Assembly (NCBI RefSeq): GCF_031769215.1
Contig: NW_026782390.1
Location: 248,001 to 312,000, forward strand
Direction: 5' to 3'
From: Ylistrum balloti
Lineage: Eukaryota
DNA length: 64,000 nucleotides
Part shown: positions 1 to 64,000 of the stretch, piece after piece
Numbering within the stretch: the first letter of the stretch is position 1
Layout: every line of letters starts with the position of its first letter
Translations under genes and position numbers: made by a program
The notes under the pieces: model-generated
Told to the model about the DNA's origin: nothing
Databases searched by the model: none
What the model saw: the letters and a program-made list of their open reading frames with translations, nothing else

Positions 1-369
1 CCTTCACGCGCCAGGGTTAGAATTATACAATTTACAGTTTTATTTTGTCAGTGGCCATATGACCTGTATACAATCTTTCATTGTAACCACTAATGATTTT
101 CAATTAGTAAGAAATGTTAAAATATTAATGGACGACGACCGAGGGGGAAGATAGAACAGACAAAGGTCACTGATTTTTTCTCAGGTGGCCTAAAATGTAT
201 GCTGAATGAAGGTTGGTCAAGCTGATGTTGGCTTTTAATAAATTTGAAAATAGCATGTATTTGATTCGACATATATAAGCGTGGCAAACGCCTGGAAAAA
301 ATCAAACTTTCGGCCATGTTTAGTCAATATATTGGTTGGTTTGTAAACTAACAACAAACAACAATTACT
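1..369. repeat. Dispersed repeat, copy A (truncated by window edge); same orientation as copy B at 33463-33803
   Basis: Colinear match by eye, e.g. AAATATTAATGGACGACGACCGA.GGGGAAGAT.GAACAGACAAAGGTCACTGATT and the shared end AACAACAAACAACAATTACT; many substitutions and small indels. Family not identified. Confidence 0.85.
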
Positions 370-3303
370 AAATGAATTGTGAGTTGAAGTGAATGAGTTA
401 CATATGTTGTATATCATGTATAAGATGCTTTGACAGAGTAGGCGAGTATTGCAGACGGATTTGTGTGTAATGCGTGGTGTCGTGACAGTATTGTTTGTAT
501 GAGTTAGAAGCGTGGAGTATAGGGTGATAGAAATTACTGGTGTGATGGTTTGTTTAGTAGGAGCTGGCTTTTGGCTATTGACTAACGTGACAGGAACTTC
601 CCTGTGGATAAAATGACTGTACTGATGCACTAATTCTAATTTGGTACTACTGTAACTATATTGTAATTCTAAATTTGTACTGAAATATGTTATTCACTCG
701 TGTGTCTATGCACTATCTTTATAATTGAGAGTGGTAGACACTGCTGGCGGACCTATTATTCCAAGAGTTTTGTCTCAACTTGCATGCTACGCTTCAAATA
801 ATTCGATCAGTGAAATGGTTAAAATATGCACATGTACTTCACGTTCTGCAAAAACCATCCGATATATAAAAATAATGAAATTTATTGAATTGTGGGGCCA
901 GTTGCTTCCTCAGCTAGATTTTGATATTTGTCTTAATCATTGATTTTCTTCTTCAGATGCCTACCGTCAACACTTTTTGATCTAGTTTAATTCATTTTCT
1001 TTAACTGTATCTTATTCTAAATTTTTATTGAAAGACTTTGTTAACTTTTGTTACGTGTACAATCTAGGATATCTTTTGTTCTCCTTATCCACCACTAGAG
1101 GTACACTGAGCCTCCGGGATGATTGATTAAGTGTTTTCTCAATCCCTTTGATGTGGATGGCTTCCAACACTGAATTGCATGACATCGGTTAGGCACGAGA
1201 AATAGGTTTCCAGGGTATCCTCCACCCCGGAGACACAACCCTTTGAAGCTTACAAATGGATATTTGCAAGCTGAGAGCAAATCAGAAACGGAATTAGAAG
1301 ATGTAAATGTATAAACTTCTAAACTAATAATTCTCAGAAATTATCCCTGAGGAGACAAAGGATCCCTGAACCCCTCAAATCTTTAATGGAATCCACCATT
1401 TTATTTTAATTTTACATAGTGTTGTCCATATGTTTTTCACATATTTCATATCAACTTAGAATTGCTGCAAATTGCCTATTACTCAGATCCGAGGAGTTCC
1501 ATTGATTTTTTTAAATAAACTTTTGGATTATGTAAATGAAATCTACAGTCTGGTGTAATTCATTTCTCTTATAATGTCATTATTTGTGCATGACAATATG
1601 ACATTATTGGAACTAACATATAACGTAGAAAGTGTCATGTATGCATGTATGTTATCGACGGAATCAGCGATTGGCCTTTTTATCAAATGGTGATTTATCT
1701 TATAGGTTTAATATAAGAGAATTCTTATTCAATAGAATGGTGACATATCGCAAGTACATTTATATCAAATAAGTACGTCACAAAGGTCATTCGCGATACT
1801 CTACAGACTTAAATTGTGTGAATCTCAGATATCAGGAATGAATGAATGAATGACCCCCAGTTGGTCATATTGTACTGACAACGAAATAAATAGTGTAAAA
1901 GACATTGGTATCAGTAACACTGAATAACTTGCCATCTGCTAAGTCCAACTCTTGTTTAGCAATGCGCACCTTGTGACTTCAGTTCTTATACATATGTCTC
2001 TTCCACTATCTAGACGTTTGTTTGGAGCAAAAACCAACGCTGCAATTTTTTCTCCTATTTTATGTTGAAAACGTATTAGGAAGCATGGGTTTCTGTTTTA
2101 GAGGGCCATGGGATTTCTTACTCGCCGAACAAATTAAAAAATGAACAAATATTTTTATTCTGGATTAGAATTGTTCATGATACACAATGGAAAGAAAGCC
2201 GTAGCTATGGTTACGGCGACCGAAAACAGGTAGTTTCGATAAGTCTAGATCACCAAGAAAAAAAGTTCATGAATTACATATTGACTTACGAGAAATTTGG
2301 ATTTGGTTTTATACTCTTAAACGCAACTCCTAACTTCAGCTGTGCTCTTTTCGGGCTTTACCTCCTCGCAACCGCCAACATCATATAAAGAAGTTGTCCA
2401 AGAATGACGGACGTATTGATATGTCATCGACTGGAACCAAAGGCATGACAACTCTTGGCAACATTGTACTAACAACGATCTTGCTAGTCTCTCTGGAATT
2501 CATTCAATTCGATAGGCAGGTAGCTTTAAGTATAATTTTAATATCTTTTTAAAATCAAAATAGGTTCAATTCAACGGTCAAAGTAAAATAGTGTTATAAG
2601 TACATAATAAACTGCGATTAGTGTTTCAGGAGTCTATATATATACATTTATTTTGTTCATATTTTGCCATAGTTTTATTGAATTTAAATTTCGATTATAT
2701 AGGTATTTTCTTGTTAGTTTGATATTACTGCGAAAAATATTTACAAACAGGAGAGAGAAAAAACATCCAAGTTGACTCTTACTAACATGCCACGGGAAGA
2801 GTACGTACCATTCGTTTGCCTTCTCTTTTTAAACATCTAGGTGTCACTTTATTTATTCTTAGAAACAGTTTGGTTTCTTTCCCACGTATATTCATCGGAA
2901 ATCAAAAACATGAGTATGACCATACGGGTTTGAGAAAATCCATGCCAGATTTTGGTAGATAGGGAAACTACGGACAGACTGTACTTTCAGCCTTTTAGTG
3001 CTAATAAAGGCTAAAATTAACTTCGCGATTCCCATCGGCAACGATTTGCGTCAATATTGTCCAGACTGCAATGCTCCTATTTTTGTACCTTTAGGCCAAT
3101 GTCGGAATATGTGAAACCGAAATGAAAGTTCATTCCAATAAAAAATAGCCGTCATCAGACAGACATTTCTGTATACAAATAACTTCAGACGATATATACT
3201 ACATGTAATGTTACACAGAATTCACACATAACAAGGTACTGTCAGTCTAACACGCCTTGGCGAACACAAAGAAAGAGTTACCAGGTAAAGTAACCACCTG
3301 TAC

Positions 3304-3643
3304 AACGCGAGCGTCCTTGTAAAAAGGTAATCAAGTAAAATGACAATCAACGCTAGCGTCCTTGTAAAGATTTATCAAGTAAAACGTCCACCAATACAAG
3401 CGTTCTTGTCAAGTCTTATCGGATAAAATGACCACCAAAAGGAACGTCATTGTAAAGATTTAACGGGTAAAATGACCACCAACGCGAGCGTCCTTGTCAA
3501 AGGTCATCAAGTAAAATGACCACTAATATGAGCGTTCTTGTAAGTCTTATCGGATAAAATGACCACCAAGAGTAGCCTCATTGTAAAGAGTTTTCAAGTA
3601 AAATGTCCACTAACGCGAGCGTCCTTGTAGTTTATCGGATAAC
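3304..3643 (+). repeat. Minisatellite, about 8 copies of a ~44-bp unit
   Basis: Units such as AACGCGAGCGTCCTTGTCAAAGGTCATCAAGTAAAATGACCACT repeat head-to-tail at 43-45 bp spacing. Confidence 0.9.
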
Positions 3644-3764
3644 AAGAGCTTTCCTCATGTCAGAATGAAGTGGACGAGTTGAAATCTGCAGTTGATTCGT
3701 AAATCTGTATAGAGGTAACAGCAAACAACACTTAGGCGAAATCAGTCGGCATTGTTGACCAAAG

Positions 3765-4290
3765 CATTTGAAATTTGAAGTTCGCTTCATTGACGCCACA
3801 CATCTCCTGACTCGGACTAAAAAACATTTTCAAAGTGGAATAGAATGAATGACAAATGAAATCTGGATTGAGGTTGCAAAATCCCTGTGGCGTGGACACA
3901 TATCGACGAGTCAGTAGAAAACTGCATGTGATCTAATGGTGATATCAAAAGCGCAGATATTTTCCTAGATGTACGACAATGATGGAATTCAGTCATGGAA
4001 TATCAGGCTAGGAGAGATTACACATTAGACAGAAATTAAGATATCGACTAATGAGCTATGTAGATTTATCACGCTTTCCTCTCGCCACAGCTTATGTTGG
4101 CCTTCACACCTTTGGGAAGCTCTGATTTCAAACGTTGTCACCAAGGTTTTTCTTTACTTTTTATTCTCTTTGTCACGAAGGAACGTATAATGTTTGTGTA
4201 TTTAGTAGCATGATTAGAGAATCTTTTTTTTGTTAAGATGACCTTGAATGATAAAAGAAAACTGTTTCCTGTCCAGAGTTCGGGCAGTAT
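3765..4290 (+). pseudogene. Degraded C-terminal half of a DDE transposase, P-superfamily-like (DxxH motif)
   Basis: Manual translation across stops and frameshifts: HLKFEVRFIDATHLLTRTKKH (D at 3792, H at 3801); ESVENCM*SNGDIKSADIFLDVRQ*W; ERLHIRQKLRYRLMSYVDLSRFP; WEALISNV; GTYNVCVFSSMIRESFF; TVSCPEFGQY. Motif order parallels P/THAP9 transposases (DxxH ... E-x-FF). Family assignment is from memory, not a search. Confidence 0.55.
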
Positions 4291-5782
4291 GGAGTGACCC
4301 ACAAAGGTAGCAGTTTTCTTGTAGTACTTGGTTGGCATATGTACTTTTATAGGTGTAAGTATATTTTTAATCTTTTTTTTTTAAATTGGCCGTATCAAAA
4401 ATTGTAGGCGAAATTAAAATTCAGTTTAATAATAACACCATTTTTTGAAATATCTGAAAAACATTCCCATTTAAATACCTATTTCGAATGTAATAATTAA
4501 GAAAGAATTTGTGGTTAAATCAATGTACAAACAAAACGCATTCCATGTGTGTCCTAATTTCGCATCTACAATTGAATTCTCATCTGTTGTATTAATTTCT
4601 TCAGTTCAAATTTATCATAAGAGTGTATCAACGAAATCGGATAATCCTGCAGGATATGTGATGAGAAAAAAAAACGGGAATCTTCCATCTACAATACTAA
4701 CAAAGTAAAAAAAAAAAATACATAGGAAACATGAAAACAGGGAAAAAAGCAATTAAACCAACTACATATGTTAGTGGACACAGATAAAATGTCCGCAAAG
4801 AACAAACATTTAAAAAGCACTCTCAGTGAGCTTTTTGTAATATTTATCGAGACAAAGTAGAGGTAACCTCAATAACCTGGATACTTATTGTATTTTGTTC
4901 GTTATAAGTAGCATGTCCGAATGCAAAAATGATAAGAGGTTTGTCATTTCCTATTAAAGGAATCATCCATATGACAGTACGTGGGTATCGAGGACAACTG
5001 AATTCCTATAGAAAACAAAAGATATTGTGTTATGTAAAGATTTTAATATGCCTAAAAAAAAAAACCGGTAACGTTATATAAAAGAACAATTAGTAAAACA
5101 CACAGACAATTGGTTCTTGTCGACTAAATATAATTGGTAAAATAAGAGATTGATCACAGGATTGGAAATCATTATGCTAATATCACAGAATTGCGCGTAT
5201 CTGACACACAACCAAGAACATAAACAACATTTTATAATGACTTCGTCGATGGACACATTGACTAGGAATCTGATAACGCGGCAAGCTGTATTCTGACGTA
5301 ATAGAAATAAAAATATGATATAAGAAAATTGCGTTATCGTTAATATAACATCAAAATCAATATGATAATCAAATTGGCAAACTTTCAAATTGGAATTTTC
5401 TATTCTTACACAACTTATAAACATTAAAGAAAACAAAATAAATTATATAATGGGTTTTTTCCTCTCTAAAATTAACAATGCAGCTTTTATAGAAACTGAC
5501 CTACTTTTCCTTTTCATGTATGCTATTGTTGGTTATTGTAACACAAATATACAGGACATTTATATATTACATAGGAGTGCTACAAATCAATACAAACTAA
5601 TGTGCAACTTCAAAGAACATATGACATAACGATTTGATTATCTCCGCAAAAGCTTGGATGAAAACGACGTTTCAACATGCAATACGGAAAAAAGGGAAAA
5701 TAACATTCATCAATATACAAAGCATCCGCCTGGTATTTTGCTGTGAATATAAAACCAGAAGTGGGTAACACAGTCAGATCCA

Positions 5783-6287
5783 TCAATGTTGTTTACCATG
5801 CCTACTCACACCAGATTGGTAGCGGAAACACTTTCTACAATTCACGCTGATGTGAGGTTTTCTCCCGGTATGTTTATTCACGTGGTCCGAAAACCTTCCC
5901 GTGGTGGAAACTGAAAGACCGCAAACGTATTTATAGCTTTGGTCCTTATGTATTATTTTGTTGTGCTGACTCAAGTCTGCTTCTGTTGCAATTGTCTTTT
6001 GGCATGTTTCACATGTATGCCACTTTTCGTCTTTGTGTTTATTACACCTGAAAAGAAATACTTCATATCAAATATTTTATAACTATTAGCTAACTATTGC
6101 ATAATGCATTACGCTATTCCCATTCTTTCGTCGATTGATTTTGTTCTTAGTAACAATCCATGTGATGGATGCGTGATGGAGCTTGCCGTTATATCATGAC
6201 AATTCGGAATTACACTGTATTTGAAGTTTACCTGTGTCTTTGACAATTTGCCTTGCTGAAGAACAGCTTGGCACAGCAAATGTAAGG
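5783..6287 (-). pseudogene. Spliced C2H2 zinc-finger gene relic (exons 6287-6232 and 6047-5783)
   Basis: CAG|GTAAAC donor at 6231 and TTTCTTTTCAG acceptor ending at 6048 join in frame: PYICCAKLFFSKANCQRHR-CNKHKDEKWHT-CETCQKTIATEADLSQHNKIIH (intact C-x2-C-x12-H-x4-H). Two further fingers have lost their first Cys (YKYVC..., HISVNC...) and are joined by a TGRKP linker. Confidence 0.7.
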
Positions 6288-7817
6288 CGAATTTCTCAGG
6301 TGACCTATCTTATGGTCGTTTAGGCCCGGCCTACTCCGGCAGGTCTTACCACATGTATCATGCAAGAGCATTGTTCTGAAAAGACAAAGTATTATTTCGG
6401 CTTTCGATGGCCATATGTTCTAAATGACTTTAATTGAATGCTTATAAAGGATTCACTGAGCTATACACGAAAACACATTCTCGATTATAATTATAGCCGT
6501 GAATTATATCATGATTTATTCAACCGTGAATTACACCAATTTCATTGATGTTTATTTCAACGCACAACTATTCTATAACTTTAACATATGTTTAGTATCA
6601 AAATGACGATTTATAAGGAAATGTTGTTCGATCCGGAATTTAGACGCGAGATTGCTGAACTCGGAGAGGACCAACACAGATATGGTTCTAGACCCTAAAT
6701 ATCCGAGAGATATGGTAATCTATGTTGTCCTACCTGATTGCTACCAACGAGGTGGCCGTAACGGATCACGTGATTCCCCACCTTGCGTTTACTCATATCA
6801 GTTTAGTAAAACTCGTCACGGTTATCACCAGTCTGTAAATCGCCTTACACATTCAAAAGTACAGACAGCAAAAAGCTCATATCAACAACAACTCGACCGC
6901 TATTCGACGACTTTATACTCAAGACAGATGTAGATCTCATTCAAATAATCGGAGAAAACTTACACGAGATTATTAAGAAAACAGAAATTATTGAACTTGC
7001 CAGATGTTTTAAAATCACTGTCGAAACACGACGTACTGAATGTTTCACTGATCAATTATAAATCATGTCCGAGAAATTACGTTGGTCGTTCATTATAATC
7101 TTTAATCAGTGTTGCTCAGGCGCTTAATACATCGGTACAATGCAATACTTTGATATCTTTGTAAAATTAACGTCATGAAAAAAACCCGCAGCAAACCGAT
7201 GACGTAACAATTAATACCTACTTATATTGGCTGATAACTCTCATAGATATTCATCGCATACGTCTGGTGTATTCCTGTGCATATAATCCATAAGTGAGAA
7301 ACAAGGTACTTAGTACTGACGGACGTCCATAAGCCGTTTACATGTGTTTTTTCATGTACTGCCTCAAATCCTTCTCGGTATCTTCTGGCATATTTCTCAC
7401 TTTGCGCTCTTCGTTCCGTTATTAATTAGTCACGTGAAAATAAATACTTTAAGGTTATATTCATTATTTCAAATATCAATGAATTATAAGAAAATGTATT
7501 TCATTTGTAACAGCATACACAAGGTGTAGTGCACCCTTTGATTATATCCCAACCCATGATCAACTAACACTTTTCACAGTATAAAAACTAGAGATATCAA
7601 AGGGTATGTTAGGACACTGAAGGGTTTATTATTCATACTTCTATGTTTGTCAAAAGCCCTGCGTGAAACCCCTTAGACTTATACCCACTCAAACCGTGTT
7701 TAACAGACTTTCGCAAAATCGGGTTTAAATAGGTCATAATATGGATACTCTACCGCATGGACGCGCTTTCCCGCTGTTTTATTATTTTACCCCTTTTTTT
7801 CTCCGAGAGTTCTACAA

Positions 7818-7848
7818 GGGGGTGGGGGTGGGGGTGGGGGTGGGGTGG
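7818..7848 (+). repeat. (GGGGGT)n tract with G-quadruplex potential
   Basis: Five consecutive runs of 4-5 G separated by single T. Confidence 0.85.
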
Positions 7849-10339
7849 TTGTTTGATGGGGGAACTCTTACCCGAATATATTTACAACTGAATTATAGCG
7901 ATAATACTGAAATACCATATACTTACCTATGTATTTGACAATTGGCTTCTCTGAAAGACGGCTGTGCACAGTACTTGTGATGTGCAATTTTATGTGTCCT
8001 TTCTTAGGGTAATTGATTCTTGACCTTCCCCGGTAGTTTTTAACCACATAAATCACACAAGAAAATTGTTCTGAAAGCAAAGTGAAAAGCCTTTTAGAAA
8101 GCCAGATACTTAATTACACCTTTCGATCGCCATTTGTAATGCAATGTTTTACACCAATTTATTAATTTCAATGGTAAGAAGGAATCTTCTAGTAGAAACC
8201 ATATTAATACGTTCTCTGATAGCAATGAATTATATTCTATATAAAGCGTTCGTATGTTTATTTCAAATTATAGCGATATTTTTGTATCAAAAGAAATGTC
8301 TCTTACATATCTATGATATGTATTTACCATCATCAAAACGGCGTTTTCCAGTTGGCGGCAATCAATGAGAGCCTAGATTGGCAGCAAAAACATATAAACT
8401 TCATGATAACGGTATTGCAGGTGACTTGGGTCAGGAGTTTCCATATATCTTACATATTTGATATCGATGCATGAAATGTAAAAGAAAGTCTAAAGTGTTG
8501 CAAGAACTTCGAAACATACTTTCAAGCAGGACTCGGTACATAAAATTCCAAATAACAATATCAATTACGATCTATAAGATAATTAATTTACTACAGTAAG
8601 CACTGTAAACATTTATTTATCTGACTTGTACAGTAACCCTAGCTTGTACCAATACGGTGATATGTCACTTATGATTGCGAAGATGTTCTTAATTTTTGAG
8701 AAAGTACCACAGCTTTTGGCGGGGAGAACTGTTTTCAGTAAACAGGATATATAATCATGGAATATATACAGTTATTCAGGAGATGTGATTATTTTTTTGT
8801 GTTGTTATCTTGCAGATAATATGTAATAATGATTTATTACTAAAACTAGAAATTGTTGGCCTAAACTTTGACCTTTTCACCTATACACTACATTTTATCT
8901 AACGGCCAATCGTATCCATGAACATAATATCTAATCGTTCAATCATTTTATGTATTACATGTCTGGAATCTAGGCTGTACAGCTTCAGATTATCTATTCA
9001 TGTTACATTTGACCCCTTCCTAAAACCGGAAGTTGACATTTGATACACTTATTACCACATTCAATAGAAATCGAATGGAATATGCTAATAATCAAACATC
9101 ATCATGTACCTAAGATTTCAAGTAAATTTACCTTGCTGACCTTAAAAGTAGATCAAGGTCATTCTTCTTATCACACCTGACTGCTAATTACTGGTACATC
9201 GTACAAGGCTTTTGATCTTGTGGAACTTGAGAAAAAGTTTTTTTTTTCAAATTTTGTTACCTAAAACGGAAATTTTCAACTTTGACCCTACCGAGAAACA
9301 GAAGTTGAAAAAAAAGTTTAATGAGAAATGTTCTTTATTTGTTATTTTAGATAAAACCACTAAAACTGAATTCAATAATTTCAGTCGTTGATGAGATATT
9401 GAATATTATGTTAAAATCGGATATGACGTTATTTCGGCCATTTTGTTTTTCTTAGGAATTTTTTTCTACAACACATAAAAGTATGTTGGAGTTACCCTAC
9501 CTTCAATTAATCTCCTAAACATTTGTTTCTAAATCCGCCTTTCGCTAGTTTTTTTAGTAATGATTTTCTGTAAATAACAACCAGCTGCAACGTGTGTAAC
9601 ATGTTATTGCGAACAGAGACGGAATTCTGTCAAATTAATTATTTTTTTAACGATTCGACATTAATTTTTTTTAATCAATTCTGAATTCAATGTTGTTAAC
9701 GTGATTACATTTTCTGGTAAGTAATAGTCAACAGACAATGCCGATACAAATCAAATATCTTTTTCGTGATAGTTTTTGCCATTAGAATATAGGAATAATC
9801 AATTTGATAAAAAGACTTCTTCACTGCAGTGGTATTATTGAAAATCACAGCAAAATACGATAGAATTTCTCGTCAAGCAGCCGATTGAAAATGAGCCGTC
9901 CAAGTCGATGCAAGTGTGATGTCAAACTATCTGACATAAAATAATGTGTTAACATTTCCCTAGTTGTTTTAACTTCAGTTAATATTGGTTGTATTATTTA
10001 CCAATTTTGTTAAAGTGAAGGGACTTATTTTCTAGATTTTAATTCAGGTCATCTTTATCCACAATATTATATCATTTAAGTTATCTTTATCTATAACCAC
10101 ATTTGGTTTACCTTTCCTTTTTATGTCTAATTTCAAGCTCCACTTCTACAAGAATACCAATAAGGACCCAATCAATTACAGCAAAACTGCCATTCCAGAT
10201 CACGAAATAGGAAGACACACAAAAAAACTGCCAAAATGCCAACATCTGAAGGTAATCATAATCAAAACTCAAATTCAATTATATTGGTGCCATTTTGTTT
10301 GGAATTGTATATAAACGAGGACATGAGGACGTAGTTTTA

Positions 10340-11330
10340 GCCTTAAGTGTCGGTCTGAACGATTGTGTCCCAGAAGAATACAGAAGCGTTTCTTCTTTGG
10401 TCAGCTTTGATAATATGTAGGTACGGCTTCTTGTTTTATCGAAATAGTCTAGCTCTTTTATTGCAGAATTGTAATCTTGCCATATCGCATAGAGTTTATC
10501 ATTTCTACTTATTTAATTTGTACTTGTGGGAAAGGAGAACATCCTGCGTTTCTGACTGGCTTAAAGACATTTGGTCCATCATTCTTAAAAGATTACATGT
10601 CAACGTTCCTCGGTCTGGATGACAAATATCCGTTATCTCTTCATCATTTACATGGCAGTCATGCTAATGTTCCTGCAGATAGGGCGTTCAATAACTGGAT
10701 CGTTGTCTTCAGACATTATGGTTTCTGTGTATAAAAAACTAGGCTTGCTTGATTGCGAAGGAAACCCCTACTATACATCGATCTTTGTAAAAACATACTT
10801 CCTATATTCATTTAGATCACCTATAATTAATAAGGGTCCGATTCAAGCACTCAAAAGAGATTTCGACCTATCTTCACACCTTTTTGTTTTTTTAATGATT
10901 TCCTATATAAGAAACTGATTTATTTGCTCTGAACACCATCACACCCCATCATAGCTGAAAGAACGTTTTCGTTCATTTGTTATAAATGCTTCATTTTGCA
11001 AGAAGTATTAGCTGCGGTGCAAATATATGTTTGCAAATTGTATTTCGTGAAAAATACTCCCAACTTAGAGAATGATCGAGAATTTCTAAATGACAATATC
11101 TTCGTCAAATTTGGTGGTGTGATCTTTAAACAGACAATTGATATACCCACTTTAACAAACTTTGCCCTTCTATTGTTGTTATTGTTTTCATAAGAGGCTG
11201 ATTTTATCGAAGAGCTTATCAAACCATGTCACAAAAACCTTACAAAGCCGCTTGATGTCACTTTCAGATATATTGATGACGTCTTTTTTTTTTTTTTTTA
11301 ATAACAAGGAATATATTGACCACGTCCATC
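10340..11330 (+). mobile_element. Penelope-like element (PLE) RT relic, fragment 1
   Basis: Broken frames give VSDWLKDIWSIILKR; LHHLHGSHANVPADRAFNNWIVV; KKLGLLDCEGNPYYT; LKERFRSFVINASFCK; EFLNDNIFVKFGGVIFKQTIDIP; TFRYIDDV (YIDD at 11269-11280). These match the typical invertebrate PLE RT layout. Confidence 0.75.
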
Positions 11331-12589
11331 ATGTCCACCTGTCACGCAAGCATGCATATTGTGGGTAGTATATTGGGTTCGTTATATATGTTGTACATTA
11401 TTGTTATTATCATTACCGTACTAAATAGCCTTAATAGTGAAGCACCGGTGTTGGTCGGGTAAAGGTAGACGACCTGAGTTGTTTACGGTAACAGACATTG
11501 CCTGCCTCGTGTATCCAGTACAGATTTATTGCTTTAATAACACATGTAAATTAGGCACGGAAGAAAGACTGTGTTAAACTAATCTTCACCCTTTCCAAAT
11601 TCTATTTTAGTTGGTATCATTGTATTGCGTCTGGTTAAACAAGCTAGGCATATGTGCGCCACTGTCAGTCGTGGCCATTGTTGATCATTTAGGAGGAATA
11701 AGTCCTTATCATGTCGTTTTTATGCTAATTTCAAATAGTATGAATGTGTCACTATTGTATAAGGAATATAAATACATACACAATTGTTGAATATGCAATT
11801 TTTTAGTCTGTATTTGGCGTTTAACGTATTTCTATATGTATAGAAACCCTGTTCTATTGTCAAAGTGTTGAACGTAGTGTATACGCTCGCGGAAGGAAAA
11901 TGCATGCGCATTTCATGAGTAAATTGGAGACGCACATTATTATTACGCATTTAAACATGTTTTACTTGTTTGTAACATACAGTTTAATTGATTAAGGTAC
12001 ATTAGGTTAGTTTTCAAAATTTATGCTATGCTAGATGTTATGGAAGTATGGAAATGTGAGTGATGTGTTTTACATTTTGTGTCAACTTACTTATTTAAGC
12101 TTCATATTGCGGGCTAGCAGACAAGGCAGGGGTTCCCACTCATATTCTTGGGCATAAGAGCAGACCAAGAGAATCATCTTTCGCAAGCGTCACGGTTATC
12201 CAAAAATCTTTGCGGGAATCACCATTCAAGCTCTATTCGGGGATTTGATTAGTGACTGTGAGTCGGAGAACTCATGAACCATTGAGTTTCGCTTTCGTGT
12301 CCGAGTTTGGTTTGTACGAGCATAATACTGCGTGCACTGGTAATTATACCGCTGGCTCTTGATTGAGCTGGGTCGCAAGTAAACGACTTTCGTTCTAACT
12401 CTATTGAGTGGTTTACATGCGATTCTCTTATCGCCATCACCATGATTGTGTGAAGTTACGTGAACAGTCTTATTCTTGGTTTAGGAGTGAGAGAGTGCGT
12501 GTTTGCGAGTGGGTCTTGTATATTCATATATAACCATTCTCCCAGTTTCCATTTTCCGGCAACCCAACCGACGATTGTATCACGTTAAC

Positions 12590-13140
12590 ATTACTCTCAG
12601 TACTTGGAAATCAACTACACGATAACTTTTTCTACATTAGTTGCTTCTCTTTATCTCTTCCTACAATGAAGCTGACATAGACAGCTTTCCATGAAGCTAT
12701 ATTATAAGTGTGATGATATCAATTTCCCCTAATGTGAATTTTCCATTTCTGGATAGCAACATTTCTGCATCCCCAAACTATGTTGTTGACATGTTGCTAT
12801 TAATTCAGTTTCCAAGTGCCTGTTCCCAAAATCATAATTTCCATGCCAGATATCAGCAAGTGACAATCAACACAGGGTTTCGAGAGATTCAAATTGGTGC
12901 AAATTACAGGTAAGATTTACAGTCGTCACAGTAATCTCATTGAGAAATACTCTTTGTCTTTTTTTTTGCGATATGAAGCTGGATATGTTAGATATTCTGT
13001 TGGTTCCGTTGTTGTGTACATTGTTTTCATTTAAGAACGTGACATGGCTTACTTTCATTGACCAAAACTTACATGGCAGTTGTCGTTGATGATGCAGAAG
13101 TCTGCCGGAACACCTGTTCTTATTCTGCATGTGCTTTTTC
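12590..13140 (+). mobile_element. Penelope-like element, RT C-terminal/thumb region plus 3' tail, fragment 2
   Basis: QLSMKLYYKCDDINFP and NVNFPFLDSNISASP resemble the PLE motif YDKRDDFNF..VNFPFL.SNIP. The DNA is homologous to 51800-52060 (ATTTCTGGATAGCA, TTGAGAAATA, TTAAGAACGTGACAT.GCTTACTT). Confidence 0.75.
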
Positions 13141-13828
13141 AGGAATATCTGTGGTATTTTCCCTTTTTTCCCATTTTGCCCTAGTTTTATTTAATATGAG
13201 TTTTTGTTAAGCTTATGTTGACATGTTTACTTGTGCTATATAGTTATAACCTGTGTTGAATTTGACTTTATTATTTGTTTTTCCCTTTTTGGATACTTTC
13301 ACACTTTAAGGATGATAGCTATGTGGGAAGGGAAACGACTCCATTTTGTTTATCGCTTCATATTTACGAACGTAAAGAATGCCACTTAATTAATTTTGAA
13401 ATATGTTTCATTGTACAAACGAGAACGCAACAAATTTTCTAGTTTCACTTGTTCCTACAATTTTTGATTTAATTATCAAATTTTATTAAGCCATCTTTTA
13501 GATGAATGACAAGTGCAGCTTGAACATAAGCATGCACTTGCTTATTCTCATAATTCTGTTACGAACGTGGATTCAAATTAAGGTCAAGTGACGGCGTCTA
13601 TATTTGATTTGAATATTTATATCCTTAAGTGCTGAAACATATTATTACTAACATGTTGAATTCTTAAATTGCTTTCGAGTAATATTGATATTTCATTATT
13701 TATGATTCAATTCAGATTTGAATGCTTTGCTGACTCTTCTTTGCAGGATATGATATGTTATACAGCTTATCTACAATATTTATAATGGCCACGTAGACCT
13801 CTTTCAACACAGTGTCTTTATTTCATAG

Positions 13829-14040
13829 AACTGTAATGTAAAATCATTCATGTTGGTATATTCTTTCCTTTTTCGTTGATTTAGTGGATACTCTTAATCC
13901 ATGAATTAATGTGTTAAAGAACTGTTAACATCTTTATAAATATATTTATAACGCACTATTTATCCACGAAATTAAGTGATCACGAAATACTAATTAAAAA
14001 AACCCGCGAAAATTAAGCAGCACGAAAATATATGGGTATA
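13829..14040. mobile_element. Probable degenerate MITE (non-autonomous DNA transposon)
   Basis: Clusters of (T)TCGT(T)GA near the left end and CCACGAAA/CGCGAAAA near the right end suggest imperfect TIRs; boundaries approximate. Confidence 0.35.
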
Positions 14041-14574
14041 AATTTGTCATTGACATATTGTCACCATTACATGGACTTAATATACGCGATGACAGCTTTA
14101 ATAATATAGTTAGGGAAAAAAACCTTTTTAATGTTTTCCTTTTTGATAAGGTACTTTTGCCTATGAGATGAGTCACATACATTATCCATCATCCCTTCGT
14201 GTTTAGAGATGCTATCCACATGTGAGTTGTGTGAGTTGCATAATCTTCAATTCATGTCAAAGGCAATGTATTAATTCTTCGAAACAAGGATACAATATTG
14301 CATTACACAGAATGGATATCTGATTGCAAAACCAAGCGATGAAGACGTCCGGGCAGTGTGTTAATGAGGCGAAATCAACACTACCCTCCAGCATCTAGCC
14401 TAGTTCTCAAAGCAAGTCGATAGTGTTATTCGATAATGTCTGTAGGGGTTATTAACTAAAATTTAAAATGCTGTCAACGTTTGTGTTTTCGTTCGTGTTA
14501 CTTTACGATCAATTGATATAATTGGCAAAGTAACATGATAGAAAAATAAATACACAATTAGCGATGCACCAAAA

Positions 14575-14900
14575 TACACGTGGCCCATGGGTCTTAATGA
14601 TCACCTAAATGTAAAGACCTATAAGAGATATGATAGAAAAATTGGTAATTGGAACACTCATTGATTGATTAAAACAGTTTTCAGCTTTAGTAGTAATAGT
14701 AAGAAAAACAACACTTTCTTCATCTGAGTGCTTAGAATTTGTCTTTCAATATGTCGACCATATTATTTCTGTCTGTTCCAAAATACAGCACAGATGGCCA
14801 GAACCATCTCCCACTTGTAAAGCACTAGATGACAGACGAAATTCGATGACTGATGACTATGTGTCATCCTTACATTTTGAGTTCGATGATCTAGAAATTG
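14575..14900 (+). mobile_element. Short HINE-like (Helentron-associated) non-autonomous repeat, degenerate
   Basis: Starts with GTGGCCCATGGGTCTTAATGATCACCT and ends after a GACAGACG microsatellite remnant, the terminal modules typical of bivalve HINEs. Confidence 0.4.
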
Positions 14901-15611
14901 ATAAAGATTCAAGGACTTTAACTGTCACCGGAGTTCTATACAGACTGTCATTTTTAGTGCTTTGAGATGGCATAGAAATTCTCTGACGTAAATTATCTAT
15001 AGCAATAAATTGCGACATATGGGATTTCTACTTTCGTTTCTGTATTAGTCTTTCTTTCTGCGCTTTATTTCCTTTTCTTCCCCTTCCGATGGCACCTGTC
15101 TTCACAGTACACTGGCTGCTAACTTATCCATTTAAACAACCTCTCATCAACCAAACCAAAGGGTCACGATATTGATGGGTTACCAAGTTTATTCAAATGA
15201 ATACCTTGACAAACTATAAAATGCCACGGCCTATCGTTTGGCCTAAAGATGAGTGCTGAAGGAGGAAAACTTTTGACTCTGTTCCCTGGCGAAATATACA
15301 TATAATGTAATAGTCATTTCATAACGCTCATCCTTGTGGTAGTGTAAGAACTGGTTTGCTCTTTTCCAGAATTTGACCGGGTGTTGTGTTCTGCTGTGGG
15401 TATTTGACAGTATACTTAAGAGTAATAGCACTATGAAGTTGTCTTCAGTTCCGCACCATTACAAGGCTTAAGCGAATAAATCGCACGCAACACATGCATT
15501 CACTTCTATACATCGGTAGGCCGTAATTAAAAGAACCTGTCTGTTGATAAGACATTAAGTTACATCAACCTAACCTACAAGGTTTACAAGAACACATTGC
15601 AGGTCCAGATT

Positions 15612-16300
15612 TTTTTCAAGAGGCATATACGGTCTATATCGGCCACTTGGTTTAGTTCGTCGACATTGCTTCATCTTAGCTAAAGGAAAATTATTTCAGA
15701 GATTCATATATATTCCCATCTATAAGACTCCATCCCTCTGTCGCAAGGGGGTCAGATATACTGTTTTTAAGAGAATGAGTGCCTTTCTCTCATTCCTTTG
15801 CCCTCTTAACTCCGAAGGTGAAATCTCCTGTTTCTTCAAAACTGACTCTCGTTCACCTATGTTAGCTTAAACATATTTGGCGTATTTCCCTCATCCTTTC
15901 AACCCGAGAGCACATATCCAAGATTTGTTGAAAAACTGATTCTCCTTCATCACTTGGGCATGCTTTAGACCTAATTGGGACAGGGTTCTCTGGTACCTCT
16001 GCAACAATCCGCCTCTATCGCTCCAGGGGGCACCGTTCATACAAATTTTTTCTTCTTCCACGAAGGATGCAATCAGGTCAAATTGAGTAGAATCTTACAG
16101 AAAGAGATGAATTTTAAAATATTTGCTTTAGTTCCCCTATTGGGCCCGGCCTTCTCGTCTGTGGGAGCGGAGACCCACCATTTGTACACATCACTAAAGG
16201 TTACACCAGACCAAATTGGAACAGAACACAATACTGTCTTTCCTGCAGAAAGAAGCAGGAATAAAAACAAATGCTAAAATTGTGATAAGATGTCTTGCCC
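15612..16300 (+). mobile_element. HINE-like repeat with degenerate internal satellite monomers
   Basis: 5' module CAAGAGGCATATACGGTCTATATCGGCCACTTG; internal recurrences of (C)CAAATT(T)G, TACAAA(T/C)TT and CCCC motifs shared with 17167-18100. Confidence 0.4.
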
Positions 16301-17166
16301 TTCGCATATAGAGTTTGTGAAAACAAAGAGGCTATGTAATATTATATATTGTTACACATGCATAACAAATACACCTAGCAATAGCCTCGAATGCATGTGT
16401 CAACGAATGAAAGGAGCAATTAATAACCGTTTTTCATTTCACCTCGTTGCTGAAATACGGTAACCTGGATACTATATTATGACGTCACTACACCCCTAAA
16501 TTATACCGACAATGAGCAGTAAAAGCTGTCACCTGAAACATTAGTTTGCAATAGATATTTTCTAATCACCATATATAATGGCAAATTTCATACGCAATTA
16601 GAATGACAACTACGTGCACAGCGTGTCTATATATGTAACTGGCATCTCATCTAACAATCTAAGAAACAAAATAGTTTATTGTACAGAAGCGGGTATTATA
16701 TTTGACAGCTCACAGAGTTTTGAATACAAGACATCACAAAAAGATGACTTTGAAATGAAAGTAAATCAATTTGTTATGCATATTAGTGAAGATTTAACTC
16801 CTGTATTGTAAAGATTACTATTTTGTGAAGTTTTGTTACCATGGTATACAAACATGATTACTTGTATTCAACTCTTTTTGAGATTTTTTTGTAAAGAATT
16901 GTTTGACAAGACTACTGCGGGGCACACCAATATACATCAGTCATACACCTCAACGAAATATTTTTTAACGGAATTCCTAAAACTGTAACATGAGATGTCC
17001 AATAAAAATCTATTAGCAAGAAGCATCATCTTATTATGATTTAGTACCCTTAATTGATATAGATGAGTCGAAAATGAAAAGCTGAAAAACACTATCATAC
17101 TATTGTAATGTACTGCGGGAAAGAGAACGCTATTTCATTTCACATCGAATCCCAAAGACATAAATG

Positions 17167-18100
17167 AACAAAAGGCCCGCATGGTCTGAATCGTTTACCA
17201 ACGTTTGACTATTTCAGCTGAAATTCAATCCAACCTGCACGAAAAGTAAGCTTGAATTTTTCTATATATTTCTCTGTTTCCCCCATCCCATTGTCCCAGA
17301 GGTCGGGTCAACAAACTGATATCAAGGCATTCCTACAGAAGAATGCTAATTTCTTCTCATATTTGGTACCAATGTCAGGCGTGGAGACCCGCCGTTGATA
17401 CAAAATTGATATCCCTTCACCCTAAGGTATTTGATACCAAATATGGAAAGAATCATGACATTCTTACAGAGGAAGAATTTTTTTGAAGAATTGTTTCCAT
17501 TAACCCTATGAGGACCCCACCCCTTTTGCCCCAAACCCACCGTTTATACAAACTTGAGCCCTCTAAAGCCAAAGATACTTCAGACCAAATTGGAATAGAA
17601 ATAGAAGAATGATTTAAAGAATTCGTTAATTTCTTCTTTTTGGCTTTGCCTCTCTTGCCCAATTGGGCTGTGATATAGGGCGGTTGCAGACAATGTCGGG
17701 TAATAACTCAGGCATTCCTTTTACAAGACGGATTAAAGGACTTTCCTCGACTTGGCTCCATCCGAATGCAAAGATTCACTCCTTATTACGAAGAATTGGT
17801 TTCTTTCCATCTAAGAATGCTCCAAGCCATAATGAGACAGAATCAAGGCATTCTCATAGAATAAGGATATATCTTAAAACAAGAATTCGATCGATTTTAT
17901 ATGTTTTTGCCCAGCAAAAAGCCTTAAGGCCGTTATGGTTTTAGTCAGCCTCACGATTTATACCAAATCGAGTCTGCTTCCCCAAAGGATGTTTCTGATC
18001 AATTTGTTGGATGTCCGATTAGTCTTTCATGAGTAGTTGTATTTCAAACGAATTGTTGACAGACGACGGGCGCCACGATACGGTGAAAAACCTACATATT
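17167..18100 (+). mobile_element. HINE-like repeat with several degenerate ~160-170 bp satellite-type monomers
   Basis: Start AACAAAAGGCCCGCATGG; repeated ACAAA(C/A)TTGA..CC....CC.AAGG(A)T...T...ACCAAAT motif (near 17400, 17550, 17965); terminal GACAGACGACGGGCG microsatellite remnant near 18057. Confidence 0.55.
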
Positions 18101-21100
18101 TAAGAGGAAAGATCGATTGAATCTCGAGAAATGATAAGTTTACCATGATGAACAACGCCATACCGTGAAACTTAACATCAATTACAGGCCATGTAAATAC
18201 TAGAGAAAGAAGATACATGCCTCTTGTCATGTCATCGGATACTGATACTGAGATTGGGCCCTCTTGCAGGTCGGATAGAAGGAGTTCTAAAAACATTAAA
18301 GAGACCAAACTAGATATGTTGCTTCACTTGTAACACTGTCCAAAGTAAAGTGCCTTCCTATTTCAAAAGTCAGATGTTGGTCAACTTTATCTTGTTTCAG
18401 GATATATTTATTAAACATGAAGTTTGGAGATATTTCTATAATTGTATATGTTTACCCTGGAACCAAAAGCATCGAAAATGAGGGATTCATCAAAGCAAGT
18501 ACACTTCTTAAATGCTGACCTGATGATTGTGAAAGGTTCGAAAAGTTCAGGTAATTGTATAATGTTCTGAAGTAATGCTCGGTGAAACCTACAATGTTAA
18601 ATTGTTCCTTTCTGCACCAAACGGTAAAGATGAAAACCTAAAATGATAACTTATCGATGCCAAAAGCCATTATTGGAAGGACTATCTTAAGAAGTGCAAT
18701 GGTTTCGTGTGCAGTTTTATTGTTGTGATCAAGCCAATATGGAAGAACGCCATGTCCAGTGACGAATTGGTATTCATAGGAGGCATCAGTATGTCTGTAC
18801 TTAGGCTTACAGTAGACATGAACTCTCAGCTATGTATTTTAATATGAAACAAATTCATACTGTGCGTGACACTTTTCCATTATCTATCAATACCATTCAC
18901 TGTGTATTAAAGTGTTATATGTTTCCAATGATATGGTTTCATTACTATATAAATTATAATTATACACCCAATAGGGCTTGTAGTCTTATTCTCACGATCA
19001 ATTAATTAATGATTATCTTTTATTGAATCATTTTGGTAAATTTCTTGCTGAAAATATGAATGATGTTCATGATCGTTTTCTATACTGCCCTTATTTCGCT
19101 AGCTATTTTATATGACATGTCGTGCCAGATGGAAACAGGATATCATCAGCAATCATCTATCTCCTCTGGTGAAAATTACTGCTTCATTAAGAGAAAGAGC
19201 CTATAGCAAGATGAAGTGATCGATATTTGCTAAACATTAGATTTTATAACATTAATTTCACCTAATCAAAATCGAATTAAAGTAGTCATATTAGGGAAAA
19301 CATGGTCATTTCGCAAGATAAGTACGTGATTATTACCAGTATTATATCCATCAAGGAAAAGGTCACCAGACCTTACAGACGAGGTATAAAAGCTTTACTT
19401 CCTCGGGTGTCAAAGCCATGGCAACTGTTACGAAAAATGGACATGTTTTCCATAGATACTTTGTCACCCTTGAAACTTCTTGATGCAAATGATCTTAACA
19501 GTCGTCACTGCAATATATACAAGAATAGCGTGAAACAACAAACTATGGTAAACAAATTTTAAACGTCAATTAAAGTGTTCCATATAACGAAAAAAGAACA
19601 TGGCAGGGTTTAAGATGAAAAATAAAAACAATAATCAATATAAGAAAGATATGAATAAATGTTTCAAGAAATACTTTTGGTACTAAGTAAAAATGATTGG
19701 GATGTCAAATAATTTATCAGGTAAAAATATCGCTGATCTAATTATATAAGTATCATTTAACGACCTTAAACCTTTAGACAGTTATGATATGGAGAAGTAC
19801 GATGATATTATAATATGTAAATGAAAATATGCCAAAATTTAGATAAAATAAAAGAAGCTTGGCTATATAAAATCTGTACTGAGTGACACTTTTAGCACTT
19901 TTTGGATAAACCAAAACATGTGTAAAATGACTAAATCACTATTGTACACGTACTTAAAACACGTTTTTGTGAAAAAAATTAAACCTGTTTCAAATAAGGA
20001 TAACCTTGAACCATACCGAATTAAAATCAATTGCAAAGAAAGTATAACATTTAGAATGTCGAGCATTAAATGATCAAACCTATGCATTTTACAATGATTA
20101 TGTCTATATTCAATATTGTACTTGCTATGCCTTACCTTTTTATTTCTCTTTGTTTGAAACTGAATTCATATCTTATTAATATATACAGTGGGATACCGTT
20201 AATTTTAATCATGGATATGGTACAATGCATTTAATGTTTGTCGTTGTATCATTACTTAATTAATCTGTCTGCAATTAATATTGTTTTGTGATATTAACCT
20301 TTTCTCTGGCCAGAGAGAAATGTATCATTTGAATTTGACATTATAAAAGTCATTCTTGGTTGGGCAGTGTAATTGTTTACATTTTCTTGTCTTCGCATCG
20401 GCTAATCGTTTGTAGAGTAAGAAAAGAAACCAGGCTGATGCCGGATAGCAATGTTACATTGTGCGTCTCTTTACGATTGGAATTAATAAACAGTTGGTGT
20501 AGTAAAGTTACTTCGATGAGGGTGGTGATGTTAATTGTTTTGGTATTTTAATCTGTGGCCAATACTTATTAGAATGCTAATATATATTAGTAGAATATCA
20601 AAAATTTCACTTTGTGTTCTGAGCCAGGTTCGAGGGCCGTATAGAAGTACTCTTCCTCATATACGTCTGGATATTCTATTCAAAATCGTCTCGGTGTCAG
20701 ATGTTCTCTTTCAGCTGTCATAAAGTGATCTTCGAAGTCTGCATTGCTAATTACCATTATGCATTCAAATATATTATGTAATGAAAACAACACCATATAG
20801 CATTTCGAAGCAAAAAAATATTTAATGAAACAAATTAGATGTTAACGTGGGTGTTGGAGGAGAAATGTGACGTCAGTGATCATATTCTATTCCATAATAT
20901 GTCTAATGTTTTTGTTGGCAAATCACGTTTAACCATTCGGCTAATCAAAAACCGTAGTCAATTATACAATATACAATTCGTTAATTGCATTGAATGTGTG
21001 TCATTTTCAAAAGGGATCTGCTTAGAGAGTTGAATTAATTAATTAAACACTGAATACAAAAAAGGCAAAGGCATAAGGGAATATTACATTTTGTAACAAC

Positions 21101-24100
21101 ATATATATCCTCCTATCTACTTGTATTGCATTTAAAATTTCTGTCTTATCGTTACTTAGAATCTATTGTTATGATATAGATTACTTTGCCTATTCATTTT
21201 CAATTATCTATCACTTTTCAAATTATATTTTTCTAAAGACGTTTTTCGTTATATACTTATAGTAAATGAAGAATTTTAAAGTTATAAGTGGATTTTTTAA
21301 ATAAACACATCTGGTACTAAATGGTAAAAATGTGTTTGACAATAATGTTTTACTTTTTCGATAATTTAAGTTTTCATTATTCGAGCATTAGATAAAACAC
21401 TGCCTTGATATTAGCTCTGTCAAATTAATATATGAACATCCATTTATATGCTTTTACGTGGTCATTGTTTATCTGTTTATATATTTCCAAGACATTGTTA
21501 TCAGCAGCATTGTACTGGATTCTGACATGGATGTAGATATCCCAGGATGACACGAACATAATCAATTTTTATCACAAAATTAATGTGCAGACACTAAAGT
21601 TAGACCTTTCAATTGTATTTTAGAGTTCATAGATGCACATAGAGATTGACAGTGAAAATCTTTGACAGTGACAGTGTAACACTTGTTAAATTCAAGTTAT
21701 GAATGAGTCTGGGTCAATTATATAGATATTAGTTAAAACGAAATAAATAAAGACCATATGGTGATAACATCAAGGTCTTCTCAAAAGTAGCTTGGTCAGT
21801 TCTCCACGCCATAAATTAAGTGACGAGACTTCTAAAGTAGACATATCTACAAATGTTCAGAGCACTCGAGAAAGCAACATATTTCCACACATTTTATAGC
21901 TCCGTTCACTAGAATCAGAACATGTGGCCTTAATTATCGTCAACATCACTACATCGAATCATTTTATATCCGTTGAATCTTGTTACAGTAAACACAAGCA
22001 ATATTCAGACCATAAAAAAAGTTTTGTTTTGCACATGTGCATTACAGAATTTTGTATTATAGGAGTCCCCTTTGCCATAGGAACCGTCACCTATTCATAC
22101 ATTAATTTATGTTGGGATAATTTGACATTTTATGAATTATAAAGCATAAAATATTTTCATCTTAAAATACAAAGATATGAACGTTGCTGGAAAGCCTTTA
22201 AAATGAATAATAAAACAATAATAAGAAGGCTGTAAATGAGAATAAGTTTTATCTGCTTACACTAGGTTACTGAAGCCTCAATGGGATTTAATTACAATAA
22301 CAATTGTTGGCAATTTTGACATCCTACCTGATCTACTGATTTATCCAGGCACAGGTGACACAGGTGAAGCGTAAGGTAATGAAGTATCAATGTCGAGAAA
22401 TGAAATGAATTCACATTCCTCAATCACTGCAACCATGTTTCTTCTGAAATAAACGACGCGGACGTAATTCTGTCTTGCGAAAATGTCAATTTTTTTTTTT
22501 AAAATCTTAGTATCGATCTCTACCAAATGGGGAAAGTATGTGAAAAGCTAGACCACACACTTGTATATTTCTAACGAATCAGAAAGCAGAAGTTTATTGT
22601 GTATATGTTACCCTTCTCCGGCACTTTTTTCTGCATATCGTTACTAGTCTTGAATAGCTGAGCGGATTTGGACACAATCGTGTGGGTTCAAAACAATTCC
22701 CCCGAACATTAAGTAAAGTTCTTGAAAATCAAAAGGACGATTAATTCGGTCTGAATCATCCTTGTGTGAAGGAAATTAAATTCAATGTAAACAGTGTGCC
22801 TCGACCTAAACTGGGAGAATAAAGCAAATCCTTTTGAAATTTTCTCCTATAGAAATGTCTGTGTGCATGGGCCTAATGAATACTCGGGTGAAGGGGGATC
22901 AGTTGTGTATTAACAAGCGACCTAACTGGATTGGGTCCCGTACAGGAAGGGCAATAGAACAATGTCTTCTGCAGGAATATTAAAACCCGATGAGAATAAT
23001 AGATATGAATCTTTAAAATACTTCTCCTTTTGTTTAGATGATTGATTTCAGCGAACTTAACGACATGAGGGATACGGGATTAATGGGTATTTTGTTTCAA
23101 TTTAAATGATTTTACGTTGGATATAACACATCATGAAATGAAATAACTTCTACATATTTTCACTTTTTCAGCAGATCGAACATTTGATTGATTAAATCCA
23201 CCACAGTGAAATTATTTGTCGTTTGTGTCCACAGTATGTACAACCCTTCATTTATTTCGGTAACACACCAATTTAGGTCCATGGAACAAGCACTGTAATA
23301 GACAAGCTAACTTTTCTTGTATCCATGGGCGTCAAACAGGGACCAAATAGCAATATTTGTAAAGGAATGGACACTCGAGTCAAAGGCCGATCAAATGTGG
23401 TAACATTGAGACAAAAGCTTGAAAACTAGAAAGGTACGGCAATGGAATACTCAAAGTATAGCTGTCTTCATTAATCGTACAACAGTGACAGCATACTAGA
23501 ACTGGTCTCTTAAACATGTTCACTAATAACAATAAAAAAAATCTCTCAACAACGAATGTGTCTGCTTTCCTTTTCTTGAATACAATCGTATCGGTGTGTT
23601 CAAGAAAAAAATCCCATGAAACCACTTCTGATAAGCCTTGGATTATTCGTAGTTGCATTCCCTATCAGCTACAACGGCTTAGATTAACTAGTACTTTTGA
23701 CAGCTTTATAACTTTGATATCTTTGAAGGTCATTGTGGTTTTGCTCGCTGACCTCTAAAGATGTTGCGAATACATGCCATTAAAGGTTATTCAAAAGGTA
23801 ATTTTGTATAGCAGCTGGCCCCTTTATCTTCAAATCTCACATTTTATAACTAATATTGAGCACATAGTGTATATAATTGTAAAATTTATCGTGTCAAAAT
23901 TGAATTTTAAGATAAAATATATTAGAAACATGTCAAACACTTGACGTACATCGGAAAAATCTTTAGCATCTTTAATTAGACGTGCCAGAGAAAGCTAAGG
24001 CAAGAAAAGAGACATGTTTGCTAAAACGACGTTAAAAACGGGGTAATTATTTATTCTGGAACTACCTATGACTACCTATGCACTTATGTTGTTCTATATT

Positions 24101-24412
24101 TCTTCCTTTCATCTGTTTTTTGTCGTTAAATGTGTATAGGTATCGTACAGGTAGGCTAAGTTAGGCTAGATGCAGGTGCGCGTCACTTATGCGTATTGTT
24201 TCCATTTCATGAGCACGAAATCATGTAGGGTATTTTGTTTGTATTAAATTGAATCTGTAATAGTAACATAGCAATAGTAAATTGAATTAAATGTAACTAG
24301 TAATATGTGAAGTTGTTGGAATAAAAGACAAATACAGTTAGCTTGAGCTAACATGTGCTTGGTAGACTATAATATTTTCTCATGGAATAGTGTTTTGCCA
24401 GCGTAAGGCAAT

Positions 24413-25653
24413 TGTAACGTAGGACGAGCGGCGAGAAGCTATCAGGAAAATGAAACACAATACCATTATAAAGATTAACAATTTATTTACAACATGAACG
24501 TAAACAAAGCACACTCACACATTCCCTCAGATTCACACAAAAGATTACACTTCAGTATTACACAAAGTCTCTGTTGATCACCCCTCAACGGTCCTTCACA
24601 CCAGGAATGAAAAGTTCAAGAAAACCCCCAAATACTGGATTCAATGGAGACAGAGGATTCCTATCCAGACAACTGACGAACTACTACCGCAGTAGTACTC
24701 TGGCGCTGTGCGTGCCACACAAAATCTCAAGCAGAGGAGAGCTCACAGCTATAGATGCCATATCTGTACCGCTATGCTCCTCGGAACGTGTACCCCAATG
24801 CCAAACCTGTAGTTCCCGTGATTGGCTGACCTTACTGTCTGCTAAGGCCCTGGTGCCGACTCTCACTGATAAAACCGTCGTGGCCTTGATGAGGTAGCTG
24901 GTGTCGTTGTGACCGGTGGGAAAAGCTTAAAAGAATAGTAACGAAGATTGACTCGCATACAACACTTGCACATTATTATGACACAATCAACTACTATTAT
25001 AAATGAAATTATCCCCAGAAATACTCATAAATTACACAGTACATGATACATTTCGAAGAGTTATAAAGGTAATAACATAATGAACGACTAATGCAGGCTC
25101 AGAATAACATAACGACCATCTAGCAAACAATGTATGAGACATTATACGGCAACTCACGGCTTCCATACTTTTTTCAAACACGCATACGTTTTCACCTGAG
25201 TATTCTATACGCTTATAAAATACATATAACTTATAATAACTGGAAGAAGTTATAGAAACAGCTGCAATAATAACATTCCTAGCAAATACTAAGATACAAT
25301 CTAAGAAAGGACACCCTAGTGTAGCCTTATACATAAAAACAACAATGCTACGCATGACTGAGCCGCACAAACAACGAGTGTTTATCAAAGATATTTATTA
25401 AGAAAAAGGCTAAGAAAGCAATAATGCGAAGAAAGAGATATTAAGATAGACTTACCACAGTCTGCAATCTGTGCCTGTATATTTTCCTTGTAGTGGTTAC
25501 ATCGGGTAAATAACCCGTAAACAACCCCTGCGGAATTCACGCGACCTCCATGAACTCCCACTCACCTGGTCACACGCACAAGTACGGTCGCTCGACAGGG
25601 ATAACGAAAATACCGAACGTAGACAACAACATATACATACATACGACGTGACA
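24413..25653 (-). repeat. 3' LTR (1241 bp)
   Basis: Direct repeat of 30422-31662 at offset 6009; 8 substitutions and no indels found by manual comparison (~99.4% identity). Confidence 0.98.
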
Positions 25654-25668
25654 AATATCCCCCCGTTT
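25654..25668 (-). other. Polypurine tract
   Basis: Minus strand AAACGGGGGGATATT directly precedes the 3' LTR start TGTCACG. Confidence 0.75.
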
Positions 25669-25716
25669 CGGAAAAAAGTGTTACACATTTTCTAAACACT
25701 TCGGAGTATGGATGGT

Positions 25717-26389
25717 TCAAAATCGGCTGAGGTAATCAGCACCAACATTGTTCACACCCTTTATCGCTCGGATACGGAATCTGTAGGGCTGAAGTAACAG
25801 CGCCCAACGCATTAATCTGGCGTTTGCTGTCCTGGATCTGTTGACATAAGTGAGTGGCTGATGGTCGGTTTCCAGTACAAACTCTCTTCCATACAAGTAT
25901 GGCTCAAATTTTTGGATCCCCCAGACTATTGCCAAACATTCCCTTTCCACTATGGCATAATTCCGTTCTCTAGGTAGGAGTTTCCTGCTCGCATAGGCAA
26001 CTGGCAACTTCTGATCTCCGTCCTCTTGCAGGAGAACAGCACCTAAACCAGTGTCGGAAGCATCCGTTCGAAGGATGAAGTCTTCTTCCATATCAGCGAG
26101 CTTCAGAACGGGTCCTGCTGTCAGCAACTTCTTCAAAGTATTGAATGCGATGTCATGACTTTCCTTCCACACGACTTTGTTGGGGTTACCCTTCTTAGTC
26201 AGGTCTGTCAAGGGAACGCTGATGGCGGCGAAGTTAGGAATAAACTTTCGATAAAATCCAGCCAATCCCAAGAACGATCGCACCTGCTTCTTGCTGGTTG
26301 GTGTAGGCGCTTCCGCAATTGCTTTCACTTTCGCCTGCTCCAGTTCTAGTCGTCCTAATCCGACCACATGCCCTAGACACGGTAAGCTT
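25717..26389 (-). CDS. pol: pol 3' part: RT thumb/connection and RNase H, out of frame with the main ORF
   Basis: SSLPCLGHVVG...VRSFLGLAGFYRKFIPNFA...FILRTDASDTGLGAVLLQ...ERECLAIVW...ETDHQPL...NVGADYLSR. Confidence 0.93.
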
Positions 26390-29300
26390 GAAAAAACACT
26401 TGTTTGGCTTAGCAGTCAACCCAGCCTCGCGCAGACGTGAAAACAGCTCCTTCAAAACGTCTAAGTGTTCTTCCCATGTGGAGGTGTAAATGAGAATATC
26501 ATCTATGAAATTATCAAGATGAGCCATTCCTGCCAATAACTTCCTCATCATGCGACTGAAAGTCGCAGGAGCGTTCACTAGTCCAAACGGCATGACACGG
26601 AACTGAAACAATCCCTGTGGCGTTGTGAATGCTGTCATGGGCTTTGCTTTCTCCGTCAACGGCACCTGCCAGTATCCTTTGCTTAGGTCGAGTTTCGAAA
26701 AGTAACGAGCACCCGCCAGTCTAGCAAAGATCTCCTCCGTATTCGGCATCGGTTCGGCGTCAAAGACTGTCACTCTGTTTAACTTCCTGAAGTCGATGCA
26801 GAAGCGGTTGGTGCCGTCCTTCTTTTTGACGATCACAACAGGTGCTGAATAAGGCGATGAAGAAGGCTCGATGACTCCCATTTTCAACATCTTGTCCACC
26901 TCTGCTGTTATGACTTCCGTGGTGTTGAATGGTATTGGATAAGGCTTAACACGCACCGGCTCAGGAGTTGTAGTCGTGATGTCATGTTCGATAAGGACTG
27001 TCCTTCCCGGTTGATCTGTAAGCACATCCTTATATCCCTCCAGTAAATCTTTCACCTCCCTTTTCTGTTCTTCAGGTAATTCCTGAGATATGCCTACATC
27101 CTGTATTCCCCCTTTTCCTCTGTCACACGGAAGAGTCTCTAACACGTGGCTAAGACCTTCTTCTTTACATTCTTCTTCCTCAATGACCATGGACAGGACA
27201 CAAGCCAGAACTCCTTCGGACGTCACTGCGTTTGAGTCTTCCCGGATCCTTTGTTCTTCATACTTCTTCAGAAGGTTGATGTGGAGTACCTTGATCTTTC
27301 CATCATGGTCAACACGATAGTCTGACGGACCCACCTTCTCAATCACGTCATAAGGTCCTCTCCACTGCAATAGAAGCTTGTTGGCCTTTGTCGGTAAGAG
27401 TACCAAAACCTTGTTACCCGCTTTCAGGTTTCTTTGTCTCGCTCTTCGGTTGAAGTGCCTCTTCTGTTTGACTTTTGCATCTTTAAGTTGCTCCGATGCC
27501 AGTCGACACGTTTCCTCCACTCTCTCTCGTAAATCTATCACGTACTGATAGATAGTTTTCACTTCCTCATCTGGAATATCCTTGGTCATCAGTTCTCTCA
27601 GAATCATCATAGGCCCTCTTACTGCTCTCCCGTACAGCAACTCAAAGGGTGAAAATCCAAGTGATTCTTGAGGAACCTCTCGATAGGCGAATAGCAGAGG
27701 GTTGATAAACCGATCCCAATCCTTCGGCCGTTCAGCAGTAATCTTGCGCAACATTTGCTTCAGGGTACCATTAAACCTCTCCACCAAGCCGTTGCACATG
27801 GGATGATACGGCGTAGTAGTCAGTTGTCTGATAGACAACAGCCGGCTTACCTCTCTCATCATCTCCGATGTAAACTGCGCCCCCTGGTCACTGAGCATCT
27901 CTGAAGGAATCCCTACTCGGCTGAACATATCGATGAGCGCCTCAGCTACTCTCTCCGTCTCAATGCTCTTCAGTGCGACTGCTTCGGGGTATCGAGTGGC
28001 ATAATCCACGACCGTCAAAATAAATCGGTTCCCTCGGTCTGTAGCCGGTTCCAGTGGTCCAATAAGATCCACAGCGATCCTCTTAAATGGAGTGTCAATA
28101 AGAGGCATGTCACCAAGTGGAGCCTTCGGCACCCTCCCCTTCGGAAATGTTCTCTGGCATATGTCGCAGGATCTACAAAACCGAATAACTTCCGCTTGAA
28201 TACCAGGCCAGAAGAACTCCGATAGAACTCTGTTGGTAGTCTTCTTAGCTGCCAAGTGTCCCGACATCATGGAGTCATGTGCCAATCTCATCACTATATC
28301 GCGATACTTTGCCGGAACAACCAGCTGACGAAAGGTCATACCATTTCTCACCCTTGGGCTATGGAACTTACGGTACATGATCCCTTTCTGATAAAAGATG
28401 GTGGAAGATCCTCCATCATCTCGCTCGTATATTTCTCCTTTAGCCGCCAGTTTCCTAAACTTCTTCAAAGACGGATCGTTCTGTTGCTCCTCCTTCAAAT
28501 CCACAACACTTCCAATGTCTGTAACAAGATCCAGCACCTTCAGTGGTTTGTATGGTTGATCCTTCTTCTTTGACTGCGCACGTGTCACCACCGCTTGAAC
28601 GTCAGGTTCCCTCATCTTCCGGTTCTGGTCAGGTTGGTTGGGAGGTAATGCTCCAGGAATGTTTCCAATGATAAGATCGTACAGTGGAGTCTCCAGAGCC
28701 CAGGCTTCGGTTGTTCCTTTGTAGTACGGGGAATCCACCTCCACTGTAACAACAGGTGTCTGTAATTTCGAACCATCGGCGAACGTACATACTTGAACTC
28801 TGTCTGTGAAACATCCTTCGTCAACGAGACATTTCCTTACCACAACACCGCTACATCCAGTGTCACGTAGCACCGTCACGCTGTGGTCCCCAATATATCC
28901 TTTCTTCACAGGCATGGCTGTAGGTTGAGAACTCCTCACATCACAAGACACACTCAAAGTCGCAGAATCTTTCTCTTGGCTGGATGACCCTGTTCTTGAC
29001 TTTCTTCCTTTATTCCTACACTCATCGCTATCCTTCTCTTTCCTATGCTGCTGGTCAACTAGAGCAGCAACCTTACTCCCAGAAGCATTCTTCTTGGCAC
29101 GGCATTCATAAGATATATGTCCAAGCTTACCACAGTTGTAGCATTTCTTATCCTTCGTTGGAGCTCTTGACACAGGCGCCTCAGTTGTTCCGGAACTATG
29201 TGGCTTACTAGTACCCGTCTTCTGGCCTTTAGAAATCACCTGGTTTGCCCTGGTTCCTCTTGCTTCCACGAACTGGTCTGCTAATCTCGCCATGTCGATG

Positions 29301-30055
29301 ATTGATGTTGGTGACCTCTCCTTCAGGAAAAGAGAAAGATCCTGTCCACAGCAGTGGATGAATTGGTCCCTCAGCATAAGATCTCTCAACTGTTCGTATG
29401 TCTTACCAGTCTTACTCAATTCCACCCAGCGTTCAACATAATTCTGTAAGCGTGAGGCAAACTGCGAGAATGTCTCTCCTCCTTCAGGTCTGGCTGTCCG
29501 GAATAATTTCCTGAAACCTTCTTCGGTCTTTTCGAACCTTTGCAAAAGTGCCTTCCCCAACTCCTCATAGTCTAAAGCCTTGTCAACCGGTAGACGCGAA
29601 AACACTTCCAGAGCTTTTCCCTTCAACAATGCACTGAGGTTCGCTCCCCACTGGCTATGTTCCCACTTCTGCGCCCTAGCATAGAGTTCAAACCTCTGGA
29701 GGTAGGCGTCCATATTATCTCGTGTCTCATCGAATGCTGGCAATTTCGGACCTCTTCGAACAGCAGTTTCCCTGTCGGAATGGACACTTGTGTTCTCGCC
29801 ACCTTCTGCTCGTAGGAGTTCCAATTTCCTCTGGTGTTCTTTCTCTTGCTGAACTTCCGCTCTCGCATCCCTCTCTGCTTCAAGCTTAGCCTGTTCCAGA
29901 ATGACGTTCTTCTGCTCTACTTCCATCCGAAAAGCACGTTCTTTCTCCCGTTCCTCTCTGGCTTGGGCTTGCTGATCTCGGACAAAGTCCTGTAACTGCT
30001 CCCCTTCATAGTGCAAGTCCTTTCCAAAAGCAATAAGTTCTTGCAATGTAGACAT
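26390..30055 (-). CDS. gag-pol: gag-pol polyprotein: SCAN-like capsid, CCHC knuckle, aspartic protease, integrase, RT. Frameshift near 26391-26396; the ORF-track frame then runs on to a stop at 26234
   Basis: Probable start MSTLQE at 30055; CYNCGKLGHISYEC; LRDTGCS; HDSMMSGH...CRSCDIC; VDLIGP / SDQGAQF / GLVERFNGTLK; WRGPY; RFCIDFRKLN; KLDLSKGYWQV; MPFGLVNAPATF; FIDDILI. Confidence 0.95.
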
Positions 30056-30056
30056 A

Positions 30057-30165
30057 CTGAAAAATAAATGAGCTACAAACACACCTGCCAAACAGATTCC
30101 AAATAACAAGACAACACAAATAACACAGGAAACAAAACAAGGAGACACCATGCATATATACTCAC
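30057..30165 (-). other. Putative leader intron B (109 nt) ending 1 nt before the gag ATG
   Basis: GTG|GTGAGT donor; T-rich body; CTCAT...TTTATTTTTCAG|TATGTCT acceptor. Splicing itself is inferred. Confidence 0.6.
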
Positions 30166-30237
30166 CACGGCTTGAGATCAGTCCACGTGCTGTTGTTCAT
30201 CTGGAATTTCCCCTGGTTGCTTACCTGTGCGATCCAT

Positions 30238-30344
30238 CTGAAACGTTCTTGTGACGAAAGAAAACGGATAAGAAACAAGAAAAGAGTAAAAGAGACGCAA
30301 ACAGAAACAGGTCAGAAAAATAAATATCTGATAAACTACCTCAC
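30238..30344 (-). other. Putative leader intron A (107 nt)
   Basis: CAG|GTGAGG donor; CTGAC branch consensus; ~60-nt polypyrimidine tract; TTTCAG|ATG acceptor. Confidence 0.55.
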
Positions 30345-30399
30345 CTGAAATACCTGTTTACAACCTTAAATTCAATTCCCAAATAGCAACACGTCAGTC

Positions 30400-30417
30400 A
30401 TCCCACCGCTGCCACCA
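30400..30417 (-). other. Primer-binding site complementary to tRNA-Leu (AAG/TAG type)
   Basis: Minus strand TGGTGGCAGCGGTGGGAT, 4 nt from the 5' LTR. The plus strand ATCCCACCGCTGCCACCA equals the conserved 3' end of metazoan tRNA-Leu(AAG/TAG) plus CCA (recalled, not searched). Confidence 0.9.
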
Positions 30418-30421
30418 ACTT

Positions 30422-31662
30422 TGTAACGTAGGACGAGCGGCGAGAAGCTATCAGGAAAATGAAACACAATACCACTATAAAAATTAACAATTTATTTACA
30501 ACATGAACGTAAACAAAGCACACTCACACATTCCCTCAGATTCACACAAAAGATTACACTTCAGTATTACACAAAGTCTCTGTTGATCACCCCTCAACGG
30601 TCCTTCACACCAGGAATGAAAAGTTCAAGAAAACCCCCAAATACTGGATTCAATGGAGACAGAGGATTCCTATCCAGACAACTGACGAACTACTACCGCA
30701 GTAGTACTTTGGCGCTGTGCGTGCCACACAAAATCTCAAGCAGAGTAGAGCTCACAGTTATAGATGCCATATCTGTACCGCTATGCTCCTCGGAACGTGT
30801 ACCCCAATGCCAAACCTGTAGTTTCCGTGATTGGCTGACCTTACTGTCTGCTAAGGCCCTGGTGCCGACTCTCACTGATAAAACCGTCGTGGCCTTGATG
30901 AGGTAGCTGGTGTCGTTGTGACCGGTGGGAAAAGCTTAAAAGAATAGTAACGAAGATTGACTCGCATACAACACTTGCACATTATTATGACACAATCAAC
31001 TACTATTATAAATGAAATTATCCCCAGAAATACTCATAAATTACACAGTACATGATACATTTCGAAGAGTTATAAAGGTAATAACATAATGAACGACTAA
31101 TGCAGGCTCAGAATAACATAACGACCATCTAGCAAACAATGTATGAGACATTATACGGCAACTCACGGCTTCCATACTTTTTTCAAACACGCATACGTTC
31201 TCACCTGAGTATTCTATACGCTTATAAAATACATATAACTTATAATAACTGGAAGAAGTTATAGAAACAGCTGCAATAATAACATTCCTAGCAAATACTA
31301 AGATACAATCTAAGAAAGGACACCCTAGTGTAGCCTTATACATAAAAACAACAATGCTACGCATGACTGAGCCGCACAAACAACGAGTGTTTATCAAAGA
31401 TATTTATTAAGAAAAAGGCTAAGAAAGCAATAATGCGAAGAAAGAGATATTAAGATAGACTTACCACAGTCTGCAATCTGTGCCTGTATATTTTCCTTGT
31501 AGTGGTTACATCGGGTAAATAACCCGTAAACAACCCCTGCGGAATTCACGCGACCTCCATGAACTCCCACTCACCTGGTCACACGCACAAGTACGGTCGC
31601 TCGACAGGGATAACGAAAATACCGAACGTAGAAAACAACATATACATACATACGACGTGACA
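30422..31662 (-). repeat. 5' LTR (1241 bp)
   Basis: Minus strand TGTCACG...CGTTACA; followed by the PBS. Confidence 0.98.
30491..30834 (-). promoter_or_regulatory. Candidate LTR promoter and poly(A) signal: CCAAT (30834-30830), TATAA (30762-30758), AATAAA (30496-30491)
   Basis: Motifs occur in the expected order on the element sense strand, implying a long U3 (~930 nt) and a short U5. Confidence 0.5.
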
Positions 31663-31667
31663 GCAAT

Positions 31668-32592
31668 ACGTCTTATGTAATTAGACATGTTCATTGATAT
31701 TATTATTATAATTGAGCATCATTTAAGCGTACTTATACAGCTATGACTAGACACATAGGACTGGATAATATTTATGTACCTTTATTTACTGGTATATATA
31801 TTGATGTCATTGTACGATATGATATAGTATGGAAGTTATGTTGAGTGTTATGAATGGCGTTTGGTGCTTGTAAGGTTACCATTATTAGTATTTTGTACAT
31901 CCGTGTTTTACAGATGTCTGGTTCCGATGTGAGAGCATATACTCATATGGACACGGCCTTAGTGTGGTGGTGTGGATAAGAGAGTAAACTTTTCCATGAA
32001 CTACAATAAATGCTACATGGTCTTTTGGTTCCAAACATATTAGGAGAGTAACTCGCCAGATGACCTACCACAGATATTCTCCATGATAGCATATAGGTGT
32101 CGGAGTTGACATCGGGACGGGTGCATCAGTAGCGGGTGTACATCTTTTGATGTGTCGGGTGTTACCGTCCCCAATCCATGAAACAAGTGTGAAATACAGT
32201 TGTGACAGGGTCGTCGTTTCCTTACGTCTACAACCCAGCTGTGTGACGGGGTTTCGACGTCTTCGACGTAGTGGGAAGACTGACAGAGTAAGTTCTTCTT
32301 TACTCCATTTGCCGCCTTGGTATCATCGCCTAGGAGTGCACTTTGTAGCTCGTAACGGTCACGAAGTTGTGGCCGTGCAGGAATTGTAATTTCTGCTTAT
32401 ATAGACATTGTGTATATTCATTAGTGTGAGAGAGGTATAATCAGTGTTCATGAGTGAAAAGTGTGTGGTGTATGTTTATGGAATATGTATATTGGTGTGT
32501 ATTATATGTAAATAAATTGTATGTATTGTAAGTGATTTTTTTATTATCTCCCTGGTTTGTTAGAGCAATATCACCGTTCTCCCACACTACAC
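31668..32592 (+). mobile_element. Older LTR-like sequence (right part) interrupted by the Gmr1 element; the left part lies upstream of 24408 with an undefined boundary
   Basis: AT-rich then GC-richer block, then a GT-rich tract and TGTAAATAAATTGT (same 14-mer as in the young LTR), ending ~75 nt later in ...CCCACACTACA. No PBS follows and no TSD was found. Confidence 0.45.
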
Positions 32593-32599
32593 ATTTCTG

Positions 32600-33232
32600 A
32601 ATTCAGAAAGTTGATTCGACCCCTTGAGACTTGAGGCGGGGCCCAAAAAAGGGAAGCTGGTTCTAAATGCTACGCTTTCTTAATGCTTGAATAGATTTCA
32701 ACCAAATTTAGTCTAAAACATCAAGGAATTAAGAAAGTTGATTCAACTCCTAGTTAATATGAATGACCTTGACCCGCTTTAAATGTCACATAGGTCAAAT
32801 GTGTTGAAATGCTTCATCTTAAGCAACTTCTCAATAATCGGAAAGTCCAGGATGATGGTATTTTGCCTGTAGCATGCTAGGATGTAGGGCTACCGACTTT
32901 GTTAATATGAATGACATTGACTTAATTTCAAGGTCACAGGTATCAAATGTGTTAAATATTTGAACGACTTTTTCTGAATAACCAAAAGGCCAAGGGTCTT
33001 GATATTGGGCATATGTCTTGCTTTCTTTAAAAAGCAATACGTCCGAAGTAATGCCATTTATATGGTGCATATATAAAGCACATGCTTTCAAATTTGCAAA
33101 AATGTCTTGATCAACCAACAATGTTTTTTGTAAGCTGCAGAGTAGTTTAGCAATTCATTTTAGGCCTATTTTGCCTCTTTCATACATAGGTCTTTGGAGT
33201 CGGATGACCGTTAAGGCCCCTGGACCTCTTGT
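32600..33232 (+). mobile_element. HINE-like repeat with ~150-bp internal tandem monomers
   Basis: GTTAATATGAATGAC(C/A)TTGAC...GTCACA...CAAATGTGTT(G)AAAT at ~32754 and ~32901; terminal module GATGACCGTTAAGGCCCCTGGACCTCTTGT. Confidence 0.6.
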
Positions 33233-33462
33233 GTTATATAAAAGGAAATTCTAGCCTTTTTAGCTCATGCCCTGCTTTACGGAATTGACTTCATTTTTTT
33301 CTTCAACTCTCCTTCTTAAAGGAGAAAGAGGATCCGGGGGTTATGAATCTGACAAAGCAACCTGGGATTTCCCAATCCATGGAGAATATTCTATTCTTCT
33401 CTGAAGAATAAATTTTTAAAAGAACATTTACATATAAGCATTTTGGAAACTTTTGGTAACTT

Positions 33463-33803
33463 CCTTCAGGCGACAGGGTTAGAGTCATACAATTTACAGA
33501 TTTATTTTGGCAGTGGCCAAATGACCTGTCTATAATTTTTCATTGTAGCCACTAACGATTTTCAATTAATAAGAAATGTGAAAATATTAATGGACGACGA
33601 CCGACGGGGAAGATGGAACAGACAAAGGTCACTGATTGTTTCTCAGGTGGCACTGAAAAAGCTGACGTTGGCTTTTAATAAATTTGAAAATCACACGTAT
33701 TTGATTCGACAAACGTCTGGGAAAAGTCTACCAACTTCCGGCCATGTTTAGTCGTTATATTGGTTGGTTTGTTAACATTAAATAACAACAAACAACAATT
33801 ACT
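33463..33803. repeat. Dispersed repeat, copy B (homologous to 1-369; may extend left to ~33300)
   Basis: Direct sequence similarity to the window start. Confidence 0.85.
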
Positions 33804-35454
33804 ATCACAGGTAGGTGTTAAAATGTCTAAACGACTTTTTCCGAATAACCGAAAGGATCTCGAAATTTACACGAAGTATTACGGCTTGAGTAATGGCAAT
33901 GACGTAGTGCATGTATACTGTGAGGAAAAGAAACGCAATTAGGAATTTCCAGGTCAACTACGGGAAAAAGAAAAGGGTTTTAGAATGTAATAATTACGAG
34001 AATTTCATTCGTGTACGTTAAATAAACCTTTCAAATTTGACGTTGATTCAAGAGTACTCCACTTAAAATGAAGTGCGTTCTGGACCCATCAATATGGTGT
34101 GTGCCCCCGCGAGCTGCAGTAACTGCACGAACTCTTTTATGCGTTGAATTGATCGGGGTATTAACCCTACTCATTGGTATACGATTCCATTCCTCATTCA
34201 GAGCCAACGCCAACTGAGCGACGTTGATTGGAGGATTCGGCCTACGTCTTATCCTTCTGTCCAACTGGTCCCATACATGTTCAGGGCTGTATGGGGGCCA
34301 GTCTAGGGTGGGGACATTGTTTGCTGCGAGATAACCACGGCAAACCCTCGCTACATGCGGCCGGGCGTTGTCCTGCTGAAACGTCAGTTGACGCTGCTGT
34401 ACTAGAGGAACAACATGCGGCGCTAGTACGTGATCTCTATAGCGGACGGCCGTGAGATTTCCCTGAATAACGACCAGAGGAGTCTTGATATCATGCGCAA
34501 TCCCTCCTCATACCATGACCGATCCTCCTCCAAAGCGGCCATTCTTTATCACGCAAGCATCTGCATAGCGCTCGTGGGTAAGTCTAAAGATACGATGTCG
34601 ATCGTCTGCCCGGTAAAGCGAAAACCTGGACTCATCTGAAAACAGGAACCTTCTCCAACGTTGCATTGGGAAGCATCTTACGAAATGTGCGTTCAGCCAT
34701 TGCATTCGTCTGGCACGTCGCCGCGAATTAAGCTATGGTTCAACATATGGCCGCCGCGGTCTCAGACCGAAGGCATGCAGTCGAGTACGCACTGTCTTTG
34801 GATCAATTGAAACATGATGACGCCCAATTGCGTTCCTTGCTGTTTCCGTGGCTGTCAGAAAGCGATTGCCCTATCCTGCCGACGCGTCGTCACACGAGGG
34901 CGACCGCTTCGGAGACGGTCTGCAACCCTTCCGGTGGCATGTAGTCTTTGGATGAGACGGCAAATGTTCGATGGATTGACTCCAAATTGATTAGCGACCT
35001 GATTTTGCGGGGTACCTCGCATAAGAACCCTTGTCAACTTTGGACAGTCGTGGGTTTTTTTTTTACGGTGAACTGGTTATGCTTAGAATGTAGGAAATGA
35101 AGACGGATATGTCTGAAGATTCGCACACACAGATTTTGAACCAATCCTTTATACTGCTTTTTTCTCTTATTCTCTTGTACAAGCGGCGTGCGCAGTTTAG
35201 TTATACATAAGTGATTTTAATACGGTACCATAGGGACCTAACTCAAATGCACACATTTGTCAAGTTTCAAGGGTGTACGTCAAGGATTTAATTTACAATA
35301 TTAACTTTCTGCTAATTGCGTTTCTTTTTCCTCTCAATATATAAAGAATATGATTTCAAGTTTACAAAAAATGTCTTGATGAACCAATGATGTCGGCTGT
35401 GTAAAGTGTGGGCCTTTACAGCCAGAAGACCGTTTAGGTCCATGGACCTCTTGT
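33804..35454 (+). mobile_element. Second partial copy of the 32600-33232 repeat, split by the Tc1 insertion (33804-33915 plus 35340-35454)
   Basis: The left flank AACGACTTTTTCCGAATAACC...GAGTAATGGCAATGACGTAGTGCATGTA and the right flank TATAAAGAATATGATTTCAAGTTTACAAAAAATGTCTTGAT...GGACCTCTTGT rejoin to match 32935-33232. Confidence 0.75.
33916..35339 (-). mobile_element. Tc1 (DD34E-type) DNA transposon, 1424 bp; transposase pseudogenised (~35060-34089)
   Basis: Imperfect ~28-bp TIRs TACTGTGAGGAAAAGAAACGCAATTAG / TATTGAGAGGAAAAAGAAACGCAATTAG; TA TSD; fragments RSGRPRVTTRRQDR, FLFSDESRF, RFGGGSVMV, ALNEEWNRIP in different frames. Confidence 0.93.
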
Positions 35455-38400
35455 TTGAATAAAGATTCTTCGATCAGTTTTCAACTGTTTTTTTCCTCCA
35501 CGCACAGAATCCTTTCTCAGAATATTACGCGTTTACTGTTCCAAGTACTGGGTTCAGTACGATGAATGGTAACCTGACGGAAAGATGACGTGAAGTATCT
35601 TTTCATGTTGGATATTATAGCATAGCCTCTTAAGTTAATTGTCATAAAAACAGATAAGTTTTTATGTATGATGAAAAAAAAGGATATGCTAATTTCTTAA
35701 CATAATCTTTATTCAAATTTAAATTCGGAACAAGGCAAATTATAAAACAGAAACATTTCACGGAGATTCCTAAAAGCGTATAAAGAGAATAGACCATGTA
35801 TTCTTGAAAGGAAATCATCGAACACCCCGCCATGCAAATATTCAAAGTTCACGTATGAAAGTAGTGTTACATTCTCAAATGACAACAAGGTAAACAACAA
35901 TGAGAAGTATACTAACGAGCATCAATTACTTCCAGTTTTAAAGCAAAAACTGAACATTTCTCGATAAAGATTATACAACAGAGGACGTCCAGATCTCTCC
36001 TGGATCGCTTTTTCATGGAACGGGCGTATATTGTTTCACAAAAGGTTAAAAATTGTAGGAGTTTGTTGCTGTTTGTCGCACATTTATTTGTCCTAGAAGC
36101 TTGTCGCGGCCGTAACTCCTGACTGAATTGTTGTTTTACATACGTTGTTTTAGTACATTAAATGGGCAAGGTCTGATCGAGGTGAAATGCATAATGCAGG
36201 GTATGGCAATGCAATGTGGACAAGACAGTGAATTGTAAATGTTTAATGTACATACATCCGAAGGTCATAGTCACATCGAGGCTAATGTTAATGTCCTTAT
36301 CATTAAATTCTAAATTAACGAATGTTCAACCATTTTTCTGATTTAGGATTGCATGGTGTGTCACATACTACTGCTGCGCCGACTTTCAAAGGTATCCCTG
36401 TAATAGTGTGGAACCTATCCGATTTTAAGTGTTATCACAATGAAGTATACTGCGGAAGGCGTCCATTAGGACACGACCCTGCAAATATTATACTGGCAAC
36501 AGGCAAACCAATCGATACACCAGCAAAGTAATGCATACCAGTTTTAAAATTGCGAAAGCGTCTCGGAGAAAATTAAAGGTACGGAAAAAACTTAAAAATG
36601 AGTGCAACATAATCTTAGTTGATACCAAGAAAACATCTATCTAATTTATAATATAGATGGTATTTTCACCATCGTTTTTGCCTTTCCCCAGCCTTTTTCA
36701 ATGTGGTACCGTTGTAAAGTCAGCACCAGGTCCGCTTTCACAAGAAGACTTGCACTGCCATATCGCAGCCTCCAGAAAAGATATAGACTCTTTAAGTCGA
36801 CTTACTTCGCATGCATAGGAAGGTGCTACTAAAATGACACTAGCTGTTGCTAGGACTTTTAACATTTTACTTTACTATTGATACGTTATTTGATGATGTT
36901 TTCTTTCAAAACTGCGTGACCCGAAATGTTTTCCAAGAGCTGCGTGTCATTTTATGGATAATTGTATTCTTTATCTTATAACCTGATTTTTCTTTCTTGA
37001 TTGGTCTTACGAAACGAAATTTAATTTCACACCGATTACCCGGTAAGTGATACCTTCATATCAAGATGTCTACACTTCCTTAACATCTTTCCTCCAATCT
37101 TAATCTGGTTATGTGTGCGTTTTGCTATTATGATACCATTTTTTGTGTAAATCATACTGACGATCCGTAGAGCATTTTATGATGCGATTGCAGTTTCAGT
37201 GCTTATTAACTTTCGTTTCCTTGGTTACAAAGTTCCATTTGTCGTTTCGAGTTTCGTTCAACATCAGTTATATAACCGCTCATTATATCTAGAGTTGTCT
37301 TATTAGGGTGATGTCAATTACTGTAACATTATGCATTGAGCTTTCCTATGTAGCTAATTAATCTTTTGAATGCTTGCTTTTCAATTGAATACATCACCTC
37401 ATTTTAATTTGAAAAAACACATTCAATCAATTACAAATATAGATCTCCGTTATTATATACACGCACTGAAAATCGACTGTGATATACAGTGATCTTTGCT
37501 GCTGTCGCATCGTTCGCCCACATGTTGTGTTGTACAGCCTTCTAAAACTACCTCTCGATCCTTGTAAAGGGCGTCAGGTCGTTACTTCTGGAGGGAATAC
37601 TGGTATTAAGAACATAAAGTATTCAGAGATATAGGATCGTGTTATTCATTGTATTTTCAAGTTGCTATCATGTTTGGTTTATATTGCTTAACTCCTACAG
37701 ACAACCAGGGTAATTAACTTGAAGTAAATATCACAATGTTAAATTTTGATGCATACGTTGATGGGCATCGCAAATTTGGGTAATTATTCAGTGTTAAAAA
37801 TTACCACAAATTGCCACCTGCTTAGTTGTTTTACTAATTATCTTCCATTCTCTAAAATATCATCACGCCTGAATGAATCTGCAAATGAACAGAAGGAATA
37901 TTAAATGTACGCCTTAAAGATTGATTTAAAAATATCAAGACAAAGTGTGCTATCAGAGTCGGTGTATCGACACTGAATTCACGTAATCATCGTCAATATC
38001 TTTCATGGATTGGAATATTCCAATTCTAAGTAAATGATAGCTTCTCGGTAACTTCTCAAGCATAGGCAGAAATAATAAAACTATATTTAAACATAGCAGT
38101 AACCTGTGTATAATACCATGGCTTCTTCAAAGTCTCCCTTCAAACTGACGCGATAGCCATTGATTAGTTGCATGTACACATTCCATCGTGATAAAACTGC
38201 ATGTTTTTGTATGCCTGAAGAACACTTAAATTATCATCTAGATGATAAACAATACTACTAGAGATGCCACAGTTTGCTTATCAATTGTTTCAGTTTCAGT
38301 AACCTCAATGTTTTATTATCATTACTTTGAATTTCCCTAGAATATGAATATTCCATTGGCATGCTCCATATCCTTACCATGTATTATCAAAGCAATGAGT

Positions 38401-41400
38401 CATTACGCAAAATGCATAAGTGTAGTGACCCATTTACCAATGCAACCCAAAATTCTGCTAACAACAAACCAAACTTCATTCTCATACATGTAGTCTCTAA
38501 CATTCCTGTGTAGTTCCTTGGGAATGGTCCACAAGATTTAGTGGAGTCATCCGAGCAAAATGTTTCTATGAACAGACAAACAGAGAAACGAACTGACAGA
38601 CAAAAAAAACAACATGATAATACCTCCATGTCAATCTAATTCAAACCCAAACTCGGGCAAAATATGAAAAAAAAAAAAAATACTCGGAAACACCAACGTG
38701 TCTACCAAATTTTTTGACAAACTGCATCTTTTTAAACTCTGTGTTACGAAAGTGTTTGAGCTTCATTTGACAGTTTCTTGACAAACAAATTTCAGTAACC
38801 TACCCCCAACACACACATATTTAGGAAAAGTGTATTAAAACTAAAAAGCTTGTCATGACGTTAATACTATCTTACACTATAACATTGTAAGAGCTAATCC
38901 GAATGTCGCACTTCTAAACTGGTTAGATTATTAAGTCCAAAATCAGTATCTGCGACACATTTGTTATAAAGCTACTTAAAATGTCATACATGTATGTTAA
39001 AATTACTGAAAAGTATTCGAATATCCTGGTATCTTATATCTCACTCGCAACTTTGAAATATCAGTACATCTTAAGAATTTTATGTAGGAATCACAAAACA
39101 AAGTGCATTTTGACAAACACGATCTTGATAAAATGTTTAACGCTCAGTGGTAGGAAAACTCATGTTTTCTAGCTTTTTCTGTTAAAGAATTGAAGAGAAG
39201 GAATGCCTGTTAACATTTGCCATTAAAACACGGAAATTTGAGGCTATACAACACATCTGTGGCATCAATTTAGCAGTCAATCACAAACTGGTGACTCTAT
39301 CCCATTAGTGTAAAGATTAAAATAAATTTATTGCTTGCATTACAAGAACAGACAACACTTTATACAATATCAACGATACAAATGTGAAAATAGTGCTGAC
39401 ATAATGTTATACAAACATGACAAAAAATCCCATCAAAATCTTTGGGAACTTCACTTGTCAAACGCGGCCGTACCAGCTATAAATGTATCAGCAGTAAATT
39501 GCTCACATCATATATTTACCTACTTTGCCAATTTTATGTACTTCTGTACCAGCTTGCTAAAGTACACCACCAGATAGTTTGTTGTTATGATCAAATGTTT
39601 TCAAAGTTGTATAAAACGCGCGAGCTCCTTGTAGCTCACATCAATTTGATCAGATAAGCCAGCCTATCTTTACAGGTCCGAATGACTGATCACTTTCTCG
39701 GTGTTACAAAGTCCGCCCATCAACCGATCACTGAAGCCGTATTGTACTTAATTAGGTTGGTTGAGTAGTTCCTAACAATAAAGAGGGTCGTAAACACTGT
39801 TCGTTCACCGGTAGTAATAATGTTTTAAGTATTCAAATTTTAAAATGATATTAAGATATGAAATACACGTAACACATAACAATATTTCGGAAATAGCCTT
39901 GCGGTACGATGTACTTATTATGAATATGAGTGTGTTGTTACAGATATACAAATACAGTTCTGAATAAATTGGGATTTTTTAATCTTTCCAATCTATTTTT
40001 TAAAGTCCTCCCCCAAACATCCGACTACTTTGAAGTGACAAAATCAAACGATAGATCTGTTTTGTTTGCATTTCTAGGCATAGGTTATAACAGTGGTAAC
40101 ACAGATTGCACGTGCTCCTGAAAAGTAGTGGTCATGACCTGTCACTACTCTGGGATATTGTACAAGAGATACATTGCCATTTCTTTAGGGTTCACCTGGG
40201 TGAGATAAAGAAGTATATACGCTGTACATACTGGCAATCTCATATGGAGAAATGAATAGTTATCTAGTCCCTAACAGAAATAAAGTGTGTATGTGTTTGT
40301 TTTGTGGTGGTTAATGCGGGTATCTTTGCCCATATATGGCAAATCATGCCACTATACTTTAACCTGGATGAAGTTTCAACAGTGTCAAATTATGAAGCAT
40401 TACGCAACAGCTCCACCATCAAGGAGAGGCAATTTTGTCTTCTATCTTTAGAAATTTGATTGGATGTATTAAAAAATTGAAAGGTTTGAAATATAATGCA
40501 CTAAATGTTATGTAAGCTAAGTACTTATAAGATATATCATGTCCACAGATTTACCTACGAAATAGTGCATAGCCCTATTCCACGTTTGTTTGACATTTCC
40601 CATTACATACGTCATGTTTCATGATGCATCGACGTTGAACACGTTGAAAAATCGTTGTTATATTTACCATGTGCAATCTGCAAGATTGTACACAAGACCT
40701 AGGTCATACCGCGTTTTGTTTGTCAGTATATGTATATCTCTGAAATAAATGTTTTGTTTTTGGTTAAAAATGAAAACAATTATTGAAACTATTTCAGTAC
40801 AAATTTTCTTACATTACGTTTTTTTCAGATGTGGCCCCATGAAAAGAATTTGAGTTGCAATCCAAAGATATCATAAACATGTATTAGGCATGACATTATC
40901 GTTATGAATGCTCTTGTAGGGTAAATGAATACTATGATTTAATAAATCTCATTTCAAAATTTACTTTTTACTTGCTTTTACAATTTATAATTATTAAATG
41001 CCAATACAGAAAAAGTTAAGGCTCATTGAACTTAATACTATAATGTGCAAGTGAAATTTTACATAATTTTCCTATAGAGTTTTTTCATTTTTCTCAACTT
41101 TGACTTTTTTGGTCCAGTTTGTAGTATTATCATACAGATCAATTTCTCTTGAATTAGAAAAAAGAATAAGCAAGTTAAAACAACATCAAACTGAAAAAAT
41201 TAACTGATTCTATTAAAAAATAAAGCCATGTCGTTTATTTTCATTAATGTCTTTTTTCTCGATGGAAGAAAACATGTCTTCCAGTGGATTAATAATCTGT
41301 TTCAGGACCCTGATAAATATTCCACACTTTATCCCACCATGGTTGAAGCGGTGGATCATGACAGCCAGTTGATGAACTAACCTGTTGCATGACTTGTTCT

Positions 41401-43739
41401 TTTGACTTTTGAATATCATCGCTGTTACAGCTCCTTCACCTAACGTCAGTAGCAGTTTCTTAACATTAACATTTATCTTTAGTGTATTCATACGAAGGGA
41501 CAGCAGTTAGCTGTCACCCTTGTAGCATGCAATGGTGGTTTTCAAAATTGGTGACCGATGATTAACATTACCCTCGAATGCCTTCGTTAGTTCTTTTTAG
41601 AATAACGCGGCATCGAGTCTTGATGTCCATACTGAACCGTCTTACTCTCTTATCTCCCTTCGTAGGGTTTTTCCTCAATCATTCTTCTGCTCAAGTTCTT
41701 TTCTAGGCATTTGCGATACTGACTATTTGATAATTGTTTTGTTTGTTTATAAAGAAAAATCCCTTAAAGTGGGTGAAACATGCTTATTGCAAGAGAGAGT
41801 GATTTTTTTTCAGAATTTTTGCTTTGATACACACAATTCAAAAGGAATCGCATATTGTAAGATAAATGAACTGTGCATGTACAATTGTCCACGAGGAAAA
41901 AAATCTATCAACCTATCTTATAGGGACTAGGCACCTTTTAAAACCTTGTTTAATTTTAAAGGGTTAAACTGAAAAGGTTTACATGTTTTGTTTGGAAATA
42001 TTTAGGCAAACGCATTATCAGTATATAGCGTATACTGTATGCTTGTAAAGATGTCAACTAGGAACCCTGGATCAATTGAATATTCATTCACCAGTGGTTA
42101 CAAGGATTGTACATGATCTCAAAATGATGGTGATAACATGTCAAAACTCTGGACGGAATTGAACAAGATACTCATCTTTGACATATCTTGAGGATTCACC
42201 TGTGTGAGATACAGGTACACACCTTTCTTTGGTAAGTAAAGATAGTGAAAGTTATAGTTATCACGTACCTGATTACAGGCCAGTTTTGAAGGTTCTCTGG
42301 AAATCGGAATGTGTTAAAGAAAACAGTAGCTTTTAAAGGAATTATACTCGTGTATGATAATCAAACGCTTTATGCTTTTGTGGCGTTGATTGACTTTGTC
42401 TTCGGACTTGCTGGGTATTTAAATGTTTTTCAAATGCAATAGGTCCCATTTGTATCGTATTGATTTTTGTATTTTCAATACTGTATTGTTTCATCTTTTT
42501 CAAAATGCCCTTGACACTGGAAGAATTGTACTTGCTGGCCTTATTGTACAATAATAGGAGGCGACTTAATTTAGGATCTGATGTTTTCTTTCTTTATTAA
42601 ATTTTCATTATTCATGATGTTTTACATGTCACTGCCTCACATTTGTTTGTAAGTCGAGTGAAAATATTTCATTTTTATCTTGTTTGCCCTAGTTTCTTTA
42701 GAAGTAAGATTCTTTTGACATGTTCTTTATTTAATGACGTTATTTTAGTTTGGAAATATACGCCTACTGTCGATGAAAACTACAGGAAACTCGATCCGGT
42801 CACATTACATTGTCTATGAGCGAATCCGTCGTTACTCTCGAATGCTGCGCGTTCAGCAACATTTACCATTATTAAAAACGTTTGTAACTCGGGTAGGTGA
42901 CAAAGTGCAAAACTTTCCTGCCTTGGTAAGCGCGTAGTTAAACGATGTTTATGCAGACAGGAATGAGGTGGTGCAGTGAAGCACCCGTACAGCGTTTGGT
43001 CCCAATACCTGGAAATAAATCAGAATTATTTCATTTGGCAATTGCTTTGGTTCCTTTTGTGCGCAGAGCTGCATATTTGCGTAAATGGTCAGGCGATATC
43101 ATGTCAGACATTAAGAAGAAAACAATTGCGTAGAAAGAAGCGAACAGTTATACATTTATGTAAATAGGAAAGCGTGAACAAGACTTGCTATTGTAAAAGA
43201 AGCAAATATTACAATTCAAAGTGGCAATTATCCACGTATTGCGGACCTTCACGCACACTGTAGGGGTGGTTTGTTGAAGATTTTCTCCTCAAACAGTAGC
43301 AATTAGGTGTGAGGAGCAAGGTGAACTTTAACAAAAACTTAAATGGCATATAAATGTGAACTGATTATAACATACAACGTACAAAGGTAATGCTTTCATA
43401 CTAGTTTCTATAACGGTGGTATATATTTGAATGTTAAGACCGAATCGGGAATTATGGGTTCCAATGTATGAAGGTCAATGAGTAATATCAATAATACAGA
43501 TAAACCAATTAGAATCTCATATCAAATGTAAATGTAATTTTTTTAATCGTGCTATCAGTAGCAATCATCATAAATAATCAATGATTCTGATATTATCAAA
43601 ATATTAGTTTTTGTCTGAGTTTGGAAGAGAACACTATTTCATATATACATATATGTTCATTTAGATACACATATTTTAATAACTTCTGCTGAACGTGGTT
43701 TAATTCTGTTCATGAAAGATATGAAATTTGTTAAAACCT

Positions 43740-43910
43740 ATCCACGTCCTCCGCAATGAAGTTAGGAGGTACACTGGAATCAGCGTGTTTGTCCGTCTGT
43801 CCGTAGAAAAATAAATCATCAGACAACTGCTCCTTTAGTTGTGGAGGAATATCAATAGAACTTTAATAAAAGGAATGTTGGTCACTGTGTATAGATGTGC
43901 ACGCGGGTTT
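43740..43910 (+). mobile_element. 5' fragment of a HINE-like repeat
   Basis: GGAGGTACACTGGAATCAGCGTGTTTGTCCGTCTGTCCGT (GTCC microsatellite head), followed by a monomer remnant ending in GATGTGCAC. Confidence 0.4.
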
Positions 43911-45399
43911 TTTTTAAAAAGCAGATTTTGGTATCCAGGTCACTATAAAATGTTTTTTTGGTGATGGTCATAACTCATCAATCCTTTGATAAATTTTATG
44001 GAAATTTGGTGTAATTTATCAATGCTTGTAATTGATTTCTCAGGTGAGTCCAAAGTCGTTACAACAAAAACATGATGAGGCTTCTTATTGGACAAAAATA
44101 TTATCCGATTGTTTTGATGAAACGAACGGGTTTTGAGGGACAGCAATTGCAATGATATCATTTTCAAAAAACATCCGATGTCACATAAGGCCTATGATTA
44201 GACAGGTCTTTTCCAGACTGCTACTAATGTTGTGGACAAATTTCTATGCAACGACACAGGAATGTTACTATTCGTTATGTGCAAATGTGCATGCAGTTAT
44301 TTTTAGCAGAAATTTGGACTGCCATGGTAAACTGGTCACTCTACACAAGTCATTATATGTAAAGTGTCATAACACTTAGCCCTGTAATTGATTTTATTTG
44401 AGATTGATCAAATGATACATCTAATTATAGCCTATGATTTGACGTATATGATTTTCCAAACACTGTGGAGGCTTCTGATTGGTCGAAATTAAGATATTAT
44501 CGGATTAAGTTGAAAATTTGTATAAAAAGGTTTAGGGGATGACAACTACGATTATACCATTTTCGAAAGAAATATTAAAATCATTATATTAATAGCAGTA
44601 TTTTTTAGTCTTCTTATCTTGTCTGCCCTTTCAAGAGGAAGTTTGATGAGGTTTGAGCTCCGACAATATTGCATATTTATCTGACATATAATCATCTGTC
44701 GGTACTCAAACTTGTGAGGTTTATATCCTTACTTTACCGAATCGGAGGATAAGCTCCATTGACTATTTTATGAGTGAATGTGCCTTTACCAGTGGTGAAG
44801 CATGATATCACTATCACACCATTACTGGCCATGATAGCACATTCACTTTATAACGATTTTACAGTGAAACCAATCAACAGTGTTCGAGGATGAAAAGGGT
44901 GGTGTACTGATTAACCGACAGGTATTGTGAACAAGCGTAATCGACGTAGATACAGACATGGCAGAACTACAATGTGATCTCTCGGTACATTTCTATCATG
45001 AATACTTTCAAGGGTTGATACATGAAAATGATGATGTATTTAAACGGAATTAAGAAGATAACATCAATGCTATACAAATCATGGAAACGATTTGTGTAGT
45101 AACTTGCAAGAACGCTAATGCACAAAAAAAAACTTCTTATAAACAGCATTGAAATAGATGGAAAGTGTTCGTAAGTTAAACATGTCACAAATATAACCGT
45201 GGAAGATGCACTTTATGAACTGAAAGACAAAGTTATCGTTACAAATATCTCATGCATCGAGCATCCTGATTTGAAACTCCTTCGGCAGATTTGATATATG
45301 CGTATTTGCGAATAGCAACAGAACGGAGTGCAACCAAAAACATCACACGTCCTATAAATGCCCATATAAATCATTTCGAATTAAAGGGTGTTATGTGTG

Positions 45400-47690
45400 C
45401 AAAAGTGAAAATCATTTAACATGTGAGTGTGTTATATATGCAAGAAAATTACCATTTGCAAAATAAATGTCCGTTGAATCTGTATGGCGAGTATGACCTG
45501 TTTGATGGTAGATGGACGACAGAGTTGGAAAAGGAACGTGAGGCGGAGACTGACACACAATCAAACAATAAAAAAATTGTCGTCGTTATATCCGGTGCGT
45601 CACAGACGCCGTCATAAGCTGTATCACCGATTCCTAAGAATGCCGACATTTAAAACGTCACATTGTGTTTGGGTACAAATGAGGTCACCAGAAACATTGA
45701 CGATCAAGATAAAGTTTTCTGCAATATATTGACTGCAATATTTCTTCGGACAATCCGTTTTTGCGGAATCATTCCACGCAAATTCAAAAGTGAAAAACTA
45801 AAGTAAAGGAAGGAATTGAAACGGAGCTCAGCGTAGCTATATTTGCGGAAATGGGAACGGAATACTTGCCTTACCTATGTGTATAAATCGTCAAGGTCAT
45901 GTGGTAAAAGATGATAACAATTCAGCGAGGGTTCATCTGATTGAATCAGGTGCAACACAATTATGGTCTGTCGGTACTTCATCGAAAACACCAGATTTCA
46001 ATCAGCTGTATCCTTTCTAGTTGGACCTGACACGAACAGTGACAAATCAGCAACACCACAGTCGGCGGAACGCCAGGTGAAAAAGATGAGTAAAATTGTT
46101 GATGTTTGAAATAGATGGTTTATTCATGTACTAAAAGCATGGCTTCTCTCTTTGTTGTATCCTTTAATATCAATGGTTTCAGAGATAAAGCAAAAAGGGA
46201 CGAGATGTTTTTTATCGTTTTTACAAAGAAACTTCACATATTAGCTGTACAGGAAACTCATTGTGCCAATGTGGATGGGGAATAAGTAGTATATGGAATA
46301 ATGTTAACTAGTATCACATCCAATATCACTATCTCTGAAACAAAGCGTGGCGCAGAAGAAAGATTTTAAATGTGGCATTAAAAAAGTCAATGTACTTTTA
46401 TTTAATTCGATGGATATACAAACACAGAATAAGTTAGAAATTGTTTCTCCACAACATATGTGAAACAGGTCCAGCTCGAAGTATGTACCCATGGGAGACT
46501 TCCATTGCATGTTAAACAACATTAAACAATATGTACGATAGGGTCCCAGTAACAAATTTAAGACTTTTGTGGGAAAATGTAAAATGATAGATTCGTGGCG
46601 AGAGCGAAATCCTGAATTTACATTGAGGAGGGGAATATCTAGAATAGGATATAAATGGCTATTTGTTCAACGATATGTTTAGAGCTAAGATAAATCCATG
46701 CATATACAGTGATCATGATACATAACATCAGAAGTAGAAATTGACACGGTAAACATTGGTCCAGATACATGAAAAATGAATGTATCGGTGATAGACTGTG
46801 TTTAAAATGTCTTCGAATCGTAATGGTTATATTGGAAAACTGAACAATTGACATACGAGAACATTACGAGAACTAGTAAGATACACGTATGAACAATATT
46901 GAAAAAGAAAGAAGTGAAAAAAACGTAAAGAACAAGAACTTAGAGAACTGATTAAACTAGACGATTTCGCAAAAATCGACTCACTACCTAGTGCAATAAA
47001 GGCTCATTAGAGGGAAAACCTATATATGGTCATAGAATCAGATATAGAGCAAATCGTTTTGAGGACAATGTCATTTCTTCACGATATGTATTTCAATTTG
47101 AAGGAAATTAAAGCGGAAGAAAGGTTTTGGTAATTATGAAGATGGCATAAGCGCAATTCCAGTTTTTCTAGATTTAATTAAAAAAAATTATCTGAAGGAT
47201 TGGACAGAGAGATTCTGCAATTCTGCGCTAGTAGTTAATGTACATACTAAATTGACTGAAGAACAGCAAAATGAACTAGAAAGAGAACTTACCGAAAAGG
47301 AAACAGTGTCAAACAACTGGAAAAGAATAAATCGGTATTGTGAATGAATTTTATCAGAGAGGAAATTGTTCAAAATTGATTACAAGTCCATAGCGAAGAC
47401 AATAGCTTACGGAATAACAATATTCATCATTCATCCAGATCAGAAAGGATTTGTTCATGGCGAGAACATATTCAACATTTATAGTCTGAGATATTTTGAA
47501 TGAACACATTTAATACAGACGACTGAATTGACAGCAAATTTCCTTGATAAATGTAAAGCATGCGATTGTGTGGAATAGTCATAGGTAAATGATGCTTAAA
47601 ACGTCTTAATTTTGGCGCAAAATTTAGAAATTGGATACCAATGCTTTTGGAAGAAACGTATTAAACTAATGGTTGTAATACTTTTTATGA
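45400..47690 (+). mobile_element. L1/Tx1-type LINE relic: ORF1 remnant, then ORF2 (APE endonuclease and first RT motifs) from ATG 46139
   Basis: MASLFVVSFNINGFRDKAKRDE; LAVQETH; MGDFHC; MIDSWRERNP; SDHD; GPDT*KMN; KLTEEQQNELERELTEKE; DYKSIAK; IIHPDQKGFV; RLNFGAKFRNWI. Many stops and shifts; left boundary approximate. Confidence 0.8.
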
Positions 47691-47714
47691 TACTGGAAAT
47701 TTTTCAGGTAAGCA

Positions 47715-48450
47715 TATAAGCGCCGCTTTGTCCTTCCGTCTTTTCGTGTCCGGAACATAACTTTGTCCACAATAAAGCAAGGATCATGAAACTTTGTGTA
47801 TACATTGGCCATACTACGACGATATGTAGTGTTCCATATTCAGTTACTGACCTGTGTTATAAAAGCATGTCCGGAGCATAACGTTGCTTGCATTTACACC
47901 AGGATAACGAAACTTTGTGTATAAATTGATCGTACTATGATAATGTGCCATTTAGCAAATTCAGGACACTAGACCCCTCAATTACAGAGTCATTGCCCTT
48001 TGTTAAAAATATATTTCCTAGAGAATAACTTGCACTTGAGGTAGGATAATGGAACAGTGTACATATTGATCTTACAAAGACAATGTGCAGCGTACGAAGT
48101 TATTGCCTTTGCTAAAATGTTGTGTCCGTAGCATTACTTTGCCTACATTGAAACATGATGTAAACATCAGTCATACAATGGCTATGTGCAGTGTAGCAAA
48201 ATCAGGGCCAACGACCTTCAGCACCGAGTTATCGCCCTTTGTTAATAAAATGTATCATGGGCATAGCTTTGCTTGTATTGAAACTAGGATACTATGATAA
48301 ATGTATACGTTGATTATACTAAGAAATGTTCAAGATACAAAATTCCTCGCCTTTAAGCCCTTAATTACAGAATTATTGTCCTTTGTTAAATCCTTTTTGA
48401 TCAATGAAGTATTTTTCAGGGACTGCTCATCAGCTTTACTGATACTCTTG
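47715..48450 (+). mobile_element. HINE-like repeat with about five degenerate 110-145 bp tandem units; lies where the LINE homology ends
   Basis: Unit starts TGTCCGGAACATAACT (~47746), TGTCCGGAGCATAACG (~47868), TGTCCGTAGCATTACT (~48123); recurring GAGTTAT(T/C)GCCCTTTGTTAA. Confidence 0.6.
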
Positions 48451-48868
48451 TCCTATGTCGAAATTGGCCAGATAAGGCGGTTGGATAGCTCCAATTCAAT
48501 ACATCTTACAAGCGGAACCAATCACTTGCTGTATTACGGTAAATGAAAATATTAAATGTATCAAATTGCCTTATCAAACGAAACGTCCATATGTTTGCCG
48601 GAATGAACGGGCGATTTTAGAAACTTTCAATATTTTAGATTTATTACAATTAACATCTGGTTCAAAATTCAACTTAGGAAAAAAAAACAAACAAAAACAG
48701 TCGTATATTTAGGGGATGGCAACATAAAATTCCAATTTATACCACCCTTGTCAGGTCTTACGTTAAAACACTTGGAGTGCACCATGAAAAGATCCGAAAA
48801 ATTATGTGCAGAAATGGAAAAGCATTAACATGATATAGTTAAAGTTTAATGATAAAACGCTGATTATA

Positions 48869-50389
48869 TACTGAAAGGATAAAGAAACGCAGGGTAATAT
48901 TTATTCCGATATTTTGAAAACGCGTTCTCCAAATAAAGTGAAACTTTGTGGATTGAGTAATTAGGTCATATTACACCTTGTCATGTATCGAAAATTTAGT
49001 CACGGTACAGTGCGCAGTGAGAAAGGAAAAAACAAGAATCTCGTGCACCGTGTTGTTCTGGTCTCATGCAGCGTTGGTCAAGTCACTCTTCTGTTAGTCT
49101 TTATACCGACCAACTGCTTCCCTAAAATTAATTGAGAATTTTATTCGTTTTAAGAATGGCACGACTCACAGAAGTTCAGAGGGGTCAGGCCATTCAGATG
49201 CTGATGCAAGGACAACTGCAAAATCAGGTTGCTAGGCACTTTGGTGTTAATGTTTCCACCATAAAACGTCTTGTAAGACGTCTTCGGGAAACTGGGCAAT
49301 TGGCCGATCGACCTAGGTCAAGACGTCCGCGCGTAACGTCACGACGTCAGGATTGCTATATCGTCGTCTCTCATGTGCGTAATCGGCGCCTTACTGCCGT
49401 TGAGAGTGCACTTAATGTTCGTGGAAATCATGGGCGTCCTGTAAGTTCAAAAACTGTAAGGAATCGATTACGAGAAGTTGGTGTAAGAGCACGTCGCCCC
49501 TACGTAGTTCCACACCTTACCCCTGCTCGACGTCAGCGTCGTATGGCCTGGGTCGCTGCACATGCTCCACGACGGTTTCCACTGAGGCAGTGGAGACAGG
49601 TTTTCTTCACGGTCGAGTCTCGATTCTGTCTTTATCGATCTGACGGCCGTCAACGTGTCTACCGACGTCCTGGCGAACGTTTTACGGACGCTTGCTTTGT
49701 AGAGAGGGATAGGTTTGGGGGCGGTTCAGTAATGGTGTGGGGAGGAATCTTACAAGGGTTAAAATCACAATTGGTTGTTATTGATGGCAATTTAACAGCA
49801 GCTAAGTATAGAGATGAGATCATCCGACCCCATGTTATCCCTTTCTTACAGCAGCATAATCTAACCCTCCAGCAGGATAATGCTAGGCCCCACGTAGCAA
49901 GGATTTACCAAGTCTTTCTGGCCAACAACAACATTCAACCACTAGATTGGCCGCCATATAGCCCTGATTTGTCCCCGATCGAGCATCTTTGGGACCAGTT
50001 GGATAGACAGGTTCGAAAGCGCCAGCCACCCCCTGCTACTCGAGAGCAGTTGACCAGAGCTCTGATTAAAGAGTGGGACAACATCCCCATAAAACGGATT
50101 AACGCTCTCATGAACTCTATGACCAGAAGAATAAGGGCCGTGACCACAGCAAACGGCGGACACACAAGATATTGATGACTCAGTTCAATTTCAATTTCAA
50201 AATCCTATGGGTCCATTCAATTTAATCGTTAGTACCTCTAAACCAATTGTCAGATGCAAAATACAGACTTTGGAAATTTTTAAGCTTTAATTTATCTGTA
50301 AGTATACAAAATTTCGTTTTAAATAAAGCCCGATATCATACTTAATTTCTGGTTTATAGTTCACCCTGCGTTTCTTTATCCTTTTAGTA
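48869..50389 (+). mobile_element. Tc1 DNA transposon, 1521 bp, full length
   Basis: 27-bp TIRs TACTGAAAGGATAAAGAAACGCAGGGT (1 mismatch) at 48869-48895 and 50363-50389; TA TSD on both sides. Confidence 0.96.
49156..50175 (+). CDS. Tc1 transposase, 339 aa, open frame but first catalytic Asp replaced by Val
   Basis: MARLTEVQRG...; paired-like HTH; FFTVESRF (GTC at 49612-49614; the family has DESRF); QQDNARPH-34 residues-PIEHLW; SPDLSPIE; GGHTRY end. Confidence 0.92.
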   Translation: MARLTEVQRGQAIQMLMQGQLQNQVARHFGVNVSTIKRLVRRLRETGQLADRPRSRRPRVTSRRQDCYIVVSHVRNRRLTAVESALNVRGNHGRPVSSKTVRNRLREVGVRARRPYVVPHLTPARRQRRMAWVAAHAPRRFPLRQWRQVFFTVESRFCLYRSDGRQRVYRRPGERFTDACFVERDRFGGGSVMVWGGILQGLKSQLVVIDGNLTAAKYRDEIIRPHVIPFLQQHNLTLQQDNARPHVARIYQVFLANNNIQPLDWPPYSPDLSPIEHLWDQLDRQVRKRQPPPATREQLTRALIKEWDNIPIKRINALMNSMTRRIRAVTTANGGHTRY

Positions 50390-51537
50390 TATTTTTGATT
50401 GACTATGAATTTAAGTTCATCCCAGAAAGATACACCAAGGAAAATGACTCGTTGATATGGAATTTTGTCCGGAATGGACAGAGAGATTTAATCAATTGTA
50501 GTCAATGATCTGACGTACGAACTCAGGACTTATCCAAACTTCCAATGTTTTATATATATCTTATTGATGCATGAACAGCTCTTCAGAAGTTAAGCCACGT
50601 TTCTATTAACAAAATTAAATACTTCAAACCTATCTTCAGAAATCACGCTATTCAGTACCAAAATGCCCATAGTTTTTACCGATTTTCTAAAGAGTAACAT
50701 TTTCCAGTTAAAGATTTATGGGACGAGAGCAGAAACAATTTCAAAGAAGATCTGTAGATATATCACATGTTAATAGATAATATAAATAACACTTATAATA
50801 AATGACTTGGCCTTCGTAACAAATTGAGCGATATGCTCATCTTACATATAGTCCTGGTAAAGAAACCGCATTGGAGAATTGGAAAAATCAAAAGTCGCGT
50901 TCACGATGGAATGGTTAAATATCTTGAGATGTAATGATTGGTAGTATATGTTTATACTGCAATAGAAACCAGTTTCAGTATAACGGGCAAAGTATGAAAC
51001 CAACAATATACAGAAAGGATAACATGTAAAGTTAAGAATAATTATATTCCTAACTGCAAAATATAATGGGAATTCCAATTTCAAAAAATAATTTAACTGG
51101 AAATCGATATGGCAAAATACGATTGCCACAACGCAAATAAGAGTTTCAATGCGTGTCCACAAAATTATATACACAAAATCAAAATTAAGCAGATTTGGTT
51201 ATTCAAATGGTAACTGCCATAGACTTACAAGACAGGTGTGTTATTGTGCCTGCATATAAGGCTTCCAATAACTTGATTCTTGTCTACAAAATTATTTCTT
51301 TATCTGTATATTAGACGAACCGTGCATGCTTGATAACGAAGGAAACCTCCGCATAATCATTATGCCTTCGTCAAAAAGATCAAACACCATTTAAAGTCAA
51401 ATTTGGGTTATAGCCTTATTCCGATACTGTTAACTCAAGATGTGGAATTAATAGTATATGGATTTTGAGGAAGTAGAGCCTTTGACTAATCTAATTAACT
51501 CTCTTCTAAAGAAACGTTTCTTCTGTGAGAACATTTG

Positions 51538-52060
51538 TTCACCCTGTACACCACCATATCCAATTCTAAACTGAAGGACGGCATTCGTTCTCCTGTTATG
51601 AGAGCTTTCGTCTCTAGGAAATATGAACGGCAGTATAAATATATGGCTGTAAACAAAACTGAAGTTCATTTCGTAAAAAAATAAAATAAAAAAACAAATG
51701 TCCATCGTTTATAACTATCAAAATTGTAAAATACACAACAGGCTCTTCTACATTAGCTTCTTATCTCGGTCGACATGGGCTGCTTTTCATCAAGCTGTTT
51801 GGTGATTTCAATTTCTGGATAGCATTATCCCTGCATCCCCAGAACAAGGTTTCAAAAGATGCAGGCTGATAACAATTTATGGGGAATTCTTATGGTCGCC
51901 ATAGCTATCTAATTGAGAAATATTCTATTTCTTTGTGCGAAATGAAGCTAGACGTGTTTGGTGCTCGTTGGTTTGCCTGTTGGTTTCGTTGTTGTATACC
52001 TTTAAGAACGTGACATTGCTTACTTGACCAAGATTTTTATCTTTGTTCTTTTTCAGGAGA
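51538..52060 (+). mobile_element. Penelope-like element relic, fragment 3, RT core internally deleted
   Basis: FTLYTTISNSKLKD...QYKYMAVNKTEVHFVKK jumps to TTGSSTLASYL; the 3' part is homologous to 12740-13140. Confidence 0.7.
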
Positions 52061-53554
52061 CTCTATGTAAAGCTTGATCTTATTCATGATTTGTCCAAGT
52101 TTCATGGAATTTGAGCTTGAATGATGATTATGTTGACATGGTGGTGTTTTCTTGATTTTGTTTCTGCAAAAGGCAAATTGAAGATGTTGTTAATGTATTT
52201 TAATGAATGCGGTATTGCTAAAAATATTCGGAACATATGCTGTACTCAAATACTTAAAGACATTCCTAGATTAAGCGATGAACAGATGACACCAGACAAG
52301 GTGATACTAGGATAGGAAGATAATATTTTGGCTCTTATATTCAATACTTTCATTCAAATGGTATTTCGGAAATGTAGCTATGATATAAACAGAACAAAAT
52401 CACAGTTACAGATGTTCAGATATTTGACAAAATTCACCCATTATGAGTAATTTATTCTTGTTCATTATGTCAAAGAAAACTCTCAAGGGAGAATATCCAA
52501 AACAGTATAGGTTAATTGAACAATAAGACCAAAAATATGAATGAAGGCATAAATAAACGAATAAGTGATAAATGATGAATGGATGAAGGAAGGAAATTGA
52601 ATATGAATAATATATATGATTAGGTAAGTCAATAGTAAAGACATGAAGTACGGGGAATGAGACCCCCCCTGTGCGAGGACTATATTTGTCTGGAGACGGA
52701 ACCTCATCCCTGGTTGTCTTCCTGTCTTCCAACGAAAGCCGTTCTGAGGTATTAAAGAAACAAAAATAAAACATAGTCATGTCAAGTCCCTAGCGTCTCC
52801 CGTTCGGCTCCAGTAGGTGTCAAAGTATACCATGTGGATAATAAACATTTATTGACACAATTTGAAAACAAGAATTTCTTTGAATGAATTTTGATACACA
52901 AATGCAAAAAAGAGGTGAATATAACATCGGGCAACATCAAACATACGAAAAAGGATGAATAAAATGTTAAACAACCAAGTTTCGAAAAAGTGGCCACGAT
53001 GAGATAAACTCGGCCTTATCATTATTTGTATTGTTATGTGTAGATGTGTTTATATTTTGTTCTATCAACAGCAAATGGTCATTTTTTAATGTGAGGTGAC
53101 TGTAATTGGTGCGTCTGTGTGTTTTGGGAAGCTGAATATATAGTGCTTATACACTGAAGTATATAGCTAGAGGCACCCAGCAGGACACCCAACCTGGTCA
53201 TATTGTACTGAGGACGTGTTTTAAATTAATCAAACTTGAAAATTCGACCTTTTTTGTTAGTTTACTGATATTGAGCTGTGGCTGACTCTGATATTGTTGT
53301 TCAAGTTTCATGTACACTATACTCTCGTGATCATTTCATGCTATGGTTTTAATTGCCAAAGTGGATTCCGTTAGCTTTGCCTGTCTGACTTGACCACAGG
53401 AAAGATATGTTAGTGCTGACAAGATTTAAGAAAAAATGTAGAGAAAGGCTTGTTTCAACAATATCTTGAGATCAACCAGCTGTAAACCTGACATACCGCT
53501 GACATTAATGTTAAAAACAAAGTGTTTTACAACAAGCAGTAAATATAGAGAATG

Positions 53555-53945
53555 TGGAAAGGTGGCGCAGTGGTAACACTCGTCTTTCACTTGGACGTCA
53601 AGGGTTCGATTCTCTGAACGGACATGAATAGATAAAGGGTCACCTGCCCAAACAAGTGTTTACCTCCGGTCCCTGTACAGGGGGCATATGGGAGTCAAAG
53701 AAAAGTCTTTTGCTGTTCGCTGCATGATTGTAGGATGCGACGCCAAATGACCCTGCCTTGGTTGTTTGACTGTTGTCTATGCAATGCGACGGTATTGGTT
53801 GGTCTGCTGGGGACACTTAAATGAATCTCCATTTTTCTTTTCTCTTTGTCTATGCTTTAATTTTTGCAGACTTAGTGTCCCTCTTGACACTCCACCTGAT
53901 TGACCCTTACTGATGCGAACGCGTTAAACCCTGTAACAGCAAAAC
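53555..53945 (+). mobile_element. tRNA-derived SINE (Pol III A and B boxes); not a functional tRNA
   Basis: A box TGGCGCAGTGG at 53563-53573; B box GGTTCGATTCT at 53603-53613; no clean cloverleaf or acceptor stem; ~330-nt body ending GCGTTAAACC...AAAACA. Confidence 0.7.
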
Positions 53946-56900
53946 ATTTATTTTTAAATGCCTACCACGTTTTTTATGTTTACTTCTAATAACACAATGA
54001 TATTATTTTCTTAGTTTTCCAGCTGGATCTGATGCTGACTATTTCTTGCTGTCTGCGTGCTGCAAGCTACGTAGTATTGGCTATAGGCTCCAGGGTTGGG
54101 TGAGTTTTTGGCATCTGTAACAAAAGACGACAGTGTATATCATAGTTAACATCAGAGACAAATGGGACACAATAGAAAGTCTTTAGACACATCATTTTAT
54201 TTGATAAAGGTAAGCGACAACACGTATGTAGTATCTTGTATGAATTTCCGTCTGACATTTGATAGATGAATTTGTAATTTGATAAGCCTTTGGCTATGTA
54301 AAATGCATATATATGATGAATTCACGAATCGCATATCAAATGAAAACGAATTTAAAATCCTTTTCATCACATGATCAAATAACTTTAGATATTGTGGAAA
54401 AAAAGGAAAGTTGCATGCCAAACTTGAAGTCATATTGGCTCAAAATTAGTAGTCTCCATTATCGCTTCACATTGGCTACGTATGCAATTTAACTAGTCAA
54501 TAGGTTATCTGACATATATGTAGCATAAAAATGTTTAATTGGTATATCGAAAAACGAAACAATCTTGTAATAAAATTAGATATTTCAAAACTATTTGAAT
54601 GACCAGTACTCGTTTGATCCACAATTGTACCAACCCGATGATCAAGACAGAATGAACCACTGTAAAAGTAAGACATGTGGGCCTTCTAAGCAACATTTTT
54701 ATCAAAACGTTTTCGCCTATATACTGTTTCTCAATTAAATCGACCAAGGACTTTTACAGGTTTACATCATTCATGCTTTGAGCATATTGCAGATTTGTTT
54801 TTCAAAGAGTCAGATTTGTTCAAACGCTTACTGATGACTTCAAAAATTGATGTCGAAGGATTGTCAATATTTCAGAAGTTCTGACTTAAATGTTTATTTT
54901 ATTATTACCGATAACTTTAGAAGACATCTATCGTTGTCTTTGAGGAGAAAACATATTTAATCACACAATATATCTGATATAATTTCGGCATTTTTCTTAT
55001 GTTAAAAGTAACATGTTGCCTTGGTTTTAAAGTGGGAGTCACATATTCACCAGCAGTTTCAGTGTTAACTTCTACACAATGTCTTGATCCATCAGCCTAC
55101 GCTCCTCTTTCTAGTCTTATTGCGTCATCGTACATCTTGCATCTCATCTGACATATTCAGTTTCAAACATAGATCAGTGACCTTCGGCAATATAGTGTCG
55201 TACTAAAGATATTTTATGGAACGAAGCTTTGGGTCGTTGGACCACAAAAGCTATTATATATTGCAAGTAATTTGACTTACCTGAAACACTCTCGAATGAC
55301 ATACCATTTCATCTGTGGCCATCCTCCATCGACGAGCACTGTTAATTAAGAGTGCTCACATTTCCTGTGCAATAAATCTTTAATCTTTAACAAGAAGTCA
55401 ACCACAGGCTTTTAATATAATCTCAGACTATGCGTCAACCGCTGAAAAGGCATGACGAAGTATGCTAATTCTAGACTTGATACGAAATGGCAGAAATTCA
55501 TGGAGATAAATTGCTATATAGACATAAAAAGATCGATACCATTTTCAATATTTTCTTGATGTAAATGCACTTTGCTCATATCTCTTTACAACCAGGTATA
55601 TCGTCTAGTTTATTCATAATTTGAAATGAATCAAGTTAAGTGTCTAGATAGAAAGGTGTAGGCAGAGACTTGAAATTAATATCAAATATTAATTTACAAA
55701 ATTCAGAATTGTTTACATTTTTTTTATCTGATAGTCGTTAGTTGATGGTTATACAATTGAAAATCAGAAGGTGATATACACTTCCCAGAAAGTAACCATC
55801 ACAATTCGAAACGCGCGTAAACTACATTTGAATTTATAATAAATGTTATGACGATTAATTCACATCAGTTCTGAATTCTATATAACACACCTGTTGCAAA
55901 CCTTGAGTCAAAATCGCAGATCCTGCGAAATCTCTTGCCTCTTTCATACTAATATTTTTTTCAAAATAAAAACTAAACTTAAAATACATTAAGAAAGGAC
56001 AACCCAAGCGTTTACGGCAGCAGGTTGTCAATTAATCTGCAAGCACTCCCATCTCCACCAGTCGTCTGTCTTTCCTCCTTTTAGGGACTCTCCTAGAATC
56101 GCTTCCATCAAAGTCCCATTCGTTATGTCTTATAAACGGTATCTAATTCATCATGTTCGATGTGCCCCGTGCTTCCTGGCATAATCTCCAGCATTTTTCT
56201 CTATTGATGCTTGTAAATTCTAACTTTAAACTTAGTTAACAAACTTCTTCTTATTTTTTTTCTAACATTATTTCAAACACAGAAAATGTTGGTCTATCTA
56301 ATTCTCCTTAGATATGACGTTTAACAATTTTGTATTGTGTTTTGATAATTGTTATCGTATTGTATATAAAACTCAGCAACATTATTAAAATCAGGGATCA
56401 GCTGCTAATAGTATGCTATTCAAAACATTAAGTGTTTAGGGGCTGAAGGAGATAAGGGTTGGGGTGTGCGTCTAGTGCAAATTGAAAAATAGATTAATAT
56501 TGTACACTTTCTGTGGCAAAAATAGTCCAAACCGATCAAGTAGCTCGCAGTCTCATTCATGTACATTTATCTGATGAAATTGTTCCGTCTGTCGCCCAAC
56601 TCCCTTCGTTTTCTCGGTTGAAATAAAGCATTTAACTTAGCGATCAATCCTGAGGAAGTCTCTGGCTTGTCTTTTCTGATCGAAACATACCAGAGCCCTT
56701 GAAATGATATTTAATTTTCCTTCGTTAACGGCCAGCATTGTTGTAATGTAACTGCTGGTCTACATTAGTTCCGCACAGTCCCAAAGGTGACAGTGTGGAA
56801 AAATTTTGCTAAGGCGATGTGTCACTTTGGCGCAAACTATGAACGAGTGATACCATCGATACAAATTAGTATAACCTCTTCGAGTAGGTGTTTTGGCCTA

Positions 56901-57527
56901 CTAGAATTAGTGACATTACTATATTCATTTACACAAATACCACCAAATGCTTTTAAACAAATAAATGCCACTTAGTTCATAATGTCAGCGGATGACATAC
57001 AACATAATAGTGTATAGAACGGCAGGAGCTGTATATCAAGTAACCCGATTTCGACACTGCGTAAAGATAAAGAAAAATTACAAACGTACGAGTTTTCCGA
57101 CTTGTCAATAACCTGTAATTAAACATAACCTACTGTCGTAATGTGTATCCTTATCAAATTAGGTTTCTCCACATTAATCACCACTTACAATAACAAACAG
57201 TGAGATGGAACTCACTTTGTTTTCCTGATCAAGGTGGCGTCGAATGTCATGTTAGAATGATGCAATAGCCGAAAACAGATATAAATCTACATGATAATAA
57301 GAACCTTTAATCAAATGTATACTTTTACGTCGAATCTTAGGTATAAACAAATTCTTCATGTAGATATCATGATCTAAAACGAATCATTTCAGTTAAGAAA
57401 TATTTGAGCAATTTTATTTCAACATTTTATAGCAAAATAAGATAATTACTTTTTTGATAAAAATAAAAGCATTACGTGAATATAAATACAATACACAGTT
57501 TTATATGTACATGATATGATTCTGAGA

Positions 57528-58718
57528 TCAAAAACTGCCAAATTTCGTATCTTGGTGAAAGCCTTTGGACGAAAAACGTCTCTTACATGGAACAATTTCT
57601 TTAAAGCTTTTCCTAAAATTAGCAGAAAACAGTGCATAAAGTATAGGGTTTAATGCACTGTTAAGGTAGAGAATGAGAAAAGACACAAGAGAAAGAATGC
57701 TTCCATTACCAGGTGTCCGTATTTGCCAATATTTAAGAAGCAGACGGATATGGTGTGGTAGGACACACACGGCGAACGAAATCACTACAGTGACGAGGAG
57801 GCGAATAACCTTCCTTCTGTTCCGCAAGGCACGCGTAGAGTTCATGCGTGTTGGAGTTGTCACCATGTGACTACGAGGTCGAAATGACAAACTCTCTCTG
57901 GAACTCCGCTTATTTCGAACTGGGAATCCATTGAAATGTTTACCGGATGGCGACTGTCTTCCACATATGTTATACTCAAGCTCTATGTTTACACACTGGT
58001 GTGAGGATGACGACGCACAATTGCTGTTGCCTTCAGGTCTTCCTGAACAGGACGAACTTTCATTACGAATATTGCGATCAATGCAGAAACAAGTTTCTTG
58101 GCTGTCCTTCCGGTGACAGCTAGACGATTTCATCATAACATTTCCATTATGAATACAGCTCCTGCAACTCTCATTAGATAACTTGCTAGCACAGTCGCAA
58201 TGTACAAGCATCCTGGTTTTCGGCGTATATCGGTGTAATTTAAATGTGAATCGTTGCACAATTCCATCTGAACTGTTGGAACTGCTTGTGTAATGTGATT
58301 GAGAATCTTCCTGTTGTTCGACAGTTCTTCTTTCTAAAGCAGGTACTTTCTTTGATGCCCCAACAAACCAAAGAACAGTCCCTATCTTGGAATAAATAAG
58401 AGTCATAACGATAAGAGGAATGGCGTACCAGACAATAAAATTTACAGTTGTTAATGCCTTCATGTCAATAATAGTGTAATCGTAAAAACAGTAGCTGCCA
58501 CCAACAATATCAAACACAAACAAGTAAGGGATGTTGTACAGGCCTGCTATCGTCCAGATCATTGTTTGAGCAATGATGAGTCTGCGCAGTGTGAAGAATC
58601 GACGTGCTCGTAATGGATACCGGATTGCTATGTAACGTTCTGCCGCGATGGCCGTCAGTATAACTATGGACGCTGTGTAACACATATTCCAGACAAAGTA
58701 GTACAGTTTGCACATCAC
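57528..58718 (-). CDS. TrissinR: Class A neuropeptide GPCR, trissin-receptor-like: last coding exon (TM3-TM7 and C-tail)
   Basis: Acceptor TTTATGTTGTAG|GTG, phase 0; VMCKLYYFV...YTASIVILTAIAAERYIAIRYP; RRKVIRLLVTVVISFAVCVLPHH; LYLNSALNPILYALFSANFRK. Motifs resemble insect trissin receptors (YTASI.IL, ERY, NP.LYA..S.NFRK); orthology is not tested. Confidence 0.85.
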   Translation of the reverse strand: MMCKLYYFVWNMCYTASIVILTAIAAERYIAIRYPLRARRFFTLRRLIIAQTMIWTIAGLYNIPYLFVFDIVGGSYCFYDYTIIDMKALTTVNFIVWYAIPLIVMTLIYSKIGTVLWFVGASKKVPALERRTVEQQEDSQSHYTSSSNSSDGIVQRFTFKLHRYTPKTRMLVHCDCASKLSNESCRSCIHNGNVMMKSSSCHRKDSQETCFCIDRNIRNESSSCSGRPEGNSNCASSSSHQCVNIELEYNICGRQSPSGKHFNGFPVRNKRSSRESLSFRPRSHMVTTPTRMNSTRALRNRRKVIRLLVTVVISFAVCVLPHHIRLLLKYWQIRTPGNGSILSLVSFLILYLNSALNPILYALFSANFRKSFKEIVPCKRRFSSKGFHQDTKFGSF

Positions 58719-61700
58719 CTACAACATAAATGTTGAAATTACTCCAACAGCTAGCTACTTTCATACCAAATCCATTTTATTTAAAGGGGCGGGGGTTTTG
58801 TTGGTTGTTTACATTATGTTGATCTCCTCCTCCAGTTCCATATCACTCTATCGGAGTAATTTCTATGGAATTTCAATTTATAATGATGCTTTAGGAACAT
58901 TACTGTCATATTTCTAATTTTAAAAATACATATCCAGTTGTTATGTTCACTCGATATCAATCGCATTTAAATCATAAACGTTCACCCTGTTATTTTTTTA
59001 ATTATTTTCATGGTATTCTAAACTATTTTTATCTGATGATTGTAAATCATCTAAATGATGTAGTATCTCAAGTATCACATCAAAACTACAATGACAAAAC
59101 ACCTTAATTTCATAATTTCTCAATGTCATGTTATTTGAAGTTAACGAAAAAGCGAGAAAAATCAATTAAGCACAATTAATATTGTTAAATATATTAATAT
59201 ACTGTTACATGAATACGCGTAAGGCGAGTCGGGTGATGAAGGGCGCAGTCGAATCATCTTGGGAGAGTATATATATATGGATCCAGCTTGGCTCGAACGT
59301 ATTGCATTTTACAGACAAAATGCCATTCTAGCACTAAGAAGTGTAATGAGAAACCAACTGGAAAGTTTTCAATGGCTGTATGATGCAGTTTAATTAATTA
59401 TCTGACTCTACTGTGTGTAATTCCAAATTGGTATTAGAAACGTGTTTTTCTCTTTGTCTTTTGTATAATCTTCGAGATTGCAGATGATAGACACTGCAGG
59501 CGAACTTTGAGTCCCCTAGGTTTGCTCACACATCATAAATACTACATTCAATTTACTCGAATAGTACTTTGGTCCGGAGTGTGCTTGTTGTTTTGAAATT
59601 AGTCATTGGTTAAAATCATGACATATATGGAATTTAAGGCTTTTTGCACCTTCTGATCTGACTTTAGACTTTGCTTACGACTAATGCGAACCTCCTCAGA
59701 CATCTCTCAAGTTTCAATAGTTTGAGGACGCCATAATCACGGAAGGACAAAATGGCTGTATGATTTAATATGATAAATAATTCGTTTCTTCTCTTTTTTT
59801 ATTGAAAGCTGCTATTCACTTTTGTACAACATTCCACTAATATATGTCCTCTCTATCTCTCATATCTTCTATACCGACGATATTTCAGATATAAGGAATC
59901 ATAAATTCCCTTTGCACTTGTTGTTAACAATTTAAACTGATGTGTTATTAACAAAGAGGAAAGTTATGATTATTTGATGAAATTCAATGGTACCATTGAA
60001 TTAACCTTGTATGAAATCATCTTATGTGTTACTGTAAAGATCTGACCTATATTTATGGCAAAAGGCTGATCGTACCTGAAATAAACTGTAAACTTTTTCA
60101 TATAGCAGATAAGTAATGCCTAATCTGTTTTGTTTTCTGACCGCACACTTATCAACCTTTGATATGTTCTAGAAAATGTGACTGATATTTAGTTTGAATA
60201 AGATTTGATATAATATATACAAATGCAATAGACTCGATCGTTAAAACAGATAATATTGATTACACCACAGACGATTGTTCCCAATAAAAACTCTTAATCT
60301 CTGTTGTTACTTAGAACAGTCGTTACATTGACACTTTTCTATCGATATCTGCGATATACTGAAACTAATACCCTCAAACATTATTTTGTAATACACAGTT
60401 ATACGATAACGTATCTATACATAACTAAAATCTTCTGTGTGGCTTTGACGTCTGGAATGTTCCCGTGCGTGCAGTTGGATGCAGCATTAGGTCTCTCTCA
60501 TACCATCGTATGCTGTTTGATATATAAAATGTTATTCTTAGTGCGGAATTCGCTGAACAATTCGAGCCTTTTACTATATAGTGTGCAATAAGTACCTTAA
60601 TATAACCTAGTATCCTTAAGGTAAGACACAATAAGGAAAAAATATTAAATACTAATGGTCTCCATATTACAGTGAAACCTCACCATCTTGAGGAATGGGG
60701 AAAATTCTTAATAGTAGGGTGATCTAAATTGTGAGTATGACGAAGCGGGCAGATTTTTCTTACGGTCTTTATTTTTAATAATTAATAAATAAGTATCTGA
60801 ATTTGAAAATTTATATTAGCTGGAAAGCTAGTTTGACACTGAAAATAAATCTAAAAAATACCTCGCATATGCACACTCCAGAAACTTAAAAAAAAAATGT
60901 TTTCTGAGATGTAAGGGATTTAATTAGTGACTTGAAATTAAATGCACAGTTGGTGTTTAGCACTTTATAAAACTAATGTTTTGATTAAAATGTGGTCTAA
61001 ATAGTGATGCTAACAATACAAAGACGCACAGAACTAATTTTTGAACTGAAATAAAGTGGTTTTAATAGCGAAATGGTCTTAACGTTGTGGTAGTCTTTTC
61101 AGCGAGGTTTCATTCTTTTAAGGCAAATGGGATATTAGATAAAGCCGTTACGTTTACTTCACTATGTGGGCTGTAAATAATGTGATATTACTATATATAA
61201 CTCTTTGCTGGCTCACCAATAACCTTTTCATTTAATTTCTGCATTGCTAAGGATGTCTAATGCGATGTTAGCAACGCTAGAGTTATGCCGTAAGGTATAA
61301 TATATGACCATTCAAAGCCTTGTTTACTTCATTGATGCTGTCACACGTATAATTACCACAAAGAGAAAGATATCAAATACTATCTTCCATATCATTTACA
61401 TTCCGGAAGTGGTTGTCGGATCTTTTGGAACTATCATGACGTATATATATATGTTTTCTTTGGCAGATCGGGATTTTTAAGAAGAACATTATCGTTTTAT
61501 GAAGAACAAAATTATTGCTATCAAATGTGACATATGGATCCTACAGATCGTTATCTGCTGTTTCAGATTAATTATTGTTATTTACTTTTGTGTGAGATCA
61601 CGCGTATCTTTATGCTTCAGAGCATACTTATTATTATCCACTCATATGTGAAAGCACACTTATTGTTATCAACCCTTGTTGCTGCTAAGAAGTTCTCAAA

Positions 61701-61892
61701 ATATGCAATTAATTTAGAACGGGATGCAGTGAGACAGAAGAGATATTTTTCAAATAAAATGGAAAGGGTTTAAAATGTATAATCCCAACAGCAAGAATTT
61801 AACAAATGGATTCATGGACAGTTGTAATGTAACATGATAAAGAAATTATATATTTACCTAACGTAATCATTTTAAGTATCAACATCGCTGAA

Positions 61893-62320
61893 GTACGGAA
61901 GCATATTCCGACCACGTTGTGTTTTATTTTATCTCGAAATTTCGAGAAAGCAACTCGAAATTTTTAATAAGTAATCCGAAATTTTGAGATATCAACCCGA
62001 AATTTCGAGATAGCAACGCAAAATTTTGAGATAGCAGCTCGAAGTGTACATATAGCAACTCGAAATTTCGAGTAAGCAATCCGAAATTTTGAGTTAGTAA
62101 GTCGAACCCGAAATTTCGAGATAACAACACGAAATTTCAACTTAATAACTCAAAATTTCGGATTAGCAACTCGAAATTATCTCGAAATGTCGGGTTAATA
62201 TCTCAAAATTTCGGATTACTAGCTCAAACTTTCGGATTACTTACTCAAAATTTCGGATTGCTATCTCGAAATTTCCAGTTAAAATAAAAAATACAACGTG
62301 GCCGGAATACGCTTTCCTAC
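61893..62320. mobile_element. Foldback-type non-autonomous element (428 bp) in the GPCR intron: ~38-bp TIRs around ~16 copies of a 21-bp unit
   Basis: GTACGGAAGCATATTCCGACCACGTTGTGTTTTATTTT at left and its near-complement at right; TGAA on both flanks; unit = CTCGAAATTTCGAG + 7-nt spacer. Confidence 0.85.
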
Positions 62321-62376
62321 TGAAGTGTACTAGACGAAACGAGTTTACGGTAAAGAGAAGGCATGCAGATACCTAC

Positions 62377-62537
62377 CCGTCCGAGATTCCATGTCAGTGT
62401 AAGAAACCTATATAAGTTGGGCAACACGCAGAATAAACCGACACAGAAATCAGCCACAGCAAGGTTCGCCAGGAAAAAGTTTGTCATACTTCTTAATCTA
62501 GCACTCTTGATGATAGCGAACAGGACCATCAGATTTC
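62377..62537 (-). CDS. TrissinR: Trissin-receptor-like GPCR, internal exon (end of TM1, TM2, ECL1)
   Basis: TTGCCTTTTACAG|GA acceptor (phase 1); GNLMVLFAIIKSARLRSMTNFFLANLAVADFCVGLFCVLPNL...TWNLGR; CGG|GTAGGT donor in phase with the 58718 exon (WNLGR-VMCK). Confidence 0.88.
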
Positions 62538-64000
62538 CTGTAAAAGGCAAACGAAGATCAAATGATTCACGAATGAATGAACCGATATACACCATTATGT
62601 ATGTTATCATATAATATAATGCAATGCAGTTCAATACACATGTATCTGCCTCCTACATAACTGTGGGCTGAGAGAAGCGCATAACAGATTTTCAAACGAA
62701 AATTTATCAAATTGATACAAACATGTTGGTTTTTAAAGGGAGACAAAATTATAAACCAATTGATTTAAAGCAAAATGTTTATTTTATAATTATATATAAC
62801 TATTTCACATGTATCTTATTTTTAAGATTTGACCAATATAACAGTCACAGGAAAATACTGTTAAACAAGATGCCAAATGGGACTGCATCGCTCACTTTAT
62901 GTTCGATTTTCATCAAAAAAGGAATAAGTTATTATCACAAATATAATAACACGTACACAAATGACATTCAAATTGGGCATACGGCCACATTAATTTGAAA
63001 AGTAGTTCTTCGGGAAATGTTGAAAAAAAGGAGCAAGAGGGTGGGTTTTAGTTTTGTTTTCTAATTTTAGTAAATTTTGGAGTAAGCGGAAAAAAATTTA
63101 ACAACTATGTTGCATAGAGGTGAAAAACAGCCCACAACATTTTATTCATTTTTTTCAAGTATACAAGTCAATTGCACTGAAACAAACATTACAACAACAG
63201 TTAAACACCTGTTGAACCATTCTGACTACAATGCAAACTAAATCAGTACTAGAAAAAAATACATACCTGTGGGTCTTTTACCTGGCATAAGCCATTGGAA
63301 AATTATCCAAATCGCAATCCATTACACAGCTAAATAGCATATATAATGGCCTTAAGATGATGAATGACAATCGGCTATATCCGATATGCTTTTAACAAAA
63401 AATTCCAATTTAACAGCAAGCATGCAAAAATAGCAAAACAGTTTAGTAACCGTTTGAGTACCCTCATATTATCATAATGAAAAAATCATTTTCAAAAATA
63501 ACTTATCAAGTGTAGGATTAATCGCTTTCCAGGTTAGACATCATTTTATACATTGGACCTTGATGTACATGTTCCAATTTTTGACAGAATCAATCAACCA
63601 AAAAACGGGCTAACGGCAGCCATCTTCAATTCTGACACTTGAAAAGGGCCTGTTTCCAGTAATGTTAATTCTCCATAGGAGCCTGCCCCCGTATAATTTC
63701 TTATCTAGCTCAACTACTGTTTTTTTCTTTTCCGAAAAATAATTTTACACCTTTCCGACACCCAGATTTCATAATTTCAGTGAAAATGTATTTTTTATAA
63801 AGTTGTCAATTTCAGCATCAAAGACATAAGTTCGTAAATAAAAGAAGGTTATCACGAAATTGTAATTCGCAACATAGTATAAATTTCTTTTGATAAATAT
63901 TTCCAAAACATCGTGTTTATTCATAAAACATAAAAAAAAATATTCTCGGATGAAAATGCACTTGCAGAGACACAATTATGAAGAAAACTGCCATAAATTT

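Follow-up and report, generated by a model that had tools for sequence, protein, structure and literature searches.

Candidate spliceosomal signals between the primer binding site and gag of a Gmr1-type LTR retrotransposon in the scallop Ylistrum balloti

In LTR retrotransposons and retroviruses one transcript must serve both as message and as genome. The known solutions are a leader donor joined to env-type acceptors in retroviruses, gag-only messages in copia and BARE1, and separate promoters in BARE. Env-type, gag-only and pol-internal introns are already known from the splicing of LTR elements. In the retroviral leader, the sequence downstream of the donor is unique to unspliced RNA and aids selective packaging (PMC5035971). 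In BARE1 and copia, LTR elements with a single reading frame, splicing generates a translation-only message, the unspliced RNA is replicated, and no DNA copies of the spliced form occur in the genome (PMC3735527). Penelope harbors a 75-bp intron 46 bp after the transcription start, which is kept in genomic copies and spliced from most transcripts; its splice sites are conserved between species, and its deletion abolishes reporter expression without lowering RNA levels (PMC2377424). For Diaspora, a Ty3/gypsy element of soybean, predictions placed donors ahead of gag and acceptors so that they flank its start codon. In human L1, splicing within the 5' UTR leaves intron-less genomic copies. The leader of the snakehead fish retrovirus is reportedly spliced to a position just upstream of gag. 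A literature search returned no report of leader introns upstream of gag for Gmr1-type elements, and no later report following the Diaspora-type predictions.

The leader of an LTR retrotransposon from the scallop Ylistrum balloti resembles these systems in part. Like the major donor of HIV-1 or MLV type, it presents a consensus donor between primer site and gag, and in retroviruses the unspliced RNA is the genome. Unlike retroviruses, in which the acceptor lies before env or accessory genes, the scallop element has its candidate acceptor at the gag start codon, lacks env and contains two tandem donors. Splicing therefore removes gag-pol in retroviruses, whereas a spliced scallop RNA would still encode it. 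The closest functional precedent is the 5' intron of Penelope, a retained leader intron that acts after transcription. Penelope differs in that it does not belong to the LTR elements, lacks gag, a primer binding site and a virus-like particle, and integrates by a different route. The BARE1 and copia introns are located after gag inside the coding region and give a gag-only message, whereas the scallop candidates are wholly non-coding and lie upstream of gag. The Diaspora sites were predicted with medium confidence, lie inside the LTR of a single plant family and lack support from comparison. The snakehead virus is a vertebrate retrovirus and serves as a lead only, and L1, unlike the scallop element, is a non-LTR element.

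The scallop element is located on the minus strand of the window, by which the whole analyzed stretch of 64,000 nucleotides is meant. Its main features are as follows.

24413-31662, minus strand: complete LTR retrotransposon (LTR pair, target duplication, primer site and pol domains)
30422-31662, minus strand: 5' LTR, 1241 bp, TG..CA (comparison with 24413-25653 at offset 6009)
30491-30496, minus strand: AATAAA poly(A) hexamer close to the LTR end, about 75 nt before the primer site (sequence)
30400-30417, minus strand: primer binding site, 18 nt, exact complement of the 3' end of host tRNA-Leu (anticodon TAG) plus CCA
26234-30055, minus strand: gag-protease-integrase-RT reading frame, 1273 codons from the gag ATG (Pfam matches)
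25717-26367, minus strand: RNase H part of pol, in a different frame (Pfam RT_RNaseH and RT_RNaseH_2)
25658-25669, minus strand: polypurine tract adjoining the 3' LTR upstream (sequence reading)
24413-25653, minus strand: 3' LTR, 1241 bp (same offset-6009 comparison)

Direct comparison of both LTRs revealed 8 mismatches in 1241 bp, and the element is flanked by a 5-bp target-site duplication, GCAAT (24408-24412 and 31663-31667). The element is young in this genome. The primer site starts two bases past the 5' LTR, and the host tRNA-Leu(TAG) genes end in the complementary 15-mer. Pfam matches in the gag-pol frame comprise a SCAN-like capsid domain (residues 179-267), a CCHC motif (303-319), an integrase (Integrase_H2C2 and rve, 580-932) and RVT_1 (1076-1224). 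This order, with the integrase before the RT, assigns the element to the Gmr1-type Ty3/gypsy LTR retrotransposons and supports the classification given in the earlier note. Protein relatives were found in scallops, oysters, echinoderms and lancelets, and a scan of viral contigs returned zero relatives. In this copy a break interrupts the frame of pol between its RT and RNase H parts (window 26234-26400). A DNA contig of another individual (run X1) shows an indel difference near 26395, so that the break may be private to this copy.

Two further strong donor-like sites, CAG/GTGAGT and CAG/GTGAGA (slashes mark exon-intron boundaries), occur in the LTR, probably in U3, at 31574 and 31204 and are repeated in the 3' LTR; they may be relevant to read-through or chimeric transcripts. 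Elsewhere in the genome, single families give repeated Gag matches along one contig with a spacing of about one element length (5.4-6.4 kb), namely on contigs C895 (2402, 8176, 13565 and 19630), C390, C15 and C275 of genome G000, and at 12.9 kb, about two element lengths, on contig C622. This suggests head-to-tail arrays of elements with common LTRs. About ten matches to the tRNA-Leu 3' end on one strand, spaced by 1-2.5 kb (G000:C82:215093-228675), are probably a tRNA gene cluster.

The leader is 362 nt long and contains two T-rich intervals, each closing in YAG. It is divided as follows.

30345-30399, minus strand: tail of leader exon 1 with the conserved block after the primer site (alignment identity and alignment fold)
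30238-30344, minus strand: candidate intron 1, 107 nt, donor CAG/GTGAGG, 50% T, acceptor tttcag (splice-site score, composition)
30166-30237, minus strand: candidate internal non-coding exon, 72 nt, 15% T (sequence, composition)
30057-30165, minus strand: candidate intron 2, 109 nt, donor GTG/GTGAGT, 51% T, acceptor tttttcag (splice-site score, composition)
30149-30151, minus strand: upstream ATG within candidate intron 2, in frame with gag (gag frame open upstream through the interval)

Donors were scored with a generic 5' splice-site matrix, which is a heuristic only, at a cut-off of 9.5 bits. Donor 1 (30345/30344) reaches 12.4 bits, donor b (30166/30165) 9.8 bits, and an alternative donor a inside the middle exon, CAG/GTAAGC at 30225/30224, 11.9 bits. 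The T fraction changes from 0.50 in interval 1 to 0.15 in the middle exon, 0.51 in interval 2 and 0.18 in gag, and these steps fall exactly on the GT/AG boundaries. Pyrimidines occupy 15 of the 20 positions before acceptor 2 and 12 of 20 before acceptor 1. Candidate intron 2 includes an AG-free stretch of 80 nt, followed by three YAGs, the last of which ends at 30057; a single base (30056) separates it from the gag ATG at 30055. An ATG opens the middle exon and starts a 19-codon upstream reading frame, MDRTGKQPGEIPDEQQHVD (30237-30178, stop at 30180-30178), and a second ATG of this exon lies at 30200. By hand counting, which was used for all frames across the candidate junctions, splicing of donor 30165 to acceptor 30057 would bring this second ATG into the gag frame. 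Most of this layout had been described in the earlier note: its donor-acceptor pairs 30344 with 30238 and 30165 with 30057 and its extra donor at 30224 were confirmed to the base on the minus strand, as were the 72-nt exon with its upstream frame and alternative donor, and the acceptor one nucleotide ahead of gag. Its introns of about 108 nt correspond to the 107 and 109 nt measured. It had also credited intron 1 with a branch consensus; here donor and acceptor hold, but the branch-like CTGAC (30295-30291) is a loose match, only 33 nt from donor 1 and 53 nt from acceptor 1. A CTCAT 12 nt before acceptor 2 is likewise a loose match. In both the window's family and the distant family H (leader L054), the last leader donor is followed at 10-15 nt by a palindrome, ATGCAT (window 30145-30160), which could be a dimer-contact motif or chance.

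On unspliced RNA five ATGs precede that of gag, and the one at 30151, which is absent from the earlier note, would add a hydrophobic extension of 32 residues to Gag. The T-rich stretch might be coding and provide a signal-peptide-like extension, an isoform similar to glyco-Gag. The frame is open from 30151, the protein model of a Pecten maximus relative reads through a T-rich stretch and acquires a similar extension of 33 residues, and 39 of 185 predicted proteins of relatives carry hydrophobic N-terminal extensions of 12-60 residues. Extended proteins include P0002, P0123, P0126, P0143 and P0153, from scallops, oysters and other invertebrates. However, 128 of the 185 start at the conserved Met, as does the database model for the window's own family (MSTLQ), and the sibling families of the same genome have no open in-frame extension. 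Four ATGs lie ahead of 30151 on unspliced RNA. Moreover, T-rich sequence yields hydrophobic residues in any open frame, and from composition about a fifth of such stretches are estimated to be open by chance. The extensions are probably read-through of T-rich leader DNA and not a signal peptide, and a coding function of the interval is considered extremely improbable.

The density of donor sites was compared with several controls. Within the 347 nt past the primer site, four sites of at least 9.5 bits were located, compared to a mean of 0.106 in dinucleotide shuffles, and none of 500 shuffles reached four. The same matrix identified no such site on the antisense strand of the leader and two in the 4336-nt coding region. 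Distant Gmr1-like families of the same genome, with Gag proteins only 26-40% identical, show 0-1 strong donors per 900 nt upstream. A scan of metagenome contigs retrieved 80 relatives, 48 of them with a gag start and upstream sequence, and 41 of these 48 have no strong donor in the 450 nt upstream. Six host introns inferred in chaperonin genes, a small sample, resemble the leader sites in their GTRNGT donors and T-rich YAG acceptors; with 163-450 nt they are longer than the leader intervals.

The four copies of the window's family (A) are near-identical and too alike to inform on conservation. Sibling families were therefore collected by a Gag search, and the leaders of about 20 families, from primer site to gag ATG, were obtained, all with the identical tRNA-Leu site. 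In families A, B, E, E2, R, S, T, F and G, a pair of consensus donors (GTAAGT or GTGAGT) is present with a spacing of 40-60 nt; the paired donors of this A-G group all score at least 9.8 bits and lie 65-170 nt before the gag ATG. Family Q has donors of 9.8 bits at -181 and 12.6 bits at -68, and with Q included all of these families reach the cut-off of 9.5 bits with two or more donors within 65-181 nt before gag. One or more consensus donors were located in families P, Q, H, K, O and U, and in family K no AG is available ahead of gag. From the last donor to the gag ATG the sequence is about 47-57% T across families, compared to 15-33% in the 60 nt before the donor. Few AGs occur in this stretch, which in nearly every family closes with a T-rich YAG at 1-45 nt from the ATG, and in the B group the acceptor follows donor b by only 37-45 nt.

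In an alignment of eight distinct families, mean pairwise identity per block was calculated; it averages 0.35 over the leader, and the 95th percentile of windows is 0.66. The blocks of donor a (30224) and donor b (30165) both exceed this percentile, with 0.72 and 0.68, and the two donors occupy homologous columns in families whose Gag proteins are only 55-65% identical. The sole leader block that is kept better than the donors is the one after the primer site (9-mers, 0.75-0.77). The acceptors are not conserved in position (block identities 0.39 and 0.09). The block of donor 1 has an identity of 0.61; at the homologous place the siblings harbor a weak TAG/GTTAGR of 3-6 bits, a strong donor for candidate intron 1 occurs only in the window's family, and the position of acceptor 1 is not conserved either. 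These data support constraint on the splice-like signals. The comparison among siblings supports candidate intron 2 best. The downstream module of donors 30224 and 30165 and acceptor 30057 is probably a selected set of splice signals that is used in part of the transcripts, and candidate intron 1 is somewhat doubtful, with the balance tilting slightly against it. Of the two leader introns proposed in the earlier note, the first is thus weaker than had been assumed, its strong donor being specific to one family, while constraint is seen on the downstream donors. In the comparison of splice sites with intron bodies that it suggested, donors a and b are conserved above the leader average, and the acceptors are not conserved in position.

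Chance motifs without function in a T-rich leader would be in line with the poor positional conservation of the acceptors. This explanation is disfavored, as the shuffles never reach the observed count, the antisense strand is devoid of sites, the donors recur at homologous columns across the families and the control families, both the distant Gmr1-like ones and the metagenome relatives, are nearly empty. It is regarded as very improbable.

Two other origins of the donor conservation were rejected. For RNA structure, the fold of the leader yields z = 0.08 and the alignment fold displays nothing conserved at the donors; for secondary contacts with the tRNA primer, the donors lack complementarity to it. 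Neither this z value nor the alignment fold points to excess or conserved structure that would mark a packaging signal in the leader or the intervals, which neither shows nor excludes such a signal. The 3' half of the primer site can form base pairs with the best-conserved part of the leader, the block directly behind it (GACTGACGTGT and its relatives; window 30385-30417, minus strand), and a small hairpin is kept there in the alignment fold. Families B, E, F and G (leaders L020, L028, L042 and L046) share another conserved block, TAGATTGCTTGAC, about 60-90 nt downstream of the primer site, with CTGAC in the window (30291-30330). Both the weak GTTAG donor-like site and a TTGAC that resembles a branch point overlap with this block.

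Among elements with the Leu primer site, leader length falls into two classes, long (260-442 nt) and short (96-144 nt). Nearly all long leaders carry the donor module, with only weaker donors in V (307 nt), whereas the short leaders of J, L and N (96, 108 and 141 nt) have no donor. The leader of M (234 nt) has a weak donor only. The expectation that sibling families share the GT/AG sites holds for most families with long leaders and fails for J, L and N. Among the metagenome relatives, three possess the tRNA-Leu site. L108 and L131 have short leaders (114 and 144 nt) without a donor, and L111 has the same primer site, a leader of 270 nt, AAG/GTGAGT at -99 and, as in the window, a TAG one base before the ATG. 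Taken together, the surveys of genome and metagenomes indicate that elements with this primer site either have the whole module or lack it, with leader length changing accordingly. The existence of short-leader families without it shows that the module is dispensable. The gag tree, which is distorted by two degenerate rows, is compatible with loss or gain of the module, and when exact intron loss was looked for, the short leaders did not align with the long ones. A Gmr1-like element of an unrelated host, on metagenome contigs L139 and L140 and without the Leu primer site, likewise shows consensus donors in tandem, at 90 and 59 nt from gag, and no clear T-rich tract.

All 23 genomic copies examined, 4 of family A, 14 of G and 5 of B, keep both intervals, and searches of the whole genome with the unspliced leaders of these families detected no intron-less retro-copy. 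In run X1, the sole public run located, which is DNA, the LTR has a depth of 185 compared to 53 for the internal region, and the contig is unspliced from 25690 to 30414 with no joint in the leader. The intact intervals of the 23 copies fit copying from unspliced RNA only; they are equally expected if no splicing takes place.

They would also fit donors that are binding sites of U1 snRNP with little or no use in splicing. Such sites might instead keep the 5' LTR poly(A) signal silent, or otherwise stabilize or retain full-length RNA, with the T-rich tract and its AGs being incidental. Such a role in poly(A) silencing and full-length RNA has been assigned to U1 binding at the major splice donor of HIV-1. 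In agreement with this possibility, the conserved blocks are donors and not acceptors, donors persist in family K although it has no usable acceptor before gag, no intron-less copies occur in families A, G and B, and the AATAAA, about 150 nt ahead of the first donor, is accompanied by a GT-rich downstream element. At 75-91 nt before the primer site, 16 of the 20 families compared have a poly(A) hexamer. It was identified in 15 of the 17 families with longer leaders (none in M and V) and in two of the three with short leaders (none found in J), and the signal does not differ consistently between families with and without donors. L and N have the hexamer at the same place but no donors, which indicates that donors are not needed for this poly(A) arrangement and weakens the idea without removing it. 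The intron-like composition between donor and ATG, with T-rich YAG ends in nearly every family, and the presence or absence of the whole module as one unit also speak against unspliced U1 sites. In general, animal nuclei can be expected to splice, at some rate, a consensus donor that is followed about 100 nt further on by TTTTTCAG. Unspliced U1 sites are therefore judged an unlikely explanation of the leader.

Alternatively, the leader donors might be major donors for a subgenomic message with an acceptor far downstream, for example ahead of pol or close to the 3' end. Retroviruses, pol of foamy viruses and the gag messages of copia-type elements offer parallels. Leader donors have this function in retroviruses and in insect elements that bear env (PMC12992720). 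The scallop element has a single gag-pol frame without a frameshift site, so its Gag:Pol ratio needs some other control, which a subgenomic message could provide. However, a survey of reading frames and Pfam domains detected no env-like gene and no extra reading frame in the element, and it is the gag ATG that the T-rich YAG adjoins in nearly every family. A distant acceptor as the main partner of these donors is thus very unlikely.

The leader is best explained as carrying a real, selected set of spliceosomal signals, as judged from their sequence and its comparison among families. Splicing in part of the transcripts would remove a U-rich segment laden with upstream ATGs and would set an exon junction just ahead of gag, which may give a well-exported and well-translated gag-pol message. 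The tandem donors would allow alternative products with or without short upstream reading frames. Packaging and reverse transcription would draw on the unspliced RNA, and every genomic copy would keep the intervals for this reason. Such a division between packaged and translated RNA, as proposed in the earlier note, is inferred by analogy with retroviruses, BARE1 (PMC3735527) and the 5' intron of Penelope (PMC2377424). The explanation as a whole, with selected leader signals, splicing of part of the transcripts and packaging of unspliced RNA, is slightly favored. More tentatively, and with the odds rather against it, a bivalve clade of Gmr1-type elements might possess true leader introns, in which tandem donors choose between upstream reading frames, splicing marks RNA for export and translation, only unspliced RNA is packaged, and sister families have lost or acquired the intron as a whole.

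The families concerned are young and multi-copy and have natural intron-less sister families in the same genome, which makes the case directly testable. If true, this would be the first true leader intron of such a kind for an LTR retrotransposon. A leader-only intron that ends at the start of gag would represent a further solution to the double use of one transcript as message and genome, in which the coding capacity is kept and only the fate of the RNA is changed.
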